64,000 nt of DNA, from NCBI RefSeq assembly GCF_003334305.1, contig NZ_QOWS01000002.1. One strand, written 5' to 3'. Source of the DNA: Escherichia coli (GTDB lineage: Bacteria; Pseudomonadota; Gammaproteobacteria; Enterobacterales; Enterobacteriaceae). The position numbers and the translations under genes were made by a program. The notes below the pieces were generated by a model, which worked only from the letters and a program-made list of their open reading frames with translations, did no database searches and had not been told where the DNA came from. Shown here one piece after another: positions 1-64,000 of the stretch. How positions within the stretch are numbered: position 1 is the first letter of the stretch; each line of letters starts with the position of its first letter.

Positions 1-737
1 ATATTGCCAAAGCGTTACGTCTGGGCGTTGAAGATGTTTTGCTGAAACCAGTTAAAGATCTGAATCGCTTGCGCGAGATGGTTTTTGCCTGTCTCTATCC
101 CAGCATGTTTAATTCGCGCGTTGAGGAAGAGGAAAGGCTTTTTCGCGACTGGGATGCAATGGTTGATAACCCTGCCGCAGCGGCGAAATTATTACAGGAA
201 CTACAACCGCCGGTTCAGCAGGTGATTTCCCATTGCCGGGTTAATTATCGTCAATTGGTTGCCGCGGACAAACCCGGCCTGGTGCTTGATATTGCCGCAC
301 TTTCGGAAAACGATCTGGCATTTTATTGCCTTGATGTCACCCGAGCTGGACATAATGGCGTACTTGCTGCCTTGTTATTACGCGCATTGTTTAACGGATT
401 ATTACAGGAACAGCTTGCACACCAAAATCAACGGTTGCCAGAGTTGGGCGCGTTATTGAAGCAGGTAAACCATTTACTTCGTCAGGCCAATCTGCCGGGG
501 CAGTTTCCGCTATTAGTTGGCTATTATCATCGCGAACTGAAAAATCTCATTCTGGTTTCTGCGGGTCTGAATGCGACGTTAAATACCGGCGAACACCAGG
601 TGCAAATCAGTAATGGTGTTCCGTTAGGCACTTTAGGTAACGCTTATTTGAATCAATTGAGCCAGCGATGCGATGCCTGGCAATGCCAAATATGGGGAAC
701 CGGTGGTCGACTGCGCTTGATGTTGTCTGCAGAATGA
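1..737 (+). CDS. rssB: Response regulator RssB (RpoS turnover adaptor), 3' portion; 5' end lies outside the window
   Basis: ORF 39..737 stays open back to the window edge in the same frame; sits immediately upstream of galU as in E. coli; identity by synteny and recollection, not search. Confidence 0.75.
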   Translation, partial: IAKALRLGVEDVLLKPVKDLNRLREMVFACLYPSMFNSRVEEEERLFRDWDAMVDNPAAAAKLLQELQPPVQQVISHCRVNYRQLVAADKPGLVLDIAALSENDLAFYCLDVTRAGHNGVLAALLLRALFNGLLQEQLAHQNQRLPELGALLKQVNHLLRQANLPGQFPLLVGYYHRELKNLILVSAGLNATLNTGEHQVQISNGVPLGTLGNAYLNQLSQRCDAWQCQIWGTGGRLRLMLSAE

Positions 738-938
738 GCAAACGATAACGCGGGCTAAATTTGCATTACCTGCTAATGTCGGCTGGTGGTACTATCGTCG
801 CCATTCGTATAAGTAATTGTCTTAATTATGCTAACTCGCCTCCTTTTCAGAACTTAGCCCCTTCGGGGTGCTGATATACTGGGATGCGATACAGAAATAT
901 GAACACGTTCAAAACACGAACAGTCCAGGAGAATTTAA

Positions 939-1847
939 ATGGCTGCCATTAATACGAAAGTCAAAAAAGCCGTTATCCCCGTTGCGGGATTAGGAACCAG
1001 GATGTTGCCGGCGACGAAAGCCATCCCGAAAGAGATGCTGCCACTTGTCGATAAGCCATTAATTCAATACGTCGTGAATGAATGTATTGCGGCTGGCATT
1101 ACTGAAATTGTGCTGGTTACACACTCATCTAAAAACTCTATTGAAAACCACTTTGATACCAGTTTTGAACTGGAAGCAATGCTGGAAAAACGTGTAAAAC
1201 GTCAACTGCTTGATGAAGTGCAGTCTATTTGTCCACCGCACGTGACTATTATGCAAGTTCGTCAGGGTCTGGCGAAAGGCCTGGGACACGCGGTATTGTG
1301 TGCTCACCCGGTAGTGGGTGATGAACCGGTAGCTGTTATTTTGCCTGATGTTATTCTGGATGAATATGAATCCGATTTGTCACAGGATAACCTGGCAGAG
1401 ATGATCCGCCGCTTTGATGAAACGGGTCATAGCCAGATCATGGTTGAACCGGTTGCTGATGTGACCGCATATGGCGTTGTGGATTGCAAAGGCGTTGAAT
1501 TAGCGCCTGGTGAAAGCGTACCGATGGTTGGTGTGGTAGAAAAACCGAAAGCGGATGTTGCGCCGTCTAATCTCGCTATTGTGGGTCGTTACGTACTTAG
1601 CGCGGATATTTGGCCGTTGCTGGCAAAAACCCCTCCGGGAGCTGGTGATGAAATTCAGCTCACCGACGCAATTGATATGCTGATCGAAAAAGAAACGGTG
1701 GAAGCCTATCATATGAAAGGGAAGAGCCATGACTGCGGTAATAAATTAGGTTACATGCAGGCCTTCGTTGAATACGGTATTCGTCATAACACCCTTGGCA
1801 CGGAATTTAAAGCCTGGCTTGAAGAAGAGATGGGCATTAAGAAGTAA
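939..1847 (+). CDS. galU: UTP--glucose-1-phosphate uridylyltransferase
   Basis: 302 aa ORF, N-terminus [35 protein letters not shown] with nucleotidyltransferase G-rich loop; length matches GalU. Confidence 0.96.
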
Positions 1848-1870
1848 CATCCGTATCGGTGTTATCCACG

Positions 1871-1903
1871 AAACGGCGTTGAGCAATCGACGCCGTTTTT
1901 TTA
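1871..1903 (+). terminator. Rho-independent terminator downstream of galU
   Basis: Stem aaacggcgt/acgccgttt around a 10 nt loop, followed by a T-run (cgccgttttttt). Confidence 0.7.
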
Positions 1904-1940
1904 TAGCTTATTCTTATTAAATTGTCTTAAACCGGACAAT

Positions 1941-1968
1941 AAAAAATCCCGCCGCTGGCGGGATTTTA
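1941..1968 (-). terminator. Rho-independent terminator of hns (A-run/T-run flanked, potentially bidirectional)
   Basis: aaaaaatcccgccgctggcgggatttt: GC stem flanked by A-run and T-run, directly 3' of the hns stop. Confidence 0.75.
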
Positions 1969-1990
1969 AGCAAGTGCAATCTACAAAAGA

Positions 1991-2404
1991 TTATTGCTTG
2001 ATCAGGAAATCGTCGAGGGATTTACCTTGCTCATCCATTGCTTTTTTGATTACAGCTGGAGTACGGCCTTGGCCAGTCCAGGTTTTAGTTTCGCCGTTTT
2101 CGTCAACGTAGCTATATTTTGCCGGACGCTGAGCACGTTTAGCTTTGGTGCCAGATTTAACGGCAGCAAGGCTATTCAGCAGTTCGTTCGGGTCAATACC
2201 GTCAGCGATCAGCATTTCGCGATATTGCTGCAGTTTACGAGTGCGCTCTTCAACTTCAGCAGCAGCCGCGCTTTCTTCTTCGCGACGTTCGTTAACAACA
2301 ACTTCTAATTTTTCCAGCATTTCTTCCAGCGTTTCAAGTGTACATTCTCTTGCCTGCGCACGAAGAGTACGGATGTTGTTCAGAATTTTAAGTGCTTCGC
2401 TCAT
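1991..2404 (-). CDS. hns: Nucleoid-associated protein H-NS
   Basis: 137 aa [40 protein letters not shown]...; exact H-NS length and sequence as I recall it. Confidence 0.97.
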
Positions 2405-3008
2405 TGTAGTAATCTCAAACTTATATTGGGGTGGTTTGTTGAGGTAATAATAGAGCCTTAAATTCAGTTGTGCAATAGCCAGGAATGTAAGGAATTCAAA
2501 ATTGTTCTTTATTTTGTGCCGCCAATAAATATCTTTTCATAAAATTAGCCAGAAAAGACGCGGCATATAGCCCTATTTACACCGATGATTTCGCAGCACG
2601 TGAGGTTAAAACTTCCTGATTCATGTCACATTTTATGGGGAGATTATCGTAGGCTGACGACCTTTCAGTCTTCTGTATTAGTTGTGTTTACGAGAATTCC
2701 CTATTAAGCGAATGATGAAAAGTAGAACAGTCGCAATAAGAGCATGGACTTAGTATTGCACTATCTCCTGGAGGTCAACAGAGGGCTATTACTTGCGCAA
2801 CAGGTTAAAGATTGTGAATAGTTACCAGCAGTCATTTACCCGCTTATAACAAGCGAGGCAGTTGTAATGATAGCTCAGAAGGATTATGCAAGGCTTCGTA
2901 AGGGAGAACGCATATACCCACTTCTGTGCATACTGTTGAGCTGAAAAACTGACGAATTATGATAAACTCCAGCCAACTTTATTTCATATCATTGAGGGCC
3001 TGTGGCTG

Positions 3009-3626
3009 ATGGCACAGCTATATTTCTACTATTCCGCAATGAATGCGGGTAAGTCTACAGCATTGTTGCAATCTTCATACAATTACCAGGAACGCGGCAT
3101 GCGCACTGTCGTATATACGGCAGAAATTGATGATCGCTTTGGTGCCGGGAAAGTCAGTTCGCGTATAGGTTTGTCATCGCCTGCAAAATTATTTAACCAA
3201 AATTCATCATTATTTGATGAGATTCGTGCGGAACATGAACAGCAGGCAATTCATTGCGTACTGGTTGATGAATGCCAGTTTTTAACCAGACAACAAGTAT
3301 ATGAATTATCGGAGGTTGTCGATCAACTCGATATACCCGTACTTTGTTATGGTTTACGTACCGATTTTCGAGGTGAATTATTTATTGGCAGCCAATACTT
3401 ACTGGCATGGTCCGACAAACTGGTTGAATTAAAAACCATCTGTTTTTGTGGCCGTAAAGCAAGCATGGTGCTGCGTCTTGATCAAGCAGGCAGACCTTAT
3501 AACGAAGGTGAGCAGGTGGTAATTGGTGGTAATGAACGATACGTTTCTGTATGCCGTAAACACTATAAAGAGGCGTTACAAGTCGGCTCATTAACGGCTA
3601 TTCAGGAAAGGCATCGCCACGATTAA
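3009..3626 (+). CDS. tdk: Thymidine kinase
   Basis: 205 aa ORF with P-loop (NAGKST) and C-terminal zinc-binding Cys pairs; matches Tdk. Confidence 0.95.
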
Positions 3627-3640
3627 TAAGAATTTCTTTA

Positions 3641-3684
3641 CTGACAGGGTGAGCAGGGCACTTTTATCCTGTCAGTTCGTTTTA
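3641..3684 (+). terminator. Candidate terminator downstream of tdk
   Basis: 8 bp inverted repeat ctgacagg ... cctgtcag followed by ttcgtttta. Confidence 0.5.
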
Positions 3685-3875
3685 CGCACTTCTTCCGGGC
3701 TATATACCCTTCTCGGCAGTTTTTTAACGCCGCTATACGCCTCACAGGGCTCTTAAGCACCGACGTTGACTTGTGACCTGTAAAGTACAATATCCCTGTG
3801 TTTAGGCGTTATACATCGTCGCAAATATGATGAAGGCTAATGCTGTCGGTTTATGGAAAAGTTGCTTTGGGTAAA

Positions 3876-3902
3876 CAAAAAAACGGCCCCAGAAGGGGCC
3901 GT
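3876..3902 (-). terminator. Rho-independent terminator of adhE
   Basis: On the minus strand acggcccc-uucu-ggggccgu hairpin followed by a U7 run, immediately 3' of the adhE stop. Confidence 0.8.
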
Positions 3903-3927
3903 TTATATTGCCAGACAGCGCTACTGA

Positions 3928-6603
3928 TTAAGCGGATTTTTTCGCTTTTTTCTCAGCTTTAGCCGGAGCGGCTTCTTTTTTCGCTGCAGTTTCACCTTCT
4001 ACATAATCACGACCGTAGTAGGTATCCAGCAGGATCTGTTTCAGCTCGGAGATCAGCGGGTAACGCGGGTTAGCGCCGGTGCACTGGTCATCGAACGCAT
4101 CTTCAGACAGTTTATCCACGTTCGCCAGGAAGTCTGCTTCCTGAACGCCAGCTTCACGGATAGATTTCGGAATACCCAGTTCAGCTTTCAGCGTTTCCAG
4201 CCATGCCAGCAGTTTCTCGATCTTAGCAGCAGTACGGTCGCCCGGTGCGCTCAGACCCAGGTGGTCGGCAATTTCAGCATAACGACGGCGAGCCTGCGGA
4301 CGGTCATACTGGCTGAATGCAGTCTGCTTGGTCGGGTTGTCGTTCGCATTGTAGCGAATAACGTTACAAATCAGCAGGGCGTTTGCCAGACCGTGCGGAA
4401 TATGGAACTGGGAACCCAGTTTGTGCGCCATTGAGTGACATACACCCAGGAAGGCGTTCGCAAACGCGATACCCGCGATAGTCGCTGCACTGTGAACACG
4501 TTCACGCGCTACCGGATTTTTAGACCCTTCGTGGTAGGACGCTGGCAGATATTCTTTCAGCAGTTTCAGTGCCTGCAGAGCCTGACCATCAGAGAACTCA
4601 GATGCCAGTACAGAAACATAAGCTTCCATGGCGTGAGTTACTGCGTCCAGACCACCGAAAGCACACAGGGACTTCGGCATGTCCATAACCAGGTTGGCGT
4701 CGACAATCGCCATATCCGGAGTCAGCGCATAGTCTGCCAGCGGATATTTCTGACCAGTAGCGTCGTCAGTTACAACCGCAAACGGAGTGACTTCAGAACC
4801 TGTACCAGAAGTGGTGGTGACAGCGATCATTTTCGCTTTCACGCCCATTTTCGGGAACTTGTAGATACGTTTACGGATATCCATAAAGCGCAGCGCCAGC
4901 TCTTCGAAGTGAGTTTCCGGATGTTCGTACATAACCCACATGATCTTCGCGGCGTCCATCGGGGAACCACCACCCAGCGCGATAATCACGTCTGGTTTGA
5001 AGGAGTTTGCCAGTTCTGCACCTTTACGAACGATGCTCAGGGTCGGGTCCGCTTCTACTTCGAAGAAGACTTCAGTTTCAACGCCTGCTGCTTTCAGTAC
5101 GGAAGTGATCTGATCAGCATAACCATTGTTGAACAGGAAGCGGTCAGTCACGATGAGCGCACGTTTGTGGCCATCAGTAATCACTTCATCCAGCGCGATT
5201 GGCAGGGAGCCACGGCGGAAGTAGATAGATTTCGGAAGTTTGTGCCACAACATGTTTTCAGCTCGCTTAGCAACGGTTTTCTTGTTGATCAGGTGTTTCG
5301 GACCAACGTTTTCAGAGATGGAGTTACCACCCCAAGAACCACAACCCAGAGTCAGGGAAGGTGCGAGTTTGAAGTTATACAGGTCACCGATACCACCCTG
5401 AGACGCTGGGGTGTTAATCAGGATACGAGCCGTTTTCATTTTCTGACCGAAGTAAGAAACGCGAGCCGGTTGGTTATCCTGGTCAGTGTACAGGCAAGAG
5501 GTATGACCGATACCGCCCATAGCAACCAGTTTCTCTGCTTTTTCTACCGCGTCTTCGAAATCTTTAGCGCGGTACATTGCCAGAGTCGGGGACAGTTTTT
5601 CATGTGCGAACGGTTCGCTTTCATCAACAACGGTCACTTCACCGATCAGAATCTTGGTGTTTTCTGGTACAGAGAAGCCTGCCAGTTCAGCAATTTTATA
5701 GGCTGGCTGACCAACGATAGCCGCGTTCAGCGCACCGTTTTTCAGGATAACATCCTGAACAGCTTTCAGCTCTTTACCCTGCAACAGATAGCCGCCGTGG
5801 GTTGCAAAACGTTCACGTACAGCGTCATAAACAGAGTCAACAACAACAACAGACTGTTCAGAAGCACAGATTACGCCGTTGTCGAAGGTTTTGGACATCA
5901 GTACAGATGCAACTGCACGTTTGATATCAGCAGTTTCATCGATAACAACTGGAGTGTTGCCCGCGCCTACACCGATAGCTGGTTTACCGGAGCTGTATGC
6001 GGCTTTAACCATGCCCGGACCACCAGTCGCGAGGATCAGGTTGATGTCTGGGTGGTGCATCAGTGCGTTAGACAGTTCAACAGAAGGTTGATCGATCCAG
6101 CCGATCAGATCTTTCGGAGCACCGGCAGCGATAGCAGCCTGCAGAACGATATCAGCCGCTTTGTTGGTGGCATCTTTTGCACGCGGGTGCGGGGAGAAGA
6201 TAATGGCGTTACGGGTCTTCAGACTGATCAGCGATTTGAAGATAGCAGTTGAAGTCGGGTTAGTGGTCGGAACGATACCGCAAATAATACCGATTGGTTC
6301 AGCGATAGTGATGGTACCAAAAGTGTCGTCTTCAGACAGAACACCACAGGTTTTTTCATCTTTATAGGCGTTGTAGATATATTCAGAAGCAAAGTGGTTT
6401 TTGATCACTTTATCTTCGACGATACCCATGCCGGATTCGGCAACGGCCATTTTCGCGAGTGGGATTCGAGCATCTGCAGCAGCCAGAGCGGCGGCGCGGA
6501 AGATTTTGTCTACTTGCTCTTGAGTGAAACTGGCATATTCACGCTGGGCTTTTTTTACACGCTCTACGAGTGCGTTAAGTTCAGCGACATTAGTAACAGC
6601 CAT
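3928..6603 (-). CDS. adhE: Bifunctional aldehyde/alcohol dehydrogenase
   Basis: 891 aa [63 protein letters not shown]...; length and sequence match AdhE. Confidence 0.97.
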
Positions 6604-7079
6604 AATGCTCTCCTGATAATGTTAAACTTTTTTAGTAAATCATCTGCTCGAATACGAGAGTATAGTCAGTGCGGTGATGATTTGCTTAACCTATGAAAAT
6701 CAAAAGCTTACTCGCGCTCACACTCACTGTGATTTACTAAAAGAGTTTAAACATTAGAGTTATTATCTCTAATGCGTCACTTCCAGGTGGCGTAAGCAAG
6801 ATTACTCACTTCTGGGTACTGATTACGTGATCCAAATCAAATTTTTGCAAAGCTGACACCTTTCAGCATCGCTTTTCGCCATTATAGCTAACAGTTAATA
6901 AATTGTAGTATGATTTGGTGGCTACATTAGCATGTTTTGCACAACTAGATAACAATAACGAATGATAGCAATTTTAAGTAGTTAGGAGGTGAAAAATGCT
7001 GTCAAAAGGCGTATTGTCAGCGCGTCTTTTCAACCTTATTTATGGCTAACATTATCCGGCTTTTGCTTCGGAGCTAACC

Positions 7080-7727
7080 GTGATTCAGACCTTTTTTGAT
7101 TTTCCCGTTTACTTCAAATTTTTCATCGGGTTATTTGCGCTGGTCAACCCGGTAGGGATTATTCCCGTCTTTATCAGCATGACCAGTTATCAGACAGCGG
7201 CAGCGCGAAACAAAACTAACCTTACAGCCAACCTGTCTGTGGCCATTATCTTGTGGATCTCGCTTTTTCTCGGCGACACGATTCTGCAACTTTTTGGTAT
7301 ATCAATTGATTCGTTCCGTATCGCCGGGGGCATCCTGGTGGTGACGATAGCGATGTCGATGATCAGCGGCAAGCTTGGCGAGGATAAACAGAACAAGCAA
7401 GAAAAATCAGAAACCGCGGTACGTGAAAGCATTGGTGTGGTGCCATTGGCGTTGCCGTTGATGGCGGGGCCAGGGGCGATCAGTTCTACCATCGTCTGGG
7501 GTACGCGTTATCACAGCATTAGCTATCTGTTTGGTTTCTTTGTGGCTATTGCATTGTTCGCTTTATGTTGCTGGGGATTGTTCCGCATGGCACCGTGGCT
7601 GGTACGGGTTTTACGCCAGACCGGCATCAACGTGATTACGCGTATTATGGGGCTATTGCTGATGGCATTGGGGATTGAATTTATCGTTACTGGTATTAAG
7701 GGGATTTTCCCCGGCCTGCTTAATTAA
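7080..7727 (+). CDS. ychE: MarC-family inner membrane protein
   Basis: 215 aa hydrophobic multi-TM ORF with GTG start; position between adhE and oppA as in E. coli. Confidence 0.85.
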   Translation: MIQTFFDFPVYFKFFIGLFALVNPVGIIPVFISMTSYQTAAARNKTNLTANLSVAIILWISLFLGDTILQLFGISIDSFRIAGGILVVTIAMSMISGKLGEDKQNKQEKSETAVRESIGVVPLALPLMAGPGAISSTIVWGTRYHSISYLFGFFVAIALFALCCWGLFRMAPWLVRVLRQTGINVITRIMGLLLMALGIEFIVTGIKGIFPGLLN

Positions 7728-8464
7728 TTCCTTTCAAATGAAACGGAGCTGCCATGCTCCGTTTACTTCGTCATTATTTTTACTTTGTTCCCGCGCAGTT
7801 ATCAAAAGCAAAAGGAATAGGTAAAAATATTCTTCTCAAATTACAGTTAGTTATAAGGATTTCCTTAACTGCTTCTCCTCACCATCATGTTATTTTCGCC
7901 ACATCATAATCCTGGGCTTGCTGAAGAATAATTGAAATGATATTAGTAATTCCACTGCCTTTGGTAGAGGAAAGTGCTAAATAATAATCAATTGTTAAAT
8001 TATTGTGCATTTCACTACTGGAACTGTAATCAGAAAAGATAGACATGCTTAGCCAATCTCTATTTGATTGAATTGAAAGATGTTTGTTAAGGCATGGATG
8101 CAAGCTATAGATTCTGATACGGTCAATAAAAGAGAATTGCTTAACAATTTTGCAAAATGTATTGGCGAGTAAGAACCGCATTTGGTACTTTCCGGGCAAC
8201 CGCCAGACGATTATTTATTGGTAATGAGAATAATTAACAATTAAAGAGCGTCGCGAAAGAATAATGTGTCTCGACAGGGGAGACACAGTACGAATCGACA
8301 TAAGGTGATCGTCTGAATCACCAGAATAAATAAAGTCGGTGATAGTAATACGTAACGATAAAGTAACCTGACAGCAGAAAGTCTCCGAGCCTGTGCAGGG
8401 TCCCAATCCGGGATTACACATGCTGGTTAATACCAGTAATTATAATGAGGGAGTCCAAAAAACA

Positions 8465-10096
8465 ATGACCAACATCACCAAGAGAAGTTTAGTAGCAGCT
8501 GGCGTTCTGGCTGCGCTAATGGCAGGGAATGTCGCGCTGGCAGCTGATGTACCCGCAGGCGTCACACTGGCGGAAAAACAAACACTGGTACGTAACAATG
8601 GTTCAGAAGTTCAGTCATTAGATCCGCACAAAATTGAAGGTGTTCCGGAGTCTAATATCAGCCGAGACCTGTTTGAAGGCTTACTGGTCAGCGATCTTGA
8701 CGGTCATCCAGCACCTGGCGTCGCTGAATCCTGGGATAATAAAGACGCGAAAGTCTGGACCTTCCATTTGCGTAAAGATGCGAAATGGTCTGATGGCACG
8801 CCAGTCACAGCACAAGACTTTGTGTATAGCTGGCAACGTTCTGTTGATCCGAACACTGCTTCTCCGTATGCCAGTTATCTGCAATATGGGCATATCGCCG
8901 GTATTGATGAAATTCTTGAAGGGAAAAAACCGATTACCGATCTCGGCGTGAAAGCTATTGATGATCACACATTAGAAGTCACCTTAAGTGAACCCGTTCC
9001 GTACTTCTATAAATTACTTGTTCACCCATCAACTTCACCGGTGCCAAAAGCCGCTATCGAGAAATTCGGCGAAAAATGGACCCAGCCTGGTAATATCGTC
9101 ACCAACGGTGCCTATACCTTAAAAGATTGGGTCGTAAACGAACGAATCGTTCTTGAACGCAGCCCGACCTACTGGAACAACGCGAAAACCGTTATTAACC
9201 AGGTAACCTATTTGCCTATTGCTTCTGAAGTTACCGATGTCAACCGCTACCGTAGTGGTGAAATCGACATGACTTATAACAACATGCCGATCGAATTGTT
9301 CCAGAAGCTGAAAAAAGAGATCCCGGACGAAGTTCACGTTGATCCATACCTGTGCACTTACTATTACGAAATTAACAACCAGAAACCGCCATTCAACGAT
9401 GTGCGTGTGCGTACCGCACTGAAACTAGGTATGGACCGCGATATCATTGTTAATAAAGTGAAAGCGCAGGGCGACATGCCCGCCTATGGTTACACTCCAC
9501 CGTATACTGATGGCGCAAAATTGACTCAGCCGGAATGGTTTGGTTGGAGCCAGGAAAAACGTAACGAAGAAGCGAAAAAACTGCTGGCTGAAGCGGGTTA
9601 TACCGCAGACAAACCGTTGACCATCAACCTGTTGTATAACACCTCCGATCTGCATAAAAAGCTGGCGATTGCTGCCTCTTCATTGTGGAAGAAAAACATT
9701 GGTGTAAACGTCAAACTGGTTAACCAGGAGTGGAAAACGTTCCTCGACACCCGTCACCAGGGTACTTTTGATGTGGCCCGTGCAGGCTGGTGTGCTGACT
9801 ACAACGAACCAACTTCCTTCCTGAACACCATGCTTTCGAACAGCTCGATGAATACCGCGCATTATAAGAGCCCGGCCTTTGACAGCATTATGGCGGAAAC
9901 GCTGAAAGTGACTGACGAGGCGCAGCGCACAGCTCTGTACACTAAAGCAGAACAACAGCTGGATAAGGATTCGGCCATTGTTCCTGTTTATTACTACGTG
10001 AATGCGCGTCTGGTGAAACCGTGGGTTGGTGGCTATACCGGCAAAGATCCGCTGGATAATACCTATACCCGGAATATGTACATTGTGAAGCACTAA
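8465..10096 (+). CDS. oppA: Periplasmic oligopeptide-binding protein OppA (precursor)
   Basis: ORF trimmed to MTNITKRSLVAAGVLAALMAGNVALA signal peptide (543 aa); family 5 substrate-binding protein; first gene of an oppABCDF cluster. Confidence 0.93.
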   Translation: MTNITKRSLVAAGVLAALMAGNVALAADVPAGVTLAEKQTLVRNNGSEVQSLDPHKIEGVPESNISRDLFEGLLVSDLDGHPAPGVAESWDNKDAKVWTFHLRKDAKWSDGTPVTAQDFVYSWQRSVDPNTASPYASYLQYGHIAGIDEILEGKKPITDLGVKAIDDHTLEVTLSEPVPYFYKLLVHPSTSPVPKAAIEKFGEKWTQPGNIVTNGAYTLKDWVVNERIVLERSPTYWNNAKTVINQVTYLPIASEVTDVNRYRSGEIDMTYNNMPIELFQKLKKEIPDEVHVDPYLCTYYYEINNQKPPFNDVRVRTALKLGMDRDIIVNKVKAQGDMPAYGYTPPYTDGAKLTQPEWFGWSQEKRNEEAKKLLAEAGYTADKPLTINLLYNTSDLHKKLAIAASSLWKKNIGVNVKLVNQEWKTFLDTRHQGTFDVARAGWCADYNEPTSFLNTMLSNSSMNTAHYKSPAFDSIMAETLKVTDEAQRTALYTKAEQQLDKDSAIVPVYYYVNARLVKPWVGGYTGKDPLDNTYTRNMYIVKH

Positions 10097-10181
10097 TGGC
10101 AATACGTGGGGCAGGAGTGTCCTGCTCCACGGTGTCTGATTTTTATCGCATTACAGAAGGCACAGGCCAGAAGGTAGGGCA

Positions 10182-11102
10182 ATGTTAAAATTTATTCTAC
10201 GTCGCTGTCTGGAAGCGATTCCGACGCTATTTATTCTTATTACTATTTCGTTCTTTATGATGCGCCTCGCGCCGGGAAGCCCTTTTACCGGCGAACGTAC
10301 TTTACCGCCAGAAGTGATGGCCAATATCGAAGCGAAATATCATCTTAATGATCCGATCATGACACAGTATTTCAGCTACCTGAAACAACTGGCGCACGGT
10401 GATTTCGGTCCATCGTTTAAATATAAAGATTATTCGGTCAATGACTTGGTTGCATCCAGTTTTCCCGTTTCTGCCAAACTGGGAGCCGCAGCATTTTTCC
10501 TTGCGGTAATACTGGGTGTTAGTGCTGGCGTTATTGCCGCATTAAAACAAAACACCAAATGGGACTATACCGTGATGGGGCTGGCAATGACCGGGGTTGT
10601 TATCCCCAGTTTTGTGGTTGCACCATTATTAGTCATGATATTTGCGATCATTTTGCATTGGCTGCCGGGCGGTGGCTGGAATGGTGGGGCGCTTAAATTC
10701 ATGATATTGCCGATGGTGGCGTTGTCACTCGCTTATATCGCCAGTATTGCGCGTATTACCCGTGGCTCTATGATTGAAGTATTACACTCCAATTTTATTC
10801 GTACTGCCCGGGCGAAAGGGTTACCTATGCGGCGGATCATTTTACGTCACGCATTAAAACCTGCTCTGTTACCCGTGCTCTCTTATATGGGCCCCGCATT
10901 TGTCGGCATTATTACCGGTTCTATGGTTATCGAAACCATTTATGGTTTGCCGGGGATTGGACAACTGTTCGTTAATGGCGCATTGAACCGTGACTATTCC
11001 TTAGTGTTAAGCCTGACCATCCTGGTTGGTGCTTTAACCATTTTGTTTAATGCCATTGTCGATGTGCTATATGCGGTTATCGACCCGAAAATCCGTTACT
11101 GA
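10182..11102 (+). CDS. oppB: Oligopeptide ABC transporter permease OppB
   Basis: 306 aa multi-TM permease; length and position match OppB. Confidence 0.94.
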   Translation: MLKFILRRCLEAIPTLFILITISFFMMRLAPGSPFTGERTLPPEVMANIEAKYHLNDPIMTQYFSYLKQLAHGDFGPSFKYKDYSVNDLVASSFPVSAKLGAAAFFLAVILGVSAGVIAALKQNTKWDYTVMGLAMTGVVIPSFVVAPLLVMIFAIILHWLPGGGWNGGALKFMILPMVALSLAYIASIARITRGSMIEVLHSNFIRTARAKGLPMRRIILRHALKPALLPVLSYMGPAFVGIITGSMVIETIYGLPGIGQLFVNGALNRDYSLVLSLTILVGALTILFNAIVDVLYAVIDPKIRY

Positions 11103-11116
11103 TACTGGAGCTCGCG

Positions 11117-12025
11117 ATGATGTTAAGTAAGAAAAACAGCGAGACGCTGGAAAATTTCAGTGAAAAGCTGGAGGTCGAAGGGCGCAGCTTGTGGCAGGAC
11201 GCACGTCGACGTTTTATGCATAACCGTGCGGCGGTTGCCAGTCTGATAGTGCTGGTGCTGATCGCGTTATTTGTAATCCTGGCACCGATGCTTTCCCAGT
11301 TTGCCTATGACGATACTGACTGGGCGATGATGTCCAGCGCCCCGGATATGGAGTCCGGTCACTACTTTGGTACTGACTCATCCGGTCGCGACCTGCTTGT
11401 GCGCGTTGCGATTGGCGGGCGTATCTCACTCATGGTCGGTGTTGCTGCGGCACTGGTGGCTGTGGTCGTCGGGACACTTTATGGTTCGCTTTCCGGTTAT
11501 CTGGGCGGTAAAGTGGATTCGGTAATGATGCGTCTGCTGGAAATCCTCAACTCCTTCCCATTCATGTTCTTCGTCATTTTGCTGGTGACCTTTTTCGGTC
11601 AAAACATCCTGCTGATTTTCGTGGCGATTGGCATGGTTTCCTGGCTGGATATGGCTCGTATTGTGCGTGGGCAAACCCTGAGTCTGAAGCGCAAAGAGTT
11701 TATTGAGGCGGCACAAGTTGGCGGTGTATCGACATCGGGCATTGTTATTCGCCACATTGTGCCGAATGTACTCGGTGTGGTGGTGGTCTACGCATCACTT
11801 CTGGTGCCCAGCATGATCCTCTTTGAATCTTTCCTTAGCTTCCTGGGGTTGGGTACGCAAGAGCCGTTAAGCAGCTGGGGTGCATTGCTGAGTGATGGCG
11901 CGAACTCGATGGAAGTCTCTCCATGCTTATTGTTGTTCCCAGCGGGATTCCTCGTGGTGACGCTGTTTTGTTTCAACTTTATCGGCGATGGCTTGCGTGA
12001 TGCCCTCGACCCGAAAGATCGTTAA
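11117..12025 (+). CDS. oppC: Oligopeptide ABC transporter permease OppC
   Basis: 302 aa multi-TM permease; length and position match OppC. Confidence 0.94.
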   Translation: MMLSKKNSETLENFSEKLEVEGRSLWQDARRRFMHNRAAVASLIVLVLIALFVILAPMLSQFAYDDTDWAMMSSAPDMESGHYFGTDSSGRDLLVRVAIGGRISLMVGVAAALVAVVVGTLYGSLSGYLGGKVDSVMMRLLEILNSFPFMFFVILLVTFFGQNILLIFVAIGMVSWLDMARIVRGQTLSLKRKEFIEAAQVGGVSTSGIVIRHIVPNVLGVVVVYASLLVPSMILFESFLSFLGLGTQEPLSSWGALLSDGANSMEVSPCLLLFPAGFLVVTLFCFNFIGDGLRDALDPKDR

Positions 12026-12036
12026 GGAGTGCAGCC

Positions 12037-13050
12037 ATGAGCGTAATTGAAACTGCAACTGTGCCGCTCGCACAACAACAGGCTGACGCACTGCTGAACG
12101 TGAAAGATTTGCGTGTCACCTTTAGTACCCCGGACGGCGACGTCACGGCGGTCAATGATTTGAATTTTTCCCTACGTGCCGGAGAAACGCTGGGTATTGT
12201 AGGTGAGTCTGGTTCGGGTAAATCGCAAACTGCATTTGCGTTGATGGGCCTGTTGGCTGCCAACGGACGTATTGGCGGATCGGCAACCTTCAATGGGCGT
12301 GAAATCCTCAATTTGCCAGAGCATGAACTCAATAAACTGCGCGCTGAACAAATCTCAATGATTTTTCAGGACCCAATGACTTCGTTGAATCCCTATATGC
12401 GCGTCGGTGAGCAGTTAATGGAAGTGCTGATGCTGCATAAGAACATGAGCAAAGCTGAGGCGTTTGAAGAGTCGGTGCGGATGCTCGATGCGGTAAAAAT
12501 GCCGGAAGCGCGTAAACGCATGAAAATGTACCCGCACGAATTTTCTGGCGGCATGCGTCAGCGAGTCATGATTGCGATGGCATTGCTATGTCGACCTAAG
12601 CTACTGATTGCGGATGAACCCACTACTGCGCTGGACGTCACCGTACAGGCGCAGATCATGACGCTATTAAATGAACTGAAGCGGGAATTTAATACCGCCA
12701 TCATTATGATCACCCACGATCTTGGCGTGGTGGCGGGGATCTGCGACAAAGTGCTGGTAATGTACGCCGGGCGCACGATGGAATATGGCAATGCGCGCGA
12801 TGTCTTTTATCAACCCGTTCATCCTTATTCTATCGGTTTGCTCAACGCGGTGCCGCGTCTTGATGCGGAAGGTGAAACAATGTTGACCATCCCGGGTAAT
12901 CCGCCAAACTTGCTGCGATTACCGAAAGGTTGCCCGTTCCAGCCACGTTGTCCACATGCGATGGAAATTTGTAGTAGCGCACCGCCGCTGGAAGAGTTTA
13001 CGCCTGGCCGTCTGCGTGCTTGCTTTAAACCGGTGGAGGAACTGTTATGA
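12037..13050 (+). CDS. oppD: Oligopeptide ABC transporter ATP-binding protein OppD
   Basis: 337 aa; Walker [12 protein letters not shown] signature LSGGMRQR, C-terminal oligopeptide Cys motif. Confidence 0.95.
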   Translation: MSVIETATVPLAQQQADALLNVKDLRVTFSTPDGDVTAVNDLNFSLRAGETLGIVGESGSGKSQTAFALMGLLAANGRIGGSATFNGREILNLPEHELNKLRAEQISMIFQDPMTSLNPYMRVGEQLMEVLMLHKNMSKAEAFEESVRMLDAVKMPEARKRMKMYPHEFSGGMRQRVMIAMALLCRPKLLIADEPTTALDVTVQAQIMTLLNELKREFNTAIIMITHDLGVVAGICDKVLVMYAGRTMEYGNARDVFYQPVHPYSIGLLNAVPRLDAEGETMLTIPGNPPNLLRLPKGCPFQPRCPHAMEICSSAPPLEEFTPGRLRACFKPVEELL

Positions 13051-14051
13051 ATGCTGTAACTGAAGGAAGAAAAGTCCTCCTTGAAATCGCCGATCTTAAA
13101 GTGCACTTTGAAATCAAAGATGGCAAACAGTGGTTCTGGCAACCGCCGAAAACGCTCAAAGCCGTCGATGGTGTCACTCTTCGCCTGTATGAAGGGGAAA
13201 CATTAGGTGTGGTAGGGGAATCGGGATGCGGTAAGTCCACCTTTGCTCGCGCCATCATCGGTTTGGTCAAGGCGACCGACGGTCATGTTGCCTGGTTAGG
13301 TAAAGAGTTGCTGGGCATGAAGCCCGATGAATGGCGTGCCGTTCGCAGTGATATTCAGATGATTTTCCAGGATCCGTTGGCATCGCTAAACCCGCGTATG
13401 ACCATCGGCGAGATCATCGCTGAACCACTGCGTACTTATCATCCGAAAATGTCACGCCAGGAAGTTCGCGAGCGCGTGAAGGCGATGATGCTGAAAGTCG
13501 GGTTATTGCCTAACCTGATTAACCGCTATCCGCATGAGTTCTCCGGTGGGCAGTGCCAGCGTATCGGGATTGCTCGTGCTCTTATTCTTGAACCGAAGCT
13601 GATTATCTGCGATGAGCCGGTTTCGGCGCTGGACGTGTCAATTCAGGCGCAGGTGGTCAACCTGCTCCAGCAGCTGCAACGTGAGATGGGATTGTCATTA
13701 ATTTTTATCGCTCATGACCTGGCCGTGGTAAAACACATTTCCGATCGTGTGTTGGTGATGTATCTCGGCCATGCGGTAGAACTGGGGACCTATGATGAGG
13801 TCTACCACAATCCACTACATCCTTACACCAGGGCATTGATGTCGGCAGTCCCCATACCTGATCCGGATCTGGAGAAGAACAAAACCATCCAGTTACTGGA
13901 AGGGGAATTACCGTCGCCGATCAACCCGCCTTCCGGTTGTGTTTTCCGTACCCGTTGCCCGATTGCCGGTCCGGAGTGCGCCAAAACACGTCCTGTTCTG
14001 GAGGGGAGTTTCAGACACGCCGTTTCTTGCCTGAAAGTCGATCCGCTTTAA
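13047..14051 (+). CDS. oppF: Oligopeptide ABC transporter ATP-binding protein OppF
   Basis: 334 aa; Walker A GESGCGKS, signature FSGGQCQR; start overlaps the oppD stop (ATGA). Confidence 0.95.
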   Translation: MNAVTEGRKVLLEIADLKVHFEIKDGKQWFWQPPKTLKAVDGVTLRLYEGETLGVVGESGCGKSTFARAIIGLVKATDGHVAWLGKELLGMKPDEWRAVRSDIQMIFQDPLASLNPRMTIGEIIAEPLRTYHPKMSRQEVRERVKAMMLKVGLLPNLINRYPHEFSGGQCQRIGIARALILEPKLIICDEPVSALDVSIQAQVVNLLQQLQREMGLSLIFIAHDLAVVKHISDRVLVMYLGHAVELGTYDEVYHNPLHPYTRALMSAVPIPDPDLEKNKTIQLLEGELPSPINPPSGCVFRTRCPIAGPECAKTRPVLEGSFRHAVSCLKVDPL

Positions 14052-14060
14052 ACACAATAA

Positions 14061-14086
14061 GGGCTGACAGTTGTCAGCCCTTTTTC
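14061..14086 (+). terminator. Rho-independent terminator of the opp operon
   Basis: gggctgac-agtt-gtcagccc hairpin followed by ttttt, just 3' of the oppF stop. Confidence 0.85.
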
Positions 14087-14103
14087 ACGCCGAAAGCGAT
14101 TAT

Positions 14104-15928
<1,825 letters not shown>

Positions 15929-16070
15929 AGATTAGAAATCCTTTTGAAAGCGCATTGTTATGAGTTTACGCATATGGATTCATCTGGCAAATAAAAACGC
16001 GGGAAAAGCACTGGTCAGCGTCGGGGGCGGGGGTATAATGACCATTCTGTTATTGCATAGAGTAGTTAAC

Positions 16071-16244
16071 ATGAAGCGGAGTAGAACGGAAGTGGGGCGC
16101 TGGCGCATGCAGCGTCAGGCTAGCCGACGTAAATCGCGTTGGCTTGAGGGGCAATCGCGCCGAAATATGCGTATCCACAGCATCAGGAAGTGCATTCTAA
16201 ACAAACAGCGTAACTCGTTATTGTTTGCGATCTACAATATCTAA
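16071..16244 (+). CDS. yciY: Small highly basic protein YciY (57 aa)
   Basis: ORF trimmed to MKRSRTEVGRWRMQRQ...; matches my recollection of a small annotated K-12 ORF here; TATAAT-like hexamer about 30 bp upstream. Confidence 0.5.
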   Translation: MKRSRTEVGRWRMQRQASRRKSRWLEGQSRRNMRIHSIRKCILNKQRNSLLFAIYNI

Positions 16245-16251
16245 ATGTACT

Positions 16252-16270
16252 GGGCACCATTGCGGTGCCC
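16252..16270. terminator. Hairpin between convergent yciY and kch (candidate bidirectional terminator)
   Basis: gggcacc-attgc-ggtgccc inverted repeat between the two stops. Confidence 0.45.
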
Positions 16271-16298
16271 AATAAGTTTACTCTTTCGTCTTTAAACT

Positions 16299-17552
16299 CT
16301 ATTTTTGCACCGATTCTTTACTGTCAGCTTTCGTTTCTTGTTCATCGTTATCGCTGAAAATACCATGACCTGAGTTCAACAACATTGAAACGAGCATATC
16401 ATTATTAATCTCTTCACCGTTTAAAACTCGCGCCAGAATTTCGCTGCCAAACAGTTGCGGTGAGAGAATGATATCCGGATGTACCATCTTAATCTTATTC
16501 AGGTTTTTGCTATCACTGACGGCGAGAACTGTTTTGACATCACTGCTCATATCTTTTGCCGAGAGTACAACAAACGCGTTATCTGCATCGTTATCACTCA
16601 GCGCCAGAATGGCCCGGCATCGATCGATTCCCGCTTTCTTTAATACTGAACTGTCATTACTGTCACCGGGGATAACATCAGCGTTATCGCCTAAGCGTTG
16701 CTCAAGTTGCTTGATATCATCTTCAGGCAAGTTGCTGATAACCGTTACGTTTTGTCCGCGTTGATTCAGTTGCAGGATCGTATTGATGGCGAGAATCGAA
16801 TGTCCGCAAACAATAAAATGATCTTTACGATGCATTGTATGATTGTTTCCTTTTACAAGTTTGTTGAATCCCCCGCGGATAAGCGGACCAAAAATTGAGG
16901 TCATAGATGTGGCAAAAACGGTAATGCCGGAAATAATGACCGAAATAGTGAACAATCGTGCTGATTCAGAAACAGGGACAATATCTCCATAGCCGACGGT
17001 TGACATGGTTTCTATCGAAAAATAGAACGCGGTCATCAAACTTTCTATTCGCGGATTAAAACCTTCGCTTAAATAAAGCGCACCGTAGGTTGAGTAAAAC
17101 AGTAATGTCGTGAAACTAATAAATGCAAAAATTGTCCCGGCTGCGGCGCTACTGTGGGAGAAGTCTTTGCGCAGTATCAGCAAAAACACCAGCGTAAAAA
17201 TGCAAAATCCAATACTAAATTTCAGCCAGGGATAAAAATGCAGGGTGTAAATTAGCGCTATCAACAACAAAATGATACTGATTGCCCATGCGAGCTTTGC
17301 CCGGAACAGTAAGCCAATGGAGTTCAGGACAAGAAAGACGCCGAGCATAAATAGTGGGGCGTTTGCCAGCAAGGAGAGATCCAACTCTGAAAATGCTTTG
17401 ATATGGAAAATATCAAGCAAATTGACCGACATACCATAGATTGTTTTAAAAATAAGCAATCCATTTAAAAAGACGGCCAGCGCGAGAATGTCGTGCCGTA
17501 GGGTCACCCATAAATTTGTTGCTGTTTGTTTGAATGTAGCCCAGTGACTCAC
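16299..17552 (-). CDS. kch: Voltage-gated potassium channel Kch
   Basis: ORF trimmed to GTG start giving MSHWATFKQTATNL... (417 aa); selectivity filter TVGYGD and C-terminal RCK/TrkA domain. Confidence 0.9.
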   Translation of the reverse strand: MSHWATFKQTATNLWVTLRHDILALAVFLNGLLIFKTIYGMSVNLLDIFHIKAFSELDLSLLANAPLFMLGVFLVLNSIGLLFRAKLAWAISIILLLIALIYTLHFYPWLKFSIGFCIFTLVFLLILRKDFSHSSAAAGTIFAFISFTTLLFYSTYGALYLSEGFNPRIESLMTAFYFSIETMSTVGYGDIVPVSESARLFTISVIISGITVFATSMTSIFGPLIRGGFNKLVKGNNHTMHRKDHFIVCGHSILAINTILQLNQRGQNVTVISNLPEDDIKQLEQRLGDNADVIPGDSNDSSVLKKAGIDRCRAILALSDNDADNAFVVLSAKDMSSDVKTVLAVSDSKNLNKIKMVHPDIILSPQLFGSEILARVLNGEEINNDMLVSMLLNSGHGIFSDNDEQETKADSKESVQK

Positions 17553-17850
17553 TGATACCTCTGTAACCACAATTTTGTTTAATTATCTTAGCGTGCACAT
17601 TTTCTGAACATACATGCAGCGCGTGAATGTGTTAAACAATAGTAGATGACTTTATCGGCAGTAATCAAAGGTTTTGAGCGAGCAACTCTGCGTCAGGAAA
17701 GGGCATTTTCCTGAATATGTTCACATCATATAAAGAAATACAGATAAAGTTATTATCTGCTTGTGGTGGTGAATGCACTGACCGGCTATAAGGAAAGGCC
17801 AAACAAGAACACGGTTGCAAAAACCGTGCCCTTAAATATTGAATCTCTAT

Positions 17851-18147
17851 TCAGAACACTTTCTTAAATGGTTTCACTGAAACGTGTTCATAGACTCCTG
17901 CCGCTACGTACGGGTCAGCATCGGCCCAGGCCTGAGCTGCTTCCAGCGATTCAAATTCAGCAATAACGGTTGAGCCAGTAAATCCCGCAGCCCCTGGATC
18001 GTTACTGTCTACCGCTGGCATTGGACCAGCTGTCAACAAACGACCTTCATCATGCAGTAACTGTAAACGTGCTAAATGTGCCGGACGAACGGAAAGGCGT
18101 TTTTCGAGGCTATCAGCTTTGTCTTGAGCGTAAATAACATACAACAC
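17851..18147 (-). CDS. yciI: YciI-like protein (Dabb-type fold)
   Basis: ORF trimmed to GTG start giving (M)[17 protein letters not shown]..., 98 aa; start codon checked in sequence. Confidence 0.8.
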
Positions 18148-18370
18148 GGGCACAACTCCTTGTTCGGGAAAGTTGTAAAGTACGTTATTTGAAAGGGCGA
18201 AGATCTGCAACGGAAAGATGATGTCTTTGTTAAGACCATGCATAAATTAAGGTCAATTACGCCAAAAATGACATTTTCACTGATCCTGATCGTCTTGCCT
18301 TATTGAATATGATTGCTATTTGCATTTAAAATCGAGACCTGGTTTTTCTACTGAAATGATTATGACTTCA

Positions 18371-19090
18371 ATGACCCTTGATTTACCTCGCCGCTTCCCC
18401 TGGCCGACGTTACTTTCGGTCTGCATTCATGGTGCTGTTGTGGCGGGTCTGCTCTATACCTCGGTACATCAGGTTATTGAACTACCTGCGCCTGCGCAGC
18501 CAATTTCTGTCACGATGGTTGCGCCTGCTGATCTCGAACCGCCACAAGCCGTTCAGCCGCCACCGGAGCCGGTGGTAGAGCCAGAACCGGAACCTGAGCC
18601 GATCCCCGAACCACCAAAAGAAGCACCGGCGGTCATTGAAAAGCCGAAGCCGAAACCTAAGCCAAAACCGAAGCCGGTGAAAAAGGTACAGGAGCAGCCA
18701 AAACGCGATGTCAAACCCGTAGAGTCGCGTCCGGCATCACCGTTTGAAAATACGGCACCCGCACGCCTGACATCAAGTACGGCAACGGCTGCAACCAGCA
18801 AGCCGGTTACCAGTGTGGCTTCAGGACCACGCGCATTAAGCCGTAATCAGCCGCAGTATCCGGCACGAGCACAGGCATTGCGCATTGAAGGGCAGGTTAA
18901 AGTTAAATTTGACGTCACGCCGGATGGTCGCGTGGATAACGTACAAATCCTCTCAGCCAAGCCTGCGAACATGTTTGAGCGTGAGGTGAAAAATGCGATG
19001 CGCAGATGGCGTTATGAGCCGGGTAAGCCAGGCAGTGGGATTGTGGTGAATATCCTGTTTAAAATTAACGGCACCACCGAAATTCAGTAA
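18371..19090 (+). CDS. tonB: TonB energy transducer
   Basis: ORF trimmed to [33 protein letters not shown] (239 aa); Pro-rich (EP)n/(KP)n spacer and C-terminal TonB domain. Confidence 0.95.
18560..18690 (+). repeat. Short tandem codon repeats encoding the TonB proline-rich spacer
   Basis: Repeated gaa/gag-ccn then aag-ccn codon units encoding [12 protein letters not shown]...[12 protein letters not shown]. Confidence 0.8.
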
Positions 19091-19097
19091 GCAGAAA

Positions 19098-19127
19098 GTC
19101 AAAAGCCTCCGACCGGAGGCTTTTGAC
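19098..19127. terminator. Bidirectional rho-independent terminator between tonB and yciA
   Basis: Perfect 13 bp stem gtcaaaagcctcc / ggaggcttttgac with gacc loop; A-run and T-run give U-tracts on either strand. Confidence 0.85.
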
Positions 19128-19129
19128 TA

Positions 19130-19528
19130 TTACTCAACAGGTAAGGCGCGAGGTTTTCCTTCAGGATCAACCGCGACATACTTAAATAATGCTTCTGTCG
19201 CTTTATAGCGTTGCCCGATTGGTTCAGACGCTACTTTTTTCACCCACACTTCAATATTAATGCTGACCGATGTCGTCCCTTTCTGGACACAGCGTGCATA
19301 GCAGCACACCACATCGCCGACCGCAACCGGCCGTAAGAAAGTCATTCCTTCAACCCGCACGGTCACTACGCGACCGTGGGCAATTTCTTTCGCCAGAATA
19401 GCGCCGCCAATATCCATTTGTGACATTAACCAACCACCAAAGATGTCACCGTTGGCATTGGTATCGGCGGGCATGGCTAAAGTACGTAAAACAAGATCGC
19501 CCTGAGGGACGTTATGTGTTGTAGACAT
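19130..19528 (-). CDS. yciA: Acyl-CoA thioesterase (hotdog fold)
   Basis: 132 aa ORF, length and position match YciA. Confidence 0.9.
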   Translation of the reverse strand: MSTTHNVPQGDLVLRTLAMPADTNANGDIFGGWLMSQMDIGGAILAKEIAHGRVVTVRVEGMTFLRPVAVGDVVCCYARCVQKGTTSVSINIEVWVKKVASEPIGQRYKATEALFKYVAVDPEGKPRALPVE

Positions 19529-19632
19529 GGTAAAACCGACTTAAAAGGAAAATCACAGGCGCGATGCTACTATGATTTTCCTGAGGAGAACAGAGGAGAT
19601 ACAGCGCCAGCCCCGAAGGACTGGCAGTCTGG

Positions 19633-20172
19633 TTAGGATTTATCTTCCTGCGGCATGTGGCGGTAGATATAGATACCGCTTAACAATGTGAAGATTAAGG
19701 TAAGGGCGGTCAGTCCAAAGACTTTAAAGTTGACCCAAATATTTTGCGGCAGCCAGAATGCGATGTAGATGTTTGCCAGACCGCAAAGGATAAAGAAAAC
19801 AGCCCAGGCCAGATTCAGCTTCGACCATACCGGTTGCGGCAGCGTGAGTTCTTTACCCAGCATCCGCTGAATTAGCGGCTTTTTCATCACCCATTGGCTG
19901 ACTAACAGGGCTCCCGCAAACAGAGCATAAATGACTGTAACCTTCCATTTAATAAACTCATCATTGTGGAAGAACAGCGTCAAGCCACCGAAGACGACCA
20001 CCAGAACAAAAGTGATCAGGGCCATCTTCTCAACCTTACGAAAGCGAACCCAGCTATAGATAAGCACAATCGCCGTGGCGACGATCAGCGCCGCAGTAGC
20101 CGCATAGATGTCATAAATCTTGTAAAACGCGAAAAAGACAACCAGCGGTAAAAAATCAAGAAACTGCTTCAT
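19633..20172 (-). CDS. yciB: Inner membrane (septation-associated) protein YciB
   Basis: 179 aa multi-TM ORF, length matches YciB. Confidence 0.9.
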
Positions 20173-20201
20173 TTTACGATTCCGTAATCAAATGCTTAAG
20201 G

Positions 20202-20945
20202 TTATTGGCGAATCAACATATACAGGCGGAACAGATAGATGAGCAATATGGCAGAAATCAGGTTGCTCAAGGTGTTCGCCAGTACGGCACCAATTTCCGG
20301 GGTTAATGCGGCAAAAGAAGAGGCAAAAAGCAGCAACAGTGTTTTTGCCAGCAACCAGCTCAGTACTGCGGGTGCCACCAGACGCATATTCGCCCAAGTC
20401 AGCCGCATACTGCTACGCATCGAGGCAAAAATGCCCATTTTGTCCTGTACCAGCATCACCGGTGCCAGGGCCAGTAAAATGGCCATGATAATTCCCGGAA
20501 CGACCACCAGCATGATGCCAATCTGTACTAAAAGGGTAGTCAGAAAAATCAGAATAAATAACTTGGGCAATATCGGCGCACTGGCACCAATAGCTCGCAG
20601 CGCACTGACTCTCTGACCCGCAGACACCAGCTGGATAATTAATATTACGCCTCCGGCGAGAATGGCGTTACCGATTAATCCTGAAAAAGTGGACGCCGCT
20701 GAAGCCTGCAGCAAAATTTGTTGCTGTTCCGGTGACATATTCTGAACCAGGTCGAACAACCCACTACTGCCGCTAACGGGCACGCCGTCATTGAGCTGCG
20801 CAAGCTGTGCATCACTGGGTGAGAAAACATGCCCTAACACCACTGTGATAAACGCACATAGCAACGATACCAACAGAATGGTCATAAATTGATTACGGAA
20901 GAAATTTCCGGTGTCACGGTATACGGACTGCGCCGTGATAGACAT
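20202..20945 (-). CDS. yciC: UPF0259 inner membrane protein YciC
   Basis: 247 aa multi-TM ORF, length matches YciC. Confidence 0.9.
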
Positions 20946-21301
20946 GCACTCTCCTTGAGTTTTATGCAGGTGTTAATTAGCGGGCAATTGTACCCTGGTT
21001 AAGCCTCGGGTGGCAGCATCAGGTCTTGTATGGAAAAGCATATCTTTGTAAAGCGGAGGTAATTGCTGGCCTTCAGGCGTGGGCAAACCGCGGCAAGTGG
21101 CGAACGAGTTAATATTTGCGTAGCGAAAATATTTAAAAATTGATTTAAATCACGTTAACCAGGATTCTCAATGCAACTTCTAAATTAATCCAGATCAATA
21201 AATGGTGAATTATCATATGTAATGTGATCTATGTAGGATCATTTGTTACTCCAATGTAGGTATATTCGTCACGTTTTTATAACCATAACGACGGAGCGGA
21301 T

Positions 21302-21940
21302 ATGAAAAAGTTAACAGTGGCGGCTTTGGCAGTAACAACTCTTCTCTCTGGCAGTGCCTTTGCGCATGAAGCAGGCGAATTTTTTATGCGTGCAGGTTCT
21401 GCAACCGTACGTCCAACAGAAGGTGCTGGTGGTACGTTAGGAAGTCTGGGTGGATTCAGCGTGACCAATAACACTCAACTGGGCCTGACGTTTACTTATA
21501 TGGCGACCGACAACATTGGTGTGGAATTACTGGCAGCGACGCCGTTCCGCCATAAAATCGGCACCCGGGCGACCGGCGATATTGCAACCGTTCACCATCT
21601 GCCGCCAACACTGATGGCGCAGTGGTATTTTGGTGATGCCAGCAGCAAATTCCGTCCTTACGTTGGGGCCGGTATTAACTACACCACCTTCTTTGATAAT
21701 GGATTTAACGATCATGGCAAAGAGGCGGGGCTTTCCGATCTCAGTCTGAAAGATTCCTGGGGAGCTGCCGGGCAGGTGGGGGTTGATTATCTGATTAACC
21801 GTGACTGGTTGGTTAACATGTCAGTGTGGTACATGGATATCGATACCACCGCCAATTATAAGCTAGGCGGTGCACAGCAACACGATAGCGTACGCCTCGA
21901 TCCGTGGGTGTTTATGTTCTCAGCAGGATATCGTTTTTAA
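21302..21940 (+). CDS. ompW: Outer membrane protein W
   Basis: 212 aa ORF with signal peptide MKKLTVAALAVTTLLSGSAFA and beta-barrel ending in aromatic residue (YRF). Confidence 0.95.
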   Translation: MKKLTVAALAVTTLLSGSAFAHEAGEFFMRAGSATVRPTEGAGGTLGSLGGFSVTNNTQLGLTFTYMATDNIGVELLAATPFRHKIGTRATGDIATVHHLPPTLMAQWYFGDASSKFRPYVGAGINYTTFFDNGFNDHGKEAGLSDLSLKDSWGAAGQVGVDYLINRDWLVNMSVWYMDIDTTANYKLGGAQQHDSVRLDPWVFMFSAGYRF

Positions 21941-21999
21941 TTCCGCACAAAAACGACCCCGTAATATACGGGGTCAATAAGGACATGGTATAAAGGGTA

Positions 22000-22506
22000 T
22001 TATTTCTTCGCTTCTACGCCATCAGTTTCAGAACGAATTAAAAATTTCTCAGTTGTTTGCGGAATATGCTGAATCAGCCAGTCGGCCATTTGCTTTTCCT
22101 CATTTAAAATCGCTTCGATGATCGGAATTGAGACTGTATCACCGGCATTTTTTGCTGCTGCTAATAGTGAGGTGTAACAGGCGATTTCAAATTGCTCGAA
22201 GACATATCCGCTAATAGAGCCTTTAACTATTTCATCAGAAGGGAATATACCACCGATTGACTGCCCAAGCGCAGCCATTTTACTCATGGAATCTTTAATG
22301 ACTGAACGTGAAATGTCATTACGATCAAGAATAGTTTCCAGTTGAACAATCTGGTTTTTGGTTTCACTAAGATGTTGTTCAATACGAGCGCGTAGTTCAG
22401 GATAATTATCTATACGACTGGCCATGGATTCAAGCATAGATTCGGCTTGCTTTTCCATTGCGTGGGCGTCACGTAACCAGTCATGATAATGTTCAATACG
22501 ATTCAT
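22000..22506 (-). CDS. yciE: Ferritin-like DUF892 stress protein YciE
   Basis: 168 aa ORF; paralogous to the adjacent yciF; length matches YciE. Confidence 0.9.
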   Translation of the reverse strand: MNRIEHYHDWLRDAHAMEKQAESMLESMASRIDNYPELRARIEQHLSETKNQIVQLETILDRNDISRSVIKDSMSKMAALGQSIGGIFPSDEIVKGSISGYVFEQFEIACYTSLLAAAKNAGDTVSIPIIEAILNEEKQMADWLIQHIPQTTEKFLIRSETDGVEAKK

Positions 22507-22551
22507 GAAAATGTCCTCTTTATAAAATGACTAAAAGTTAAAATTCATATT

Positions 22552-23052
22552 TCAGGCTTTATTTTCGGCTTTCTTATTTACGTTATTAAGGGCCAGATCA
22601 GTCAGTTTGATGTCGGTGGCCTTTTCTTCTTCCAGGGTTTCTTTCAGAAGCTTCGCTGCTTTACGGTAACCTAATTGTTCAGCCAGCGTCGCTAATGTCC
22701 CGTAACTGGCAATCTCATAATGCTCGACTTTCTGTGCTGCGGCAATCAGTGCGGCATCACGCACTTCGTTTTTCTCGGTACTTTCGATGACCTCATTAGC
22801 TTCTTCAATAAGACCTTCCATTGCCACACATTTCATGCGCTTAATTTTCAGGTTCGATTCGGACTCCACAACTTGATCAATACGTTCAATCTGTCCATGA
22901 GTTTCCTCGAGGTGCGCATGAAAAGCCTGACTTAATTTTTCATTTGATGTTGCTCTTGCGAGTTTTGCCAGTGCCCGGGTTAATTGTTTTTCTGCGCTGT
23001 AGGTATCTGAAAGCAGGTGAATAAATACATCTTCAATGGTCTTGATATTCAT
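22552..23052 (-). CDS. yciF: Ferritin-like DUF892 stress protein YciF
   Basis: ORF trimmed to MNIKTIEDVFIHLLSDTYSAEKQL... (166 aa); start codon checked in sequence. Confidence 0.88.
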   Translation of the reverse strand: MNIKTIEDVFIHLLSDTYSAEKQLTRALAKLARATSNEKLSQAFHAHLEETHGQIERIDQVVESESNLKIKRMKCVAMEGLIEEANEVIESTEKNEVRDAALIAAAQKVEHYEIASYGTLATLAEQLGYRKAAKLLKETLEEEKATDIKLTDLALNNVNKKAENKA

Positions 23053-23137
23053 ATTTTTCTCCAGTGAAATCACTGCGAGCCATACGGCCCGCAGATGCAA
23101 TTATCTTTATCAGCTGATATTAATAATTAACGGTGAA

Positions 23138-23317
23138 TCAGGATTTACCTGATTTATTACCACCGCTTTGTTGACCGCCTTTTTTACCCGCTTCAGATGC
23201 GCGTTGCGGATCATTTTTAAAATTACCGCCGCTATGCTGACCGCCTTTACGGCCTGCGTCGGATGCCTTCTCACGGTCTTCGGCGAAATTTCCTGAACCA
23301 CCACGATGTTCGGCCAT
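23138..23317 (-). CDS. yciG: KGG-repeat stress-induced protein YciG
   Basis: ORF trimmed to MAEHRGGSGNFAEDREKASDAGRKGGQHSGGNFKNDPQRASEAGKKGGQQSGGNKSGKS (59 aa); the longer 78 aa reading is also possible. Confidence 0.8.
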   Translation of the reverse strand: MAEHRGGSGNFAEDREKASDAGRKGGQHSGGNFKNDPQRASEAGKKGGQQSGGNKSGKS

Positions 23318-23663
23318 GTTATTTCTCCCGTTGCGTTGCATTGTTTCATTAATATGAGTGTTGTGTGTCGACACTCATTAAAATTAGTCGCTAATGAGAA
23401 TTAGTCAAATTAAGCGCAACGAGAAGATAGAGGGAAAATATATTTTGAGGAACATTCTGGATATATTAACAATTACCTGAGGAATAAGTGACTTAGAGAA
23501 AATTATTGATTTTACTGGTGTTATGTTGCGGGATTAATTTGTTTGATTATATTACTGTTGGGCGGAAAAATGACGTAAGTTGACGTTCGACCGGGGTAAG
23601 CGAAACGGTAAAAAGATAAATATTAAATGAATTTAGGATTTTTCCGGCTTCATTAAAGAAAGT

Positions 23664-23692
23664 TAAAATGCCGCCAGCGGAACTGGCGGCTG
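23664..23692 (-). terminator. trp operon terminator (trp t)
   Basis: Minus-strand hairpin gccgccag / ctggcggc followed by auuuu, immediately 3' of the trpA stop. Confidence 0.8.
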
Positions 23693-23697
23693 TGGGA

Positions 23698-24504
23698 TTA
23701 ACTGCGCGTCGCCGCTTTCATCGGTTGTACAAAAACTTTCAGTGCCGCCAGCATTTTCTCTGGCTCATTAATATGTTGCTCGATGATTTTAACAATGGCC
23801 GAACCAGAAATCGCGCCCGCAGCTCCTGCATCAATCGCTGCTTTTACCTGATCCGGGGCGGAAATACCAAACCCCTGCAATGGAGGTGCAGCGTTGTACT
23901 CTTTCAGCTTCGCAACCAGATGATTGAGGGGTAACGCGGCGCGGTTTTCTGCGCCGGTCACGCCCGCTCGTGACAGCAAATAGGTGTAACCACGACCGTA
24001 AGAGGCTATCTGGCGCAGCAGGTCGTCATCGGCATTTGGCGGGCAGATGAAGATAGGTGCGACATTATGGCGCAACGCGGCCTGGCGGAAGGGCGCGGAC
24101 TCTTCAATTGGCACATCGGCAACCAGCACCGAATCGACGCCGACTTTCTCGCACTGGGCATAAAACTCATCAATGCCTTTGTTAAACACCAGATTGGCAT
24201 ACATCAACAGGCCAATGGGAATGGTCGGGTGTTTCTGGCGAATCAGTGCCAGCATTTCAAAACATTGTGCCGGAGTCACACCTGCCGCAAAGGCGCGCAG
24301 AGTGGCGTTTTGAATGGTCGGGCCATCCGCCAGTGGGTCGGAGAAGGGGATACCTAACTCCAGCGCGTCAGCACCGGCTTCAATTAGCGTATCGATAATT
24401 TTCAATGACTGCTCAATGCCCGGATCACCGAGCGTGACGAAAGGAACGAATGCGCCTTCTTTGCGCTCCTTCAACTGGGCAAACAGAGATTCGTAGCGTT
24501 CCAT
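23698..24504 (-). CDS. trpA: Tryptophan synthase alpha subunit
   Basis: 268 aa [60 protein letters not shown]... Confidence 0.97.
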
Positions 24505-25697
24505 CAGATTTCCCCTCGTGCTTTCAAAATATCGTGAACGGTGAAGATGTCTTTATCGCCGCGACCGGAAAGGTTAACCACCAGTAGCTGCTCTTTATCC
24601 GGGTTTTCGCGCATCATTTTCAACGCATGGGCCAGGGCGTGGGAGGATTCCAGCGCCGGGATGATCCCTTCGTGCAGGCACAGCGTTTTGAAGGCTTCAA
24701 GGGCTTCATCATCGGTAATAGACACGTAATCAGCGCGTCCAGTGCTGTTAAGATACGCGTGTTGTGGGCCGACAGACGGGAAATCCAGTCCGGCGGAGAT
24801 GGAGTAAGATTCTTCAATCTGCCCGTCTTCGGTTTGCATCATCGGCGCTTTCATACCGAAATAGATACCCACGCGACCATGTTTTAGCGGTGCGCCGTGC
24901 TCGCCAGTTTCGATACCGTGACCACCTGGCTCCACACCAATCAGGCCGACGTTGGTTTCATTGATGAAATCAGCAAACATGCCGATGGCATTCGAACCGC
25001 CGCCAACACAGGCGATAACGGCATCCGGCAGGCGACCTTCTCTTTCCAGAATCTGCGCTTTGGTTTCTTCGCCAATCATCCGCTGAAACTCACGCACAAT
25101 GGTCGGATAAGGATGCGGGCCAGCTGCGGTGCCCAGCATATAGTGCGCGGTTTCGTAACTACCGGACCAGTCGCGCAGCGCCTCGTTACAGGCATCTTTC
25201 AGCGTCGCGGAACCGCTATGCACCGGGATCACTTCCGCACCCATTAAGCGCATACGAAAAACGTTAGGCGACTGGCGTTCAACGTCTTTGGCACCCATAT
25301 AAATACGGCATTTCAGGCCGAGCAGGGCGCTGGCAAGGGCCGACGCCACGCCATGCTGACCGGCACCGGTTTCGGCGATGATTTCGGTTTTACCCATCCG
25401 CTTCGCCAGCAACGCCTGCCCCAGCACCTGGTTAGTTTTATGCGCGCCGCCGTGCAGCAAATCTTCACGCTTGAGATACAGCGTGGTGTTCGTCCCGGCT
25501 GTAATGTTCTGGCATTTGGTCAGCGCGGTTGGACGCCCGGCATAGTTTTTCAGCAGGTCGTTGAACTGAGCCTGAAATTCAGGATCTTTTTGCGCACTGA
25601 CAAAAGCTTCTTCCAGCTGGCGCAGAGCAGGCATCAGGATTTGTGGCACGTACATGCCGCCAAACTCACCAAAATAGGGGTTAAGTAATGTTGTCAT
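24504..25697 (-). CDS. trpB: Tryptophan synthase beta subunit
   Basis: 397 aa [28 protein letters not shown]...; 1 nt overlap with trpA. Confidence 0.97.
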
Positions 25698-25708
25698 TGT
25701 TCCTTTCC

Positions 25709-27070
25709 TTAATATGCGCGCAGCGTCTGGAAAACCGAGGCCAAAAGACGTGCGTCTTTGATGCCCGGTTGCGACTCTACAGCAGAATTAAAATCAAGTC
25801 CGGCGCAGCCGGTTTGTGCCGCTTCCACGCAGTTATCTGCGCCTAAGCCCCCCGCCAGCAGAACGTTGCCAAGCGATTGACCATTTAATAGTGACCAGTC
25901 AAAACGTTGCCCGCTTCCACCCTGGCCGTTGTCTAAAACATATTTATCAACGTGCTGAAACTCGCGGGCGGGCAGGGTTTCACCGACGCTTAATGCTTTC
26001 CAGATGGCAACATGTGCTGGCAGAGCTTCACGCAGCGTATCGATATACAGCTGTTCTTCATTACCATGCAGTTGCACTGCCGCCAGCGATAACACCTTAG
26101 CTTTGTCCACCACATCGGCAATATCGTGATTGCGGAACACGCCAACATACTGCAACGGTGCCGCAGCCATCACTTCCTGCGCCTGTTCAACGTTGACGCA
26201 ACGCGGTGATGTCGCAACAAAAATCAACCCACCGTAAATCGCGCCCGCGTCATAAGCTGCTTTAGCATCTTGCCCACGCGTCAGGCCACATACTTTATTC
26301 TCACCCAGCAACACCCGGCGCACGGCGGCGTGCAAATCGTCATGGGCCATCAACGCCGAACCAATCAGAAAACCGTTAGCGAAGTGGCTTAACTCGCGCA
26401 CCTGAGCGTAAGTATTGATGCCGGATTCGCTGATTACCGTCACGTTGTGCCCCAGTTTCGGCGCAAGCTCGCGGGTACGGTTGAGATCAATCGACAAATC
26501 ACGCAGATCGCGGTTGTTGATGCCAACGACCTTTGCCCCCAATGCAATGGCACGCTCCAGTTCCTCTTCATTACTGACTTCGGTCAGCACACCCATCTCC
26601 AGACTGTGGGCGACGGCGGCAAGCTGGCGATATTGTTCGTCATCCAGTACTGAAAGCATTAATAAGCAGGCATCAGCCTGGTAATAGCGCGCCAGATAGA
26701 TCTGGTAAGGATCGATAATGAAGTCTTTACATAAAATCGGCTGCGGGGCGATTTGGCTGACGATGGGGAGGAAATCAAAGCTCCCCTGAAAATATTTCTC
26801 ATCAGTCAGCACCGAAATTGCCGAAGCGTAATGTTTATAAATGGCGGCAATGCGTGCTGGATCGAAATCATCACGGATCACGCCTTTTGACGGCGACGCT
26901 TTCTTGCACTCCAGAATAAACGCCGTGCGCGCACCCTGTAGCGCATCATAAAAATGTCGCGTGCTCGGCTGAACCTCATTCTGAAAACTGGCCAGCGGTT
27001 GCTGCTGTTTGCGGGTTTCTACCCAAATCGCCTTGTCTGCGACGATTTTCGCTAAAACGGTTTGCATCAT
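25709..27070 (-). CDS. trpC: Bifunctional indole-3-glycerol-phosphate synthase / phosphoribosylanthranilate isomerase
   Basis: 453 aa ORF, position and length match TrpC(F). Confidence 0.96.
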
Positions 27071-28666
27071 TTACCCTCGTGCCGCCAGTGCGGTAACTCT
27101 GTCGTAAGCGGAACCACTGCGCAGTACCTCAAGAACGGTTTGCGCATTGGCTTGCAGATCTTCATGGCCATGCAGGCGCATTAACATGGCGACGTTCGCA
27201 GCGACGGCTGCTTCATGGGCGGCGTCGCCTTTACCTTGTAACAAGCGTGTTAAAATGTCACGGTTTTCTTCCGGTGTTCCGCCTGCCAGTTGCTCCTGGT
27301 GGTAGGGAGTCAGGCCAAAATCTTCAGCGGTCAATTGATAGCTCTTAATTTCGCCGTCATGCAGCTCGGCAACGATTGTCGGCGCGTGTAATGAAACTTC
27401 ATCCATCCCGCCGCTGTGCACCACCGCCGCGCGTTGATACCCCAGCACGCGCAAGGTTTCGGCAATCGGCAGCACCAGTTCCGGACTATAAACACCAATT
27501 AACGCCAGCGGCGGATGCGCCGGGTTAATCAATGGCCCCAGCACATTGAACAGGGTGCGGGTTTTCAGTTGCTGGCGAACCGGCATCGCGTGGCGGAATC
27601 CGGTGTGATACTTCGGCGCAAAGAGGAAACATACACCTAACTCATCCAGCGCCTGGCGCGATTTATCGGCGTTCATATCAAGATTAATACCGAACGCCGC
27701 CAGCAGATCGGACGAACCAGATTTACTGGAGACGCTACGGTTGCCGTGTTTCGCCACTTTCAGCCCACAGGCCGCGGCGACAAACGCACTGGCGGTAGAA
27801 ATATTGATACTGTTGCTGCCGTCACCGCCAGTACCGACGATATCAGCAAACAGATAATCCGGGCGCGGGAACGGCGCGGCGTTTTCCAGTAGCGCGGTTG
27901 CTGCTCCGGCGATCTCGTTCGGGTGCTCACCGCGAATTTTCATGCTCACCAGCGCCGCCGCCAGTTGTTCCGGCTTCAGCTCGCCACGCACCACCGCTGA
28001 AAACAGCTGGTGGCTTTCTTGTTGGCTAAGCGTCTGCGCCTGATACAGTTTTTCCAGAATCGGTTGCAGCGTGTTGGCTGGCTCTAGTTTCTGCTGCGCC
28101 CAGGCCAGCGTTTGTTCCAGCAGGCGAGCGCCCTGGGTGGTGAGAATGGATTCCGGATGGAACTGGAATCCACAAACGCGATCCGCATCGTGACGTACTG
28201 CCATCACCATGCCATTAAAATGGGCGTTGATGGTTAAACCGGCCGGAATGTTACTGCCAACCAGCGAGTGATAACGCGCCACCGGCAGCGGGTTTGTTAA
28301 TCCGGCAAACATCGCCTGACCGTCATGTTCAATGCTCGACGCTTTACCGTGAAGAATTTCGCCCGCCTGACCGACATACCCCCCATAAGCTTCGACAATC
28401 GCCTGATGACCGAGGCAAATGCCAATAATGGGCAGCTTGCCACGCAAGCGGGTGAGGAGTTCCGGCATACAACCGGCTTCGCTCGGCACACCGGGGCCAG
28501 GAGAAAGCATCAGTACCGGATTGCTCATCGTCGCCAGGCGTTCAATTAAGGTCTGCGCCGGAATATGGTTGCGGTAAATCACCACATTATGCCCATTGCT
28601 GCGCAACTGATCTGCCAGGTTGTACGTAAAAGAGTCGATATTATCGAGCAGCAGAATGTCAGCCAT
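27071..28666 (-). CDS. trpD: Anthranilate synthase component II / anthranilate phosphoribosyltransferase
   Basis: 531 aa [25 protein letters not shown]... with glutamine amidotransferase and PRT domains. Confidence 0.96.
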
Positions 28667-30228
28667 CAGAAAGTCTCCTGTGCATGATGCGCGGTGGCAA
28701 TAGCGCGCAGTACAGCGCGGGCTTTATTACGGGTTTCGTCGGCTTCCGACTGCGGAACAGAATCAAGGACTACGCCAGCACCGGCTTGCACGGTGGCGAT
28801 ACCGTTTTCCACCAGCGCCGAGCGGATCACAATGCAGGTGTCGAGATCGCCATGCGCGGTGAAATAACCTACCGCGCCGCCGTAGCTGCCGCGGCGACGA
28901 CCTTCCGCCTCGGCAATTAACTGCATGGCGCGCACTTTCGGCGCACCGCTTAACGTCCCCATATTCATACAGGCGCGGTAAGCGTGTAGGGCGTCGAGAT
29001 CGTGGCGCAGTTCACCGACCACGCGGGAGACCAGGTGCATCACGTAAGAGTAACGGTCAACTTTGGTGAGGTCGGCGACGTAGCGGCTGCCGGGGGTGCA
29101 AATGCGTGCCAGATCATTACGGGCAAGATCCACCAGCATCAGATGTTCAGAAAGCTCTTTATGATCGGTACGCATTTCCAGTTCGATGCGGCTGTCGAGG
29201 TCTCTGTCCAGCGAGCCATCGGCACGACGACCGCGTGGACGTGTTCCGGCAATCGGGTAGATCTCAATCTGGCGGCTGGTGGCGTCATACTTGAGCGAAC
29301 TTTCCGGCGACGCGCCAAACAGGGTGAAATCATTATCCTGCATAAAAAACATGTACGGGCTGGGATTACTCTTTTTCAGCACGTAATAGGCCGCCAGCGG
29401 TGACGGGCAGGGCAGAGAGAAACGGCGAGATGGCACCACCTGGAAAATTTCTCCAGCGCGAATCGCTTTTTGCAACAAACGCACTACGCCACCGAACTCT
29501 TCATCGCTCTGATTACATTCACAACGCATATGCGGCACGGAAACCACCGGCAGCGGCGGCGCGGCTTCGGTCAGTTGCTGACGTAGTTCGTTCAGGCGAG
29601 CAGTGAGACGTTGTTTTTCTTCTTCATTCGGAGCAAACAGGCTGGCCTGAATACGGGTGCTTTTTTTCTGATGGTCAATCACCATCAGAGTTTCAGCGAG
29701 ATAAAAACAGAAATCAGGGCAGTTATTTTCCGCTGACAGTTGCGGTAAATCTTCAAATCCCGCCACAAGGTCATAAGAGAACAGGCCGCCGAAGAACATT
29801 GCTTCTCGTTCTTCCTTCGGTACATTCAACAGATTCTGCAATAAACGGAAAGCGTCAAAAACCGAAAGGGAGCATAAGCGAGCGTCTTCATCCAGCAGTG
29901 GACTGACAGGGGGGAAGCGCAGCACACGGCAGTTTGGTGATTGTTCATTTTCCACACCCGCAGGCAGGGCGTTATCCAGTAGTGTCAGCAGGGCTTCGCC
30001 GTTGCCGGAAAGTGCCTGGATTGTGACAGTGTCACCTAAAGCTGTAATGCGCAGCGCACTGTCTACCAGCAGCAGGCTTTTTAAATCATCTTTGCTGTCG
30101 ATATCTGCGGATTCCAGCAGCAGCGTTGCCGGACGATCCCCACACAACTGGTGAAAAAGCGCGGTGGGATTGTCGCGATAAGCGCCTTCGCAGGTTAGCA
30201 GTTCGAGAGTCGGTTTTTGTGTTTGCAT
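28666..30228 (-). CDS. trpE: Anthranilate synthase component I
   Basis: 520 aa [64 protein letters not shown]...; 1 nt overlap with trpD. Confidence 0.97.
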
Positions 30229-30250
30229 TGTTATTCTCTAATTTTGTTCA

Positions 30251-30280
30251 AAAAAAAGCCCGCTCATTAGGCGGGCTGGG
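30251..30280 (-). promoter_or_regulatory. trp attenuator terminator (3:4 hairpin plus U-run)
   Basis: Plus strand aaaaaaagcccgctcattaggcgggct, i.e. on the transcript agcccgccuaaugagcgggcuuuuuuu, between trpL and trpE. Confidence 0.95.
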
Positions 30281-30319
30281 TATCTGATTGCTTTACGCAT
30301 GGTGAATACACTGCCCGTT

Positions 30320-30364
30320 TCAGGAAGTGCGCCACCAACCTTTCAGTACGAAAATTGCTTTCAT
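30320..30364 (-). CDS. trpL: trp operon leader peptide (14 aa, tandem Trp codons)
   Basis: Reverse complement reads atgaaagcaattttcgtactgaaaggttggtggcgcacttcctga = [14 protein letters not shown]. Confidence 0.95.
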
Positions 30365-30374
30365 TGTCGATACC

Positions 30375-30425
30375 CTTTTTACGTGAACTTGCGTACTAGT
30401 TAACTGGTTCGATGATTAATTGTCA
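30375..30425 (-). promoter_or_regulatory. trp promoter with TrpR operator
   Basis: Minus strand carries TTGACA (-35) and a TTAACTAGTACGCAAGTTCACGT-type operator palindrome upstream of trpL, as in the classic trp promoter. Confidence 0.85.
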
Positions 30426-30501
30426 ACAGCTCATTTCAGAATATTTGCCAGAACCGTTATGATGTCGGCGCAAAAAAAATTATCCAGAACGGGAGTGCGC
30501 C

Positions 30502-31383
30502 TTGAGCGACACGAATTATGCAGTGATTTACGACCTGCACAGCCATACCACAGCTTCCGATGGCTGCCTGACGCCAGAAGCATTGGTGCACCGTGCAGTC
30601 GAGATGCGCGTCGGCACCCTGGCGATCACCGACCATGACACCACAGCTGCAATCGCGCCAGCAAGAGAGGAAATTTCACGTTCGGGACTGGCGTTGAATC
30701 TTATTCCCGGCGTGGAAATTTCCACGGTCTGGGAAAATCATGAAATTCATATTGTCGGGCTGAATATTGATATTACTCATCCGCTAATGTGTGAGTTCCT
30801 CGCGCAGCAGACAGAACGGCGCAATCAGCGGGCGCAGCTGATTGCCGAAAGACTTGAAAAAGCGCAAATACCTGGGGCGCTGGAAGGCGCACAACGACTG
30901 GCGCAGGGCGGCGCAGTGACGCGCGGTCATTTTGCGCGTTTCCTTGTTGAGTGCGGCAAAGCCAGTTCAATGGCGGATGTCTTTAAAAAGTATCTGGCGC
31001 GCGGGAAAACCGGATACGTTCCGCCACAGTGGTGTACAATAGAACAAGCTATTGATGTCATTCATCATTCTGGCGGTAAGGCGGTGCTAGCTCATCCTGG
31101 GCGGTACAATCTTAGTGCTAAATGGCTGAAAAGATTGGTTGCGCATTTTGCCGAACACCACGGTGACGCGATGGAAGTCGCGCAGTGCCAGCAATCGCCC
31201 AATGAACGTACCCAGCTGGCGGCCCTTGCGCGTCAGCATCATTTATGGGCATCACAAGGATCTGATTTTCATCAGCCATGCCCGTGGATCGAACTGGGTC
31301 GTAAACTCTGGCTGCCCGCAGGCGTTGAAGGCGTCTGGCAGCTATGGGAACAGCCGCAGAACACCACAGAGAGGGAATTATGA
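30502..31383 (+). CDS. trpH: PHP-domain 5'-3' exoribonuclease TrpH / YciV (RNase AM)
   Basis: 293 aa ORF with TTG start, MSDTNYAVIYDLHSHTTASDG... PHP metal-binding motifs. Confidence 0.9.
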   Translation: MSDTNYAVIYDLHSHTTASDGCLTPEALVHRAVEMRVGTLAITDHDTTAAIAPAREEISRSGLALNLIPGVEISTVWENHEIHIVGLNIDITHPLMCEFLAQQTERRNQRAQLIAERLEKAQIPGALEGAQRLAQGGAVTRGHFARFLVECGKASSMADVFKKYLARGKTGYVPPQWCTIEQAIDVIHHSGGKAVLAHPGRYNLSAKWLKRLVAHFAEHHGDAMEVAQCQQSPNERTQLAALARQHHLWASQGSDFHQPCPWIELGRKLWLPAGVEGVWQLWEQPQNTTEREL

Positions 31384-32000
31384 GCCAGTTTTTTTATATT
31401 CATCCTGATAACCCACAGCAACGTCTGATCAACCAGGCGGTGGAGATCGTGCGTAAAGGCGGGGTGATTGTTTATCCAACTGATTCCGGCTATGCGCTCG
31501 GCTGTAAAATTGAAGATAAAAACGCGATGGAGCGTATTTGTCGTATTCGCCAGCTGCCGGACGGTCACAACTTTACCCTGATGTGTCGCGATCTTTCTGA
31601 ACTCTCGACCTATTCATTTGTTGATAACGTTGCGTTTCGTTTAATGAAAAACAACACGCCGGGCAACTATACCTTCATCTTGAAGGGGACGAAGGAAGTG
31701 CCACGCCGTCTGTTGCAGGAAAAACGCAAAACCATCGGTATGCGTGTGCCTTCTAACCCGATTGCGCAGGCGTTGCTTGAAGCACTGGGCGAACCGATGC
31801 TTTCCACTTCGCTAATGCTGCCAGGCAGCGAATTTACCGAATCCGATCCCGAAGAAATTAAAGACCGTCTGGAAAAACAGGTAGATTTGATTATTCACGG
31901 CGGCTATCTCGGGCAGAAACCGACAACGGTTATTGATCTTACCGATGATACGCCGGTCGTGGTGCGTGAAGGCGTAGGTGATGTGAAGCCTTTCTTATAA
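31380..32000 (+). CDS. yciO: YrdC/Sua5-family protein YciO
   Basis: ORF trimmed to MSQFFYIHPDNPQQRLINQAVEIVRKGGVIVYPTDSGYALGC (206 aa); ATG overlaps the trpH stop (ATGA). Confidence 0.88.
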   Translation: MSQFFYIHPDNPQQRLINQAVEIVRKGGVIVYPTDSGYALGCKIEDKNAMERICRIRQLPDGHNFTLMCRDLSELSTYSFVDNVAFRLMKNNTPGNYTFILKGTKEVPRRLLQEKRKTIGMRVPSNPIAQALLEALGEPMLSTSLMLPGSEFTESDPEEIKDRLEKQVDLIIHGGYLGQKPTTVIDLTDDTPVVVREGVGDVKPFL

Positions 32001-32100
32001 GTGCGTAACTCTGTATACTACGCGGCCTTAAAATGGCGCTATACGGCGCCATTGATTCTCCTGTTCGACGCCTGTGAAGGCGACACTAAAAGGAAGCTCT

Positions 32101-32973
32101 ATGAGCGAAAAATTACAGAAAGTGCTGGCCCGCGCTGGCCACGGCTCCCGCCGTGAAATCGAATCTATTATTGAAGCCGGTCGTGTGAGTGTTGATGGCA
32201 AAATTGCTAAACTCGGCGATCGCGTTGAAGTTACCCCTGGGCTGAAAATTCGTATCGATGGTCATCTGATTTCGGTACGTGAGTCCGCTGAACAAATTTG
32301 TCGCGTTCTGGCCTATTACAAACCGGAAGGTGAGTTGTGTACCCGTAACGATCCGGAAGGGCGTCCGACAGTGTTTGACCGTCTGCCAAAGCTGCGTGGC
32401 GCACGCTGGATTGCCGTAGGTCGTCTGGACGTTAACACCTGTGGTCTGCTGCTGTTCACCACCGATGGTGAACTGGCAAACCGTTTAATGCATCCAAGCC
32501 GTGAAGTTGAACGTGAATACGCCGTGCGTGTATTTGGTCAGGTTGACGACGCGAAACTGCGTGATTTGAGTCGTGGCGTGCAACTGGAAGATGGTCCGGC
32601 AGCTTTTAAAACCATCAAGTTCAGCGGCGGCGAAGGGATCAACCAGTGGTACAACGTGACTCTGACCGAAGGCCGTAACCGTGAAGTTCGTCGTCTGTGG
32701 GAAGCGGTTGGTGTGCAGGTGAGCCGCCTGATCCGTGTTCGTTACGGTGATATCCCACTGCCAAAAGGTCTGCCACGCGGTGGCTGGACGGAGCTGGACC
32801 TCGCCCAGACTAACTATCTGCGCGAACTGGTGGAGCTACCGCCAGAAACCAGCTCTAAAGTCGCTGTAGAAAAAGACCGTCGTCGCATGAAGGCGAATCA
32901 GATTCGTCGTGCGGTGAAACGTCACAGTCAGGTGAGCGGCGGTCGTCGTTCTGGCGGACGTAATAACGGTTAA
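32101..32973 (+). CDS. rluB: 23S rRNA pseudouridine(2605) synthase
   Basis: ORF trimmed to [21 protein letters not shown]...; S4 domain plus RsuA-type catalytic domain, Arg/Gly-rich C-terminal tail. Confidence 0.9.
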
Positions 32974-33012
32974 TCAAAGTATGCCGGACGTCATATCCGG
33001 CATTTTTACAGA

Positions 33013-33603
33013 TTAGTAATCAATCCCTATCTGCGCTTTTACACCGGCATCAAACGCATGTTTGACGGGGCGTAATTCACTTACCGTATCTGCCAGTTCA
33101 AGAATATCCCGATGACAACCACGACCCGTGATAATCACCGTCTGTTGATGTGGACGTTCATTTAACGCCTGCACCACTTCTTCCAGTGGCAAATAGTCAT
33201 ACGCCACCATATACGTCAGTTCATCAAGCAAAACCATATCCAGTGAGGAATCAGCAAGCATCCGCTTTGCATGTTGCCAGACTTCGCGGCAGGCGGCGGT
33301 ATCAGACTCGCGGTTTTGTGTATCCCAGGTAAAGCCCGTTGCCATCACCTGAAACTCAACGCCATGTGGCTCCAGCAGATTGCGTTCGCCATTAGGCCAG
33401 GTGCCTTTAATAAACTGCACGACGCCTACTTTTTTTCCGTGACCAACTGCGCGTGTTGCCGTACCAAATGCCGCGGTGGTTTTGCCTTTTCCATTGCCGG
33501 TAAAGACGATGATAATACCGCGTTCATCCTGGGCCTGGGCCACACGAGCATCTACTTTTTCTTTCACTCGCTGCTGACGCTGTTGGTAGCGTTCATCACT
33601 CAT
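33013..33603 (-). CDS. btuR: Cob(I)yrinic acid a,c-diamide adenosyltransferase
   Basis: 196 aa ORF with P-loop GNGKGKTTAAFG. Confidence 0.93.
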   Translation of the reverse strand: MSDERYQQRQQRVKEKVDARVAQAQDERGIIIVFTGNGKGKTTAAFGTATRAVGHGKKVGVVQFIKGTWPNGERNLLEPHGVEFQVMATGFTWDTQNRESDTAACREVWQHAKRMLADSSLDMVLLDELTYMVAYDYLPLEEVVQALNERPHQQTVIITGRGCHRDILELADTVSELRPVKHAFDAGVKAQIGIDY

Positions 33604-34358
33604 TGGGAAATTCCTGGTTTACGGCCCGGTTGGGCGTCAAAGGTCATGCCGGTTTTACGGCGGCTGTCATCGCCCATCAGCCAGAGGTAGAGCGGCATGA
33701 TATCAGCGGGTGTTTTAAGTTTCTGTGGATCTTCGGTCGGGAAGGCGCTGGCACGCATTGCGGTGCGCGTACCGCCTGGGTTAATGCAGTTGACACGCAG
33801 GCGCTGCTGATATTCATCGGCCAGTACCTGCATCATCCCTTCGGTGGCAAATTTCGACGCTGCATATGCACCCCAGTTAGCTCGTCCCTGACGTCCAACG
33901 CTTGATGAAGTAAAGACCAGTGAACCGGCGTCCGATTTGAGTAATAAAGGAAGCAGCGCCTGGGTGAGCAAAAAGGTGGCATTAACGTTGACCTGCATGA
34001 CGTCCTGCCAGACCTGCGGATTTTGTTCGCTCATTGGGCAAACATCGCCGAGCAATCCGGCATTATGCAAAACACCATCCAGACGCGGATAATTAACGGT
34101 AATGCGCTGTGCCAGTTGTTGGCAATCTTCGGACGTGCAGGTCAGCAAATCGAGAATAAACCACTGTGGCTGACGTCCAGTTTCTTCGTTTATGTGGCTG
34201 GCTACCTGACGTAATTTTTCTTCATTACGGCCCAACAGAATCACTGTCGCACCATAGCGTGCATACGTCATCGCGGCTTCACGGCCAATCCCATCGCTGG
34301 CTCCCGTCACCAAGATAATGCGATCATTGAGTAAATCTTGTTTTGGCTGGTAATGCAT
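33600..34358 (-). CDS. yciK: Short-chain dehydrogenase/reductase family oxidoreductase YciK
   Basis: 252 aa ORF with TGASDGIG cofactor motif; 4 nt overlap with btuR. Confidence 0.92.
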   Translation of the reverse strand: MHYQPKQDLLNDRIILVTGASDGIGREAAMTYARYGATVILLGRNEEKLRQVASHINEETGRQPQWFILDLLTCTSEDCQQLAQRITVNYPRLDGVLHNAGLLGDVCPMSEQNPQVWQDVMQVNVNATFLLTQALLPLLLKSDAGSLVFTSSSVGRQGRANWGAYAASKFATEGMMQVLADEYQQRLRVNCINPGGTRTAMRASAFPTEDPQKLKTPADIMPLYLWLMGDDSRRKTGMTFDAQPGRKPGISQ

Positions 34359-34577
34359 GGCTACTCCTCAACGACGTTGTCTGTCGCGCTGCCAGTGTAC
34401 TTTATGACTTTGGGGCTTTATGCCTGAAACAGAAGGGCATTTCAATCAGCCTGGGGCGATAACACCGCAAAATGGATACTTTTTCATACTTTCGCTGCAA
34501 TAACATCTCTGCGAGACGGCTTAACATGCCTGTTGTAAACTGTGAGCCAAAGCGTTGTTTAACCAAGGTGGGGACTC

Positions 34578-35627
34578 GTGGAATTGTTGTCTGAATATGG
34601 TTTGTTTTTGGCGAAAATCGTTACCGTTGTGCTAGCGATTGCGGCGATTGCCGCCATTATTGTCAATGTTGCTCAACGTAATAAACGCCAGCATGGCGAG
34701 TTACGGGTCAACAATCTCAGCGAACAGTATAAGGAGATGAAAGAAGAACTGGCCGCGGCGCTGATGGACTCACATCAGCAAAAACAGTGGCACAAAGCGC
34801 AGAAGAAAAAGCACAAGCAAGAAGCGAAAGCAGCAAAAGCGAAAGCCAAACTGGGCGAGGTGGCAACTGACAGTAAACCTCGCGTCTGGGTGCTGGATTT
34901 TAAAGGCAGCATGGACGCCCATGAAGTGAACTCGCTACGTGAAGAGATAACGGCGGTACTCGCAGCATTCAAACCGCAGGATCAGGTTGTGCTCCGTCTG
35001 GAAAGCCCTGGTGGCATGGTGCATGGTTACGGGTTGGCGGCTTCGCAGCTGCAGCGTCTGCGTGATAAAAACATTCCTTTAACTGTTACGGTAGACAAAG
35101 TCGCTGCCAGCGGCGGTTACATGATGGCCTGTGTGGCGGACAAAATTGTTTCCGCACCGTTTGCTATTGTGGGTTCCATTGGGGTGGTGGCGCAAATGCC
35201 CAACTTTAACCGCTTCCTGAAAAGCAAAGATATTGATATCGAACTGCACACTGCCGGGCAGTATAAGCGTACTCTGACCTTGCTGGGTGAAAATACCGAA
35301 GAAGGGCGGGAGAAATTCCGCGAAGAGTTGAACGAAACGCATCAGTTGTTTAAAGATTTTGTGAAGCGTATGCGTCCGTCTCTGGATATTGAACAGGTGG
35401 CAACGGGTGAACACTGGTACGGACAACAGGCGGTAGAGAAAGGCCTGGTTGATGAAATCAACACCAGTGATGAAGTTATTCTTAGCTTGATGGAAGGCCG
35501 TGAAGTGGTTAATGTACGCTATATGCAGCGTAAACGACTCATTGACCGATTCACCGGCAGCGCGGCAGAGAGCGCCGATCGATTGTTGCTACGCTGGTGG
35601 CAGCGGGGTCAAAAGCCATTGATGTAA
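34578..35627 (+). CDS. sohB: S49-family inner membrane peptidase SohB
   Basis: 349 aa ORF with N-terminal TM segment and ClpP/SppA-like domain. Confidence 0.93.
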   Translation: MELLSEYGLFLAKIVTVVLAIAAIAAIIVNVAQRNKRQHGELRVNNLSEQYKEMKEELAAALMDSHQQKQWHKAQKKKHKQEAKAAKAKAKLGEVATDSKPRVWVLDFKGSMDAHEVNSLREEITAVLAAFKPQDQVVLRLESPGGMVHGYGLAASQLQRLRDKNIPLTVTVDKVAASGGYMMACVADKIVSAPFAIVGSIGVVAQMPNFNRFLKSKDIDIELHTAGQYKRTLTLLGENTEEGREKFREELNETHQLFKDFVKRMRPSLDIEQVATGEHWYGQQAVEKGLVDEINTSDEVILSLMEGREVVNVRYMQRKRLIDRFTGSAAESADRLLLRWWQRGQKPLM

Positions 35628-35633
35628 AAGACA

Positions 35634-35660
35634 AACGCGAGGCTAAGACCTCGCGTTTTG
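35634..35660. terminator. Bidirectional terminator between sohB and yciN
   Basis: aacgcgagg-ctaaga-cctcgcgtt hairpin with flanking A/T runs. Confidence 0.7.
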
Positions 35661-35662
35661 CT

Positions 35663-35914
35663 TTAATCAACCAGATGATATTTTTCTGAAAGCACATGGG
35701 CCAGGTGTTTGAACATATTAAACACCGCGGTGCTTTTGGCTGTTGGCAATCCTTGTTCATCTAAAAAGTAGTCGCCGGTAAATACCAGCACGCCATTACG
35801 CTGCGTGACGCCGGTGGCTTCAATCCCTGCGAGCGTATCCTCATGCTCACGAATGATTTTGTTGGCCTCTTTCAACAGCGTTTCGCGGTCGATGGGTTGT
35901 GTCTCTTTGTTCAT
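35663..35914 (-). CDS. yciN: DUF2498 family protein YciN
   Basis: 83 aa ORF, length and position match YciN. Confidence 0.88.
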
Positions 35915-36293
35915 TATTTACTCCTTAAACAAGGACATTAGTCTACGCCAGGCATGGCTTGCAGACAAATATACCACGCTGGTGGCAAGAGCGCCTTACT
36001 GGTAACTTTGGATTTTGCATGCTAATAAAGTTGCGTATCGGATTTTATCAGGTACAGTGTGACGCTTTCGTCAATCTGGCAATAGATTTGCTTGACATTC
36101 GACCAAAATTCCGTCGTGCTATAGCGCCTGTAGGCCAAGACCTGTTAACTCAGTCACCTGAATTTTCGTGAACAGAGTCACGACAAGGGGTTGATATCCG
36201 CAGAGAACGAGTCCATATCGGTAACTCGTTGCCAGTGGAAGGTTTATCAACGTGCGACGCATTCCTGGAAGAATCAAATTAGGTAAGGTGAAT

Positions 36294-38891
36294 ATGGGTA
36301 AAGCTCTTGTCATCGTTGAGTCCCCGGCAAAAGCCAAAACGATCAACAAGTATCTGGGTAGTGACTACGTGGTGAAATCCAGCGTCGGTCACATCCGCGA
36401 TTTGCCGACCAGTGGCTCAGCTGCCAAAAAGAGTGCCGACTCTACCTCCACCAAGACGGCTAAAAAGCCTAAAAAGGATGAACGTGGCGCTCTCGTCAAC
36501 CGTATGGGGGTTGACCCGTGGCACAATTGGGAGGCGCACTATGAAGTGTTGCCTGGTAAAGAGAAGGTCGTCTCTGAACTGAAACAACTGGCTGAAAAAG
36601 CCGACCACATCTATCTCGCAACCGACCTTGACCGCGAAGGGGAAGCCATTGCATGGCACCTGCGGGAAGTGATTGGGGGTGATGATGCGCGCTATAGCCG
36701 AGTGGTGTTTAACGAAATTACTAAAAACGCGATCCGCCAGGCATTTAATAAACCGGGTGAGCTGAATATTGATCGTGTTAATGCCCAGCAGGCGCGTCGC
36801 TTTATGGACCGCGTGGTGGGGTATATGGTTTCGCCGCTGCTATGGAAAAAGATCGCTCGTGGTCTGTCTGCCGGTCGTGTGCAGTCGGTGGCGGTTCGCC
36901 TGGTGGTCGAGCGTGAGCGTGAAATTAAAGCGTTCGTGCCGGAAGAGTTCTGGGAAGTCGATGCCAGCACGACCACGCCATCTGGTGAAGCGTTGGCGTT
37001 ACAGGTGACTCATCAGAACGACAAACCGTTCCGTCCGGTCAACAAAGAACAAACTCAGGCTGCGGTAAGTCTGCTGGAAAAAGCGCGCTACAGCGTGCTG
37101 GAACGTGAAGACAAACCGACAACCAGTAAACCTGGCGCTCCTTTTATTACCTCTACGCTGCAACAAGCTGCCAGCACCCGTCTTGGATTTGGCGTGAAAA
37201 AAACCATGATGATGGCGCAGCGTTTGTATGAAGCAGGCTATATCACTTACATGCGTACCGACTCCACTAACCTGAGTCAGGACGCGGTAAATATGGTTCG
37301 CGGTTATATCAGCGATAATTTTGGTAAGAAATATCTGCCGGAAAGTCCGAATCAGTACGCCAGCAAAGAAAACTCACAGGAAGCGCACGAAGCGATTCGT
37401 CCTTCTGACGTCAATGTGATGGCGGAATCGCTGAAGGATATGGAAGCAGATGCGCAGAAACTGTACCAGTTAATCTGGCGTCAGTTCGTAGCCTGCCAGA
37501 TGACCCCAGCGAAATATGACTCCACGACGCTGACCGTTGGTGCGGGCGATTTCCGCCTGAAAGCACGCGGTCGTATTTTGCGTTTTGATGGCTGGACAAA
37601 AGTGATGCCTGCGTTGCGTAAAGGCGATGAAGATCGCATCTTACCAGCAGTTAATAAAGGCGATGCTCTGACGCTCGTTGAACTTACACCAGCCCAGCAC
37701 TTTACCAAGCCGCCAGCCCGTTTCAGTGAAGCATCGCTGGTTAAAGAGCTGGAAAAACGTGGTATCGGTCGTCCGTCTACCTATGCGTCGATCATTTCGA
37801 CCATTCAGGATCGTGGCTACGTGCGAGTAGAAAATCGTCGTTTCTATGCGGAAAAAATGGGCGAAATCGTCACCGATCGCCTTGAAGAAAATTTCCGCGA
37901 GTTAATGAACTACGACTTTACCGCGCAGATGGAAAACAGCCTCGACCAGGTGGCAAATCACGAAGCAGAGTGGAAAGCTGTACTGGATCACTTCTTCTCG
38001 GATTTCACCCAGCAGTTAGATAAAGCTGAAAAAGATCCGGAAGAGGGTGGTATGCGCCCGAACCAGATGGTTCTGACCAGCATTGACTGCCCGACTTGTG
38101 GTCGCAAAATGGGGATTCGCACAGCGAGCACCGGGGTATTCCTTGGCTGTTCTGGCTATGCGCTGCCGCCGAAAGAGCGTTGCAAAACCACCATTAACCT
38201 GGTGCCGGAAAACGAAGTGCTGAACGTGCTGGAAGGCGAAGATGCTGAAACCAACGCGCTGCGCGCAAAACGTCGTTGCCCGAAATGCGGCACGGCGATG
38301 GACAGCTATCTCATCGATCCGAAACGTAAGTTGCATGTCTGTGGTAATAACCCAACCTGCGACGGTTACGAGATCGAAGAGGGCGAATTCCGCATTAAAG
38401 GTTATGACGGCCCGATCGTTGAGTGTGAAAAATGTGGCTCTGAAATGCACCTGAAAATGGGGCGTTTCGGTAAATACATGGCCTGCACCAACGAAGAGTG
38501 TAAAAACACACGTAAGATTTTACGTAACGGCGAAGTGGCACCACCGAAAGAAGATCCGGTGCCATTACCTGAGCTGCCGTGCGAAAAATCAGATGCTTAT
38601 TTCGTGCTGCGTGACGGTGCTGCCGGTGTGTTCCTGGCTGCCAACACTTTCCCGAAATCGCGTGAAACGCGTGCGCCACTGGTGGAAGAGCTTTATCGCT
38701 TCCGCGACCGTCTGCCGGAAAAACTGCGTTATCTGGCCGATGCGCCACAGCAGGATCCGGAAGGTAATAAGACCATGGTTCGCTTTAGCCGTAAAACCAA
38801 ACAGCAATATGTCTCTTCGGAAAAAGACGGAAAGGCGACTGGCTGGTCAGCATTTTATGTTGATGGCAAATGGGTTGAAGGAAAAAAATAA
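36294..38891 (+). CDS. topA: DNA topoisomerase I
   Basis: ORF trimmed to [37 protein letters not shown] (865 aa); Toprim domain and C-terminal Cys4 zinc ribbons. Start taken from ORF-track arithmetic; my own count of the printed sequence put it 1 nt lower. Confidence 0.93.
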
Positions 38892-38922
38892 CCTTTAATT
38901 CTGTCAGGTTTTTATAAACAAA

Positions 38923-38950
38923 GGGTCGCGAAAGCGGCCCTTTTTTATTG
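38923..38950 (+). terminator. Rho-independent terminator of topA
   Basis: gggtcgc-gaaa-gcggccc stem-loop (one G-U pair) followed by tttttt. Confidence 0.8.
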
Positions 38951-39076
38951 CATATTATTTTTTCTTCACACCTATACACTAAGGCTATAAATGATATAGT
39001 GGTTATAGTTAGCACCTTTTTTATTATTAAATCGTATTAGTCACCCGCCAGGTGTGACGAAAAAACGATGTTCTGA

Positions 39077-40075
<999 letters not shown>

Positions 40076-40393
40076 TTTCTTGCGTTATTTTCGGCACCTT
40101 TTATGTAGCGAAGGTGCCGGAATATATTCTCTTTTGTTACTTATTTCTATACCGTGCACAATATTTTTATCCCTCATATTTATAGGGTAAATTACCTGTA
40201 AAGTAGTGTCTAATTACCCGCCTCGCAAACTCCAGTTTTCAAATATCTATTTCAGGTCAAAAGATTGAATTATTCACTGGAGACGATTCGTAAATTCGCT
40301 GGATTTTTGACTAAAGTTTCTTTAGGATTTGTCTCATCGTATGATTAATTACACCAATCGTTCAACGTCTTGCTGATAAGTGATGGCGATTAT

Positions 40394-40534
40394 ATGAGGT
40401 TAGCAATGCCTTCTGGAAATCAGGAACCCCGCCGCGATCCTGAATTAAAACGTAAAGCCTGGCTGGCGGTTTTTCTTGGTTCTGCACTTTTCTGGGTGGT
40501 TGTCGCACTGCTGATTTGGAAAGTGTGGGGATAA
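40394..40534 (+). CDS. ymiA: Small membrane protein YmiA (46 aa; alternative start at 40406 gives 42 aa)
   Basis: Micro-ORF MRLAMPSGNQEPRRDPELKRKAWLAVFLGSALFWVVVALLIWKVWG with one predicted TM helix; below the 60 aa ORF-track cutoff, read directly from sequence. Confidence 0.5.
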   Translation: MRLAMPSGNQEPRRDPELKRKAWLAVFLGSALFWVVVALLIWKVWG

Positions 40535-40536
40535 CT

Positions 40537-40704
40537 ATGGTCGGTCAGGAGCAACTGGAGTCGTCACCATTATGCCAGCATAGTGACAATGAAACAGAAA
40601 CGAAACGGGAATGTTCCGTCGTTATTCCAGACGACTGGCAACTAACATCGCAGCAGCAAGCCTTTATAGAACTGTTTGCTGAAGATGATCAGCCGAAACA
40701 ATAA
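40537..40704 (+). CDS. yciX: Small acidic protein YciX (55 aa)
   Basis: ORF trimmed to MVGQEQLESSPLCQHSDNETETKRECSVVIPDDWQLTSQQQAFIELFAEDDQPKQ; begins 3 nt after the ymiA stop. Confidence 0.5.
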   Translation: MVGQEQLESSPLCQHSDNETETKRECSVVIPDDWQLTSQQQAFIELFAEDDQPKQ

Positions 40705-41076
40705 TTATCATCATTCTTATTACCCATTTTTAATGAATTAAAGGGCTTTTAATACACCGCAGCAATAACAGCTTGAGTTATCTCAACACAAAATAATAAC
40801 CGTTAAGGGTGTAGCCTATGATCAACACAAATATGAAATATTGGTCCTGGATGGGCGCGTTTTCTCTGTCGATGCTCTTCTGGGCCGAACTCCTCTGGAT
40901 CATTACTCACTGATCCTTGACCCCGCTGCGGCGGGGTTGTCATTTGCTTTGCCACAAGGTTTCTCCTCTTTTATCAATTTGGGTTGTTATCAAATCGTTA
41001 CGCGATGTTTGTGTTATCTTTAATATTCACCCTGAAGAGAATCAGTGCTTCGCAACCCTGTCATTAAGGAGGAGCT

Positions 41077-43752
41077 ATGTCGTCAACCCTACGAGAAGCC
41101 AGTAAGGACACGTTGCAGGCCAAAGATAAAACTTACCACTACTACAGCCTGCCGCTTGCTGCTAAATCACTGGGCGATATCACCCGTCTGCCCAAGTCAC
41201 TCAAAGTTTTGCTCGAAAACCTGCTGCGCTGGCAGGATGGTAACTCGGTTACCGAAGAGGATATCCACGCGCTGGCAGGATGGCTGAAAAATGCCCATGC
41301 TGACCGTGAAATTGCCTACCGCCCGGCAAGGGTGCTGATGCAGGACTTTACCGGCGTACCTGCCGTTGTTGATCTGGCGGCAATGCGCGAAGCGGTTAAA
41401 CGCCTCGGCGGCGATACTGCAAAGGTTAACCCGCTCTCACCGGTCGACCTGGTCATTGACCACTCGGTGACCGTCGATCGTTTTGGTGATGATGAGGCAT
41501 TTGAAGAAAACGTACGCCTGGAAATGGAGCGCAACCACGAACGTTATGTGTTCCTGAAATGGGGAAAGCAAGCGTTCAGTCGGTTTAGCGTCGTGCCGCC
41601 AGGCACAGGCATTTGCCATCAGGTTAACCTCGAATATCTCGGCAAAGCAGTGTGGAGTGAATTGCAGGACGGTGAATGGATTGCTTATCCGGATACACTC
41701 GTTGGTACTGACTCGCACACCACTATGATCAACGGCCTTGGCGTGCTGGGGTGGGGCGTGGGTGGGATCGAAGCAGAAGCCGCAATGTTAGGCCAGCCGG
41801 TTTCCATGCTTATCCCGGACGTAGTGGGCTTTAAACTTACCGGTAAATTACGTGAAGGTATTACCGCCACAGACCTAGTTCTCACTGTTACCCAAATGCT
41901 GCGCAAACATGGCGTGGTGGGGAAATTCGTCGAATTTTATGGTGATGGTCTGGATTCACTACCGCTGGCGGATCGCGCCACCATTGCCAATATGTCGCCA
42001 GAATATGGTGCCACCTGTGGCTTCTTCCCAATCGATGCTGTAACCCTCGATTACATGCGTTTAAGCGGGCGCAGCGAAGATCAGGTTGAGTTGGTCGAAA
42101 AATATGCCAAAGCGCAGGGCATGTGGCGTAACCCGGGCGATGAACCGATTTTTACCAGTACGTTAGAACTGGATATGAATGACGTTGAAGCGAGCCTGGC
42201 AGGGCCAAAACGCCCACAGGATCGCGTTGCACTGCCCGATGTACCAAAAGCATTTGCCGCCAGTAACGAACTGGAAGTGAATGCCACGCATAAAGATCGC
42301 CAGCCGGTCGATTATGTTATGAACGGACATCAGTATCAGTTACCTGATGGCGCTGTGGTCATTGCTGCGATAACCTCGTGCACCAACACCTCTAACCCAA
42401 GTGTGCTGATGGCTGCAGGCTTGCTGGCGAAAAAAGCCGTAACTCTTGGCCTCAAGCGGCAACCGTGGGTCAAAGCGTCGCTGGCACCAGGCTCGAAAGT
42501 TGTTTCTGATTATCTGGCAAAAGCGAAATTGACACCGTATCTCGACGAACTGGGGTTTAACCTTGTGGGATACGGTTGTACCACCTGTATTGGTAACTCT
42601 GGGCCGCTGCCCGATCCTATCGAAACGGCAATCAAAAAAGGCGATTTAACCGTCGGTGCAGTGCTGTCCGGCAACCGTAACTTTGAAGGCCGTATCCATC
42701 CGCTGGTTAAAACCAACTGGCTGGCCTCGCCGCCGCTGGTGGTTGCCTATGCGCTGGCGGGAAATATGAATATCAACCTGGCTTCTGAGCCTATCGGCCA
42801 TGATCGTAAAGGCGATCCGGTATATCTGAAAGATATCTGGCCATCGGCACAAGAAATTGCCCGTGCGGTAGAACAAGTCTCCACAGAAATGTTCCGCAAA
42901 GAGTACGCAGAAGTTTTTGAAGGCACAGCAGAGTGGAAGGAAATTAACGTCACACGATCCGATACCTACGGTTGGCAGGAGGACTCAACCTATATTCGCT
43001 TATCGCCTTTCTTTGATGAAATGCAGGCAACACCAGCACCAGTGGAAGATATTCACGGTGCGCGGATCCTCGCAATGCTGGGGGATTCAGTCACCACTGA
43101 CCATATCTCTCCGGCGGGCAGTATTAAGCCCGACAGCCCAGCGGGTCGATATCTACAAGGTCGGGGTGTTGAGCGAAAAGACTTTAACTCCTACGGTTCG
43201 CGGCGTGGTAACCATGAAGTGATGATGCGCGGCACCTTCGCCAATATTCGCATCCGTAATGAAATGGTGCCTGGCGTTGAAGGGGGGATGACGCGGCATT
43301 TACCTGACAGCGACGTAGTCTCTATTTATGATGCTGCGATGCGCTATAAGCAGGAACAAACGCCGCTGGCGGTGATTGCCGGGAAAGAGTATGGATCAGG
43401 CTCAAGCCGTGACTGGGCGGCAAAAGGTCCTCGTCTGCTTGGAATTCGTGTGGTGATTGCCGAATCGTTTGAACGAATTCACCGTTCGAATTTAATTGGC
43501 ATGGGCATCCTGCCGCTGGAATTTCCGCAAGGCGTAACGCGTAAAACGTTAGGACTAACCGGGGAAGAGAAGATTGATATTGGCGATCTGCAAAATCTAC
43601 AACCCGGTGCGACGGTTCCGGTGACGCTTACGCGCGCGGATGGTAGCCAGGAGGTCGTACCCTGCCGTTGTCGTATCGACACCGCGACGGAGTTGACCTA
43701 CTACCAGAACGACGGCATTTTGCATTATGTCATTCGTAATATGTTGAAGTAA
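41077..43752 (+). CDS. acnA: Aconitate hydratase A
   Basis: 891 aa ORF with aconitase Fe-S ligand motifs and C-terminal swivel domain; length matches AcnA. Confidence 0.96.
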
Positions 43753-43758
43753 CAAGTA

Positions 43759-43793
43759 TTTGCTTGCCGGTTATTTTGCTTCCGGCAAGCAAA
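43759..43793. terminator. Bidirectional terminator between acnA and ribA
   Basis: Perfect 12 bp inverted repeat tttgcttgccgg / ccggcaagcaaa around an 11 nt T-rich loop. Confidence 0.7.
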
Positions 43794-43815
43794 CTAATTA
43801 CACAATGCAAGAGGG

Positions 43816-44406
43816 TTATTTGTTCAGCAAATGGCCCATTTTCTCGGCTTTGGTATCGAGATAATGTTCGTTATTGGGGTTACGACCTACAATCAATGGT
43901 ACGCGTTCAACAATATTAATCCCTGCTTCGGTCAGAATTTCGACTTTTTTCGGGTTATTGGTTAACAAGCGGACTTCATTGACGCCAAGGAGTTTGAACA
44001 TATCAGCGCAAAGAGTGAAGTCGCGCTCATCAGCGGCGAAGCCTAACTGGTGGTTAGCCTCTACGGTATCGTAACCTTGATCCTGCAGTGCGTAAGCGCG
44101 GATTTTATTCAGCAGACCAATGTTACGACCTTCCTGACGGTGATACAGCAAAATACCACGGCCTTCCTCGGCAATTTGCGTCAATGCCGCTTCGAGCTGG
44201 AAGCCACAATCGCAGCGCAAGCTGAACAGGGCGTCACCGGTCAGACATTCGGAATGGACGCGCGCAAGTACCGGGGTATGCCCGGAAATATCGCCATAGA
44301 CTAGCGCGACATGATCGTGTCCGGTTGCCAGTTCTTCAAATCCCACCATCAGGAAATCGCCCCATGGGGTTGGCAGTTTGGCTTCTGCCACACGTTTAAG
44401 CTGCAT
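43816..44406 (-). CDS. ribA: GTP cyclohydrolase II
   Basis: ORF trimmed to [26 protein letters not shown]... (196 aa) with zinc-binding Cys motif [15 protein letters not shown]. Confidence 0.93.
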
Positions 44407-44575
44407 GAAATTCTCCAGATAATGCTGGTTCTGTATTGGCTTATTTTGCCATAACGAGAAGGGGTTCACCTAATCACGACGCGTCGATCGTTCACGGAAT
44501 GGCACAAATCTGTCAATTTTTCCTGGAACTGGCGTTTTCAGTTATGATTGTGGGACTTATCAAAAAGGAGAGGCC

Positions 44576-45340
44576 ATGCGTTCGATTGCCAGACGTACCG
44601 CAGTGGGAGCTGCACTATTGCTTGTCATGCCAGTAGCCGTATGGATTTCTGGCTGGCGTTGGCAACCTGGAGAACAAAGTTGGCTACTAAAAGCGGCTTT
44701 TTGGGTTACTGAAACTGTCACCCAGCCCTGGGGCGTCATTACACATTTGATTTTATTCGGCTGGTTTCTCTGGTGTCTGCGTTTTCGCATTAAGGCTGCC
44801 TTTGTATTATTTGCCATTCTGGCGGCCGCAATCCTTGTGGGACAAGGCGTTAAATCCTGGATCAAAGACAAAGTCCAGGAACCACGACCTTTTGTTATCT
44901 GGCTGGAAAAAACACATCATATTCCGGTTGATGAGTTCTACACTTTAAAGCGAGCAGAACGCGGAAATCTAGTGAAAGAACAGTTGGCTGAAGAGAAAAA
45001 TATCCCACAATATTTGCGTTCACACTGGCAGAAAGAGACGGGGTTTGCCTTTCCTTCCGGTCACACGATGTTTGCTGCCAGTTGGGCACTGCTGGCCGTT
45101 GGTTTGCTGTGGCCGCGTCGGCGAACGTTAACCATTGCTATCTTGCTGGTCTGGGCAACGGGAGTCATGGGAAGCCGCCTGCTGCTCGGGATGCATTGGC
45201 CACGCGATCTGGTAGTAGCTACGTTGATTTCGTGGGCGCTGGTGGCGGTGGCAACGTGGCTTGCGCAACGAATTTGTGGGCCATTAACACCACCTGCGGA
45301 AGAAAATCGCGAAATAGCGCAACGAGAACAAGAAAGTTAA
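44576..45340 (+). CDS. pgpB: Phosphatidylglycerophosphatase B (PAP2 family)
   Basis: 254 aa multi-TM ORF with PAP2 motifs (PSGH, SRLLLGMHWPRD). Confidence 0.93.
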   Translation: MRSIARRTAVGAALLLVMPVAVWISGWRWQPGEQSWLLKAAFWVTETVTQPWGVITHLILFGWFLWCLRFRIKAAFVLFAILAAAILVGQGVKSWIKDKVQEPRPFVIWLEKTHHIPVDEFYTLKRAERGNLVKEQLAEEKNIPQYLRSHWQKETGFAFPSGHTMFAASWALLAVGLLWPRRRTLTIAILLVWATGVMGSRLLLGMHWPRDLVVATLISWALVAVATWLAQRICGPLTPPAEENREIAQREQES

Positions 45341-45488
45341 CGCTGGTTGATTTTCCGAATTTAGCCCTTAAATCATCAACAATGCGCGTGGATGCCATTT
45401 CGCAGACGGCGCGAAAATGGTACTTTAAAGGGCTATTGCGGTAAGTTGACCATAATTTATTCGCTCTAACCACATAACGGGAAGTAAT

Positions 45489-45797
45489 GTGAAATATTTA
45501 CTCATTTTCTTACTGGTGTTAGCGATCTTCGTGATTTCGGTCACGTTGGGTGCGCAGAACGATCAACAGGTGACGTTTAATTATCTGTTAGCGCAAGGGG
45601 AGTACCGTATTTCCACATTGCTGGCGGTATTGTTTGCTGCGGGGTTTGCTATCGGTTGGTTGATTTGTGGCCTGTTCTGGCTGCGAGTTCGTGTTTCCCT
45701 GGCGCGCGCTGAACGTAAAATAAAGCGACTGGAAAACCAGCTTTCACCCGCGACTGACGTGGCTGTAGTGCCGCACTCGTCAGCGGCGAAGGAATAA
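45489..45797 (+). CDS. lapA: Lipopolysaccharide assembly protein A
   Basis: 102 aa ORF, two TM segments; directly upstream of lapB. Confidence 0.9.
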   Translation: MKYLLIFLLVLAIFVISVTLGAQNDQQVTFNYLLAQGEYRISTLLAVLFAAGFAIGWLICGLFWLRVRVSLARAERKIKRLENQLSPATDVAVVPHSSAAKE

Positions 45798-45803
45798 CTT
45801 TCT

Positions 45804-46973
45804 ATGCTGGAGTTGTTGTTTCTGCTTTTGCCTGTAGCCGCTGCCTATGGCTGGTATATGGGCCGCAGAAGTGCGCAACAAAACAAGCAAGATGAAGCCA
45901 ACCGCTTGTCGCGTGATTACGTAGCGGGGGTTAACTTCCTGCTTAGTAATCAACAGGATAAAGCGGTAGACCTGTTTCTCGATATGCTTAAAGAGGATAC
46001 AGGCACCGTTGAAGCCCACCTTACGCTCGGAAACCTGTTCCGTTCGCGTGGCGAAGTTGATCGCGCTATTCGCATCCATCAGACCCTAATGGAAAGCGCC
46101 TCGCTGACCTATGAACAGCGTCTGTTGGCGATTCAACAACTAGGGCGTGATTACATGGCCGCCGGGTTATACGACCGCGCGGAAGACATGTTCAATCAGC
46201 TGACCGATGAAACTGACTTCCGCATTGGCGCTCTGCAACAGTTGCTACAAATCTACCAGGCTACCAGTGAGTGGCAGAAAGCAATTGATGTTGCCGAACG
46301 CCTGGTGAAGCTGGGTAAAGATAAACAGCGCGTCGAAATTGCCCATTTCTACTGTGAGTTAGCCCTGCAGCATATGGCCAGCGACGATCTCGATCGTGCC
46401 ATGACCTTGCTAAAAAAAGGGGCGGCGGCAGATAAAAACAGCGCCCGCGTATCCATCATGATGGGACGCGTGTTTATGGCGAAAGGAGAATACGCCAAAG
46501 CCGTCGAAAGTTTGCAACGCGTGATATCCCAGGACAGAGAACTGGTCAGCGAAACGCTGGAAATGTTGCAAACCTGCTATCAGCAGTTGGGTAAAACTGC
46601 CGAATGGGCAGAATTCCTGCAACGCGCGGTGGAAGAGAACACCGGTGCCGATGCTGAATTGATGCTTGCTGATATCATCGAAGCGCGCGACGGTAGTGAG
46701 GCCGCACAGGTCTATATTACGCGCCAGCTTCAGCGTCATCCGACCATGCGTGTGTTCCATAAGTTAATGGATTACCACTTAAATGAAGCGGAAGAAGGGC
46801 GTGCCAAAGAGAGCCTGATGGTGCTGCGTGACATGGTTGGCGAAAAGGTACGTAGTAAGCCTCGTTATCGCTGCCAGAAATGTGGTTTTACCGCATACAC
46901 CCTCTACTGGCATTGTCCGTCTTGTCGGGCCTGGTCAACCATTAAACCGATTCGCGGTCTTGATGGCCTGTAA
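45804..46973 (+). CDS. lapB: Lipopolysaccharide assembly protein B (TPR plus rubredoxin-like domain)
   Basis: 389 aa ORF with N-terminal TM, TPR repeats and C-terminal CQKCG...CPSC metal-binding motif. Confidence 0.94.
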   Translation: MLELLFLLLPVAAAYGWYMGRRSAQQNKQDEANRLSRDYVAGVNFLLSNQQDKAVDLFLDMLKEDTGTVEAHLTLGNLFRSRGEVDRAIRIHQTLMESASLTYEQRLLAIQQLGRDYMAAGLYDRAEDMFNQLTDETDFRIGALQQLLQIYQATSEWQKAIDVAERLVKLGKDKQRVEIAHFYCELALQHMASDDLDRAMTLLKKGAAADKNSARVSIMMGRVFMAKGEYAKAVESLQRVISQDRELVSETLEMLQTCYQQLGKTAEWAEFLQRAVEENTGADAELMLADIIEARDGSEAAQVYITRQLQRHPTMRVFHKLMDYHLNEAEEGRAKESLMVLRDMVGEKVRSKPRYRCQKCGFTAYTLYWHCPSCRAWSTIKPIRGLDGL

Positions 46974-47165
46974 TTTTTAAAAAAATCCTACTTTAGTTAC
47001 AACATACTAGTTATTGATGTTCCATTGTGCTCCGGCAACGACGGCGCAGAAAAAGCCTGCCAGGGGAAAAATCGCAACTGTTAATTTTTTATTTCCACGG
47101 GTAGAATGCTCGCCGTTTACCTGTTTCGCGCCACTTCCGGTGCCCATCATCAAGAAGGTCTGGTC

Positions 47166-47903
47166 ATGACGTTAACTGCTTCATCTTCTTCCCGCGCTGT
47201 TACGAATTCTCCTGTGGTTGTTGCCCTTGATTATCATAATCGTGATGACGCGCTGTCCTTTGTCGACAAGATCGACCCACGCGATTGTCGTCTGAAGGTC
47301 GGCAAAGAGATGTTTACATTGTTTGGGCCACAGTTTGTGCGCGAACTTCAACAGCGTGGTTTTGATATCTTTCTTGACCTGAAATTCCACGATATTCCTA
47401 ACACTGCTGCGCACGCTGTCGCTGCTGCAGCTGACTTAGGCGTGTGGATGGTGAATGTTCATGCCTCTGGTGGGGCGCGTATGATGACCGCAGCGCGTGA
47501 GGCACTGGTTCCGTTTGGCAAAGATGCACCGCTTTTGATTGCTGTGACAGTGTTGACCAGCATGGAAGCCAGCGACCTGGTCGATCTTGGCATGACACTG
47601 TCACCTGCAGATTATGCAGAACGTCTGGCGGCACTGACGCAAAAATGTGGCCTTGATGGTGTGGTGTGTTCTGCTCAGGAAGCTGTGCGCTTTAAACAGG
47701 TATTCGGTCAGGAGTTCAAACTGGTTACGCCGGGCATTCGTCCGCAGGGGAGTGAAGCTGGTGACCAGCGCCGCATTATGACGCCAGAACAGGCGTTGTC
47801 GGCTGGTGTTGATTATATGGTGATTGGTCGCCCGGTAACGCAATCGGTAGATCCAGCGCAGACGCTGAAAGCGATCAACGCCTCTTTACAGCGGAGTGCA
47901 TGA
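47166..47903 (+). CDS. pyrF: Orotidine-5'-phosphate decarboxylase
   Basis: ORF trimmed to [38 protein letters not shown] (245 aa); catalytic [10 protein letters not shown] motif. Confidence 0.93.
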
Positions 47904-48229
47904 TGAGTGATTCCAACAGCCGTCTGGTCTACTCAACGGAAACCGGACGTATTGATGAGCCCAAAGCGGCCCCTGTACGCCCTAAAGGCGACGGTGTGGT
48001 GCGTATTCAGCGTCAGACCAGTGGACGTAAAGGTAAGGGCGTTTGCCTGATTACCGGTGTCGATCTCGATGATGCCGAACTGACAAAACTTGCAGCGGAA
48101 CTGAAGAAAAAATGCGGCTGCGGCGGAGCAGTTAAAGATGGAGTTATTGAAATCCAGGGCGATAAGCGTGATTTATTAAAATCACTACTTGAAGCGAAAG
48201 GGATGAAGGTAAAACTCGCAGGTGGTTAA
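47900..48229 (+). CDS. yciH: SUI1/eIF1-like translation factor YciH
   Basis: About 108 aa ORF overlapping the pyrF stop (ATGA); start could be either of the two adjacent ATGs. Confidence 0.9.
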
Positions 48230-48235
48230 CATAAA

Positions 48236-48262
48236 AAGCCACGGATATATCCGTGGCTTTCG
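48236..48262. terminator. Bidirectional terminator between yciH and osmB
   Basis: agccacgga-tata-tccgtggct hairpin flanked by aaaaa and ttt. Confidence 0.75.
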
Positions 48263-48354
48263 AATATTTTACTGTGTGTATTATTCAGTTATTTCGTACT
48301 GAACAGAATCAAGCGTATTATAATTGCGAGTCGATAATCGACATTTATTTACGA

Positions 48355-48573
48355 TTATTTACCGACCTGGTGACCAATAACACCACCGACAGCTGCACCA
48401 CCTAATGTACCCAACGTACTGCCATCGGTCAGTACTGCACCGCCTAATGCCCCTGCACCCGCGCCGATTGCGGTGTTGCGGTCCCGTTTAGACCAGTTAG
48501 AACAGGCACTCAGAGACATTGCCAGGGTAATTGCCAGAACAGCCGCGGTCATTTTTTTGCTCGTTACAAACAT
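48355..48573 (-). CDS. osmB: Osmotically inducible lipoprotein OsmB
   Basis: 72 aa ORF with lipobox (LSAC) and Gly/Ala-rich body. Confidence 0.93.
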   Translation of the reverse strand: MFVTSKKMTAAVLAITLAMSLSACSNWSKRDRNTAIGAGAGALGGAVLTDGSTLGTLGGAAVGGVIGHQVGK

Positions 48574-48841
48574 AATACTCTCTCCTGAATTTATGATTCA
48601 CGGAAGTAAGCTCTCTATAACTATAATAGCTAAGAATAAGCCTGGTGAAATTATTCCGTGAAATCTGCTCGCGCGCAGGGTTATATCACGCAGGTGATAA
48701 TGACTTCCTGTTATATCGCTGATAATAATTTTATATCTTGAGAGTGTTAATAACAGGTAAATAGTCTTAATTATCAACCAGGAATCATCTTAGAGCGGAT
48801 GATTTGCCAAACTGCAAATCATCCGTAGAGAAGGGAAATGG

Positions 48842-49591
48842 TTAAATGTCAACGACGTGAACGGTGAGTTTACTGTGCTCAAGATGCATCAGATCGCTGG
48901 CGCGTATTTTCGAATCGGTAATCACGCGATTGAATCGCTCAACGGGACCGATGGAGTATGAATGTACAGCACCAAATTTCGAGCTGTCAGTCAGGACTAT
49001 CGCTTCGCACTCTTTTTCCAGCACGGCATTGACCACATCGGTACGCATCATATCGCGACCGGTGAATCCAGTTTCAGGTTGCCAGCCATCAATACCAATA
49101 AATGCTTTGCTGAAATGTACTTGCTGGATGCACTGGCGTGTCAAAGGGCCAACCATACTTTCGCTTTTTTTCTGGTACACGCCACCGAGCAAAATGACTT
49201 CACAAGGCGCGTCTTTCAGCAAATGCGCAATGTAGCTGCTGACTGTGATGATAGTGACATTTTTCTTCTGTTCGCCCAGAGTCCGGGCGAGCAGGGCATT
49301 GCTGCTACCATTTTCGATAAAGATGGTTTCGCCCGGTTGAACCAGTGACGCGGCAAACTCGGCGAGTTCACGCTTCAGCGTATAGTTGCTCATCATACGG
49401 GTTTCGACGTCATCACTATCAAGCGAAACTGCAAAGCCATGTGCACGGCGGAGGTAACTCAGTTTTTCGAGGGTGTTGAGATCCTGGCGAATGGTAACTT
49501 CAGAAACTCCAGTGGCTTTTGCCAGATCGGTTACGCTAACCTGACCCTGGTCAATGACCATCTGTAGAATAGTTTGTTGTCGGGAATTCAT
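48842..49591 (-). CDS. yciT: DeoR-family transcriptional regulator YciT
   Basis: 249 aa ORF with N-terminal HTH and DeoR C-terminal sugar-binding-like domain. Confidence 0.9.
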
Positions 49592-49680
49592 CGCTGTAAT
49601 TCTTATAACGTTATAATACTAAATAAAAAAATACTGACGCGCCGGGCATCCTCAAATAGGAAAACCTGAAGGCACGATTG

Positions 49681-49854
49681 TTAAATCTCCCACGGTGCCT
49701 TCGGGATGTCTGGCGTAGATTCAGCAACCTGGCGCAAGAGTTCTGCTTTAAGTATCTCGAGATTATGGATCGCAGAGTGGTAATCGCCTGCCACAAGGAT
49801 ATCTAACACAATATCAATACGTTCGGCAACGCGCTGGGCATCAAATTCAGACAT
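49681..49854 (-). CDS. yciZ: UPF0509 small protein YciZ
   Basis: ORF trimmed to [57 protein letters not shown] (57 aa). Confidence 0.75.
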
Positions 49855-50000
49855 CAAGGACATCCTTATAGCAAAAGTGGAAAATGAATAATGCAAAAAT
49901 TGCCGCTAAAAGAGAAGTGTTTAACAGCAACGGCTAATTATCATCCAGGAATACGATATATAATGACGGGATATAGCGCTAAGTATATATATTCATCTAC

Positions 50001-51986
50001 TTATGCGCGCTTCAGATAGCGTTTATACCAGCGTTCGAAGGCGACGGCGGGCATCGGTTTGGCAAACAAAAATCCTTGCCGCTCATTGATCCCGTTCTTG
50101 GTTAAAAAAGCATCTTCCTTTGCACTCTCTACACCTTCGGCGATCACCTGAAGATTCAATGCCTGGGCCACAGCGACGATCGCCCGGACCAGTGACTGCG
50201 AGACAGGTTGTTTGTGAATATCTCGAACAAAAACCTGGTCAAGTTTGATGGCATCGATCGGAAAGCGCGCCAGTTGCGAAAGTGAAGAGTAGCCGGTACC
50301 AAAATCATCCAGATGCACTTGCGCACCTAGTTGGCTAAATTGTTGAATAACAGACAGTGCCAGTTCATCATTCTCAATCAGACAACTCTCTGTCAGTTCA
50401 ACATCTATAGGGCAGTATTCAAAATTGAGTTCCTGGAGAACCTGTTTCAGGGCGGTGAAAATGGTTTGATCGGCGAGCTGACGTGCAGAAATATTTACCG
50501 CCACTCGCAGGTTAATACCTTTATCCCGCCACTTCGCCACCTGGCGTACGACATCGAGAATCACCCAACGGCCTAAAGGCACAATTAGCCCTGACTCTTC
50601 GGCGTAGGAAATGAAGTCCAACGGTGGAATCAACCCACGTTCAGGTGACTGCCAACGTACTAGTGCTTCCAGACTGCGCACTTCGCCACGCCAGGTGATT
50701 TTCGGTTGATAGTGAATAACCAACTGATCGTTTTCCAGTGCTTTACGCAAGTTGGTATCCAGCCAGAGATATTCAAATACCCGTTGATTCATTTCTGGGG
50801 TAAAAACGCAAAATTGTCCTCGTCCGCCTTCCTTCGCTGTGTACATTGCTGTGTCGGCGTGACGAATAATAGCCGTGCTGTCTGAACCATGTTCGGGAGA
50901 GAGTGCAATACCTACTGAACAGCTGGTATAAACTTCAATTAAACCAATGCGAAAGGGGAGCCGTAAGCGGGTCAAAATTCGTGATGCCATTGCTTCCAGC
51001 GCGCTTTGTGAGGTGTTGGATGCCAGTACCAGAAACTCATCGCCACCTGGACGCGCCAACACCTGGTCATGTTCGAGACAGCTTAAAATAGCCAATGACA
51101 CGTCGCGTAATAACTGGTCACCAAACAAATGCCCATAGGCGTCGTTGACCTTTTTGAAATTATCCAAATCAAGATACACAACCCCAACTTTATTGTTATC
51201 TGCATGATTAATAGCGTGATCGATTAAATCCTGCATTGCGTTACGATTCGGCAGTCCGGTGATACTGTCGGTATTTGCCAGAATACGCAGTCGCTCCTGA
51301 GCGCGGCGCTCTTCGGTAATGTCGGTGCCGGAACAGATTAAAAAAATCTCGTTTTTGCCACTGCCGCTGTGGACAAATTTATTGCGAAACAGAAACAGCC
51401 GCTGGCCTTTACGTGTTGGTATCCACAGTTCGACTTCATATGCATTGCCGCTTCGAAAAAATACACGGTTATTGCGCCTGGATGCCGCAGCTTCACGACG
51501 GCTCATAAACAGTTTAAACACGCTTTGGCCAATGACGTCGTGTTCTTTCAACCCAGTGTAATCTTCACATAACCGATTGAAGCGTTGGATATTCCCCCGG
51601 CTGTCGAGAATCACTATTGCGGAATGTGCTTCAGAAACTACCTGCTCAGCAAAGGAAAGCCCGTGTGATAAATCACGAGCAACCGCCGGTGTGTCATGCC
51701 ATGCAGACGCGTTGCCAGCCCATTCCCGTTTATTGATTTTTCGTCCTACCAGATGCACAGAAAGATCGCTTTCATCGACGGTCAGACTCATCATCAGGCT
51801 GGAGGTGATGACCGTCATTTCCCTGATGCGAGCAGCCTGTTCGGCAGATAACTGCAATGTACGATCAGGTTCTGTGGTTTCGGTGGTAGAAAAGCGCAAA
51901 ACATCGCTGCTTTCCGTCAACCGCCAGTATGGATTGTGCGATCCGAGAAAGTTGTACAACGTTGTGGACTCCCTAACGGTTTTCAT
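50001..51986 (-). CDS. pdeR: c-di-GMP phosphodiesterase PdeR (PAS-GGDEF-EAL)
   Basis: 661 aa ORF with PAS region, GGDEF-type domain (GGDEF) and EAL domain (EALVRW). Confidence 0.93.
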   Translation of the reverse strand: MKTVRESTTLYNFLGSHNPYWRLTESSDVLRFSTTETTEPDRTLQLSAEQAARIREMTVITSSLMMSLTVDESDLSVHLVGRKINKREWAGNASAWHDTPAVARDLSHGLSFAEQVVSEAHSAIVILDSRGNIQRFNRLCEDYTGLKEHDVIGQSVFKLFMSRREAAASRRNNRVFFRSGNAYEVELWIPTRKGQRLFLFRNKFVHSGSGKNEIFLICSGTDITEERRAQERLRILANTDSITGLPNRNAMQDLIDHAINHADNNKVGVVYLDLDNFKKVNDAYGHLFGDQLLRDVSLAILSCLEHDQVLARPGGDEFLVLASNTSQSALEAMASRILTRLRLPFRIGLIEVYTSCSVGIALSPEHGSDSTAIIRHADTAMYTAKEGGRGQFCVFTPEMNQRVFEYLWLDTNLRKALENDQLVIHYQPKITWRGEVRSLEALVRWQSPERGLIPPLDFISYAEESGLIVPLGRWVILDVVRQVAKWRDKGINLRVAVNISARQLADQTIFTALKQVLQELNFEYCPIDVELTESCLIENDELALSVIQQFSQLGAQVHLDDFGTGYSSLSQLARFPIDAIKLDQVFVRDIHKQPVSQSLVRAIVAVAQALNLQVIAEGVESAKEDAFLTKNGINERQGFLFAKPMPAVAFERWYKRYLKRA

Positions 51987-52185
51987 GATGCATATCCTCC
52001 GGTTAACAGCGGAGTCCGCGGTTAAATAAAAGGAACAACATGACTTACATGAAATTAACGGCGGCTAAACGCATTGTTTTTTTTATATATTTATTTGTAA
52101 TCCAGTTTTGGAAAAACGCCAGTTTTCAAACGAAAGTCAGTTAAAAAATCTGCCTGGATATAACGAAGGTAGAGCGGGGAAATAA

Positions 52186-52215
52186 ACGGCCCATCCATGA
52201 GGAATGGGCCGTGAA
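52186..52215 (-). terminator. Rho-independent terminator of rnb
   Basis: Minus-strand hairpin acggcccau...augggccgu followed by uuauuu, directly 3' of the rnb stop. Confidence 0.7.
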
Positions 52216-52221
52216 AGGAGA

Positions 52222-54156
52222 TTACGCGACCGGGCGCGCAATAATGCTGCGGGTTTCCATGCGGACTTCGGCAATGGTGACGTCAATAACGTCAGTTACT
52301 TTGTAAACCGTTTCACCTTTAATTTGTACAGTGCCGTTTTCCTGGCTGCAAACCAGTTCATCGCGCATAGCGTGTAAGAAAGGTGCCGGAATAAAGGCGA
52401 TAGCGCCGTTATCAACCAAACGCACACGCATGCCGCCACGGCTGATATCGACAATTTCCGCCGCGAAACGGGTGTCGGTCCCGGCTTTGTCTTTCAGGAA
52501 GCGTGCGTATAACCAGTCGCCAACATCACGTTCTGCCATCCGGTTGAGACGGCGACGCTCGGCCATTTGGACAGTGATTTCATCCTGTGGGCGCGTCGCA
52601 GTTTCGCCTTTGATAACCGCTTTCAGCAGACGGTGGTTGATCATGTCGCCATATTTACGGATCGGCGAAGTCCAGGTGGCGTATGCTTCCAGACCGAGGC
52701 CAAAGTGAGGACCGGGTTCAGTGCTAATTTCAGCAAATGACTGGAAGCGACGAATGCGGCTGTCGAGGAAACCAGTTGGTTGCGCATCCAGTTCACGACG
52801 CAGTTTGCAGAAACCGTCCAGCGTGAGCACTTCTTCGGCATCGACATGCAGACCGTGCGTTTTCAGCAACGCTGCCAGCGCGTCGGCATTCGCCGGATCA
52901 AAGCCCATATGCACGTTATAGATGCCAAAACCGAGCTTATCGCGCAGTACGCGGGCCGCACAAATGTTAGCGGCAATCATCGCTTCTTCGACGATACGGT
53001 TGGCAATGCGACGAGGCTCGGCGACGATATCCAGCACTTCACCTTTTTCACCGAGAATAAAGCGGTAATCCGGGCGATCTTTAAACACCAGTGCGTGGTT
53101 ATGACGCCACTCGCCGCGGCGTTGGCAAATTTGCGCTAGCAAACGGACTTGTTCGGCAATTGCTTCACTTTCAGGCTGCCAGTCACCGGTATTTTCCAGC
53201 CAGTCAGAAACCTGGTCATACACCAGCTTTGCTTTGGATTCGATGGTGGCGGCAAAGAATTCGATATTATCTTCAATGGTGCCATCAGCGGAGAGCGTCA
53301 TGCGGCATGCCAGTACCGGGCGGACTTCATTGGCGCGCAGTGAGCAGAGATCGTCAGAAAGCTCGCGAGGCAGCATAGGGATGTTGAAGCCAGGCAGATA
53401 GTTGGTGAATGCGCGAATTTTCGCGGCTTTGTCCAGCTTGCTGCCTTCAGCAATCCACGCGGTTGGATCGGCAATCGCCACAATCAGCTGAAGTTTGTCA
53501 TCCGGCAACGCCTTAGCGAAAAGGGCGTCATCCATATCTTCTGTGCTGGCACTGTCGATGGTGACAAAATCCAGCGCGGTCAGATCTTCACGAACCAGAC
53601 CTTCATCGAGCATTTCGGTAGCGACGCCGTCTGGTGCTTCTTTTTCCAGATTATGGCGCGCAAGGGTAACCCACCACGGTACAAAGTGGTCGTCACCAAA
53701 AGTGATGTATTGTGTCAGTTCAGCATAGAAAGAACGATCGCCTTTCAGCGGATGACGGCGCATTTCGGCAACCGCCCAGTCGCCTTCTTTAAACTCGTGG
53801 TTCAGGCCACGGGCTGCGCGGCAAGGAATGGCGTCTTTTAAGAGTGGATGATCAGGAACGATGGCCAGACGGTCATTTTTGCCCTGAACTTTACCCACGA
53901 AACGAGTCAGGAACGGTTCAACCAGTTCTTCTGGCTCTGCGGATTCACGTTCTTTTTCACTGTGGATCACCGCGATAATTCGGTCGCCATGCATGACTTT
54001 TTTCATCTGCGGCGGCGGAATGAAATAACTTTTTTGCGCGTCGACTTCCAGGAAGCCAAAGCCTTTTTCTGTGGCTTTTACCACCCCTTCAGCGCGTGGC
54101 GTCTGGGAATGCAGTTGCTGTTTAAGCTGCGCTAGCAGCGGGTTGTCCTGAAACAT
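52222..54156 (-). CDS. rnb: Exoribonuclease II
   Basis: 644 aa [42 protein letters not shown]... with RNB catalytic and S1 domains. Confidence 0.96.
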
Positions 54157-54223
54157 AATTGTCTATTTTGGTGGCCATTAGAGCGGCTGACAGTTTTACG
54201 CGAATCTGTCTGACGCGGCAAGG

Positions 54224-55351
54224 TTAATATGTCTCACCCAACGCGATTTTTAAGCGATTTATCCAGCCACACAGCCCGCTCCATACCAGCAGATTAATAA
54301 TCTGCGTTGATGATTTTTCGTGTTCGAGTAAAGGGCTGAACTGGGCGGCGCTAAAGCGATCGGGTGCTCGGGTCAGCCATTGTATCGCCTGAACGGTAGC
54401 GTGCTCAACAGAATGACGGTCAGCCCATTGGTTAATTTCATTTTCGCCCTTGCGCAGAAGGGGGCTGATTTTTTTATATTCATTTGATGAATCCATACAG
54501 GCGGCAAAACAAGCAGGACTGCCATTTATCCGCGCGCATAACAACGCCGCAAGCTTATTATCCGGCTGTGTATTAACCCGTGTACTGTTTAACAACCTTT
54601 CGAGAAGGGAAAGTGAAATAGGGTGGAGAGAGAGTGTTTCGGCCAGTTGGCAAAGTTCTGCTGTTGAACTTTTTGTGTACTCTTCAGGTAGTTTTTCCAC
54701 CTCATAGCTGCTTCGCCAGCGTATTGATTCATCAGCAAACAGTGACGCGTCGGCGTAGTTTTGTATTTCCAGACCGGGTAACCAGCGTACCGGGTGCCCG
54801 AGATAAGCCTGAAATGTCGCAATGGTCCGCGCCTGAAAGCCAATAAAACCAATGATTTGGTTAATGATCACACAGTCCCCGGCAGTAAGACCGACGTCAT
54901 TCAGATGCTGGCGCGATCGGTTGTCGATAATAGAAGGCGAGCTAGCCAGTTGGCGGGCATATTGCGTGATTTGTGCCAACCTATGATTGCTTTCCCTGGA
55001 GGAATCAGGCCCGGGGAGCGGCGTAAGTCGCGCCGAATAGTAGTTACATAACCGCTGGACGCCGCAAACCTGAGCAACCGTCAGGGCCGTAGACAAGCGT
55101 TCATAAGCGGTGAAGGTCTGTGAACGGGTCACGGTAAGCTGGTCAGGGAACAATTCCACTGCAAGAACGCGCGCAGGGACCAGCCATGAAAGGAAGGGAG
55201 CCAGCGTTTCTTCATCAAGGATCACGTCGAGCAGAAAGGGATCGCTGACCTTTGCGGCTTCCGGGACCAGAGGCAGAACGTCATACTCCGCAGTACTGGA
55301 TTGCGTTTCATGATACCAGTGGCTTTTGCCGGTGATGTGGCGTTGTTCCAT
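54224..55351 (-). CDS. yciW: CMD-domain putative oxidoreductase YciW
   Basis: ORF trimmed to [19 protein letters not shown]... (375 aa); start choice uncertain. Confidence 0.8.
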
Positions 55352-55495
55352 GGGCGCTCCTTGGTCGTAAAGGAAATCGTTATCCTGACGCAAGGCGGGA
55401 AGGGGAGAAAGACGGATCGGCGATAACAAATATCAGAAAGGTATAACAGAGATAACGGGCGGCAGAACGCCGCCCAATATTTACCAACAGAATGA

Positions 55496-56284
55496 TTATT
55501 TCAATTCGAGTTCGTTCATTGCAGCGATGCTGAAACCGCCGTCAACGTGGACCACTTCACCGGAGATACCGGCAGAGAGATCGGAGCACAGGAATGCCGC
55601 GGAGTTACCCACATCTTCAATAGTAACGGTACGGCGAATCGGGGTAACGGCTTCGCAATGAGCCAGCATTTTGCGGAAGTCTTTGATACCGGAGGCCGCC
55701 AGAGTACGGATCGGACCAGCAGAGATGGCGTTAACACGCACACCTTCCGGACCCATCGCGTTCGCCATATAGCGCACGTTCGCTTCCAGAGACGCTTTTG
55801 CCAGACCCATAACGTTGTAGTTCGGGATAGCGCGCTCAGCGCCAAGGTAGGAAAGGGTCAGCAGGGCAGAACCCGGATTCAGCATGGAGCGGCAAGCTTT
55901 TGCCATTGCAACGAAGCTGTAGGAGCTGATGTCGTGGGCAATTTTGAAGCCTTCACGGGTAACGGCGTTAACATAGTCACCATCCAGCTGATCGCCAGGT
56001 GCAAAACCAATAGAGTGTACGAAACCGTCAAATTTCGGCCAAACTTTCCCCAGTTCAGCGAACATGGTGTCGATGCTGGCATCTTCTGCAACATCGCACT
56101 GCAGAACGATGTCAGAACCCAATTGAGCGGCAAATTCTTCTACGCGGCCTTTCAGTTTGTCGTTCTGGTAGGTGAATGCCAGTTCAGCTCCTTCGCGGTG
56201 CATCGCCTGAGCGATACCGTAGGCGATGGATAGTTTGCTGGCAACACCGGTTACCAGAATGCGCTTACCGGAAAGAAAACCCAT
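55496..56284 (-). CDS. fabI: Enoyl-[acyl-carrier-protein] reductase (NADH)
   Basis: 262 aa [59 protein letters not shown]... Confidence 0.97.
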
Positions 56285-56439
56285 AGCTTTAATCCTTATT
56301 GTTGATGCTTGTTGTGCCTGAAAATCAGGCGATTCGTCGTTTTAGTAAACAGTACGAACAGATAAACGGTTATTATAATCAACCTGGCTGTGAGTAGCTA
56401 TAGTTGCCAGGTCCGACCGGAGCAGGCTGCGGCAGGGTG

Positions 56440-56670
56440 GGCGTTTTTCCCCTCACCCTAACCCTCTCCCCAGAGGGGCGAGGGGACCGTATTGTGCAAA
56501 TATTGTTACCCCAGCAACAAACAGGCTCATACAGCCCCTAACCCTTTCATGGCGATGGCTGGGACGGTTCAGACCTTGCCGAATATTCTCCAGCACCGTC
56601 TCCATGTTTTCACCACAACAGCTATTCGGCTCGGTCTGCCCCCTCGCTCTTTCAGGGAGAGGGTGACCGG
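56440..56670. repeat. Composite intergenic repeat: inverted C-rich/G-rich element pair plus a degenerate direct copy of the ycjD 3' end
   Basis: gaatattctccagcaccgtctcc occurs at about 56581 and again at about 56687 inside ycjD; cctcaccctaaccctctccccagaggggcgagggg (about 56450-56495) resembles the reverse complement of ggtcaccctctccctgaaagagcgaggggg at the ycjD 3' end (about 56633-56670). Confidence 0.6.
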
Positions 56671-57005
56671 CGGTTCAGTTCCTGCAGAATATTCTCCAGC
56701 ACCGTCTCCTCATTACAATCAATCTCGTTATTCCAGAAACGCAGCACGGTCCAGCCCTGCGACTCAAGCCAGCTAGTGCGCCTGGAATCATAGGCAACTG
56801 CTAAATCATGCTGCCCACCATCCAGCTCAACGACTACACGCGCCGAGCAGCAAGCAAAATCGAGAATGTAGCTCCCCACTGGATGTTGACGGCGAAATTT
56901 GAAATCACTAAAACGTCGGCTGCGAAGATATCGCCAGAGCTTTCGTTCCTGCAAAGTGAGATTGCGTCTTAAATCACGCGCATTTGATTTAATTTTATCT
57001 ATCAC
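56652..57005 (-). CDS. ycjD: DUF559 (Vsr-like endonuclease fold) protein YcjD
   Basis: 117 aa ORF with GTG start, MIDKIKSNARDLRRNLTLQERKLWRYLRSRRFSDFKFRRQHPVGSYILDFACC... Confidence 0.88.
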   Translation of the reverse strand: MIDKIKSNARDLRRNLTLQERKLWRYLRSRRFSDFKFRRQHPVGSYILDFACCSARVVVELDGGQHDLAVAYDSRRTSWLESQGWTVLRFWNNEIDCNEETVLENILQELNRRSPSP

Positions 57006-57046
57006 CTCATTCTGACAAGATTTAATCTTTTGTCAGAATGAGGTGA
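57002..57046. repeat. 17 bp perfect inverted repeat (candidate sap operon terminator; left arm covers the ycjD start codon)
   Basis: tcacctcattctgacaa - gatttaatctt - ttgtcagaatgaggtga, between the sapF stop and the ycjD start. Confidence 0.7.
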
Positions 57047-57072
57047 ATAATCTGGAAGGAGGATTCAGAAAA

Positions 57073-57879
57073 TTAGCGATCTTTACGCCACGCATCCGCC
57101 GTCAATGCCTCGCCAAAATGACCGGCAATCAGCCGTTTGGTGAGTTCATGCAGCGGCGATGCCAGCACATCCGCGGTGCTGCCTCGCTCGACAACCTCGC
57201 CCTGATGCATCACCAGCACCTGGTCGCTAATGTGCTTCATCATTCCGATATGCTGGGTAACATAAATATACGAAATGCCCTGTTTTTCCTGTAACTCCAG
57301 CATCAGATTAATCAACTGCGAACGCATCGACATATCCAGTGAAGCGAGGGCTTCATCGGCAATAATGACTTTTGGGCGCAATATCAGCGCGCGCGCCAGA
57401 CCCAGACGCTGTTTTTGTCCGGGTGCCAACATATGCGGATAGTAACTGACGTGATCCGGTAGCAGCCCAACCATACGCATCGTTTCAATAATCTGTTTGC
57501 GACGCTGTTCCGGTTCCAGGTCGGTGTTCAGGCGCAGTGGAAAATCCAGAATTTGCGAGATACGTTGACGGGGATTCAACGAGGTCGAAGGATCCTGAAA
57601 AATCATGCGAATACGCTGACTGCGGAAGGAATAATCGCCAAAATGCAGTGGATGATCGTCAATCAATAACTCGCCGCTGGTAGGCTCTATCATTCCCGCC
57701 AGCATTTTTGCCAGCGTGGATTTACCCGAACCATTCTCGCCAATAATCGCCAGTGTCTGGCCTTCACGTAGCGTAAAGCTCAAGGGTTTTACCGCTTCTA
57801 CGGTCTGACGACGAAACCAGCCGGTCCGGTAGCGGAACGTTTTACTTAAATTACGCACTTCAAGCAGCGTTTCGATCAT
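57073..57879 (-). CDS. sapF: Peptide/putrescine ABC transporter ATP-binding protein SapF
   Basis: 268 aa ORF, Walker A GENGSGKST; last gene of the sap cluster. Confidence 0.94.
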   Translation of the reverse strand: MIETLLEVRNLSKTFRYRTGWFRRQTVEAVKPLSFTLREGQTLAIIGENGSGKSTLAKMLAGMIEPTSGELLIDDHPLHFGDYSFRSQRIRMIFQDPSTSLNPRQRISQILDFPLRLNTDLEPEQRRKQIIETMRMVGLLPDHVSYYPHMLAPGQKQRLGLARALILRPKVIIADEALASLDMSMRSQLINLMLELQEKQGISYIYVTQHIGMMKHISDQVLVMHQGEVVERGSTADVLASPLHELTKRLIAGHFGEALTADAWRKDR

Positions 57880-57880
57880 C

Positions 57881-58873
57881 TCACTCTTTCTCCATGTTCA
57901 GCGGGAAATGACAGGCATAGAGATGATTTTTCGCCCCCGTCAAACGTGGCGTCACAATGCATTCTCGTTGTGCATACGGGCAACGTGGCCCCAGACGACA
58001 ACCAATCGGTAACTGTTCCAGCAGTGGGATAGCGCCGGGCAGCGTATTGAGGCGACTTTTATGCGGCATCGCGCTGCCGAAGTCTGGTATCGCGCGGATC
58101 AGCGCCTGGGTATAAGGATGATGTGGCATCGTCACCAACTCCTTACTCGGCGCGGTTTCCACTGTTTGACCGCAGTAAAGCACGTTAATTTTATCCGCCC
58201 ATTGGCTAAGCATTTGTAAGTCATGGCTGATAAGCAAAATAGTGGTATTGCTGTTTTGGTTGAGACGCGTCAGCAGGCGAAAGATTTGCGCCTGGGTTGT
58301 TGGCTCCATTGAGTTGGTCGGTTCGTCAGCAATCAGCAGACGCGGTTGATTCGCCAGTGCAATGGCTATCATCACTTTCTGACATTCACCTTCGGTCAAC
58401 TCATAGGGAAAACTGCGCATCGCATCTTTGTGATCTTTAATCCCCACGCGGTGCAGCAGTTCAATGGCACGGCGTTTGCGCCAGCCAAAACGCTGCCACC
58501 AACGGCCTTTATAGGTCCAGGCTGGGATGTTTTGCATCAACTGGCGACCCACACGTTCTGAAGGGTCAAGACACGACTGCGGTTCCTGGAAAATCATCGA
58601 CACGTTATGGCCAACCAGTTTGCGCCGTTCGCGTGCGGAGAGACGCAGCAAATCGATATCATCAAAACGCATACGGTCAGCAGTAACACGCCAGTTATCT
58701 TTATTCACCCCACAAATCGCTTTCGCAATCAAACTCTTGCCGGAACCGGATTCACCAACAAGACCGCGGATTTCACCTTCGGTTAAGGTCATACTTACCC
58801 GGTCGACGGCTTTAACCCACTCATCACCGGTTTTAAATTCAATGGTCAGGTTACGAATATCGAGTAATGGCAT
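57881..58873 (-). CDS. sapD: ABC transporter ATP-binding protein SapD
   Basis: 330 aa ORF, Walker A GESGSGKS. Confidence 0.94.
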
Positions 58874-59763
58874 TATTCCACCCCCGCAATAATCGCACGA
58901 CGAACGCCATCGCCAAGGAGGTTAACCAACAACACGCTAATCATAATTGCCGCACCTGGCAGCATGACAGTCCACGGGGCGACATAAATCAGTTCCAGCG
59001 CATCACCGAGCATCGCTCCCCATTCAGGCGAGGGGAGTTGTGCGCCGAGATCGAGAAAGCCCAGCGCGGCGATATCGAGAATTGCCATCGACAGTGCGCG
59101 GGTGATCTCGGTGACCAGCCCGGCGGTGATGTTTGGCATCACAGCAAACCAGAGAATATTCAGCGTTGATGCGCCATCCAGACGGGCGGCGATAACGTAC
59201 TCTTTTTCCAGTTCGTCATGCACCATGCTGTAAATCGAACGTACCATACGCGGCAGCAATGCCAGCCAGACAGCAAACATAGCGTGGGACAAACTCGGTC
59301 CGGCAAACGCTACAACGATAATTGCCAGCAGCAGCGAAGGGATCGCCAGTAAGGTATCCAGAATATGGTTAAGCACCGCTGAGCGTAGGCCGTGCGTCGC
59401 CCCGGCGAAGGTGCCCAGTACCAGGCCACAGATCGTCGCGGCAAGCGTCACCACAAATGCGCCACCCACGGTTGGCGCAGCTCCGCTCAGTAAACGGCTT
59501 AAAACATCGCGTCCGAGGTCGTCAGTCCCCAGGAAGAAAGAAACTTCGCCATAGCGCGACCATGACGGCGGCAATAATTGGTAACCGAGAAATTGCTGGT
59601 CGATGCCGTAAGGCGCAAACCAGCCGCCAAAAATACACAGTACAGCCAGCCCCGCGCAGCCGTACAGGCCGACCATCGCAGAGGCGTCACTATAAAATTT
59701 GCGCCAGGCGGTACGCAGCGTGCCCGGCGGGCGCTTTTCGCTGTATACGCTATCGTAAGGCAT
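58873..59763 (-). CDS. sapC: ABC transporter permease SapC
   Basis: 296 aa multi-TM ORF; 1 nt overlap with sapD. Confidence 0.93.
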
Positions 59764-60715
59764 ACCATTCCTTATGTTTCAGAGGGTTAGCCATGGCACC
59801 CAAAATATCAGAAATCACGTTAACAATAATGACCAGTGAGCCACACACCATCACTCCGGCGGAAATGGCTGCGTAATCCTGCTGGCGGATGGCGTTAATT
59901 AACCAGCGCCCTAAACCCGGCCAGCTAAAAACCATTTCGGTGATCATCGCCAGCGTCAGCATGGTGGAAAACTGTAAGCCCAGGCGAGGAATAACCGGCG
60001 GTAACGCGTTATGCAGAACGTGGCGACGCAAAATAGTAAAGCGCGACAAACCGCGGGTAGCCGCCGCTTTAACATAGTTCTGGTCATACACTTCGATAGT
60101 GCTGATACGCATCAGTCGGATCACTTCAGTTGTTGGCGCAACCGACAGGGTGATCACGGGCAATATCATATGGCGGATTGCGCTCATGATCATTTCATCC
60201 CGCCATGGTGAGTCCGAAAGCCAGGCATCAATCAACGCAAACCCGGTAATCGGTTTCACTTCGTAGAGCAGATCGAAACGCCCTGAAACGGGCAACCAAC
60301 CTAGCGTGAGTGAACAAAACAGCGTCAACAGAAGCGCCAGCCAGAACACCGGGATTGAAAAGCCCAGCAAGGCGATGGCGTTGATCAAGTTATCCTGCCA
60401 CTTATGGCGCGTAATCCCGGCAATCATCCCCACGGGGATGCCAACAATCAGCGCAAAACCGAAGGCGAGGATGCACAGTTCCATCGTCGCAGGGAAGACC
60501 TCTTTTAACTGTTCGGCAATCGGTTGACCGTTAATGCTGGAAACACCAAAATCCCAGTGGATCAGGCCGTTAAACCAGAACACCCAGGCATTCCACAGTG
60601 ACGCGCCTTGTAACGGCGCGTGTGGAGTGAAATAGCTCAAACTGAAGCCAACGAAGGTCAGCAGGAACAAGGTGACAATCAATAACAAAATGCGGCGTAA
60701 GGTGAAGATAATCAT
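59750..60715 (-). CDS. sapB: ABC transporter permease SapB
   Basis: 321 aa multi-TM ORF; overlaps sapC by 14 nt and sapA by 4 nt. Confidence 0.93.
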
Positions 60716-62355
60716 GGTTTTTTCACCTCATCCTGTTTCTCGCGATACACCCCAGCAAAGGAGGCGTTACCAAACGGGCTAAGTACCAGACCTTTGATAT
60801 CGTACCGATAGGCCTGCAAACGCAATGACGACGCCAGCGGCAGAATAGGTAATTCCTGCGCCAGAATACTCTGCGCTTCGTCATAGGCTTCAATACGCGC
60901 TGCCAGCTGCTGCGAGGAGAGCGCCTTACGCAACACGCTGTCGAATTTCGGATCGCACCAGTGGGCGAGGTTGGTCTGTGAATGAATTGCCGCGCAGCTC
61001 AGTAACGGACGGAAGAAACTGTCCGGGTCGTTACTGTCCGTCGCCCAACCGGATAACGTCAGATCATGGCTCATATCCATCAACCGCGCCTCCTGAAAGC
61101 GACCTTCTACCGGCACAATCACCACTTTTACGCCAACCTGCGCCATATCCGCCTGAATCAGTTCGGCAGTTTTCAGTGGACTGGGGTTCCACGCCTGCGA
61201 ACGTGTGGGCACCCACAGTTTCAGCGTTAAGTTTTCCAGCCCCAACGCCTTCAACTGTTCGCGCGATTTCGCCGGATTGTATTCAGTAATTTTAGCCTCG
61301 TTGTCATAGGCCCACGAGGCGCGCGGTAAAATAGAGGCCGCCGTTTCAGCCGTACCATAATAGATGGATTGCATCAGGCGCTGGTTATTAATCGCCAGTG
61401 CCAGTGCATGGCGGACAGCGGGATTATTTAGCGGCGGTTTGGCGGTGTTAAATGCCAGATAGGCGACGTTCATCCCAGGACGCAGCGTTAAACGCAAGCG
61501 CGGGTCGTCACGCAAAATGGATAGCTGGCTGGCAGCAGGCCAGGCCAGAACGTCGCATTCCCCGGTCAGGAGTTTCGACAGACGTCCGGTGCCGCCGGAG
61601 CCTAAATCCACCACTACCTGCGGCATTAACGGTTTACCGCGCCAGAAGTCATCATGACGTTGTAGGCGAATAAATTGCCCGGCGCGGTATTCCGACAACT
61701 GATACGGACCGGTGCCGACCGGTTGACGGTCGAGTTGCTCCTGGCGATCTTCTTTCTCTAACTTCCGGGCATATTCTGCCGACATGACCGAAGCATAATG
61801 GGTTGCGAGGTGCCACAAAAAAGAAGCATCCGGCTGGGCGAGTCGGAACTCAACGGTATGATTATCCAGTTTGCGGACGCTTTTCACGTTATCGGCAAAT
61901 TGCAGGCTGTCGAAGTAGGGGAAGTTGCTGCCGTTGACGTTATGCCACGGGTTGTTGCGGTCAAAAATTCGCTGGAAGGTAAACACCACATCGTCGGCAT
62001 TCATTTTACGAGTGGGAGTAAACCAGTCGGTTTTTTGAAACGGAACATCGCGACGCAGGTGGAAGCGATAGGTCGCGCCGTTGTCGAGTACTTCCCAGCT
62101 TTCGGCAAGTTCCGGCATCAGGCGATAGGTATAGGGATCGACATCCAGCAGTCGATCATAAAACTGGGCGGCAAGGGTATCGACAATTAACCCACTGCTC
62201 GCTTTGGATGGGTTAAAGGTGTTGACTTGCCCGCTGACGCAATAGACAAAACCGCTGTCGCGGATATCAGCATGCGGGGGGGATTCAGGCGCGGCGATTG
62301 CCTGACCACTCACAAGTCCAGCAATCACCAAAAGAGACGATAATACCTGGCGCAT
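60712..62355 (-). CDS. sapA: Periplasmic substrate-binding protein SapA
   Basis: 547 aa ORF with signal peptide [21 protein letters not shown]; family 5 substrate-binding protein. Confidence 0.94.
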
Positions 62356-62603
62356 AATATTAAGGGATTTTATGTAAAGAGGCTATCTTACTAATATTTA
62401 ATGACATTTGCCATTACCGTTTGTGTTCAGGGGTCGTAATGAGGGCCGTGTGGTTGGTCGTTGAACAGGTGGCGTCGCCATCTGTTCAACATTCGTACCC
62501 GTGATTTCTCTATAACTATAACTCACAGAACAACTTAGCGAGGAGCAGAGCGGTACGATCGTGAGAAACCCATTAAAGCACGCTGCAGTGCGTGTCATTG
62601 TTA

Positions 62604-62635
62604 GCCGGATGCGGCGTGAACGCTTTATCCGGACA
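62604..62635. repeat. REP (repetitive extragenic palindromic) element
   Basis: gccggatgcggcgtgaacgctttatccgga closely matches the E. coli REP consensus GCCGGATGCGGCGTGAACGCCTTATCCGGCC. Confidence 0.8.
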
Positions 62636-62667
62636 ACGATACTGACCGATCGTCTGCAATTAAATAA

Positions 62668-62913
62668 TTACTCATTACCCCATTGATTCAAAAACTCTGC
62701 GATCTCATCAATGCGTACGGGATTAATCCCCGCTTCAGCAGCCATTTCATGTTGGGCTTCTTCGCTGATCTCTTCATTGTTCATCAAACGGGTGAGCAGT
62801 AACTGGAAGTAGTGGGCCAGCGGTGTGCGTTCAGCCTCTGCGACAGGCTCTGCGCATTCGGTCGCGTACTCATCGGCAATATCAAAATATTTTAGCGGGA
62901 TATCGTGGTTCAT
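62668..62913 (-). CDS. ymjA: DUF2543 small protein YmjA
   Basis: 81 aa [84 protein letters not shown]. Confidence 0.88.
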
Positions 62914-62994
62914 TATTTGCCCCTGGGGTTAATGCGCTAAGCATAAGGGCGGATGATAGCACTCGTGATCCGGGTCATACATCTTTTTATAGTT

Positions 62995-63046
62995 AATGGC
63001 GCGGCGCGTTACCCTCAGGCAGGATAATGCGCCGCGCATCCGGCTA
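62995..63046. repeat. Degenerate REP-like palindrome immediately 3' of puuP
   Basis: cgcggcgc ... gcgccgcgcatccggc: partial REP core (GCCGGATGCG) with an 8 bp inverted repeat. Confidence 0.4.
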
Positions 63047-64000
63047 TTACGTTTCGCTCACCGGCGTTCTGTCACCTTCGTACAGCGGCACTTTGCGATA
63101 GCGGCGGATCAGATACCACAAATATGCGCCGCCTAACGAAGCCCATACCAGACCGAGTGTCAGTGACGTTGACTCTAGGTTAACCCACAGCACACCCACC
63201 GTCAGCGCGCCAACCAGCGGCATCAGCAAATAGTGGAAGTGTTCCTTCCAGCTTTTATTCATTCCTTTACGCCGCCAGAAATGATTAAACACCGACAGAT
63301 TCACGAAGGTAAACGCCACCAGAGCACCGAAGTTAATCAGTGCTGTCGCGGTGACTAAATCGAAGAACAGCGCCGACAGCGCGACAATCCCGACCATAAT
63401 GACGTTGAGTGCCGGGGTCCGCCATTTTGGGTGCACATAGCCAAACACGCGCTCCGGAAACACATTGTCACGTCCCATCACATACAGCAGACGCGACACG
63501 CTGGCATGTGAAGCCAGGCCAGAGGCTAACGTGTTCACAAACGTGGTGCAGAGGAAAATCGACTGGAAGAGCTTGCCGCCGACGTACAGCGCAATTTCAG
63601 GCAGTGCGGCGTCCGGGTCTTTAAAACGGCTGATATCAGGAAAGAACAGCTGCATAAAGAACGACGCAGCGATAAAGATAACGCCGCCGTATACCGCCGT
63701 CAGGAAGATGGCTTTCGGGATCACGCGTGCGGCGTCCGGCGTCTCTTCCGAAAGCGTGGTCACCGCATCGAAACCGAGGAACGAGAAACAGACAATCGTC
63801 GCCCCGGTAATAATCGGGATCAGGTGCGCGTTCTCGCTGATAAACGGCTGAAGTGACCAGACGGTGCCAACGCCTTCTCCTTTATGCAGTCCCTGAACTA
63901 CCAGGAAGATAAACACCACCATGATGGAGATTTGCACCAGTACAAACAGGGTATTGAAGTTAGCGACCAGGTTGACGCTCTTCAGATTCGCGGCGGTTAA
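63047..64000 (-). CDS. puuP: Putrescine importer PuuP (APC-family permease), 3' portion; 5' end lies beyond the window
   Basis: Minus-strand frame stays open to the window edge; multi-TM permease-like sequence; position after sapA-ymjA as in E. coli. Confidence 0.8.

Follow-up and report, generated by a model that had tools for sequence, protein, structure and literature searches.

An unoccupied IS4-family insertion site in the predicted adhE terminator hairpin of an Escherichia coli related to K-12

The tdk-adhE spacer and its predicted terminators

The window, meaning the whole stretch of 64,000 bases analysed in this study, carries two convergent genes, tdk and adhE. The thymidine kinase gene tdk encodes 205 aa (3009..3626, plus strand) and adhE encodes 891 aa (3928..6603, minus strand), as obtained from the ORF list and, for tdk, its translation. 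All 64,000 bases are identical to a segment of the complete genome of E. coli strain A7 (orangutan faeces, USA; NZ_CP028767.1, 2142024-2206023), in which the two products are annotated as WP_000068079.1 and WP_000301651.1. The ORF ends place a spacer of exactly 301 bp between the genes (3627-3927), in agreement with the RefSeq annotation of strain A7. A chance test is not applicable to this spacer, since its length is a measured distance. The gene content shared by the window and A7 begins with rssB, continues through galU, hns, tdk, adhE, opp, tonB, trp, topA, acnA and sap, and ends with puuP. The RefSeq annotation of A7 also places a truncated pseudogene of a YkgJ-family cysteine-cluster protein in the yciC/ompW gap (20973-21062, minus strand). 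Only two Rfam families reach the gathering score in the 64-kb window, the STnc180 sRNA (40745-40947, plus strand, 198 bits) and the trp operon leader (30250-30343, minus strand, 93 bits).

A predicted intrinsic terminator follows each of the two genes. That of tdk, on the plus strand, consists of a stem-loop (3640-3676) and then UUCGUUUU, which extends to 3684, with an RNA fold of -20.8 kcal/mol (z = -2.35). It was partly picked up by the terminator scan and is conserved in the E. albertii-type locus. The predicted adhE terminator, on the minus strand, is a bidirectional-type hairpin (3877..3904) recovered by the terminator scan, as an inverted repeat and by folding. It is made up of a run of seven A (3877-3883), a stem arm (3884-3890, extendable to 3881), a loop of 4 nt (3891-3894) and a second arm (3895-3901, extendable to 3904), and forms a perfect 10-bp inverted repeat, AAACGGCCCC / GGGGCCGTTT (3881-3890 / 3895-3904). 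The terminator scan reports 10 pairs, of which seven are G-C, together with a minus-strand U-run. Because it lies ahead of the hairpin on the plus strand, the A-run appears on the adhE strand as a U-run behind the hairpin, where the sequence reads UUUUUUUGUUU. The fold is -23.6 kcal/mol with z = -4.27. Salmonella and the E. albertii-type locus share this architecture of stem and A-/T-run.

The adhE hairpin resembles the intrinsic bidirectional terminators that lie between convergent genes in its GC-rich perfect stem of 7-10 bp, its 4-nt loop, the U-run on the adhE strand and the short T-run on the other strand. It differs from them in that tdk has a separate terminator 200 bp upstream of the adhE hairpin, and for this reason the latter is probably used mainly in one direction. 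Genome contigs were further scanned with the pattern ACGGCCCC-N4-GGGGCCGTTT, aimed at the adhE terminator in other Escherichia species. The pattern occurs at no fewer than 120 places in many unrelated phyla and often matches both strands, and none of the loci fetched from the matches listed has adhE as a neighbour. It is a generic terminator-like palindrome, and the sequence of the adhE hairpin is therefore not locus-specific.

Between the two terminators lies a stretch of about 190 bp (3685..3876) with no Rfam family at the gathering score and with ORFs and repeats of chance size. In the alignment it is 100% identical to MG1655. The E. albertii-type locus preserves part of it, and no conservation can be recognised in Salmonella, where the spacer is shorter. 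The Rfam result and the chance-sized repeats speak against a hidden gene or RNA here, and this possibility was rejected. Two ORFs that enter the spacer (3638-3790, minus strand; 3840-3962, plus strand) were also rejected as genes, being short, overlapping the terminators or adhE, and unannotated in RefSeq. Within the whole spacer no Rfam family reaches the gathering score, and sub-threshold matches lie over the terminator only. BLAST of K-12 ISZ, IS4 and IS5U gave no match anywhere in the 64-kb window. Terminal inverted repeats of IS4 type and a degenerate transposase frame of the ISZ/insZ type are absent from the spacer and from the whole window. The preliminary description had given the spacer as about 300 bp, free of any IS-derived remnant and containing terminators only. 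The length and the lack of a remnant hold; as to the contents, both terminators were found, but some 190 bp between them are featureless.

The corresponding region of K-12 and of the nearest relatives

The annotation of K-12 MG1655 (NC_000913.3) has the mobile element ISZ between tdk and adhE (1294426-1295405), with insZ (b4573, formerly ychG) as its pseudogene, so the K-12 remnant of roughly 1 kb mentioned in the preliminary description is indeed there. The alignment with MG1655 gives a spacer of 1301 bp in that strain, not the 301 bp of the window. Genes, gene order and spacer sequence are otherwise alike, with a collinear flank on the adhE side. Between the tdk stop and the insertion point, the 271 bp agree fully save for a 1-nt indel in the A-run. 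The window matches MG1655 up to 3897 and the match resumes at 3888, which implies an ISZ of about 988-989 bp with a 10-11 bp duplication of CCCCAGAAGGG. The ends of ISZ are IS4-like, CAATGCCG...CGGCATTG, and the left boundary of ISZ in the K-12 record falls 9 bp inside the terminal inverted repeat that we place here. Both ISZ and the duplication thus sit within the adhE terminator hairpin of K-12 (window 3881-3904), and the window has neither.

Outside the insertion, the window and MG1655 differ by 13 mismatches and one indel in 6,012 aligned bases, and the flanks are 99.77% identical. A second K-12 insertion, IS5U (1299499-1300693, insH21) between ychE and oppA, is likewise missing from the window only 4 kb from the adhE site. 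It belongs to another IS family, makes a 4-bp duplication and lies outside any terminator. Its empty target is where two MG1655 alignments overlap by 4 bp (7977-7980). These four bases fall in an ORF (7885-8181, minus strand) annotated in strain A7 as a hypothetical protein of 98 aa, which is consequently interrupted in K-12.

Could the window derive from K-12 by deletion of ISZ, or be an assembly error that collapsed the ISZ copy? The high identity of the flanks and the near-identical left part of the spacer would fit this, but so many differences in 6 kb, the concurrent lack of IS5U upstream of oppA, the identity of all 64 kb to the complete genome of A7 and the occurrence of the identical empty junction in 2,200 complete genomes leave it a negligible probability. 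A K-12 with ISZ deleted was accordingly rejected. The substitutions, the lack of IS5U and the identity to A7 over 64 kb show that the window comes from a close relative of K-12 that is not K-12 itself, and the earlier suggestion of a non-K-12 lineage is borne out.

Eight other genomes among the matches listed are 100.0% identical to the window over 25 kb. Seven of these are empty at the adhE site, and one, TUM1887 (NZ_CP128963.1), has IS4 there. The IS4 of TUM1887 is 100% identical to the K-12 resident IS4 at insG and lies in a 25-kb background equal to the window, which suggests a recent gain. Strain C2 (NZ_CP010117.1) also has a full-length IS4 in the adhE terminator, in a background 100% identical to the window. 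The insertions of TUM1887 and C2 look very recent, and IS4 thus appears to be still active at this site.

Allele states of the site and origin of the empty state

The unoccupied IS4-family target in the window is CCCCAGAAGGGG (3887..3898), which is centred on the dyad of the hairpin. It is present in a single copy, and carriers have it duplicated over 10-12 bp around the inserted ISZ or IS4. Break points were aligned to the window for MG1655, BHUCD02, SCPM-O-B-12142, APEC E12053, 20AR0192 and TUM1887. In all but one of the other interrupted genomes sampled, the alignment resumes at window 3887/3888 (query 138/139); in the exceptional genome it resumes at 3895. The flanks of the window are collinear with those of occupied alleles, with 100% identity to BHUCD02 and 99.8% to MG1655, and retain no IS residue.

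States of the site were counted with junction-spanning queries of 301 bp against 5,424 complete E. coli genomes. The empty site was found in 2,200 genomes (40.6%) and the ISZ junction in 1,885 (34.8%). IS4 with its transposase on the adhE (minus) strand accounts for 1,130 genomes (20.8%), and IS4 in the opposite orientation for 190 (3.5%). About 19 of the 5,424 genomes fall outside the four states, and in a few sampled genomes the state is compound, through a rearrangement or an additional IS1 or IS200. About 59% of the complete genomes thus have an IS4-family element at the adhE site, and 41% are empty. The 301-bp spacer is thus an ordinary allele and the commonest single state of a polymorphism that is already annotated and known. 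The site is a recurrent IS4-family target across the population, hence the empty state says little more of a genome than that it does not carry ISZ or IS4.

The IS4 occupants are either full copies of 1426 bp or internally deleted copies of 1145 bp, the latter making up 13 of 16 IS4-occupied rows in an evenly spaced sample. In this sample, genomes with flanks at least 99.9% identical to the window are mostly empty. The band at 99.8%, which includes the sampled K-12 strains and O104:H4, is almost entirely ISZ. Genomes in the band of 99.3-99.6% (O157:H7 and others) are again mostly empty, and the band of 98.2-98.7% has mostly deleted IS4, with some empty sites and some full IS4.

Two outgroup loci, one per species, were traced from the Tdk protein cluster to their contigs by exact protein match. 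The E. albertii-type locus, whose Tdk variant is named E. albertii in NCBI, has a spacer of 323 bp, and the Salmonella enterica locus has one of 184 bp. Both have an uninterrupted terminator, with the A-run, hairpin and T-run intact at the homologous position just after adhE. The window has the target in single copy, and an insertion with duplication is by nature derived. Together with the uninterrupted outgroups, these sequences identify the uninterrupted tdk-adhE spacer as the ancestral state, as the preliminary description had supposed.

It does not follow that every empty genome has always been empty. ISZ or IS4 may once have entered the terminator in the lineage of the window and then been lost. 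The loss may have been a precise excision, through slippage or recombination across the 10-12 bp duplications, or an empty allele may have replaced the occupied one by homologous recombination. Either process would regenerate the exact sequence of the window without a scar, so that a never-occupied history is not provable from the sequence alone. Precise excision is rare for IS elements with short terminal repeats. Among flank haplotypes of at least 99% identity, empty alleles are interspersed with occupied ones, as would be expected under such a loss. Also in its favour is the ISZ carrier BHUCD02 (NZ_CM183444.1, 1292384-1297383), which matches the window at 100% in both flanks (2,098 and 1,914 bp), so that one local haplotype occurs in the empty as well as the ISZ state. 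The ISZ of BHUCD02 is 100% identical to that of K-12, and the adhE-side flank of K-12 differs at 11 sites in 3.6 kb, a pattern that suggests a mosaic formed by recombination around the insertion. However, BHUCD02 is absent from the best 25 matches listed over 25 kb (all at least 99.8%). The identity of its flanks is therefore probably local only, and BHUCD02 is more simply read as a recombinant. Also against a loss in the window lineage are the outgroups, which are empty, the seven of eight 25-kb-identical genomes that are empty among the matches listed, and the IS4 of TUM1887, whose identity to an active-type IS4 suggests gain over loss. We therefore regard a secondary restoration as improbable, and it is quite likely, judging from these sequences, that the lineage of the window was never occupied at the adhE site.

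Recurrent insertion into the adhE hairpin and its expected consequences

ISZ and IS4 share little besides their landing site. At the end adjoining the transposase start, 33 of 34 terminal bases are identical between the two (L002 3373-3406 for the ISZ end of MG1655, L003 5991-6025 for the IS4 end). Beyond these 34 bp they have no nucleotide similarity, and the transposase remnant of ISZ is about 31% identical to its IS4 counterpart; ISZ as a deleted form of IS4 was rejected on these grounds. The shared ends possibly reflect constraint on the transposase-binding end, an exchange of ends, or an ISZ that can be mobilised by the IS4 transposase. A second, more decayed ISZ-like remnant, in three pieces of about 82-94% identity, was observed in E. 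coli strain 350 (NZ_CP018243.1, locus L159 2524-3296). It adjoins nanM and a sialate O-acetylesterase gene at another chromosomal site, which indicates that ISZ was once multi-copy.

Since ISZ is unrelated to IS4, IS4 is found both ways round, and a K-12-identical IS4 occurs against a window-identical background, the same nucleotides have been used by at least three independent insertions, and probably by more. The opposite reading assumes no target preference and no hot spot: a single ancient insertion would have diverged where it stood and been spread by recombination. ISZ and the 1145-bp IS4 do each look like a single old event in one haplotype band. This reading is nonetheless very unlikely, given nucleotide similarity limited to 34 terminal bp between elements whose transposases are about 31% identical, the two orientations of IS4 at the adhE site, the IS4 of TUM1887 and the recurrence of the flank pattern at other IS4 sites.

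This flank pattern was derived from IS4 ends gathered from viral contigs and K-12, with targets reconstructed to give 21 flanks other than adhE. Duplications at the reconstructed targets are 12-14 bp; IS4 makes target duplications of 11-13 bp. A TTT starts 14-19 nt from the IS4 end in 13 of the 21 flanks, against a background of 10.9% at random window positions (p = 2.7e-8), and the frequency of T is 67-81% at positions 17-20. The first base is C in 17 of the 21. In most of the complete IS4 sites the opposite side has a mirror-image A-run, and several of the sites are plainly terminator hairpins. The site of the resident IS4 of K-12 is AAA-TAGGC-[ATCTTGGTTCTG]-GTG-TTT, and the adhE site is AAA-AACGG-[CCCCAGAAGGGG]-CCG-TTT. 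The geometry AAA-N5-[12 bp]-N3-TTT is thus common to the two. IS4 (1426 bp, transposase InsG) has the hairpin of the window as its exact insertion sequence in 1,320 genomes, with a duplication of 11-12 bp. The window holds the target only, without an element, and the T-run is not obligatory, being present in the 13 of 21 flanks.

The consensus target of IS4 is reportedly AAA-N20-TTT, said to go back to Mayaux et al. in 1984, and the rule drawn from the 21 sites agrees with it. No explicit IS4 target consensus was found in the text of 'IS4 family goes genomic'. AAA-N20-TTT occurs 58 times in the 64-kb window, and the motif alone is therefore insufficient to explain the hot spot. The GC-rich palindrome probably contributes to targeting as well. 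Taken at the level of sequence comparison, the predicted adhE terminator hairpin is a recurrent IS4-family target. A stronger version would make it a specific landing pad, recognised by its symmetry, for transposases of the IS4 group, whose elements would home to bidirectional terminators, built of A-run, palindrome and T-run, just downstream of highly expressed genes. ISZ and IS4, with transposases about 31% identical, and IS4 in both directions all cut at the same dyad-centred nucleotides, which is the basis of this proposal; we hold it tentatively and think it rather doubtful. If true, insertion just past highly expressed genes would likely do little harm. The decayed ISZ, with a left inverted repeat matching that of IS4 at 33 of 34 bp, might moreover be mobilisable in trans by the IS4 transposase, and such mobilisation could explain an ISZ in flanks identical to those of the empty allele.

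We propose the following account of the locus. The genes tdk and adhE converge, and each is followed by its own predicted intrinsic terminator. The 301-bp spacer is the empty and ancestral allele at a site polymorphic for insertion, where staggered cuts centred on the dyad of the adhE hairpin lead to insertion of an IS4-family element with 10-12 bp of CCCCAGAAGGGG duplicated. Repeated use of the site probably reflects a preference of IS4 for a duplicated core of about 12 bp set between an A-run and a T-run some 20 bp apart. Three kinds of occupant are observed: ISZ/insZ, a decayed IS4-family element of about 988 bp on the K-12 haplotype; IS4 of 1426 or 1145 bp; and IS4 reversed. The lineage of the window, identical to strain A7, keeps the hairpin intact and was most probably never hit.

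Under this account, adhE transcripts of the window lineage are expected to end at a strong predicted terminator. In carriers the stem is split, and from the folding, transcription would be expected to run on into the IS. The fold z-score at the 3' end of adhE is -4.3 in the window, -0.9 in K-12 and -1.7 in an IS4 carrier, so that the structure predicted there is no longer significant in the two carriers. ISZ and IS4 in its commoner orientation have their transposase frame on the adhE strand just downstream of adhE, so that read-through from adhE would enter the transposase in the sense direction. In K-12, tdk, insZ and adhE are together among the neighbouring genes up with PhoB activity in a microarray study, which is silent on read-through (PMC3465305).

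For the window itself these results are of little import, as it is a non-K-12 E. coli with the commonest allele of a well-annotated polymorphism. The only mildly interesting aspect is the adhE terminator hairpin as a recurrent landing site of IS4-family elements, with 59% of genomes occupied. The four allele classes (empty, ISZ, and IS4 in either orientation) could serve as a cheap, PCR-sized lineage marker, and the recurrent use of one terminator hairpin offers a clean natural data set on target choice by IS4. K-12 has the derived state, with its adhE terminator split by ISZ, and conclusions drawn from K-12 on the 3' end of adhE or on regulation in the tdk-adhE intergenic region need not apply to the 41% of genomes in which the terminator is intact.

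Follow-up and report, generated by a model that had tools for sequence, protein, structure and literature searches.

Multi-site Lrp/IHF nucleoprotein promoters are known, those of ilvIH and pap among them. ABC-transporter leaders described by Sharma et al. in 2007, such as that of dppA, are said to be repressed by GcvB and to carry C/A-rich R1 targets, and OppX of Salmonella is reportedly, after Matera et al. in 2022, a MicF sponge derived from a 5′ UTR. The closest described system is the oppA 5′ UTR of Escherichia coli K-12 (Carrier, Lalaouna and Masse 2023, PMC9988348), in which primer extension mapped two promoters, P1 (+1) and P2 (+246), upstream of a cleavage at +341 and a MicF site at +372 to +393. 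In that strain MicF acts in cis on oppA translation, GcvB acts at the translation initiation region, Hfq binds just upstream of the Shine-Dalgarno sequence (SD), and a stable oppA 5′ UTR fragment was not detected (PMC9988348). For Salmonella, the same article gives a leader processed into OppX-L, OppX-M and OppX-S (410, 190 and 109 nt). At the level of transcription, Lrp produces two ChIP peaks and represses oppA (PMC10127797; bioRxiv 10.1101/276808), an FNR ChIP peak is reported for this region in K-12, and Fur is listed as a repressor of oppA (PMC3688515).

We analyzed a 64,000-nucleotide stretch of E. coli DNA (the window), which 5,424 of 5,426 complete E. coli genomes match at 95% identity or more. 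Here ychE (7080-7727, + strand) ends at 7727 and the oppA ATG, placed from the PGAP annotation of identical sequence and from the reading frame, lies at 8465-8467; the flanking genes carry the ychE and oppA annotations, and the 737-bp spacer between them (7728-8464) precedes oppA on the oppA strand. Its GC content is 0.372, against 0.483 in ychE, 0.477 in oppA and 0.496 in the whole window, which bears out the AT-rich gap of about 740 bp described by the first-pass annotation. The species for comparison were drawn from close YchE relatives within the Enterobacteriaceae. Across 76 species the synteny is kept, with a ychE-oppA spacer of 664-878 bp and a GC content of 0.34-0.45, and the islands of identity across genera fall on P1, P2 and elements of the leader (Table 1). 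The spacer very probably controls the oppABCDF operon at both the transcriptional and the post-transcriptional level, and corresponds to the published two-promoter region with its long structured 5′ leader; an initial reading as promoter plus long regulated oppA 5′ UTR thus stands, P1 and P2 being mapped by published K-12 oligonucleotides. The control region and the leader are already known, and the comparative data on helices and spacing go beyond published work. At the upstream end of the spacer, the hairpin that follows ychE folds at -14.9 kcal/mol (z = -4.66; 0 of 200 shuffles as stable), and in alignments of other genera a hairpin of different stem sequence occupies the same position; transcription of ychE would stop there.

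Table 1. Elements of the ychE-oppA spacer in window coordinates; leader positions (+) follow the numbering of PMC9988348, mapped through its oligonucleotides.
Feature	Position	Strand	Description
ychE intrinsic-terminator hairpin	7741-7764	+	AAACGGAGC-TGCCAT-GCTCCGTTT, then T-rich tail
Antisense ORF	7885-8199	-	104 codons, TTG start; judged non-gene
Conserved upstream element	7888-7903	+	TGTTATTTTCGCCACA, -66 to -51 of P1; TGTTA-N6-TCACA in other genera; CRP-like
Promoter P1	7918-7954	+	Predicted -35 TTGCTG (7918-7923) and extended -10 TGaTATTAG (7938-7946); TSS A7954
P1-derived oppA 5′ leader	7954-8464	+	511 nt
Early-leader block	7962-8007	+	+9 to +54; deeply conserved; contains CTAA (7977-7980)
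Variable-sequence, fixed-length segment	8010-8127		Between P1 and P2 blocks
IHF-like motif	8061-8073		Midway between P1 and P2; TATTTGATTGAAT, 2 mismatches to YAANNNNTTGATW in this window
Promoter P2 region	8127-8199	+	Upstream block AAAAGAGAATTGCTTAACAATTTTGCAAAATGTATTGGCG; predicted -35 TTGGCG (8162-8167) and extended -10 TGgTACTTT (8183-8191); TSS ~A8199 (+246)
Fur-box-like sequence	8220-8238	+	GGTAATGAGAATAATTAAC, 15/19 to GATAATGATAATCATTATC; +22 to +40 of P2; within conserved GATGAGAATnATTTTCA block
Leader helix H1	8265-8287	+	TGTGTCTC / GAGACACA, loop GACAGGG; compensatory changes in 6/6 scored pairs (RNAalifold)
RNase E site stretch	8292-8299	+	Conserved single-stranded GAATCGAC; cleavage +341, ~8294
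Leader helix H2	8304-8322	+	GGTGATC / GAATCACC; 7 pairs, 5 changed on both sides, 95.5% of cells paired
MicF pairing site	8325-8346	+	+372 to +393, AATAAATAAAGTCGGTGATAGT; lead-acetate footprint in PMC9988348; ~120 nt upstream of AUG
A/U-rich putative translational enhancer	8352-8371	+	Stretch deleted in oppA-delta399, bounded by oligonucleotides EM5095/5096
Leader helix H3	8367-8399	+	CCTGACAG / CTGTGCAGG; 7 pairs, 5 changed on both sides, 96.2% paired
Leader helix H5	8422-8437	+	GCTGGT / ACCAGT, directly 5′ of AU-rich/SD region; 6 pairs, 2 changed on both sides, 95.6% paired
Invariant stretch and SD	8438-8453	+	AATTATAATGAG; SD GAGGGAG (8447-8453); columns invariant in 53 species
GcvB R1-complementary C/A-rich site	8455-8479	+	SD to codon 5, spanning ATG 8465-8467

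H-NS typically silences recently acquired islands. The first-pass annotation had suggested that the spacer might be H-NS-bound, and a GC content of 37% in surroundings of 50%, promoter-like hexamer pairs on both strands and the repeated landing of insertion sequences would all suit a spacer whose main character is that of a tract silenced by H-NS (a horizontal acquisition or a 'promoter island') and not that of a dedicated regulatory leader. The promoter-like pairs, however, are at chance level (4 found, 3.0 ± 1.7 expected), and the length, the order of the blocks and the promoters are conserved in the 76 Enterobacteriaceae species; a spacer kept so widely across the family is therefore not a lineage-specific acquisition. 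The retrievable literature on oppA documents Lrp, and also Fur and FNR, but not H-NS. With an ancient spacer whose layout is conserved family-wide, we consider the silenced tract improbable and the suggestion of H-NS binding not upheld.

The assignment of the two promoters to the window draws on the K-12 oligonucleotides of PMC9988348, which match it with 0-1 mismatch (EM5064 at 7921-7954, EM4528 at 8294-8315 and EM5095 flanking 8352-8371). The reverse oligonucleotide of the published P1 promoter fusion ends at 7954, and counting back from the +341 oligonucleotide gives the same +1. The P1 and P2 start sites are transferred from K-12 by exact matches of this kind; two sigma-70 promoters with extended -10 elements would start oppA, the stronger one (P1) at A7954 and P2 at about 8199. 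Invariant across the family are the P1 blocks CTTGCTG and GAAATGATATTAGT as well as TTTGnTACTTTCCGG in P2, where identity across genera reaches 0.88-0.92 (8128-8167). The K-12 locus is the same as that of the window and essentially identical in sequence, with P1, P2, the RNase E site, the MicF site, the enhancer, the SD and the GcvB region all present here at the expected spacing, and by this identity the K-12 effects of the promoters, RNase E, MicF, Hfq, GcvB and Lrp would carry over to the window. At 7946, the final position of the -10 hexamer of P1, K-12 alone has T (TATTAT); the window and every other species have G (TATTAG). Furthermore, reference strains carry lesions in this region: IS2 in W3110 and, in MG1655, an IS5 (IS5U) inserted into the leader at +24 to +27. 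The mapped junction of IS5U lies in the CTAA at 7977-7980 of the early-leader block, and the window is without it.

Around these promoters lie several candidate regulator sites. The columns of the element upstream of P1 are nearly invariant across the 76 species, and the element may be a CRP site; the window contains 26 matches to the CRP-like pattern as such, no more than the 29 expected by chance. The early-leader block, with an identity to other genera of 0.79-0.84, includes a weak Lrp-consensus-like 15-mer (7993-8007, 3 mismatches), and the Fur-box-like sequence downstream of P2 could bind Fur. Like the IHF-like motif discussed below, these CRP, Lrp and Fur motifs are predictions made from the DNA sequence. 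Following the K-12 literature, Lrp would occupy the region as two peaks and repress without leucine, with its sites placed at the level of the region.

The antisense ORF is the longest in the spacer. The first-pass annotation had described it as low-complexity and as the only one there; the frame does exist, but its entropy is 3.99 bits, with the S/I/L-rich composition expected of translated AT-rich DNA, and four further ORFs are present at 7754-7909 (+, 51 aa), 8215-8421 (-, 68 aa), 8049-8147 (-, 32 aa) and 8080-8172 (+, 30 aa). A frame of at least 104 aa arose in 2.2% of 2000 dinucleotide-preserving shuffles of the spacer (mean 62, standard deviation 17), so that its length is in the upper tail of chance and not compelling. 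Most of the roughly 5,400 complete E. coli genomes carry a PGAP annotation at 7885-8181, the hypothetical protein WP_001211521.1 (98 aa). This annotation, the length of the frame, its intactness in most sampled E. coli and a weak GGAA that precedes the ATG at 8181 by about 10 nt are what could be expected of a real, young, E. coli-specific gene at 7885-8181/8199, transcribed antisense to the oppA leader. Against such a gene, the PGAP calls differ between near-identical sequences (98 aa, 53 aa or none), and the frame is broken by stops or frameshifts in all five other Escherichia lineages examined and by a stop in E. coli strain 149. Insertion sequences interrupt it in MG1655 and NCTC122, and laboratory strains with such insertions are viable. 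In the two most divergent comparisons, substitutions by codon position were 9/3/8 and 4/4/1, a small count without third-position excess that gives a pN/pS of about 0.9-1.4; three closer E. coli comparisons gave about 0.1-0.5 from only 4-6 substitutions each. The GC content at codon positions 1/2/3 is flat (0.33/0.35/0.34, versus 0.54/0.39/0.51 in oppA). Searches of Pfam, NCBIfam and PHROG gave no match; 51 hits among 5.8 billion sequences included none beyond the Escherichia/Shigella locus, and 22 hits among 1.84 billion representatives included none outside the same locus. No mention of three accessions of the antisense protein was found in the literature searched. The C-terminal third of the ORF looks conserved because the DNA there is promoter/operator sequence. 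The invariant part falls on P1 and the early-leader block, and in genera whose frame is closed these are conserved at every codon position. We therefore regard a real gene as exceedingly improbable and the ORF as almost certainly a false gene call over two promoters, which would amount to a chance frame across P1, the early leader and P2. Although RefSeq annotates WP_001211521.1, the comparative tests side with the earlier claim that the spacer contains no supported gene, and the frame breaks, flat GC and lack of outside homologues indicate that no protein gene was missed.

The 511-nt leader transcribed from P1 folds at -133.1 kcal/mol (z = -3.75). RNAalifold on 53 Enterobacteriaceae species identified 26 pairs in four helices, with compensatory changes in 18 of the pairs. 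In these helices 94.4% of the cells are paired, versus 30-42% with slid partners, and changes on both sides were counted in 187 cells compared with 62 ± 9 in shuffles, none of 500 shuffles reaching 187. The 3′ half of the leader is thus a structured RNA conserved across the family, with four covarying helices. The RNase E motif AATCGAC between H1 and H2 is at least 90% conserved, and the enhancer region is A-rich and varies in length among genera. RNase E would cut the P1 leader at about 8294, and the four hairpins would leave the RNase E site, the MicF site and the A/U-rich enhancer single-stranded. Rfam gave nothing in the spacer at gathering thresholds and, at E ≤10, only mir-399, C0299 and snoRNAs with chance scores. 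A conserved + strand upstream ORF (ATGAGAAT at 8225 or the ATG at 8263, frames of 6 and 14 codons) was rejected, the ATG or the frame being absent in other genera.

Of all positions in the leader, the MicF site forms the best duplex with MicF(1-33), at -21.4 kcal/mol, an energy that 12 of 200 shuffles also attained, and its core GTCGGTGATAG is invariant or nearly so in the 53 species; pairing of MicF there would raise oppA translation. The best GcvB R1 duplex (-23.1 kcal/mol) is formed at 8455-8479; no other 25-mer across the spacer and the initial 35 nt of the coding sequence is as rich in C/A (88%). The site, CAACACAATG...CATCAC, is nearly invariant, and the duplex energy alone does not exceed that of shuffled targets (55 of 200 shuffles). 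GcvB R1 would pair across the AUG at this position and repress translation. The first-pass annotation had named oppA as a GcvB target, which published work confirms (PMC9988348), and had pointed to a CA-rich site just upstream of the ribosome-binding site; the C/A-rich match is there, but it lies 3′ of the SD and spans the start codon. Like GcvB targets of the dppA type, oppA has a C/A-rich R1-complementary element in the translation initiation region; it differs in that the element extends 3′ of the SD into codons 1-5 and in that its leader is unusually long (511 nt), with a second, activating sRNA site.

The leader is also homologous to that of Salmonella OppX: Escherichia and Salmonella enterica loci share an invariant MicF site, and they keep H1, H2 and the RNase E motif, with covariation. 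The MicF site and helices H1/H2 shared with two S. enterica loci, the conserved AATCGAC and the OppX-L/M/S species given for Salmonella in PMC9988348 lend some weight to a leader that, in the present strain too, yields a stable OppX-type sRNA, released by RNase E and acting in trans as a MicF sponge. This is unlikely: stable OppX species are reported in Salmonella but undetected in K-12, where MicF acts in cis (PMC9988348), no Rfam family matches, and an intrinsic terminator is missing downstream of the MicF site in the leader. The first-pass annotation had also named a structured noncoding RNA inside the spacer as something that would contradict its reading; in a sense such an RNA is present in the four covarying helices and the invariant MicF site, but no stable fragment was detected in E. 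coli (PMC9988348).

Between the P1 and P2 blocks lies a segment that is variable in sequence and fixed in length. Its identity to other genera is approximately 0.25-0.35 and climbs locally to 0.52 at 8068-8087, adjoining the central motif; about 115 bp between the anchors have diverged almost to randomness. In 66 of 73 species the -10 anchors of P1 and P2 stand 254-257 bp apart, and in Escherichia the figure is 246-247 bp, while neighbouring intervals of the spacer vary by tens of bp; we found no earlier report of this fixed spacing. At 124-126 bp from the P1 anchor, about 35 of 70 non-Escherichia species have the IHF-like motif (WATCAANNNNTTR plus a flanking A/T tract) with no more than 1 mismatch, and 15 of 16 perfect matches to the IHF consensus occur at this position. 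The position matrix of the central motif reads tAw....tTGATw..AA...TTTT. A full FNR site, TTGAT-N4-ATCAA, was rejected as the conserved feature at the central motif, its second half-site not being conserved, although the K-12 ChIP peak of FNR lies nearby. The A/T periodicity of the variable segment peaks at a period of 10.25-10.5 bp, at 0.197, which is not above the permutation null (95th percentile 0.243).

A long rod-like hairpin over the initial 250 nt of the leader from P1, closed by 7967-7983 with 8180-8193 and suggested by the minimum free energy (MFE) fold of the window, was rejected as the cause of the length constraint, being unsupported outside Escherichia. On 46 species its helix is 79% paired, compared with 30-48% for slid partners, and no more than 2 pairs covary; when the homologous stretch was folded in 38 species the mean z was -0.9, with the 7967-7983/8180-8193 pairing in 4 of the 38 MFE structures. 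The rod may exist in Escherichia only. Tentatively, a higher-order architecture of DNA and protein might instead fix the distance between P1 and P2: a sharp central bend, made by IHF or a similar protein, would let two Lrp-bound blocks, corresponding to the two ChIP peaks, bridge into one repression loop over both promoters. The oppA region resembles ilvIH and pap in its two separated Lrp regions and in its rigidly spaced blocks, with a motif like a bend site at the midpoint; it differs in that matches to this motif are degenerate, with 2 mismatches in the window, and that Lrp/IHF footprints at oppA are absent from the retrievable literature.

The WP_001211521.1-type 'hypothetical protein' has been propagated through thousands of E. 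coli genomes and should not count as coding. For users of K-12, the insertions in the reference strains matter, as does the G-to-T change that K-12 alone has in the -10 hexamer of P1. If the fixed spacing does reflect an Lrp/IHF loop, this would explain why a spacer of about 740 bp is found in every genus and would provide a testable model of the leucine-responsive repression of oppA.

The window region is Escherichia coli chromosome, with positions 7600–8600 matched at ≥95% identity in 5,424 of 5,426 complete E. coli genomes. Between the end of ychE (7727) and the oppA ATG (8465–8467), both on the + strand, lies a spacer of 737 bp (7728–8464) with a GC content of 0.372, as compared with 0.483 for ychE, 0.477 for oppA, and 0.496 over the window as a whole. 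The spacer and an antisense ORF within it (7885–8199, − strand; 104 codons from a TTG) were found as the first-pass annotation had placed them. The ORF, described there as the only one and as low-complexity, is accompanied by further ORFs of at least 30 codons, and its entropy of 3.99 bits is not markedly low. A hairpin at 7741–7764 (folding energy −14.9 kcal/mol, z = −4.66) is the terminator of ychE. For a 17-codon ORF (MLSKGVLSARLFNLIYG) at 6996–7049 (+), 30 bp 5′ of ychE, the MG1655 annotation gives the small protein YchT (b4771), as does PGAP in other strains.

In K-12, two oppA promoters, P1 (+1) and P2 (+246), an RNase E site (+341), and the footprint of the sRNA MicF (+372 to +393) have been mapped by primer extension (Carrier et al. 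2023, PMC9988348). We transferred this numbering by matching the oligonucleotides of that study: the reverse primer used for the P1 promoter ends at A7954, and the delta399 deletion corresponds to loss of 8352–8371. P1 thus falls at 7954, giving a P1 leader of 511 nt, and P2 at ~8199; the RNase E site maps to ~8294 and MicF pairing to 8325–8346. Position 7946 is T in K-12 (MG1655 and the BW25113-derived JW5503) and G in the window, in every other sampled E. coli, and in all 76 other species. The T makes the P1 −10 hexamer TATTAT, closer to consensus than TATTAG, and may be a K-12-specific promoter-up change.

Features of the ychE–oppA spacer and of the wider window
Feature	Position	Strand	Basis
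P1–P2 spacing region	7934–8195		Loci L005–L084 of the ychE–oppA comparison
P1 hexamers: −35 TTGCTG, extended −10 TGaTATTAG		+	Inferred from sequence
P2 hexamers: −35 TTGGCG, extended −10 TGgTACTTT		+	Inferred from sequence
Helix H1	8265–8287	+	RNAalifold, 53 species
Helix H2	8304–8322	+	RNAalifold, 53 species
Helix H3	8367–8399	+	RNAalifold, 53 species
Helix H5	8422–8437	+	RNAalifold, 53 species
CRP-like TGTTA-N6-CCACA	7888–7903	+	Motif scan, weak
Lrp-consensus-like 15-mers, 3 mismatches each	7993–8007, 8150–8164, 8226–8240		Motif scan, weak
Fur-box-like 19-mer, 15/19, in conserved block just 3′ of P2 start	8220–8238	+	Motif scan, weak
Tryptophan operon leader	30250–30343	−	Rfam gathering-score match, 93 bits
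STnc180, enterobacterial sRNA	40745–40947	+	Rfam gathering-score match, 198 bits

In most E. coli genomes RefSeq/PGAP lists 7885–8181 as a hypothetical protein of 98 aa, so the coding status of the antisense ORF had to be put to the test. Its homologs are restricted to Escherichia/Shigella copies of the same locus, many of them truncated; an exhaustive HMMER search of 1.84 billion cluster representatives returned 22 proteins, all from this locus and all at ≥68% identity over the matched stretch, and the product has no Pfam, NCBIfam, or PHROG match. Stop codons or frameshifts break the frame in each of the five other Escherichia lineages that were recovered, E. coli strain 149 carries a premature stop, insertion sequences lie within the ORF in MG1655 (IS5U) and NCTC122 (ISSen4), and PGAP, given sequences a few bases apart, calls a protein of 98 aa, one of 53 aa, or none at all. 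Substitutions by codon position were 9/3/8 and 4/4/1 in the two most divergent comparisons (pN/pS ~0.9–1.4); pN/pS was ~0.1–0.5 in three closer E. coli comparisons, each with only 4–6 substitutions. GC at the three codon positions is flat (0.33/0.35/0.34), unlike in ychE and oppA, and the invariant C-terminal third overlaps P1 and the early leader, where DNA-level conservation extends to genera without any frame. The sole point in favor of a gene, in the form of a very young translated product, is the 104-codon length, equaled in only 2.2% of shuffles; we judge that reading very improbable, and the ORF is a chance reading frame. The earlier view of the spacer, a promoter and a long leader under regulation rather than an overlooked protein gene, is borne out, and the spacer is already known biology.

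Among 80 Enterobacteriaceae loci from a scan for YchE relatives, oppA follows ychE in 76, after 664–878 bp of DNA with 34–45% GC; a long spacer rich in AT thus goes back to the ancestor of the family and is no recent acquisition. Identity to the window clusters in islands at 7888–8007 (P1 and early leader), 8128–8187 (P2), 8268–8347, and 8368–8447, and is elsewhere mostly at the random level, including most of the middle of the antisense ORF. From an alignment of 53 species over the leader's 3′ half, RNAalifold predicted 26 pairs, 18 with compensatory double changes. With this structure fixed, 94.4% of cells pair, versus 30–42% when partners are slid by 1–3 columns, and double-change cells number 187 versus 62 ± 9 in shuffles (observed value reached by 0 of 500). 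The predicted structure leaves three nearly invariant elements single-stranded between helices, namely GAATCGAC (RNase E motif), the MicF site, and the AATTATAATGAG-SD stretch. Given these covarying helices and nearly invariant single-stranded elements, the leader is an RNA of conserved structure with a MicF site, a point that the first-pass annotation missed. Rfam has no family for the oppA leader. The Salmonella leader yields the OppX sponge, whereas E. coli K-12 showed no stable fragment (PMC9988348).

Using the MG1655 sRNA sequences, the best MicF(1–33) duplex in the leader coincides with the published site (−21.4 kcal/mol; equaled by 12 of 200 shuffles). The best duplex with R1 of the sRNA GcvB, expected earlier upstream of the RBS, lies instead 3′ of the SD (8447–8453), at 8455–8479 and reaching codon 5 of oppA (−23.1 kcal/mol), which is the 25-mer with the highest C/A content in the region (88%). 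Because R1 pairs promiscuously, this energy does not by itself reach significance (matched by 55 of 200 shuffles); what supports the site is that the stretch is nearly invariant across 53 species. GcvB has been placed at the translation initiation region, with Hfq just 5′ of the SD (PMC9988348).

The suggestion that H-NS binds the spacer found no backing, as no report of H-NS at the ychE–oppA locus was found in the literature searched; the documented binder is Lrp. oppA is listed as Fur-repressed, and an FNR ChIP peak is centered at U00096.2 position 1298775 (PMC3688515), by coordinate conversion ~431 bp upstream of the ATG, at ~8034. The weak Fur-, Lrp-, and CRP-like motif matches count as leads rather than findings.

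The spacer is also a recurrent insertion-sequence target. IS5U in MG1655 occupies CTAA 7977–7980, at +24 to +27 of the leader, and therefore separates P1 from oppA in that strain; ISSen4 in NCTC122 lies at ~8111–8117, and W3110 is reported to carry IS2 between ychE and oppA, by coordinate conversion near the P1 −10 hexamer (~7946). A contiguous match is absent in ~1.6% of complete genomes. Citrobacter-like or enterobacterial ychE–oppA regions occur in an uncultured Raoultella MAG (L020) and in a record titled Chryseobacterium sp. 18061 (L068), the latter label almost certainly reflecting contamination or a mislabeled assembly.

The P1 −10 anchor (GAAATGATATTAG) and the P2 −10 anchor (TTTGnTACTTTCCGG) lie 254–257 bp apart in 66 of 73 species, with 38 at exactly 255 bp, and 246–247 bp apart in the six Escherichia sequences. 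In the same genomes, the neighboring intervals span 195–291 bp (ychE stop to P1) and 115–173 bp (P2 to MicF site). Length variants of ±1 bp, not multiples of three, argue against coding. Over ~115 bp of the interval, sequence conservation is undetectable except for a short central motif. The composition profile of the interval is conserved (SD of A/T frequency across positions 0.20 versus 0.08 expected). The degenerate motif, YAANNNNTTGATW followed by AA...TTTT, has a fixed position 124–126 bp from the P1 anchor and 129–131 bp from the P2 anchor and matches the IHF core consensus on the opposite strand, with the A/T tract on the expected side. A perfect consensus occurs in 16 species, in 15 of them at the central position, where about half of 70 non-Escherichia species have at most one mismatch; a rough estimate from composition puts the chance expectation at ~1e-3 per position. 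The window counterpart, TATTTGATTGAAT at 8061–8073, has two mismatches and lies at the P1–P2 midpoint.

RNA structure was rejected as the cause of the fixed spacing: the long-range helix of the window MFE structure is weakly supported, recurring in 4 of 38 MFE structures, and across 38 species the corresponding RNA folds with no unusual stability (mean z = −0.9). In Escherichia, the early P1 leader (7967–7983) and the P2 −10 region (8180–8193) share 14 nt of perfect complementarity, with one apparent compensatory change (GGAAAG/CTTTCC to GAAAAG/CTTTTC) in three lineages; the pairing is not kept in most other genera. The leading conjecture for the spacing, though held to be less likely than not, is that Lrp bridges P1 and P2 with the help of a DNA bend; no report of such a bridge was found in the literature searched. 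The fixed P1–P2 spacing is the only part of the finding that might repay an experiment.

What the first reader, a model, noticed from the sequence alone, without database searches (positions are those of the whole stretch)
13047..13050. Pervasive stop/start overlaps consistent with translational coupling
ATGA-type or 1 nt overlaps occur at oppD/oppF, trpE/trpD, trpB/trpA, trpH/yciO, btuR/yciK, pyrF/yciH, sapD/sapC, sapC/sapB (14 nt) and sapB/sapA. All are expected operon architecture, which supports the gene calls and argues against frameshift artefacts in the sequence.
Basis: seen in the sequence. Interest (0 to 1): 0.1.

Follow-up and report, generated by a model that had tools for sequence, protein, structure and literature searches.

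The report
Ordinary stop/start overlaps between operon genes
The nine places where one gene's stop codon overlaps the next gene's start codon are real, but they are the normal junctions of well-known E. coli operons (opp, trp, sap and others), a textbook arrangement that lets ribosomes pass from one gene to the next.

Summary
They are oppD>oppF ATGA at 13047-13050, trpE>trpD and trpB>trpA TGATG, rnm(trpH)>yciO, yciK>btuR and sapA>sapB ATGA, pyrF>yciH ATGATG, sapC>sapD TAATG, and sapB>sapC 14 nt. No same-strand overlap was missed.

The pattern is non-random. Eight of the 16 same-strand junctions within +/-20 nt sit exactly at -4 or -1, and all nine downstream starts have a Shine-Dalgarno motif inside the upstream gene.

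It is not unusually dense: 12 of 42 same-strand pairs lie at -8..+6, against 24% genome-wide in K-12.

The oppD/oppF overlap is kept in 80 of 80 gammaproteobacterial species examined, while neighbouring opp junction spacings and the protein termini vary.

Translational coupling has been shown experimentally only for trpE/trpD and trpB/trpA. For the other seven pairs it is a reasonable inference, not a demonstrated fact, because published E. coli tests show that some overlapping pairs are not coupled.

The "no frameshift artefact" conclusion is right, but it rests on sequence identity and intact genes, not on the overlaps.

Verdict: already known, low interest.

The parts
13047..13050 (+). oppD stop / oppF start, ATGA (4-nt overlap)
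   Evidence: Sequence; annotation; junction table. Conserved as an overlap in 80 of 80 species.
13035..13039 (+). GGAGG Shine-Dalgarno motif for oppF, inside the last codons of oppD
   Evidence: Sequence. Anti-SD duplex -9.3 kcal/mol. A G-rich motif is retained across 80 species, median -9.3, although the encoded OppD residues change.
28664..28668 (-). trpE stop / trpD start, TGATG (1-nt overlap at 28666)
   Evidence: Coupling shown experimentally by Oppenheim and Yanofsky 1980, as described in PMC12548453.
24502..24506 (-). trpB stop / trpA start, TGATG (1-nt overlap at 24504)
   Evidence: Coupling shown by Aksoy et al. 1984 and Das and Yanofsky 1984/1989, cited in PMC5318159 and PMC12548453.
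31380..31383 (+). rnm (trpH) stop / yciO start, ATGA (4-nt overlap)
   Evidence: SD -7.0 kcal/mol. An alternative ATG 36 nt upstream has a weak SD of -3.8.
33600..33603 (-). yciK stop / btuR (cobO) start, ATGA (4-nt overlap)
   Evidence: This is the weakest SD of the nine, -4.3 kcal/mol.
47900..47905 (+). pyrF stop / yciH start, ATGATG. The annotated start at 47903 gives a 1-nt overlap; the in-frame ATG at 47900 would give 4 nt.
   Evidence: K-12 translation efficiencies are pyrF 1.089 and yciH 1.065.
58871..58875 (-). sapC stop / sapD start, TAATG (1-nt overlap at 58873)
   Evidence: SD -9.9 kcal/mol.
59750..59763 (-). sapB stop / sapC start, ATGCCTTACGATAG (14-nt overlap)
   Evidence: The next in-frame start codon is 87 nt downstream and has no SD.
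60712..60715 (-). sapA stop / sapB start, ATGA (4-nt overlap)
   Evidence: SD -6.9 kcal/mol.
27068..27073 (-). trpD stop / trpC start abutting with no gap (TAAATG). Not an overlap, but within the range where coupling is efficient.
   Evidence: Spacing range.
57877..57883 (-). sapD stop / sapF start separated by 1 nt (TGAGATG)

Best explanation
These are the normal cistron junctions of known E. coli operons: oppABCDF, trpLEDCBA, rnm-yciO, yciK-btuR, pyrF-yciH and sapABCDF.

At each junction the downstream start codon shares 1, 4 or 14 nt with the end of the upstream gene, and a Shine-Dalgarno motif lies inside the last codons of the upstream gene. The most likely working is as follows. A ribosome terminating on the upstream gene is already at the downstream start. 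It is held there by SD/anti-SD pairing and reinitiates, or at least melts local structure so that another ribosome can initiate. Downstream translation therefore depends on and tracks upstream translation.

This suits pairs whose products assemble 1:1: OppD/OppF, TrpE/TrpD, TrpB/TrpA and the Sap transporter subunits.

What is shown: the geometry, the SD motifs, conservation of the oppD/oppF junction, and (from the literature) coupling at trpE/trpD and trpB/trpA. What is inferred: coupling at the other seven junctions, and which sub-mechanism operates (reinitiation or RNA unfolding).
For: - Geometry and gene calls are confirmed against RefSeq and K-12.
- Spacing is sharply concentrated at -4 and -1: 8 of 16 close junctions, p about 3e-7.
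- The nine overlapped starts have anti-SD duplex energies averaging -7.2 kcal/mol. Other annotated starts average -5.8, random coding positions -2.0, and the 3' ends of genes without an overlapping partner -2.3 (p = 4e-6).
- The oppD/oppF overlap is present in 80 of 80 species of Enterobacterales, Vibrionaceae and Pasteurellaceae: 77 ATGA and 3 TAATG, with median SD -9.3. This holds despite 37 different OppD C-terminal hexapeptides and 61 different OppF N-terminal heptapeptides. In the same loci oppC>oppD spacing ranges from -29 to +72 and oppB>oppC from +9 to +29.
- K-12 ribosome profiling gives near-equal ribosome density for oppD (259.8) and oppF (276.7), against oppC (161.1) and oppB (130.4). 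The pyrF and yciH translation efficiencies are 1.089 and 1.065.
- Literature: coupling was first shown for trpE/trpD and also for trpB/trpA. Four of five E. coli ATGA pairs tested were coupled. Coupling is most efficient at -4 to +3 nt. -4 and -1 are the commonest spacings in E. coli and across 1,695 species, and are enriched among subunits of heteromeric complexes.
Against: - No experiment bears directly on seven of the nine pairs.
- bioBF, an E. coli ATGA pair, showed no coupling.
- Genome-wide, overlapping pairs vary in relative translation efficiency about as much as non-overlapping ones.
- All nine downstream genes have SD motifs strong enough for independent initiation.
- Reported coupling efficiency falls as overlaps lengthen, so the 14-nt sapB/sapC overlap may couple poorly.
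- rnm/yciO, yciK/btuR and pyrF/yciH are not known to form complexes, so the stoichiometry rationale does not apply to them.
- Predicted accessibility of the ribosome-binding site does not separate overlapped starts from leading-gene starts (p = 0.32).
Confidence: 0.85

Rival explanations
1. The overlaps reflect genome compaction only. They arose by neutral drift of stop and start positions in tightly packed operons, and each downstream gene is translated by independent de novo initiation at its own Shine-Dalgarno site, with no dependence on the upstream gene.
For: - All nine downstream starts carry SD motifs as strong as or stronger than stand-alone genes.
- bioBF behaves this way.
- Translation-efficiency ratios of overlapping pairs are as variable as those of non-overlapping pairs.
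Against: - trpE/trpD and trpB/trpA are experimentally coupled.
- oppD/oppF stays at -4 or -1 in 80 of 80 species while the flanking peptide termini and the two neighbouring opp junction spacings drift. Neutral drift would not give that.
- 4 of 5 tested E. coli ATGA pairs are coupled.
Confidence: 0.12
2. Coupling occurs, but through RNA unfolding rather than reinitiation. The downstream ribosome-binding site is sequestered in secondary structure with upstream coding sequence, and it is exposed to fresh 30S subunits only when a ribosome translates to the end of the upstream gene.
For: - This is one of the two models the 2025 review regards as open.
- Predicted probability that -15..+5 is unpaired is low for several overlapped starts: sapD 2e-7, trpD 2e-5, oppF 4e-5.
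Against: - As a group the nine starts are not less accessible than leading-gene starts (median log10 -3.67 against -3.29, p = 0.32). They tend to be more accessible than random coding sites (-4.86, p = 0.07).
- The sharp preference for exactly -4 and -1, and the strong distance dependence in reporters, fit a ribosome handed over at the stop codon better.
Confidence: 0.3
3. The overlaps are annotation artefacts. The true downstream start codons lie further downstream, so the genes do not really overlap.
For: - Start-codon calls are predictions for most of these genes.
- yciO has had its K-12 protein record revised several times (NP_415783.6).
- yciH and trpC have tandem ATG codons.
Against: - For oppF, trpD, trpA, btuR, sapD, sapC and sapB the annotated start is the first start codon in the open frame. 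The next candidate is 27-87 nt downstream with essentially no SD, 0.3 to -3.8 kcal/mol.
- The yciH alternatives are -4 or -1, which are both overlaps.
- K-12 and PGAP annotations agree.
- An oppF start at the overlap is available in all 80 species.
Confidence: 0.02

Closest known systems
Translational coupling at trpE/trpD and trpB/trpA of the E. coli trp operon (Oppenheim and Yanofsky 1980; Aksoy, Squires and Squires 1984; Das and Yanofsky 1984, 1989)
   Same: Two of the nine junctions are these very sites, with the same TGATG motif and an upstream SD inside the preceding gene.
   Different: Nothing differs. The window carries the same sequence feature in another E. coli strain.
Termination-reinitiation at -4/-1 overlapping gene pairs in bacteria and archaea (Huber et al. 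2019, PMC6728339; Huber et al. 2023, PMC10666635)
   Same: - ATGA or TGATG/TAATG geometry.
- An SD in the 3' end of the upstream gene.
- Enrichment among subunits of heteromeric complexes (OppD/F, TrpE/D, TrpB/A, Sap subunits).
- A genome-wide frequency matching what is seen in the window.
   Different: None of the window's pairs was among the E. coli pairs named (hyfHI, astDB, ydbH/ynbE, menDH, bioBF). The 14-nt sapB/sapC overlap lies outside the -8..+6 range those authors treat as efficient.
Non-coupled overlapping pair bioB/bioF
   Same: ATGA overlap within an operon.
   Different: bioF has a very weak SD yet is translated independently of bioB. The window's downstream genes all have recognisable SD motifs. 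Whether any of them behaves like bioF is untested.

Membership tests
Translationally coupled gene pair (termination-reinitiation type) | Two co-directional ORFs on one transcript | tested here: met
   All nine pairs are same-strand and overlapping, so no terminator can lie between them. opp, trp and sap are annotated as single operon-type clusters. That pyrF and yciH are co-transcribed is from my own knowledge and was not tested here.
Translationally coupled gene pair (termination-reinitiation type) | Stop-to-start spacing in the efficient range, about -4 to +3 nt | tested here: met
   Eight of nine pairs are at -4 or -1; the efficient range is given. sapB>sapC at -14 lies outside it, so this feature is not met for that pair.
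Translationally coupled gene pair (termination-reinitiation type) | Shine-Dalgarno motif for the downstream gene inside the 3' end of the upstream gene (contributory, not obligatory) | tested here: met
   Anti-SD duplex energies run from -4.3 to -9.9 kcal/mol, and 8 of 9 are at or below -6. Only 3.8% of random coding positions reach that.
Translationally coupled gene pair (termination-reinitiation type) | Downstream translation falls when upstream translation is blocked, independent of mRNA level | not testable with these tools
   Published for trpE/trpD and trpB/trpA only. No data were found for the other seven pairs. Near-equal ribosome density of oppD and oppF, and equal translation efficiency of pyrF and yciH, are compatible with coupling but not diagnostic.
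Translationally coupled gene pair (termination-reinitiation type) | Evolutionary retention of the overlap | tested here: met
   Tested for oppD/oppF only: 80 of 80 species keep -4 or -1, while the neighbouring junction spacings vary.

The most novel reading that the evidence does not exclude
The three overlapping pairs whose products are not known to interact (rnm>yciO, yciK>btuR, pyrF>yciH) might be strictly coupled because their products act together, for example the eIF1/SUI1-like YciH with PyrF, or the RNase Rnm with the YrdC-like YciO.

Separately, the 14-nt sapB>sapC overlap might use backward repositioning of the terminating ribosome. Nothing here excludes either idea, and nothing here specifically supports them.
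Probability: 0.1. Interest if true: 0.3.

Novelty: already known. Interest (0 to 1): 0.05.

Why it matters
It matters little beyond quality control. The overlaps confirm that the window is a well-behaved stretch of E. coli chromosome whose gene boundaries match the reference.

The one mildly useful by-product is a clean comparative illustration. The oppD/oppF overlap and its embedded Shine-Dalgarno motif are held fixed across three orders of gammaproteobacteria, while the encoded protein ends and the neighbouring junction spacings change. This is consistent with selection for matched synthesis of the two ATPase subunits of the transporter.

Tried and rejected
1. Using K-12 MG1655 or strain H15 as the coordinate reference. 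Both were rejected as non-collinear: K-12 has ISZ, IS5U and yciQ, and H15 has an island between yciO and rluB. Strain A7 is identical to the window and was used instead.

2. Predicted ribosome-binding-site accessibility (RNAplfold-type calculation) to separate RNA unfolding from reinitiation. The result was inconclusive: p = 0.32 against leading genes and p = 0.07 against coding background.

3. Absolute synthesis rates from Li et al. 2014 (PMC4006352), and the primary trp coupling papers (PMC215255, PMC1214269). None is held in the library. I relied on the Burkhardt et al. 2017 supplementary table and on secondary descriptions instead. The trp, sap, rnm, yciK and btuR genes are absent from that table, which lists only ORFs that pass its read-depth, length and mRNA-evenness filters.

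4. Mis-called start codons as an explanation. Rejected.

5. Cross-species tests of the other eight junctions.

Full report
**What is there**

Bases 13047-13050 read ATGA. TGA (13048-13050) ends a 337-codon ORF and ATG (13047-13049) opens a 334-codon ORF. A similarity search identified these as oppD and oppF of Escherichia coli.

K-12 MG1655 and strain H15 are not collinear with the window. K-12 carries ISZ, IS5U and yciQ, and H15 carries an island between yciO and rluB. Strain A7 (NZ_CP028767.1, 2142024-2206023) is identical at all 64000 positions, so its RefSeq annotation transfers base for base. All 64 complete annotated CDS are intact ORFs in the window.

**Checking the list**

From the annotation I computed every adjacent-gene junction. 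There are 42 same-strand pairs, and nine overlap.

| Pair (transcription order) | Spacing | Window position |
|---|---|---|
| oppD>oppF | -4 | 13047-13050 |
| trpE>trpD | -1 (TGATG) | 28666 |
| trpB>trpA | -1 (TGATG) | 24504 |
| rnm(trpH)>yciO | -4 | 31380-31383 |
| yciK>btuR(cobO) | -4 | 33600-33603 |
| pyrF>yciH | -1 as annotated | 47903 |
| sapC>sapD | -1 (TAATG) | 58873 |
| sapB>sapC | -14 | 59750-59763 |
| sapA>sapB | -4 | 60712-60715 |

The pyrF/yciH junction reads ATGATG, so a -4 start at 47900 is also possible. The sapB/sapC overlap was read directly. None was missed. K-12 has the same junctions and gene lengths.

Four further pairs nearly abut: trpD>trpC 0, sapD>sapF +1, ymiA>yciX +2 and lapA>lapB +6. 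Minus-strand pairs are named in reverse transcriptional order, and older gene names are used.

**Is it more than chance?**

Of the 16 same-strand junctions within +/-20 nt, eight fall exactly at -4 or -1. The binomial p is about 3e-7 against a uniform spacing.

A start codon in the -4 or -1 position is not rare in itself; it occurs at 12 of 68 annotated stops. In eight cases it opens an annotated ORF of 108-531 codons. In the other four (rssB, the hypothetical gene at 7885, oppA, sapD) it opens 30 codons or fewer.

For seven of the nine downstream genes the overlapping start is the first start codon in the open frame. The next candidate lies 27-87 nt downstream and has essentially no Shine-Dalgarno complementarity. 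The two exceptions are yciO, which has a weak upstream ATG at -40 (SD -3.8 against -7.0 kcal/mol), and yciH, which has tandem ATGs. The gene calls are therefore sound.

"Pervasive" is too strong. 12 of 42 pairs (29%) lie at -8..+6. The published K-12 figure is 707 of 2987 (24%), and the difference is not significant, p = 0.47.

**Anatomy of the junctions**

Each overlapped start is preceded by a Shine-Dalgarno motif inside the last codons of the upstream gene.

| Set of positions | Mean anti-SD duplex energy (kcal/mol) |
|---|---|
| Nine overlapped starts | -7.2 (range -4.3 to -9.9) |
| Other annotated starts in the window | -5.8 |
| Random coding positions | -2.0 |
| 3' ends of genes without an overlapping partner | -2.3 |

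The differences from the two background sets are significant, p = 5e-7 and p = 4e-6.

Predicted accessibility of the ribosome-binding site (probability that -15..+5 is unpaired) gave median log10 -3.67 for the nine. Leading genes gave -3.29 and coding background -4.86. Neither contrast is significant (p = 0.32 and 0.07), so this computation does not discriminate between the two proposed coupling mechanisms.

**Related sequences**

A scan of one genome per species with OppF returned 80 loci from Enterobacterales, Vibrionaceae and Pasteurellaceae, at 72-99% OppF identity. The patterns used for retrieval do not include the junction.

In all 80 loci the oppD stop overlaps an oppF start: 77 as ATGA and 3 as TAATG (Bisgaardia, Photobacterium, Spirabiliibacterium). 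The median SD energy is -9.3 kcal/mol, and 78 of 80 are at or below -6.

This holds although the loci carry 37 different OppD C-terminal hexapeptides and 61 different OppF N-terminal heptapeptides. The residues that encode the SD also change (VEE, QEE, VGE, VGD and others) while the G-rich run persists.

As an internal control, my heuristic start calls in the same loci put oppC>oppD spacing between -29 and +72 (mode +11) and oppB>oppC between +9 and +29 (mode +14). The juxtaposition of oppD and oppF is therefore specifically constrained. The other eight junctions were not tested across species.

**Expression data**

In Supplementary file 1 of Burkhardt et al. 2017 (E. coli K-12; PMC5318159) the values are:

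| Gene | Average ribosome density | Translation efficiency |
|---|---|---|
| oppA | 1504.9 | 1.881 |
| oppB | 130.4 | 0.472 |
| oppC | 161.1 | 0.419 |
| oppD | 259.8 | 0.546 |
| oppF | 276.7 | 0.667 |
| pyrF | 231.0 | 1.089 |
| yciH | 142.2 | 1.065 |

oppD and oppF are the best-matched neighbours in the opp operon. pyrF and yciH have equal translation efficiency. Both results are compatible with coupling, but neither proves it. The trp, sap, rnm, yciK and btuR genes are not in that table.

**How it most likely works**

Translational coupling was first demonstrated at trpE/trpD, with -1 spacing. Blocking trpE translation reduced trpD expression more than ten times as much as that of genes further downstream. 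It was also shown for trpB/trpA.

In dual-reporter tests of five native E. coli ATGA pairs, three were strictly coupled, one was about 60% coupled, and one (bioBF) was not coupled. Coupling is most efficient at -4 to +3 nt and falls off faster with longer overlaps than with longer gaps. SD motifs contribute to coupling but are not essential. Short overlaps are enriched among subunits of heteromeric complexes.

Two mechanisms remain open: reinitiation by the terminating ribosome, and unfolding of inhibitory structure.

On the other side, genome-wide ratios of translation efficiency are about as variable for overlapping pairs as for non-overlapping ones.

My reading is that the terminating ribosome is handed directly to the downstream start with help from the embedded SD. 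This is demonstrated for the two trp junctions. It is strongly suggested for oppD/oppF by conservation and matched ribosome density. It is plausible but untested for sapA-D, rnm/yciO, yciK/btuR and pyrF/yciH, and least certain for the 14-nt sapB/sapC overlap.

**The frameshift argument**

Its proper basis is the identity of the window to a finished genome and the intact, reference-length CDS. A sequencing frameshift near a gene end could as easily create a spurious overlap as destroy a real one.

**Verdict**

The feature is a textbook one and two of the nine sites are its founding examples. It is already known and of low interest.

Noticed in passing
window 32001-32100: yciQ (K-12 b1268, 1896 nt between yciO and rluB) is absent. 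Only 100 nt separate yciO from rluB. 1442 of 5426 complete E. coli genomes share this contiguous arrangement. Strain H15 instead has an island of about 8 kb with integrase and recombinase genes at the same spot.
   Followed up: partly
window 3627-3927 and 7728-8464: The K-12 insertion sequences ISZ (between tdk and adhE) and IS5U (between ychE and oppA) are absent. PGAP calls a 98-aa hypothetical protein at 7885-8181 (-) in the ychE-oppA gap.
   Followed up: no
window 47900-47905 and 27065-27073: Tandem in-frame ATG codons occur at two junctions. For yciH (ATGATG) the overlap with pyrF could be 4 nt or 1 nt. For trpC (TAAATGATG) the gap after trpD could be 0 or 3 nt. In both cases the SD sits 3 nt from the first ATG and 6 nt from the second, which would favour the second ATG. 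Annotation uses the second ATG for yciH but the first for trpC.
   Followed up: partly
window 50001-50019: The small gene ymiD (+) and pdeR (-) are convergent and overlap by 19 nt at their 3' ends. This is the only opposite-strand overlap in the window.
   Followed up: no
window 40745-40947 (+): Rfam sRNA family STnc180 matches at 198 bits and covers the annotated small-protein gene ymiC (40818-40913), upstream of acnA. The only other Rfam match is the Trp leader at 30250-30343 (-).
   Followed up: no
window 10094-10098: The oppA stop also forms TAATG, but the ATG opens only a 30-codon ORF in the 85-nt oppA-oppB spacer and into oppB. This is one of four chance stop/start motifs.
   Followed up: no
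window 31344-31346: An in-frame ATG 36 nt upstream of the annotated yciO start would give a 40-nt overlap with rnm. Its SD complementarity is weak, -3.8 against -7.0 kcal/mol.
   Followed up: partly
window 20973-21062 (-): PGAP marks a fragment of a YkgJ-family cysteine-cluster protein as a pseudogene just upstream of yciC. It is not annotated in K-12.
   Followed up: no
L078, L080, L086 around position 2500: In Bisgaardia hudsonensis, Photobacterium pectinilyticum and Spirabiliibacterium pneumoniae the oppD/oppF junction has changed from ATGA to TAATG (-4 to -1), so the overlap persists in a different form. The two Rodentibacter species (L084, L085) have ATGATG, which allows either form.
   Followed up: partly

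Follow-up and report, generated by a model that had tools for sequence, protein, structure and literature searches.

YciY, a conserved and translated small basic protein of Enterobacterales encoded divergently from clsA

The open reading frame (ORF) at 16071-16244 of the window, the whole 64,000-nucleotide stretch of Escherichia coli DNA analysed here, is very probably yciY standing alone as a monocistronic small gene, and no evidence counted against this identity. The gene is already known: it is annotated, it is represented in curated protein families and its translation has already been demonstrated. As a finding of a genome scan it therefore adds little, being sound but ordinary. The ORF and the coding features around it are as follows.

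yciY, 16071-16244, plus strand: 57 codons followed by TAA (ATG at 16071, TAA at 16242-16244)
clsA, 14468-15928, minus strand: cardiolipin synthase gene, the invariant divergent neighbour of yciY
yciU, 14104-14433, minus strand: gene for a very acidic member of the HI1450/DUF440 dsDNA-mimic family, directly downstream of clsA on the same strand
kch, 16299-17552, minus strand: convergent downstream neighbour of yciY, in this place only in Escherichia
94-aa ORF, 15960-16244, plus strand: yciY with a 37-codon N-terminal extension that is not conserved

Identity and genomic neighbourhood

A preliminary description of the locus had recognized a 57-codon, Arg- and Lys-rich ORF at these coordinates and had named it yciY. 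The ORF is present as described, and its translation, MKRSRTEVGRWRMQRQASRRKSRWLEGQSRRNMRIHSIRKCILNKQRNSLLFAIYNI, agrees exactly with the residues that were quoted. The name is also correct: RefSeq annotates the gene as "yciY: YciY family protein" (K-12 counterpart b4595), and the product matches the NCBIfam model NF033701 at 109.8 bits (curated cut-off, 30 bits), with residues 1-55 aligned to the 56-position model. Pfam PF26518 is assigned to all 120 of the database homologues listed. The labels of these two families are those of a hypothetical equivalog and an uncharacterised protein, and no function for YciY was found in the literature full text searched for yciY and b4595.

The gene is nearly universal in the species. 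A 421-bp query around the ORF matched 5423 of 5426 complete E. coli genomes at an identity of at least 95% (95-100%), with a query coverage of at least 80% in 5422 of the 5426, and yciY is annotated in 5422 of the 5426. The K-12 gene shows no difference from the one in the window, encoding the same 57-aa sequence at the same position between clsA and kch, with the same start codon as is given in the supplement of the ribosome profiling study discussed below. The basic composition is borne out by 13 Arg and 4 Lys residues against 2 Glu, which are the acidic residues of the protein. The 7.1-kDa product has a pI of 12.0 and a net charge of about +14.6 to +15, and an equal positive charge per residue is reached in only about 1.4% of the ATG-started ORF segments of 50-80 aa in the window.

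We scanned one genome per species and found a YciY relative encoded in 318 species; the best 80 of these 318 loci were examined. The gene order in the window is oppF (+), yciU (-), clsA (-), yciY (+), kch (-), yciI (-) and tonB (+). The preliminary description had placed the ORF between convergent clsA and kch genes, which is wrong. Both genes lie on the minus strand and are co-directional; yciY, on the plus strand, diverges from clsA and converges on kch. The start of clsA is separated from the yciY ATG by 137-147 bp in all 80 Enterobacteriaceae loci, and yciY is divergent from clsA-yciU also in Rouxiella (Yersiniaceae), Morganella (Morganellaceae), a Pectobacteriaceae genome and Erwinia. The downstream neighbour varies. 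Only in Escherichia is it kch; most Enterobacteriaceae have yciI there, and other lineages have a gene of the MCP, YnfU-family or Rce1-like kind or an unannotated ORF. Because the downstream neighbour changes while the pairing with clsA is constant, the stable unit is yciY together with the clsA promoter region. The pairing of yciY with clsA-yciU is suggestive of a link between them, yet the gene order of this region is broadly conserved anyway.

The surroundings of yciY show several further features. In Citrobacter and some other genomes a distant kch-like match (28-40% identity) instead lies between oppF and yciU. The gap between yciY and yciI holds variable extra genes in many loci and seems to be a recurrent insertion site; the kch-yciY gap has been used as an insertion site in a strain-engineering preprint. 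In Rouxiella (locus L082) a 54-aa YnfU-family gene (PF23499; 4246-4410, minus strand) lies directly downstream of yciY and convergent with it, such that two small-protein genes adjoin. Two database records carry unexpected taxon names: a contig titled 'Chryseobacterium sp. 18061' (L074) contains a typical Enterobacteriaceae yciY locus, and a protein labelled 'Listeria monocytogenes' (P0043) is a typical Enterobacteriaceae YciY sequence. Both are probably mislabelled or contaminated.

Coding constraint and translation

The preliminary description had cautioned that short basic ORFs also arise by chance, and had suggested that conservation of the reading frame be compared among relatives, with frame-disrupting indels as the result that would speak against a gene. 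Its caution is fair, in that a length of 57 codons is not by itself beyond chance, but its conservation exceeds what chance would give. In each of the 80 species loci examined the ORF starts with ATG and is intact, free of frame-disrupting indels, and its length is 57 codons throughout except in the Cedecea/Buttiauxella group, where it is 59. Variation follows the codon pattern of the annotated frame: mean column entropy at codon positions 1, 2 and 3 is 0.37, 0.22 and 1.08, and 28, 22 and 53 of the 57 columns at each position are variable. As Nei-Gojobori proportions, pN/pS comes to 0.17 for the annotated frame; four of the other frames give 1.5-2.5, and the antisense frame with the same wobble positions gives 0.34. 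For calibration, clsA in the same genomes gives 0.06. Constraint is strongest in the first part of the protein, with a pN/pS of 0.10 over codons 1-41 and 0.34 over codons 42-57. All four CGN codons are used for invariant Arg residues, for example R12, R30, R31 and R34. These alignments show that purifying selection acts on the YciY amino-acid sequence and, because the conservation is frame-specific across 80 species loci, that yciY codes for a protein. A few single-member database entries have scrambled C-termini that resemble sporadic frameshifts or sequencing errors.

The start codon and the expression of the gene have both been addressed experimentally. The supplement of a tetracycline-inhibited ribosome profiling (TetRP) study contains the identical 57-aa ORF, labelled yciY, at K-12 coordinates 1306812-1306985, and places the start at the 57-codon ATG (PMC4909307). 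In the same work a chromosomal yciY-Venus translational fusion served as a positive control and gave a signal in LB and in glucose minimal medium (PMC4909307). Translation from the ATG at 16071 is thus experimentally demonstrated in the literature. The earlier statement that expression cannot be told from the sequence was too cautious, given both the clear conservation result and the translation shown by TetRP and the Venus fusion.

These data leave next to no room for the view that the ORF is a chance occurrence or that the locus acts only as RNA, whether as a leader peptide or attenuator, a small RNA or an antisense transcript to kch. Apart from the length of the ORF, the only observation in its favour is that the first ~10 codons of yciY show less synonymous variation than the rest, which hints at an added RNA-level constraint. 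Against it stand the frame-specific selection, the demonstrated translation (PMC4909307), a 5' untranslated region (UTR) free of conserved structure, the lack of any co-oriented gene downstream, the restriction of kch as a neighbour to Escherichia and the lack of an Rfam match; no RNA family was found in an Rfam scan of 14000-18500 at E <= 1. We regard this reading as effectively refuted by the codon-level conservation. Its most specific form, a leader-peptide or attenuator upstream ORF, was rejected in its own right: the gene that follows (kch, yciI or others) is convergent, a terminator-like hairpin follows directly after the stop codon and there is no conserved 5' structure.

It is also highly improbable that the true product is the longer 94-aa form carried by many automatic annotations. 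An in-frame ATG at 15960 does open a 94-aa ORF, and a database cluster of this form has 330 members. However, the extension starts upstream of the conserved yciY -35 and -10 elements, the length of the clsA-yciY intergenic region changes in steps that are not multiples of three, and in other species the frame runs upstream for as few as 0-25 codons before it closes, or offers no start codon. The start given in the TetRP supplement is, moreover, the 57-codon ATG (PMC4909307). We therefore rejected the 94-aa ORF as an over-call that begins 5' of the yciY promoter in a frame that is closed or without a start in most species. The correct start codon of yciY can thus be given, where many databases over-call the longer form.

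Codon choice within the gene shows some regularities. Five of the 13 Arg codons are rare ones (AGA, AGG, CGG and two CGA). At the start of the gene (16071-16100), 71 of 79 distinct sequences retain the rare AGA at codon 5; further on, codon 39 is AGA or AGG in 72 of the 79. The retention of these rare codons and the low variation in codons 1-10 hint, in the aligned sequences, at an extra constraint at the level of RNA or of translation rate.

Promoter, leader and post-stop hairpin

Alignment of 81 distinct clsA-yciY intergenic sequences shows two back-to-back promoter-like sites. The elements of this region and the hairpin beyond yciY are listed below; promoter functions are inferred from consensus scans.

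clsA promoter-like site, 15963-15990, minus strand: TTGCCA, 16 bp, TAAACT, back-to-back with the yciY promoter
yciY -35-like hexamer, 16012-16017, plus strand: TGGTCA
yciY -10 hexamer, 16034-16039, plus strand: perfect TATAAT, 31 nt before the ATG
Discriminator, 16040-16046, plus strand: GC-rich in relatives, with consensus G-N-C-C-S-C-T-C after TATAAT
Weak Shine-Dalgarno-like motif, 16059-16062, plus strand: AGAG, 8 nt before the ATG, with a conservation of 90% or more among the aligned intergenic sequences
GC-rich hairpin, 16251-16271, either strand: probable bidirectional terminator for yciY (+) and kch (-), from fold z-scores and conservation

What had been described as a TATAAT-like hexamer about 30 bp upstream of the ORF is confirmed, and is a perfect TATAAT. 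Together with TGGTCA and the 16-bp spacer it gives 10 of 12 consensus matches. The hexamer is found in 82 of 82 distinct yciY upstream regions and lies 29-33 nt before the ATG in 81 of them; the prevailing -35 element is TGGTC[AT] with 16 bp between it and the -10 element, a spacing found in 76 of the 82. GC content averages 67% over the 7 nt that follow the -10 element, whereas the intergenic region as a whole has 41%. A perfect TATAAT also stands ahead of yciY in Rouxiella, Morganella and a Pectobacteriaceae genome, where the next letters are GTCCGCAT, AATCGCCC or GTGCGCCG. From the position of these elements, transcription is predicted to start near 16046-16047, with a 5' UTR of about 25 nt. 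We rejected a hairpin in this UTR that would sequester the Shine-Dalgarno-like motif (CTCT...AGAG), since RNAalifold found zero conserved pairs in the yciY 5' UTR across 24 species.

On the clsA side, both hexamers of the promoter-like site lie in conserved blocks, which read GAGTTTACGC and CTGGCAAATAAAAA on the plus strand. At 15930-15945 a further conserved block matches a ribosome-binding site, AAGGA. Between the -35 elements of the two divergent promoters is an A/T-rich tract, CAAATAAAAAC, that could act on either promoter as an UP-like element.

The yciY promoter has the GC-rich discriminator and the sub-optimal 16-bp spacer of stringent (rrn P1-like) promoters. A perfect -10 element, a 16-bp spacer and a GC-rich discriminator are the design of growth-rate-controlled promoters that are inhibited by ppGpp/DksA, such as rrnB P1, and all three are shared by yciY and rrnB P1-type promoters. 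The sequence TATAATGTGCGCC upstream of yciY in a Pectobacteriaceae genome resembles TATAATGCGCCACC of rrnB P1. Unlike rrnB P1, the yciY promoter has a weak -35 element (TGGTCA), and the likeness between the two is one of sequence only. On this resemblance, the yciY promoter may be under stringent-type control.

The hairpin that had been reported just downstream of the ORF is real. It has an 8-bp GC-rich stem, (T)GGGCACC/GGTGCC(CA), and a fold energy of -17.7 kcal/mol, which is 4.6 standard deviations below shuffled controls on the plus strand (z = -4.6) and 5.4 below them on the minus strand (z = -5.4). All 82 loci have a GC hairpin 5-11 nt beyond the yciY stop codon, irrespective of which gene follows, and this is the sole conserved RNA element near yciY. 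It is terminator-like, with a conserved stem (GGGCACC...GGTGCCC in 73 of the 82) and variable loops; Rouxiella has a different hairpin after the stop, followed by a T-run. A terminator scan made no call on 16251-16271, where the E. coli U-tract is poor on both strands. On its position and conservation, the hairpin is probably the yciY terminator, shared with the convergent gene, and the yciY transcript would then have its 3' end just after 16271. The near-invariance of the stem, GGGCACC(G)...(C)GGTGCCC in those 73 loci, is more conservation than a terminator stem strictly requires. Taken together, the alignments indicate that the predicted promoter, the AGAG motif, the ORF and the post-stop hairpin are conserved as one unit.

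The YciY protein and its possible functions

AlphaFold2, run with a 33-sequence family alignment, predicts a single continuous helix over residues 5-56 with a mean pLDDT of 92. Over residues 4-41, conservation is 90% or higher at almost every position, and E7, W11, R12, R15, Q16, W24, Q28, S29 and R30 are among the invariant residues. Positions 14, 17, 18, 21 and 22, which vary, have i, i+3/4, i+7/8 spacing and fall on one stripe of the modelled helix, with constraint round the rest of its circumference, as expected if a partner largely envelops the YciY helix. The C-terminal 16 residues evolve faster than the rest and are more hydrophobic; the hydrophobic residues are concentrated in 35-57 (I35, I38, I42, L43, L50, L51, F52 and I54). 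Overall the protein is hydrophilic, with a GRAVY of -1.14 and a hydrophobic moment of at most 0.53, and it has no transmembrane segment or hydrophobic stretch of at least 18 residues. We accordingly rejected a type I toxin or a small membrane protein on the basis of the GRAVY value, the lack of a hydrophobic stretch and the lack of an Rfam match.

The family is found in Enterobacteriaceae, Yersiniaceae, Pectobacteriaceae, Erwiniaceae and Morganellaceae. A full HMM search against 1.84 billion representatives yielded 38 clusters. Apart from one low-complexity 819-aa match, these are in essence all small proteins that share a YciY-like core, and every named relative is from Enterobacterales. This profile search gave no link from YciY to any other family. 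A Pfam-A scan gave no match in the Pfam copy used, which does not include PF26518, and searches of PHROGs and PADLOC gave no match and thus no phage or defence link. Foldseek comparison of the AlphaFold2 model with the PDB also gave no match, a single helix carrying no fold information. A profile search of the PDB found only mitochondrial uS14 (E = 0.27 and 0.67, not significant), and we take this match, in the N-terminal helical region, as compositional and not as homology. No YciY chain is present in the PDB, despite its very many E. coli ribosome entries. The absence of YciY from all solved structures speaks against its being a stable, stoichiometric ribosomal component.

The preliminary description had suggested that the composition would fit a peptide that binds nucleic acid or the ribosome, and from the protein sequence this suggestion is plausible. 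Our best guess for the function of YciY is an Arg-rich helix that binds RNA or the ribosome, a specific mechanism that we infer tentatively and hold at well below even confidence. The Arg/Trp-rich N-terminal helix would bind a structured RNA, for which rRNA, the ribosome or an assembly intermediate is the most plausible candidate, and would insert into a groove as arginine-rich-motif peptides do. A secondary contact, with a protein or with YciY itself, would come from the 16 C-terminal residues, which are hydrophobic and more variable. The perfect -10 element, 16-bp spacer and GC-rich discriminator would tie synthesis of YciY to growth rate through ppGpp/DksA-sensitive initiation. We favour structured RNA as the target because of the composition (Arg greatly in excess of Lys, RWR motifs), because the helix is conserved nearly all round and because of the design of the promoter.

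Known proteins resemble YciY in part. As in the arginine-rich-motif peptides of phage lambda N and HIV-1 Rev and Tat, its helix is dominated by Arg (13 of 57 residues, in a segment modelled as helical with a pLDDT of 92), with Trp and Gln/Asn interspersed, and RWRMQRQ..RRK.RW is compositionally like the Rev motif. YciY differs from lambda N, Rev and Tat in having no sequence homology to them and in being a whole free-standing protein instead of a motif in a larger one. It is similar in size (45-60 aa) and extreme pI to bL34, bL36, Sra/S22 and the N-terminal helices of uS14, but differs from small ribosomal proteins in matching none of their families, in occurring in no solved structure, in its rare Arg codons and in its restriction to Enterobacterales. 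Several observations count against binding to RNA or the ribosome. There is no detectable homology to an RNA-binding or ribosomal family, and YciY is absent from solved structures, many E. coli ribosome entries included. Five of the 13 Arg codons are rare, unlike those of ribosomal-protein genes. The only conserved genomic association is with clsA-yciU and not with translation genes, and the promoter is of stringent type by resemblance only.

A rival reading is a role at the membrane, in which the cationic Arg/Trp helix would bind anionic phospholipids (cardiolipin or phosphatidylglycerol), or ClsA itself, and modulate cardiolipin synthesis, with yciY co-controlled with clsA through the shared promoter region. 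In bacteria, many small proteins act as regulators of a neighbouring membrane protein. In all 80 Enterobacteriaceae loci yciY and clsA-yciU diverge, 137-147 bp apart; the pairing with clsA extends to four further Enterobacterales families, each with a different gene downstream; and the two promoter-like sites lie in a conserved block with their -35 elements about 20 bp apart. However, the order of genes in the region (oppF-yciU-clsA ... yciI-tonB) is conserved anyway, and selection would remove insertions from a 140-bp double-promoter region whether or not the two genes are functionally linked. The protein itself, strongly hydrophilic (GRAVY -1.14), without a transmembrane segment and with a hydrophobic moment of no more than 0.53, also fits this role poorly, and we consider it unlikely. 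The other gene of the divergent clsA-yciU operon raises the possibility that YciY is the basic partner of YciU, the very acidic dsDNA mimic. Their charges are opposite (about +15 for YciY, with YciU rich in Asp and Glu), and yciU is about 1.6 kb away in every yciY locus examined. This co-occurrence is uninformative, since every yciY locus examined also carries YciU, and the ranges of the two families do not agree: the YciY search gave only 38 clusters with named relatives all from Enterobacterales, whereas the DUF440 family reaches well beyond this order, for example to HI1450 of Haemophilus. The reported partner of HI1450 is, in addition, HU, and a YciY-YciU partnership is very improbable.

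The modelled structure could also accommodate DNA binding, with YciY acting as a nucleoid-associated or bZIP-like protein whose basic N-terminal region lies on DNA and whose hydrophobic C-terminal part dimerizes. A single helix of about 52 residues, basic in its N-terminal two-thirds and with its hydrophobic residues in 35-57, is what the model shows. The heptad pattern is nevertheless incomplete, the predicted core positions holding K/R/H45, S49 and N/D56, and there is no homology to any DNA-binding family. Arg outnumbers Lys 13 to 4 in YciY, and an excess of Arg over Lys is more typical of RNA binders. On balance there is little chance that DNA is the target. A bolder reading is possible but doubtful: YciY would be either an unrecognised RNA- or ribosome-binding factor as old as the Enterobacterales, a single Arg-rich helix tied to growth rate by an rrn P1-like promoter, or a cationic regulator functionally coupled to clsA-yciU, its invariable partner in the genome.

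Among E. coli small proteins without an assigned function, YciY is one of the more strongly constrained, with a pN/pS of 0.10 over residues 1-41 and a range of five families. The stringent-like promoter design, the invariant pairing with clsA and the single helix with one variable stripe provide handles for its study. If either form of this reading is true, a conserved E. coli protein without an assigned function would gain one.

Follow-up and report, generated by a model that had tools for sequence, protein, structure and literature searches.

The TonB protein of Escherichia coli contains a proline-rich spacer assembled from Glu-Pro (EP) and Lys-Pro (KP) dipeptides, and the tonB locus examined here raises the question of whether the DNA encoding these dipeptides changes in length among strains and, if so, through which mutational process. 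The locus resides in a 64,000-nucleotide stretch of E. coli contig NZ_QOWS01000002.1 (assembly GCF_003334305.1), which in its entirety is called the window. An initial annotation had proposed that the EP and KP tracts between positions 18560 and 18690 are encoded by short direct repeats, that these repeats are a substrate for slipped-strand length variation, and that repeat number may differ between strains. To address these proposals, it is useful to establish what the gene is, how its repeats are built, and which repeat-number alleles occur in nature.

Judged from its sequence, the window gene is an enterobacterial-type TonB in its typical E. coli form. The predicted product matches the NCBIfam equivalog model NF008083 from end to end (residues 1-239 of 239; 536.8 bits versus a cutoff of 448) and also scores above the cutoff of NF008081 (465.9 versus 377). 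The match to TIGR01352 (tonB_Cterm) covers residues 161-233 with E = 1.4e-20, and both PF16031 and PF03544 are present in close homologues. The translation reveals S16-H20-L27-S31 at the N-terminus, which is the signal anchor motif of TonB (PMC12204202). Two oppositely charged X-Pro arms are found in domain II, Glu-Pro first and Lys-Pro second, a pairing that has been described for Enterobacterales (PMC12204202). As in E. coli K-12, the neighbors are yciI and yciA, both on the minus strand. Over its 720 nt, the gene shows 100% identity to tonB on several E. coli chromosomes and 99.0% to that of K-12, from which it differs by seven SNPs, two of them nonsynonymous, that leave the repeat count untouched. 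The yciI-tonB-yciA context, the EPx4/KPx6 arrangement (four consecutive EP units and six consecutive KP units) and the repeat codons are all identical in the two genes. The window protein carries Ala51 and Ala87 where K-12 TonB carries Thr51 and Val87. Ala87 (codon GCG), a residue of the linker joining the EP arm to the KP arm, is absent from the other alleles fetched, and 100% identical copies of the window allele, Ala87 included, occur in several clinical isolates.

Some features near the gene deserve mention in their own right. Upstream of tonB is a single sigma-70-like promoter match (TTGAAT, an 18-nt spacer, and TAAAAT), which overlaps the AT-rich GATTGCTATTTGCATT stretch that we take to be the place of the tonB Fur-binding site. 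Between the convergent tonB and yciA genes is a 14-bp GC-rich hairpin, AGTCAAAAGCCTCCGGTCGGAGGCTTTTGACT, flanked on both sides by runs of T or A. Our scan called this hairpin on the minus strand only, and it is presumably the bidirectional tonB terminator. An Rfam scan of positions 17000-20500 returned no match. The coordinates of these and the following features are collected in the table.

Table. Features of the tonB locus, with positions numbered from the first letter of the window
Feature	Position	Strand	Basis or remark
Sigma-70-like promoter match	18303-18332		Sole such match upstream of tonB
tonB CDS	18371-19090	+	239 aa plus stop; NCBIfam NF008083 and nucleotide identity
Ala51 codon	18521-18523		
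Antisense ORF	18553-18801	-	82 aa, TTG start, Gly/Ser/Phe-rich
Proline-rich spacer (residues 66-102), with an acidic EP arm, a short linker and a basic KP arm	18566-18676	+	Codon table
E66-P67	18566-18571	+	Codon table
AGCCGGTG, 8-nt direct repeat, family D1	Left 18567-18574, right 18672-18679 (105 nt apart)	+	Ends of the 35-codon deletion (203 aa)
EPx4 tract (EPEPEPEP, E70-P77), GAGCCA GAACCG GAACCT GAGCCG	18578-18601	+	Codon table
GAACCG GAACCT near-perfect tandem pair (GAACCGGAACCT)	18584-18595	+	Alignment with KE48
E80-P81	18608-18613	+	Codon table
Ala87 codon	18629-18631		
KPx6 tract (K91-P102), AAGCCG AAGCCG AAACCT AAGCCA AAACCG AAGCCG	18641-18676	+	Tandem Repeats Finder, codon table
AAGCCG AAGCCG (AAGCCGAAGCCG), only perfect tandem copy in the KP tract	18641-18652	+	Alignments
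CCGAAGCCG, 9-nt direct repeat, family D3	Left 18644-18652, right 18668-18676	+	Ends of the 24-nt deletion to KPx2
AGCCAAAAC, 9-nt direct repeat, family D5	Left 18660-18668, right 18696-18704	+	Ends of the 36-nt deletion (227 aa)
Codons V106-Q107	18686-18691		Changed in the 717-nt allele
AGTCAAAAGCCTCCGGTCGGAGGCTTTTGACT hairpin	19097-19128		Called on the minus strand only

The codon table and the NF008083 match confirm that the EP and KP tracts fall within 18560-18690 of the TonB spacer, whose boundaries (66-100 and 70-102) are those used in earlier deletion studies (PMC3005593). The proposal that short direct repeats encode both tracts holds for the KP tract but fits the EP tract only weakly. 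Tandem Repeats Finder calls the KP tract with a period of 6 and 6.0 copies, and its identity at a lag of 6 nt (23 of 30 positions) exceeds that of every other 36-nt stretch in the 64-kb window. For the EP tract the program makes no call, and the corresponding identity (13 of 18) is equalled or exceeded at 18 window positions, its own included. The EP tract is thus a peptide repeat that is weak at the DNA level, because the third codon positions differ. Over the entire 18560-18690 region the lag-6 identity is 0.48 versus 0.28 in the remainder of tonB, and the higher value was reached by 30 of 5,000 codon shuffles. In addition to the imperfect 6-nt tandem repeat, the spacer DNA is scattered with direct repeats of 4-9 nt.

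We also considered the possibility that codon choice within the repeats is unusually mixed or unusually uniform, and rejected it. There is one pair of identical adjacent 6-mers in the KP tract and none in the EP tract, as expected from typical E. coli codon usage, and therefore there is no sign of selection for or against perfection of the repeat at the DNA level.

The survey of repeat number drew on 5,426 complete E. coli genomes, in 5,423 of which tonB was found. Short probes were used whose identity bands tell SNPs from 6-nt indels, and the band counts are approximate. Counted in this manner, EP and KP units are not invariant, and KPx2, KPx5, KPx6, KPx7, EPx4, and EPx5 all occur among complete genomes, so the suggestion that strains might differ in repeat number has proved correct. 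The variants are rare, accounting for about 2.4% of complete genomes. KPx7 is present in approximately 118-120 complete genomes: the 88-nt KP probe from K-12 placed 120 records at 90-95% identity, the band in which a 6-nt indel should fall, with up to four records of less than 80% coverage standing outside allele assignment, and a KPx7 probe yielded 112 exact and 15 near matches. Exact probe matches place KPx5 in two complete genomes (CAU16175 and PEC240) and KPx2 in three (7_33_46A, F2_407_2_2, and DEC9B). Single-unit KP gains therefore far exceed single-unit losses. The EP probe was covered in all 5,424 records, nine of which fall in the 90-95% band; EPx5 was recognized in two complete genomes (KE48 and GF3-3), from 2 of 9 records examined in this band, and EPx4 is carried by at least 99.8% of complete genomes. 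Several variant proteins have their own RefSeq accessions (WP_001306569.1, WP_024198338.1, WP_097292190.1, WP_096317561.1, and WP_001429584.1).

Metagenome contigs were searched with anchored flanks and a variable gap, an approach that also gave 24 chance matches in unrelated DNA. Because all 37 tonB copies recovered from these contigs share KPx6 with about 97.5% of the 5,423 tonB-bearing complete genomes, the KP tract is not hypermutable.

The survey also produced observations on tonB that lie outside the EP and KP repeats. In a spread sample of 60 rows, tonB lengths of 720, 726, 717, and 719 nt were encountered. The 717-nt allele lacks Gln107 through conversion of GGTACAGGAG to GGTGGAG, as seen in the fetched loci L002, L003, and L009. 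This 3-nt deletion, just 3′ of the KP tract and outside the repeats, is the commonest length variant of tonB, and it was present in 12 of 60 evenly spaced rows, all from a group that is about 97.5% identical to the window. In XL1-Blue (NZ_CP132550.1, tonB at 2501-3202), an IS4-like element annotated as an ISVsa5-family transposase interrupts the gene near its 3′ end; the product in this assembly has 233 residues and an altered C-terminus, so the strain may be TonB-defective. The gene of ETEC1734 (NZ_CP122801.1, 301-1019) is annotated as a frameshifted pseudogene of 719 nt that loses its frame after about codon 10, and this 1-nt change may be a true null allele or a sequencing error. The KE48 record NZ_CP141085.1, named 'plasmid unnamed1' (385,579 bp), carries cls-yciY-kch-yciI-tonB-yciA-yciB-yciC-ompW, the usual chromosomal gene order, and is probably a mislabelled chromosome fragment. 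Overall, 13 tonB places were reported on records termed plasmids.

The positions of the length changes are informative with regard to mechanism. In alignments, the unit gained in KPx7 and the unit lost in KPx5 map alike to the only perfect tandem pair of the KP tract. Among the EPx5 alleles, that of KE48 duplicates one GAACCG within the near-perfect EP pair, and that of GF3-3 gains another unit, GAGCCT/CCTGAG, directly 3′ of this pair. A protein search furthermore uncovered TonB proteins from E. coli and Shigella that are shortened to as few as 200 residues, some from single draft contigs, in which the missing residues are nearly always within the proline-rich region or extend just past its 3′ end.

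For five deletion alleles, the DNA was compared in each case with the closest full-length haplotype. The 24-nt deletion that generates KPx2 (30 nt relative to a KPx7 allele) ends in the D3 repeats, the 36-nt deletion that generates a 227-residue protein ends in the D5 repeats, and the 105-nt deletion that generates a 203-residue protein ends in the D1 repeats. All three repeat families had been identified in the window ahead of any variant. Junctions of the remaining two alleles belong to no such family: a deletion of 63 nt (69 nt relative to a KPx7 allele; 218 residues) ends at AGCC within AACCTGAGCC and AACCTAAGCC, one of 48 or 54 nt (223 residues) ends at AGCC, and the exact microhomology in both is only 4 nt. 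Apart from the missing 105 nt, the loci L017 and L018 show no mismatches to L002, and L020, apart from its missing 36 nt, likewise shows none to K-12 tonB. The 218-residue allele was found in 38 blocks of the assembly collection and the 203-residue allele, which lacks approximately residues 67-101 on a background that is also without Gln107, on 11 contigs. The 223-residue allele (L021 and L022) is best explained by loss of 54 nt from a KPx7 parent, with two mismatches to L001; if this is correct, it would be a second length change on an allele that had already expanded. Probes for the 36-nt and 48-nt deletion junctions found no single-piece match among complete genomes, and these alleles come from draft and Logan assemblies only.

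Every length variant of the series (±6, -24, -36, -48/54, -63, and -105 nt) is in frame, because each event is a multiple of 3 nt, and encodes a full TonB. The gain or loss of a unit at a perfect pair, combined with deletions that end in direct repeats, is the classic signature of slipped-strand mispairing. Thus, the one-unit KP changes and the larger deletions alike bear out the idea that these repeats are a substrate for such variation, and we infer that replication slippage is the molecular process involved.

We are highly confident that the best explanation for these findings is a proline-rich spacer of the energy transducer TonB that undergoes in-frame repeat slippage and whose variants are tolerated at low frequency. 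The acidic (Glu-Pro)n and basic (Lys-Pro)n arms would create an extended rod, giving the C-terminal domain access to outer-membrane transporters. Because each dipeptide fixes the first two bases of both of its codons (GAR-CCN or AAR-CCN), the DNA is an imperfect 6-nt tandem repeat, copies of which would misalign occasionally at replication. A slip of one register on AAGCCGAAGCCG would then add or remove a KP unit, a slip on or beside GAACCGGAACCT would add an EP unit, and misalignment of more distant copies would cause the loss of 24 to 105 nt. Variants would survive at low frequency in natural lineages because the spacer tolerates changes in length, with KPx6/EPx4 staying the vast majority.

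How much the protein might be altered can be estimated from polyproline II geometry, in which the rise is about 0.31 nm per residue. On this model, one unit would change the reach of the spacer by about 0.6 nm, KPx2 would be about 2.5 nm shorter, and the 35-codon deletion about 11 nm shorter. The TonB spacer has been described as an extended polyproline II rod across the periplasm (PMC12204202). Removal of residues 66-100 or 70-102 from TonB has no effect unless the periplasm is expanded, in which case activity falls by about 50% (PMC3005593). By analogy with these engineered proteins, spacer-length variants are probably close to functionally neutral.

Other explanations for the allele series can be weighed against recurrent slippage. 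Perhaps the length variants arose once or a few times and were then spread by homologous recombination of short tonB stretches, a scenario that we judge to be unlikely even though parts of the data are hospitable to it. Four or more SNP backgrounds carry KPx7 (the main allele WP_001306569.1, WP_024198338.1, WP_097292190.1, and a fourth haplotype, FEX669), and the WP_024198338.1 allele, found in three strains, is 0 SNPs from K-12 tonB. Since there is no SNP that distinguishes K-12 from the main KPx7 haplotype between alignment columns ~160 and 401 (about 240 nt around the tract), a conversion tract shorter than this would be traceless, and short-patch recombination could explain part of the KPx7 spread. 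It is also relevant that tonB of Klebsiella pneumoniae is one of the two MLST genes with statistically significant intragenic recombination (PMC2656620). However, the two EPx5 alleles differ in both inserted unit and background, the KE48 allele being 0 SNPs from a normal allele lacking Gln107, and so must be independent events. KPx2 and KPx5 share one background (0 SNPs apart, and 2 SNPs from a KPx7 allele), which demands several events regardless of how the alleles were spread, and each of the larger deletions has its own junction. Short-patch recombination fails to account for two distinct EP insertions, and equally for the three KP lengths that occur on a single background. We consider it more improbable still that the variants are sequencing or assembly artefacts of a repetitive stretch, indeed exceedingly so. 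The 1-nt frameshift of ETEC1734 is possibly an error and some variant proteins rest on single draft contigs, but the KP tract, at 36 nt, is below any sequencing read length, the variants are all in-frame multiples of 3 nt, and identical alleles, with their own RefSeq protein accessions, are shared by many independent complete genomes of different laboratories.

A further alternative accepts the mutations as real and assigns them a purpose: spacer length might be under diversifying or adaptive selection, with the repeats serving as a tuning knob for periplasmic reach or for susceptibility to TonB-dependent phages and colicins. Gains to KPx7 (~120 genomes on at least four backgrounds) do greatly outnumber losses to KPx5, and the 218- and 203-residue deletion alleles recur in the assembly collection. 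Yet units of 6 nt never switch expression on or off, the KP tract is imperfect and of one length in 97.5% of genomes, the excess of KPx7 is explicable by clonal expansion of a single lineage, and there is little effect when the whole region is deleted experimentally (PMC3005593). We therefore find this explanation very improbable. In its more specific form, it would hold that KPx2 through KPx7, EPx5, and the lineages lacking 12-35 residues reflect recurrent selection on TonB reach or on TonB-dependent phage and colicin killing rather than neutral drift, to which we assign a hardly better chance. If true, the repeated codons would be retained because they supply in-frame length mutants at little cost.

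The preferred reading, in-frame slippage in a tolerant spacer, invites comparison with the simple-sequence contingency loci of Haemophilus and Neisseria, whose phase-variable repeats undergo slipped-strand mispairing within coding regions. The likeness is that length changes occur at short tandem repeats inside a coding region. In contingency loci, a change in repeat number shifts the frame or promoter spacing and thereby switches expression, and the tracts are long, perfect, and frequently different among close relatives. Neither property is found at tonB, whose tract has a 6-nt unit, never loses frame, and includes only two perfect adjacent copies, with 97.5% of genomes sharing one length. 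The tonB tract is thus not a contingency locus or switch, because its units are 6 nt, all of its variants are in frame, and one length is dominant, although the mutational process is the same. Members of the Enterobacteriaceae usually have 3-5 EP and 3-5 KP units, and the third-position bases differ between species; therefore, selection keeps the peptide and not the DNA repeat.

Precedents for this variation exist, and the initial annotation was right to view the repeats as a known feature of TonB rather than a novelty (PMC2656620, PMC12204202, PMC3005593). Descriptions of the X-Pro repeats go back to the 1980s (Evans 1986 and Brewer 1990, as cited in PMC12204202). In an MLST study of 235 K. 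pneumoniae isolates, tonB was the sole gene of seven with indels, namely one 2-codon insertion and deletions of 4, 2, and 2 codons (Brisse et al. 2009, PMC2656620). These indels of 2 or 4 codons resemble KPx5, KPx7, and EPx5 of E. coli, but they belong to another species and the text consulted does not state their position within tonB. The E. coli series extends beyond them with the 8-codon loss of KPx2 and, in draft assemblies, losses of 12-35 codons. Likewise, the engineered TonBΔ(66-100) and TonBΔ(70-102) proteins (Larsen, Wood and Postle 1993; Postle et al. 2010, PMC3005593) lack nearly the same segment as the natural 203-residue allele, in which the 35 codons between the AGCCGGTG repeats are missing. 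Unlike the engineered deletions, the natural allele is spontaneous, sits on the Gln107-lacking background, and is known from contigs of public assemblies. The literature searched yielded nothing relevant on natural in-frame deletions of tonB in E. coli isolates or on an E. coli allele series.

The same codons account for the Gly/Ser-rich open reading frame on the opposite strand, which the initial annotation had called a pseudo-ORF generated by the repeats. It exists as described. Gly, Ser, and Phe make up 55% of its residues, and it holds mirror images of the KP and EP tracts, the latter as GSGSGSGS. NCBIfam models do not match it, none of the RefSeq records examined annotates it, and an obvious ribosome-binding site is lacking. 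On compositional grounds, we regard this frame as a by-product of the EP and KP codons and not a gene, and the term pseudo-ORF as apt. The frame stays open because the antisense of CCN-GAR/AAR in that frame has no possible stop codon. That it is instead a real overlapping gene for a Gly/Ser/Phe-rich peptide is extremely improbable, even though a similar stop-free stretch (71-98 aa) is found in the same antisense frame of Salmonella, Citrobacter, and Raoultella tonB. Conservation of the EP/KP peptide is by itself enough to preserve such a stretch, the other antisense frames of these three genes have longer stop-free runs (140-238 aa), and at a Franconibacter-like locus the two longest do not include this frame. 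The TTG start, like the missing ribosome-binding site, family match, and annotation, also argues against a gene. A synonymous-site test is uninformative here, as position 3 of the antisense codons (18799) coincides with position 3 of the sense codons.

Taken as a whole, repeat variation in the TonB spacer is an already known and ordinary property of a length-tolerant spacer, and the dispensability and length tolerance of the region were established experimentally decades ago. The E. coli allele series is a direct extension of these facts. What is mildly new is that the series has been quantified and that it contains natural near-copies of the engineered proline-rich deletion. For E. coli biology, the implication is that differences in tonB length between strains are genuine in-frame repeat changes and not errors, which is useful for annotation, for allele-typing schemes, and for the scoring of 'tonB mutations' in resistance and phage studies. 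Moreover, natural alleles in which most of the proline-rich region is missing, although rare, are ready material for asking how long a spacer TonB needs.

Follow-up and report, generated by a model that had tools for sequence, protein, structure and literature searches.

The cysB–acnA interval and its small genes

In this study, we undertook a computational analysis of a 64,000-nucleotide stretch of Escherichia coli chromosomal DNA (the window), in which the interval between cysB (39101–40075) and acnA (41077–43752) carries three small genes, the order on the + strand being cysB, ymiA, yciX, ymiC and acnA. This 1-kb interval was found in 5422 of 5426 complete E. coli genomes, and RefSeq annotates all three of its small genes:

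40394..40534, + strand: ymiA coding sequence, 46 aa, from the ATG at 40394 to the TAA at 40532–40534; product MRLAMPSGNQEPRRDPELKRKAWLAVFLGSALFWVVVALLIWKVWG
40537..40704, + strand: yciX coding sequence, 55 aa, from the ATG at 40537 to the TAA at 40702–40704; product MVGQEQ...FIELFAEDDQPKQ
40818..40913, + strand: ymiC coding sequence, 31 aa; third gene of the operon, encoding a small membrane protein

The first-pass annotation, made from the letters of this DNA, had described two open reading frames of 46 and 55 codons; their translations were reproduced exactly and the same two coding sequences are present in RefSeq. Its statement that ymiA and yciX are annotated genes lying 5' of acnA was also correct, RefSeq listing ymiA, yciX, then ymiC and acnA. 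The spacing of 3 nt that it gave for the two frames was not reproduced, as the distance measured from the ymiA stop to the yciX ATG is 2 nt (CT). The coding sequence at the yciX position, directly 3' of ymiA, is that of WP_001297116.1, 'protein YciX' (a 100%-identical record), and the ymiC product matches NF041484 with 66.3 bits against a cut-off of 42. ymiA and yciX are real, previously annotated E. coli small-protein genes, and YmiA has been partly characterised. The earlier description of both as essentially uncharacterised still fits YciX as far as the literature searched goes, but no longer YmiA, whose start, copy number, induction and localisation have been published.

The limits of the transcription unit are marked by the following features:

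40089..40122, + strand: terminator-like hairpin after cysB, with a 13-pair stem and then a T-rich tail; upstream boundary of the ymiA unit
40745..40947, + strand: match to Rfam STnc180 (RF02079; E=6.4e-43, 198 bits, gathering score 50), covering the 3' portion of the operon transcript with ymiC inside it
40918..40949, + strand: intrinsic-terminator-like hairpin with its T-rich tail (hairpin 40918–40939), 9-pair stem with 6 GC pairs, tail TCATTTGCTT

The region directly 5' of ymiC has been found inactive as a promoter (10.1101/2020.05.05.079178; PMC11429745), and therefore the operon consists of ymiA, yciX and ymiC. The hairpin at 40918 falls where the STnc180 match stops on its 3' side, and it closes the operon before acnA. 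STnc180 corresponds to the 3' third of the ymiA-yciX-ymiC transcript and lies 3' of ymiA-yciX. Northern signals of 500–2000 nt for six candidates including STnc180 were regarded by Sittka et al. as likely processed mRNA species, not as independent sRNAs (PMC2515195).

Selection on the three frames was examined in 80 species-level loci from Enterobacteriaceae and Erwiniaceae, retrieved with a back-translated YmiA pattern. The order cysB-ymiA-yciX-ymiC-acnA is retained in nearly all 80, including every locus of sufficient length; both the ymiA and yciX frames are open and syntenic in 79, and ymiC is kept in 70. The ratio pN/pS was pooled inside four clades, with the two shifted frames serving as control:

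ymiA: 0.08–0.14 in frame, 1.59–5.55 in the two shifted frames
yciX: 0.31–0.41 in frame, 0.98–1.79 in the two shifted frames
ymiC: 0.19–0.30 in frame, 0.97–2.22 in the two shifted frames
yciX, last 26 codons (C-terminal part with the motif described below): 0.16–0.28 in frame
yciX, N-terminal part: 0.44–0.60 in frame

Codon-level conservation inconsistent with coding had been named at the outset as grounds for rejecting the two frames; with in-frame values of 0.08–0.41 and shifted-frame values of at least 0.97, the loci point instead to coding. These substitution patterns indicate that ymiA, yciX and ymiC all evolve as proteins under purifying selection, which is relaxed on yciX relative to ymiA (0.3–0.4 versus 0.08–0.14).

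The same values bear on a reading in which the yciX frame matters chiefly as RNA or DNA and not as a protein, either as a spacer or translated leader that controls ymiC or the stability of the STnc180 fragment, or as the site of the distal acnA promoter. The 3' part of the transcript being a recognised stable RNA species would be in keeping with such a role, as would our literature search having found neither protein-level nor functional data for YciX. Cunningham, Gruer and Guest reportedly mapped, in 1997, a sigma-S-dependent acnA P1 start 407 bp 5' of acnA. That start would presumably sit near 40670, within yciX, although a paper confirming its position was not found in the literature search. 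However, yciX has an in-frame synonymous bias that is strongest in the C-terminal motif (0.16–0.28) and absent in the shifted frames, and the amino-acid motif persists at ~20–30% identity and at loci that have no ymiC or acnA downstream. We therefore consider an RNA or DNA role for the frame to be highly improbable.

YmiA and the YciX family

YmiA belongs to the YmiA-like family, its matches lying above the curated HMM threshold and spanning the full length of the models (Pfam PF22868, YmiA-like, E=5.6e-37, model positions 1–46 of 46; NCBIfam NF000536, 96.8 bits against a cut-off of 30, model positions 1–42 of 42). Its architecture also fits the family: a basic juxtamembrane KRK leads into one transmembrane (TM) helix, and the protein ends in WxxWG. 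K19, R20, K21, W23, S30 and V37 are invariant across species, F33, W34, W42 and W45 are conserved in at least 90%, and the C-terminus is WG in 78 of 79 loci. The single TM helix that had been proposed for the first frame is borne out by these matches, by a helix at residues 16–46 in an AlphaFold2 (AF2) model of a YmiA-linker-YciX-linker-YmiC fusion and by the published membrane localisation of YmiA tagged N-terminally with GFP (PMC11429745). YmiA spans the inner membrane once and has its N-terminus in the cytoplasm, a topology in keeping with the KRK ahead of the helix and with the C-terminal tail of 4 residues. Its basic, conserved 22-residue N-terminal tail lies on the cytoplasmic side.

Alternative in-frame ymiA starts are a TTG at 40370 (54 aa) and an ATG at 40406 (42 aa; preceded by GAGG at 40396–40399), and Met5 is the only YmiA methionine that is invariant across species. 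Initiation profiling mapped the start to MRLAMP (10.1101/511675), and a non-annotated ymiA start was also seen in an earlier tetracycline-based study. YmiA is present at ~1000–3000 copies per cell according to targeted mass spectrometry (PMC12529367). Its deletion caused no phenotype, its overexpression caused a lag of 8–10 h and longer cells, an effect abolished by mutation of the start codon, and overproduction was toxic for 6 of 7 small membrane proteins (PMC11429745).

The effects of YmiA overexpressed alone could be taken to mean that YciX is an antidote-like antagonist of a membrane-toxic YmiA, the two forming a toxin/antitoxin-like couple that regulates no third protein; stoichiometric co-production from a coupled junction would suit such an arrangement. 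Like the type I toxins DinQ, TisB, Ldr and Hok, YmiA is small, hydrophobic, single-helix and growth-inhibitory in excess. Unlike them, it is constitutively detectable and is encoded by a syntenic core gene, and its cytoplasmic KRK tail and conserved protein partner are not type I toxin features. A scan of 40000–41150 with Rfam by E-value revealed no antisense RNA family, the only match besides STnc180 being a spurious snoRNA (E=0.87); YmiA therefore fails the type I toxin definition as far as catalogued families are concerned, a novel antisense RNA being outside the reach of such a scan. There was likewise no Rfam sRNA partner, and neither PADLOC nor PHROGs had a match at the locus. The antidote reading is further weakened by the 1000–3000 YmiA copies that cells carry without harm, by the loss of yciX in Salmonella enterica subsp. 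arizonae where ymiA stayed, by ymiA-yciX being a syntenic core pair rather than a mobile addiction module, and by overproduction toxicity being common among small membrane proteins (6 of 7; PMC11429745). Taken together, we judge it distinctly unlikely.

YciX has no match among the Pfam, NCBIfam, PADLOC and PHROGs models, and neither a signal peptide nor a TM segment was predicted in it. The first-pass annotation had called it strongly acidic, which is true of the E. coli protein (net charge −9) but does not extend to the family, as the majority of orthologues range from +1 to +5; acidity is therefore a trait of the Escherichia lineage and not a conserved feature. A word-index protein search had made YciX appear to be an orphan of Escherichia and Shigella only. 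This proved to be an artefact of sensitivity, since both tblastn against the syntenic loci and a search with a profile reached wider. With tblastn and ORF extraction, 79 of the 80 Enterobacteriaceae and Erwiniaceae loci were found to have a frame of 49–59 aa immediately following ymiA. Identity of these homologues to E. coli YciX drops to 21–45%, with retention of the motif (I/V)PxxWxL(T/S)xxQ(Q/R)xFI(D/E)xF, which persists down to ~20–30% overall identity. Its location in the window is:

40624..40677, + strand: codons of the conserved YciX motif, residues 30–47, IPDDWQLTSQQQAFIELF

In an alignment of 75 sequences, W34, L36, Q40, F43 and I44 are invariant and P31 and F47 are conserved in at least 90%; in an alignment of 25 diverse members, P31, W34, Q40, F43 and I44 are invariant. 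When 1.84 billion representatives were searched with a profile, 86 clusters at 50% identity were obtained, nearly all of them proteins of ~50–100 aa with the YciX motif. The extended family, as we define it here, comprises proteins of ~40–60 aa with (I/V)PxxWxL(T/S/N)xxQ(Q/R/K)xFI(D/E) that are encoded right after a YmiA-like gene, and E. coli YciX falls within it. The same search returned two long, low-complexity proteins, P0225 and P0234, that carry repeated GLSxEQQAFLERK units; these are probably algal and their resemblance to YciX is probably convergent.

AF2 placed a helix at YciX residues 38–51, with pLDDT of 86–91 for residues 31–50 and low confidence for the N-terminal half. YciX is thus predicted to be soluble, its N-terminal half being variable and disordered and its C-terminal part forming a conserved helix, and the T/S-x-x-Q directly before that helix reads as a capping box. 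A comparison of the YciX profile with PDB sequences gave a single hit, a sub-threshold likeness to helix 2 of staphylococcal protein A domains (LNEEQRNAFIQSLKDD; per-domain E above 200), which we attribute to helix-like composition and not to homology. The breadth of the YciX family and its motif are apparently new, since neither was found in the literature searched: a family that is conserved widely and carries a well-defined motif of 18 residues has so far received its name in Escherichia alone and lacks an HMM.

The ymiA promoter and its regulation

The ~240 nt 5' of ymiA are strongly conserved across genera. The elements recognised in this region are:

40256..40270, + strand: most conserved far-upstream block, GTCAAAAGATTGAAT; nearly invariant in an alignment of 22 Enterobacteriaceae upstream regions
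40300..40336, + strand: putative core promoter, comprising a -35-like hexamer, a -10-like hexamer, an inverted repeat and an RcsB box; block invariant or nearly so across genera; probable transcription start site (TSS) ~40336
40300–40305, + strand: weak -35-like TGGATT, a tentative hexamer assignment
40311–40325: inverted repeat CTAAAG-TTT-CTTTAG, within the core promoter
40323–40328, + strand: -10-like TAGGAT, a tentative hexamer assignment
40323–40336: RcsB box TAGGATTTGTCTCA, a 14-mer unique in the window

The 14-mer TAGGATTTGTCTCA is identical to an RcsB site listed genome-wide for Salmonella ymiA, where it extends from -13 to +1 of the mapped TSS, and the same list gives Salmonella ymiA a log2 fold change of -1.10 (PMC7913699). 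We placed the E. coli TSS at ~40336 because the homologous Salmonella site ends at +1. Expression data from a second source concern a LolCDE inhibitor, which we take to be an activator of the Rcs pathway. Under this inhibitor, yciX mRNA drops 3- to 12-fold (PMC5105897). With both a box and a change in expression in evidence, ymiA would appear to be a direct member of the RcsB regulon.

A reporter carrying the ymiA upstream region was induced by low Mg2+ in a PhoQ-dependent manner (PMC11429745). We searched for a PhoP box, (T/G)GTTTA-N5-(T/G)GTTTA near the -35 position, and found none that was convincing in 40076–40400, the best candidates having 3 of the 12 specified positions wrong. Therefore, control of ymiA by PhoQP may be indirect. 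The locus has also been reported to be under OmpR in Klebsiella and to be part of a Cpx-associated set in Salmonella. The 5' UTR of ymiA is conserved in sequence, and RNAalifold gave -3.8 kcal/mol with essentially no covariation, from which we conclude that it has no conserved secondary structure.

The ymiA-yciX junction and a model for the pair

The boundary between the first two genes of the operon is compact:

40526..40539, + strand: putative coupling junction TGGGGATAActATG, consisting of the Trp45-Gly46 codons (an SD-like G-run), TAA, a 2-nt spacer and the yciX ATG

The distance from the ymiA stop to the yciX start is 0, 1, 2, 3 or 4 nt in 3, 4, 34, 26 and 12 loci, respectively, which accounts for 79 of 79. 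The relative frame of the two genes differs between lineages at a distance of never more than 4 nt, indicating that the frame has changed several times without the distance leaving that range. In all 79 loci, an SD-like TGGGG or TGGAG lies 4–8 nt 5' of the yciX start, within the last YmiA codons. Given the WG end of YmiA, its last two codons would double as the Shine-Dalgarno (SD) sequence of yciX.

Pairs of YmiA-like and YciX-like genes also occur in three more distant loci. The two genes are separated by an 11-nt gap in L082 and overlap by ATGA in L083 and in L084. L084 still follows cysB, while L082 and L083 have other neighbours and lack ymiC and acnA. Since these two loci keep ymiA-yciX in a different neighbourhood, it is the pair itself that is conserved as a unit. 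The dual use of the Trp-Gly codons and the existence of the pair outside the cysB-acnA interval are apparently new, as neither was found in the literature searched.

The suggestion of translational coupling that had been drawn from the tight spacing agrees with this conservation, the layout being retained as such coupling would predict (0–4 nt with an SD-like sequence in 79 of 79 loci, and ATGA overlaps in distant pairs). The layout is that of a coupled pair: the same strand, a 2-nt gap, an SD inside the first gene and a conserved arrangement. The conservation of the pair beyond cysB-acnA appears to be the strongest computational support for the idea, and from the gene arrangement we infer that ymiA and yciX are translationally coupled. 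Nonetheless, yciX has its own SD and so could initiate independently of ymiA translation. In addition, S. enterica subsp. arizonae has kept ymiA and ymiC and lost the YciX motif, of which a 16-codon remnant is left, indicating that YmiA can persist without YciX.

The last observation could also reflect co-expression alone, in which a shared promoter and a compact junction serve two proteins that have different targets and do not contact one another. Gaps of a few nucleotides are common between the genes of an operon. The unequal rates of ymiA and yciX (pN/pS of 0.08–0.14 and 0.31–0.41, respectively) and the failure of an AF2 model of the fusion to show evident mutual stabilisation also agree with such a relationship. 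It accounts less well for the pair being kept, abutting or overlapping, in contexts unrelated to cysB-acnA, and the maintenance of a 0–4 nt junction through several frame-changing indels argues for selection on joint production. For these reasons, we regard co-expression alone as rather unlikely, although it deserves more weight than an antidote role for YciX.

On balance, we think it probable that YmiA and YciX are a coupled pair whose joint action, on the inner side of the membrane, is directed at an envelope-related target, under opposing control by PhoQP and Rcs. In this model, ymiA-yciX-ymiC would be expressed as an operon of ~0.6 kb from one regulated promoter, with its end at the 40918–40939 hairpin. 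PhoQP would raise expression at low Mg2+ and RcsB would lower it, through an RcsB box overlying the -10 and the start site. A ribosome would end ymiA 2 nt before the yciX ATG, with the SD-like G-run just 5'. Since the stop and start are only 2 nt apart and preceded by that G-run, synthesis of YciX would most likely rely on termination-reinitiation or on initiation that is facilitated locally, and would keep pace with that of YmiA. The capped helix of YciX (IPxxWxLTxxQQxFIDxF) may be a short binding motif, and YciX would cooperate with YmiA on the cytoplasmic side of the membrane. Potentially, the pair modulates a larger envelope-related protein, for which other PhoQP-induced small membrane proteins offer a precedent. 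We infer both a physical contact between YmiA and YciX and the existence and envelope-related nature of the target.

A stronger form of the model would have YmiA and YciX as an obligate module conserved across Enterobacteriaceae and Erwiniaceae. In it, YmiA would dock the YciX helix, a short linear motif, at the membrane, and the complex, with PhoQP and Rcs controlling it in opposite directions, would tune a factor of the envelope, of growth or of division. We consider this form doubtful. The AF2 model of the YmiA-linker-YciX-linker-YmiC fusion, obtained with a paired alignment, has three helices, and confidence for the YciX helix is 73 in the fusion versus 86–91 for YciX alone, a comparison drawn from a model that came without contact or PAE output. 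If the stronger form were true, there would be an unrecognised and as yet unmodelled family of soluble proteins that partner small membrane proteins, with YciX as its first member.

YmiA resembles the class of PhoQP-induced proteins that includes MgrB, MgtS and PmrR/YoaI, being <50 aa, single-pass and membrane-localised, with PhoQ-dependent induction at low Mg2+ and a lag upon overexpression. By analogy to MgrB and MgtS, YmiA might be expected to bind a larger membrane protein. It differs from that class in that ymiA has no recognisable PhoP box and its deletion has no phenotype, and from MgrB and MgtS in that the ymiA stop abuts the start of a gene for a conserved soluble protein, YciX, in almost all genomes with ymiA. 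Small proteins form a little-explored level of stress regulation in bacteria, and most of those in E. coli lack a known target; here, a pair of them is switched in opposite directions by two envelope-sensing systems. Handles for finding the target are available: point mutants of the motif, mutants affected in coupling, and the deletion and IS1 alleles of natural strains, in which IS1 lies at 40302–40309 or 40275–40283. The comparative additions made here on the YciX family, the junction and the pair are useful and incremental.

Both proteins of the ymiA-yciX pair are conserved across two bacterial families and the second has a defined motif. In their layout, ymiA-yciX and the overlapping or abutting pairs mgtS-mgtT and yriA-yriB are alike, each having two small ORFs on one transcript, a stop and start a few nucleotides apart and co-induction at low Mg2+ (PMC11429745).

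The 3' end of the ymiA-yciX-ymiC transcript

STnc180 had earlier been suspected to be a processed mRNA fragment (Sittka 2008, PMC2515195). An Rfam scan placed a match to this family over the distal part of the operon:

40745-40947, + strand, STnc180 (RF02079), 198 bits

Both the ymiC coding sequence (40818-40913) and the terminator-like hairpin (40918-40939) lie inside this match, and therefore the STnc180 'sRNA' family corresponds to the 3'-terminal part of the operon mRNA (ymiA-yciX-ymiC), with a translated 31-codon gene within it. The distal, sigma-S-dependent promoter of acnA, P1, reportedly has its mapped position 407 bp before the start codon of acnA. This distance would place it at ~40670, in the 3' end of yciX. 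If P1 is at that position, its transcript would include ymiC and would need to read through the hairpin.

Starts, fusions and possible relatives of the small proteins

The start codon of ymiA is ambiguous, as three in-frame candidates lie within 40370-40408:

40370, + strand, TTG, 54 aa product
40394, + strand, ATG, 46 aa product, the choice of RefSeq and of initiation profiling
40406, + strand, ATG, 42 aa product

Among the candidates, only the Met at ATG 40406 is invariant across species, and this codon also has the best Shine-Dalgarno sequence (GAGG, 40396-40399, 6 nt upstream). Many genera encode a 53-aa form of YmiA from an upstream in-frame ATG. At the other end of the gene, a few E. coli assemblies encode YmiA-YciX fusions of 97-99 aa (proteins P0250, P0244, P0249 and P0004). 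The junction in P0250 (...WKVWGITMVGQ...) is consistent with one additional G in the TGGGGA run (G-run 40526-40530), and the fusions may reflect either genuine slippage or sequencing errors in the homopolymer.

The membrane helices of YmiA and YmiC have in common the pattern K-x-x-W...F-x-x-S-x-LFW, and a profile-profile comparison aligned the two over 20 columns with a probability of 83% and E=8.6e-6, scores of a kind that transmembrane segments can inflate. From their sequences, the two proteins may be paralogues. The helix motif of YciX, LTxxQQxFIDxF, weakly resembles GLSxEQQAFLERK, a unit that recurs along two long proteins of low complexity (P0225 and P0234), and also resembles weakly the staphylococcal protein A domains (PDB 5h7a) in their helix 2. 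Each of these resemblances is below significance per repeat and they are probably convergent.

Insertions, deletions and conservation across the locus

The cysB/ymiA intergenic region (40076-40393) is among only three 'promoter islands' without a foreign-gene association (PMC3661553), and an alignment of upstream regions revealed its high conservation across genera, which is unusual among AT-rich promoter islands. Many E. coli strains carry IS1 in the ymiA promoter region (loci L085, L086 and L088), where two insertions were located:

40302-40309, IS1 junction that falls between the -35-like hexamer and the -10-like one, target duplication GATTTTTG
40275-40283, second insertion, IS1B, in the opposite orientation to the first IS1 and 27 bp upstream of it

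A search of 5426 complete E. coli genomes found the first junction, with its target duplication, in 357. In strain MEI008, IS1 is accompanied by a deletion reaching 40740, by which ymiA and yciX are lost and ymiC is kept.

Loss of yciX was also found in Salmonella enterica subsp. arizonae (L030, 2641-2830), in which a ~100 bp deletion has left a 16-codon remnant beside intact ymiA and ymiC genes. Full yciX genes are present in subsp. enterica (L087) and subsp. diarizonae (L024), both starting with GTG immediately 3' of the ymiA TAA.

The cysB-ymiA-acnA locus of 'Chryseobacterium sp. 18061' (L021) is typical of Enterobacteriaceae and nearly identical to that of 'Citrobacter sp. 18056' (L027), and 'Enterobacter cancerogenus M004' (L071) and 'Enterobacter ludwigii EnVs2' (L074) have Pantoea-type YmiA, YciX and YmiC. 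Judged by these sequences, the labels of the L021, L071 and L074 assemblies look wrong.
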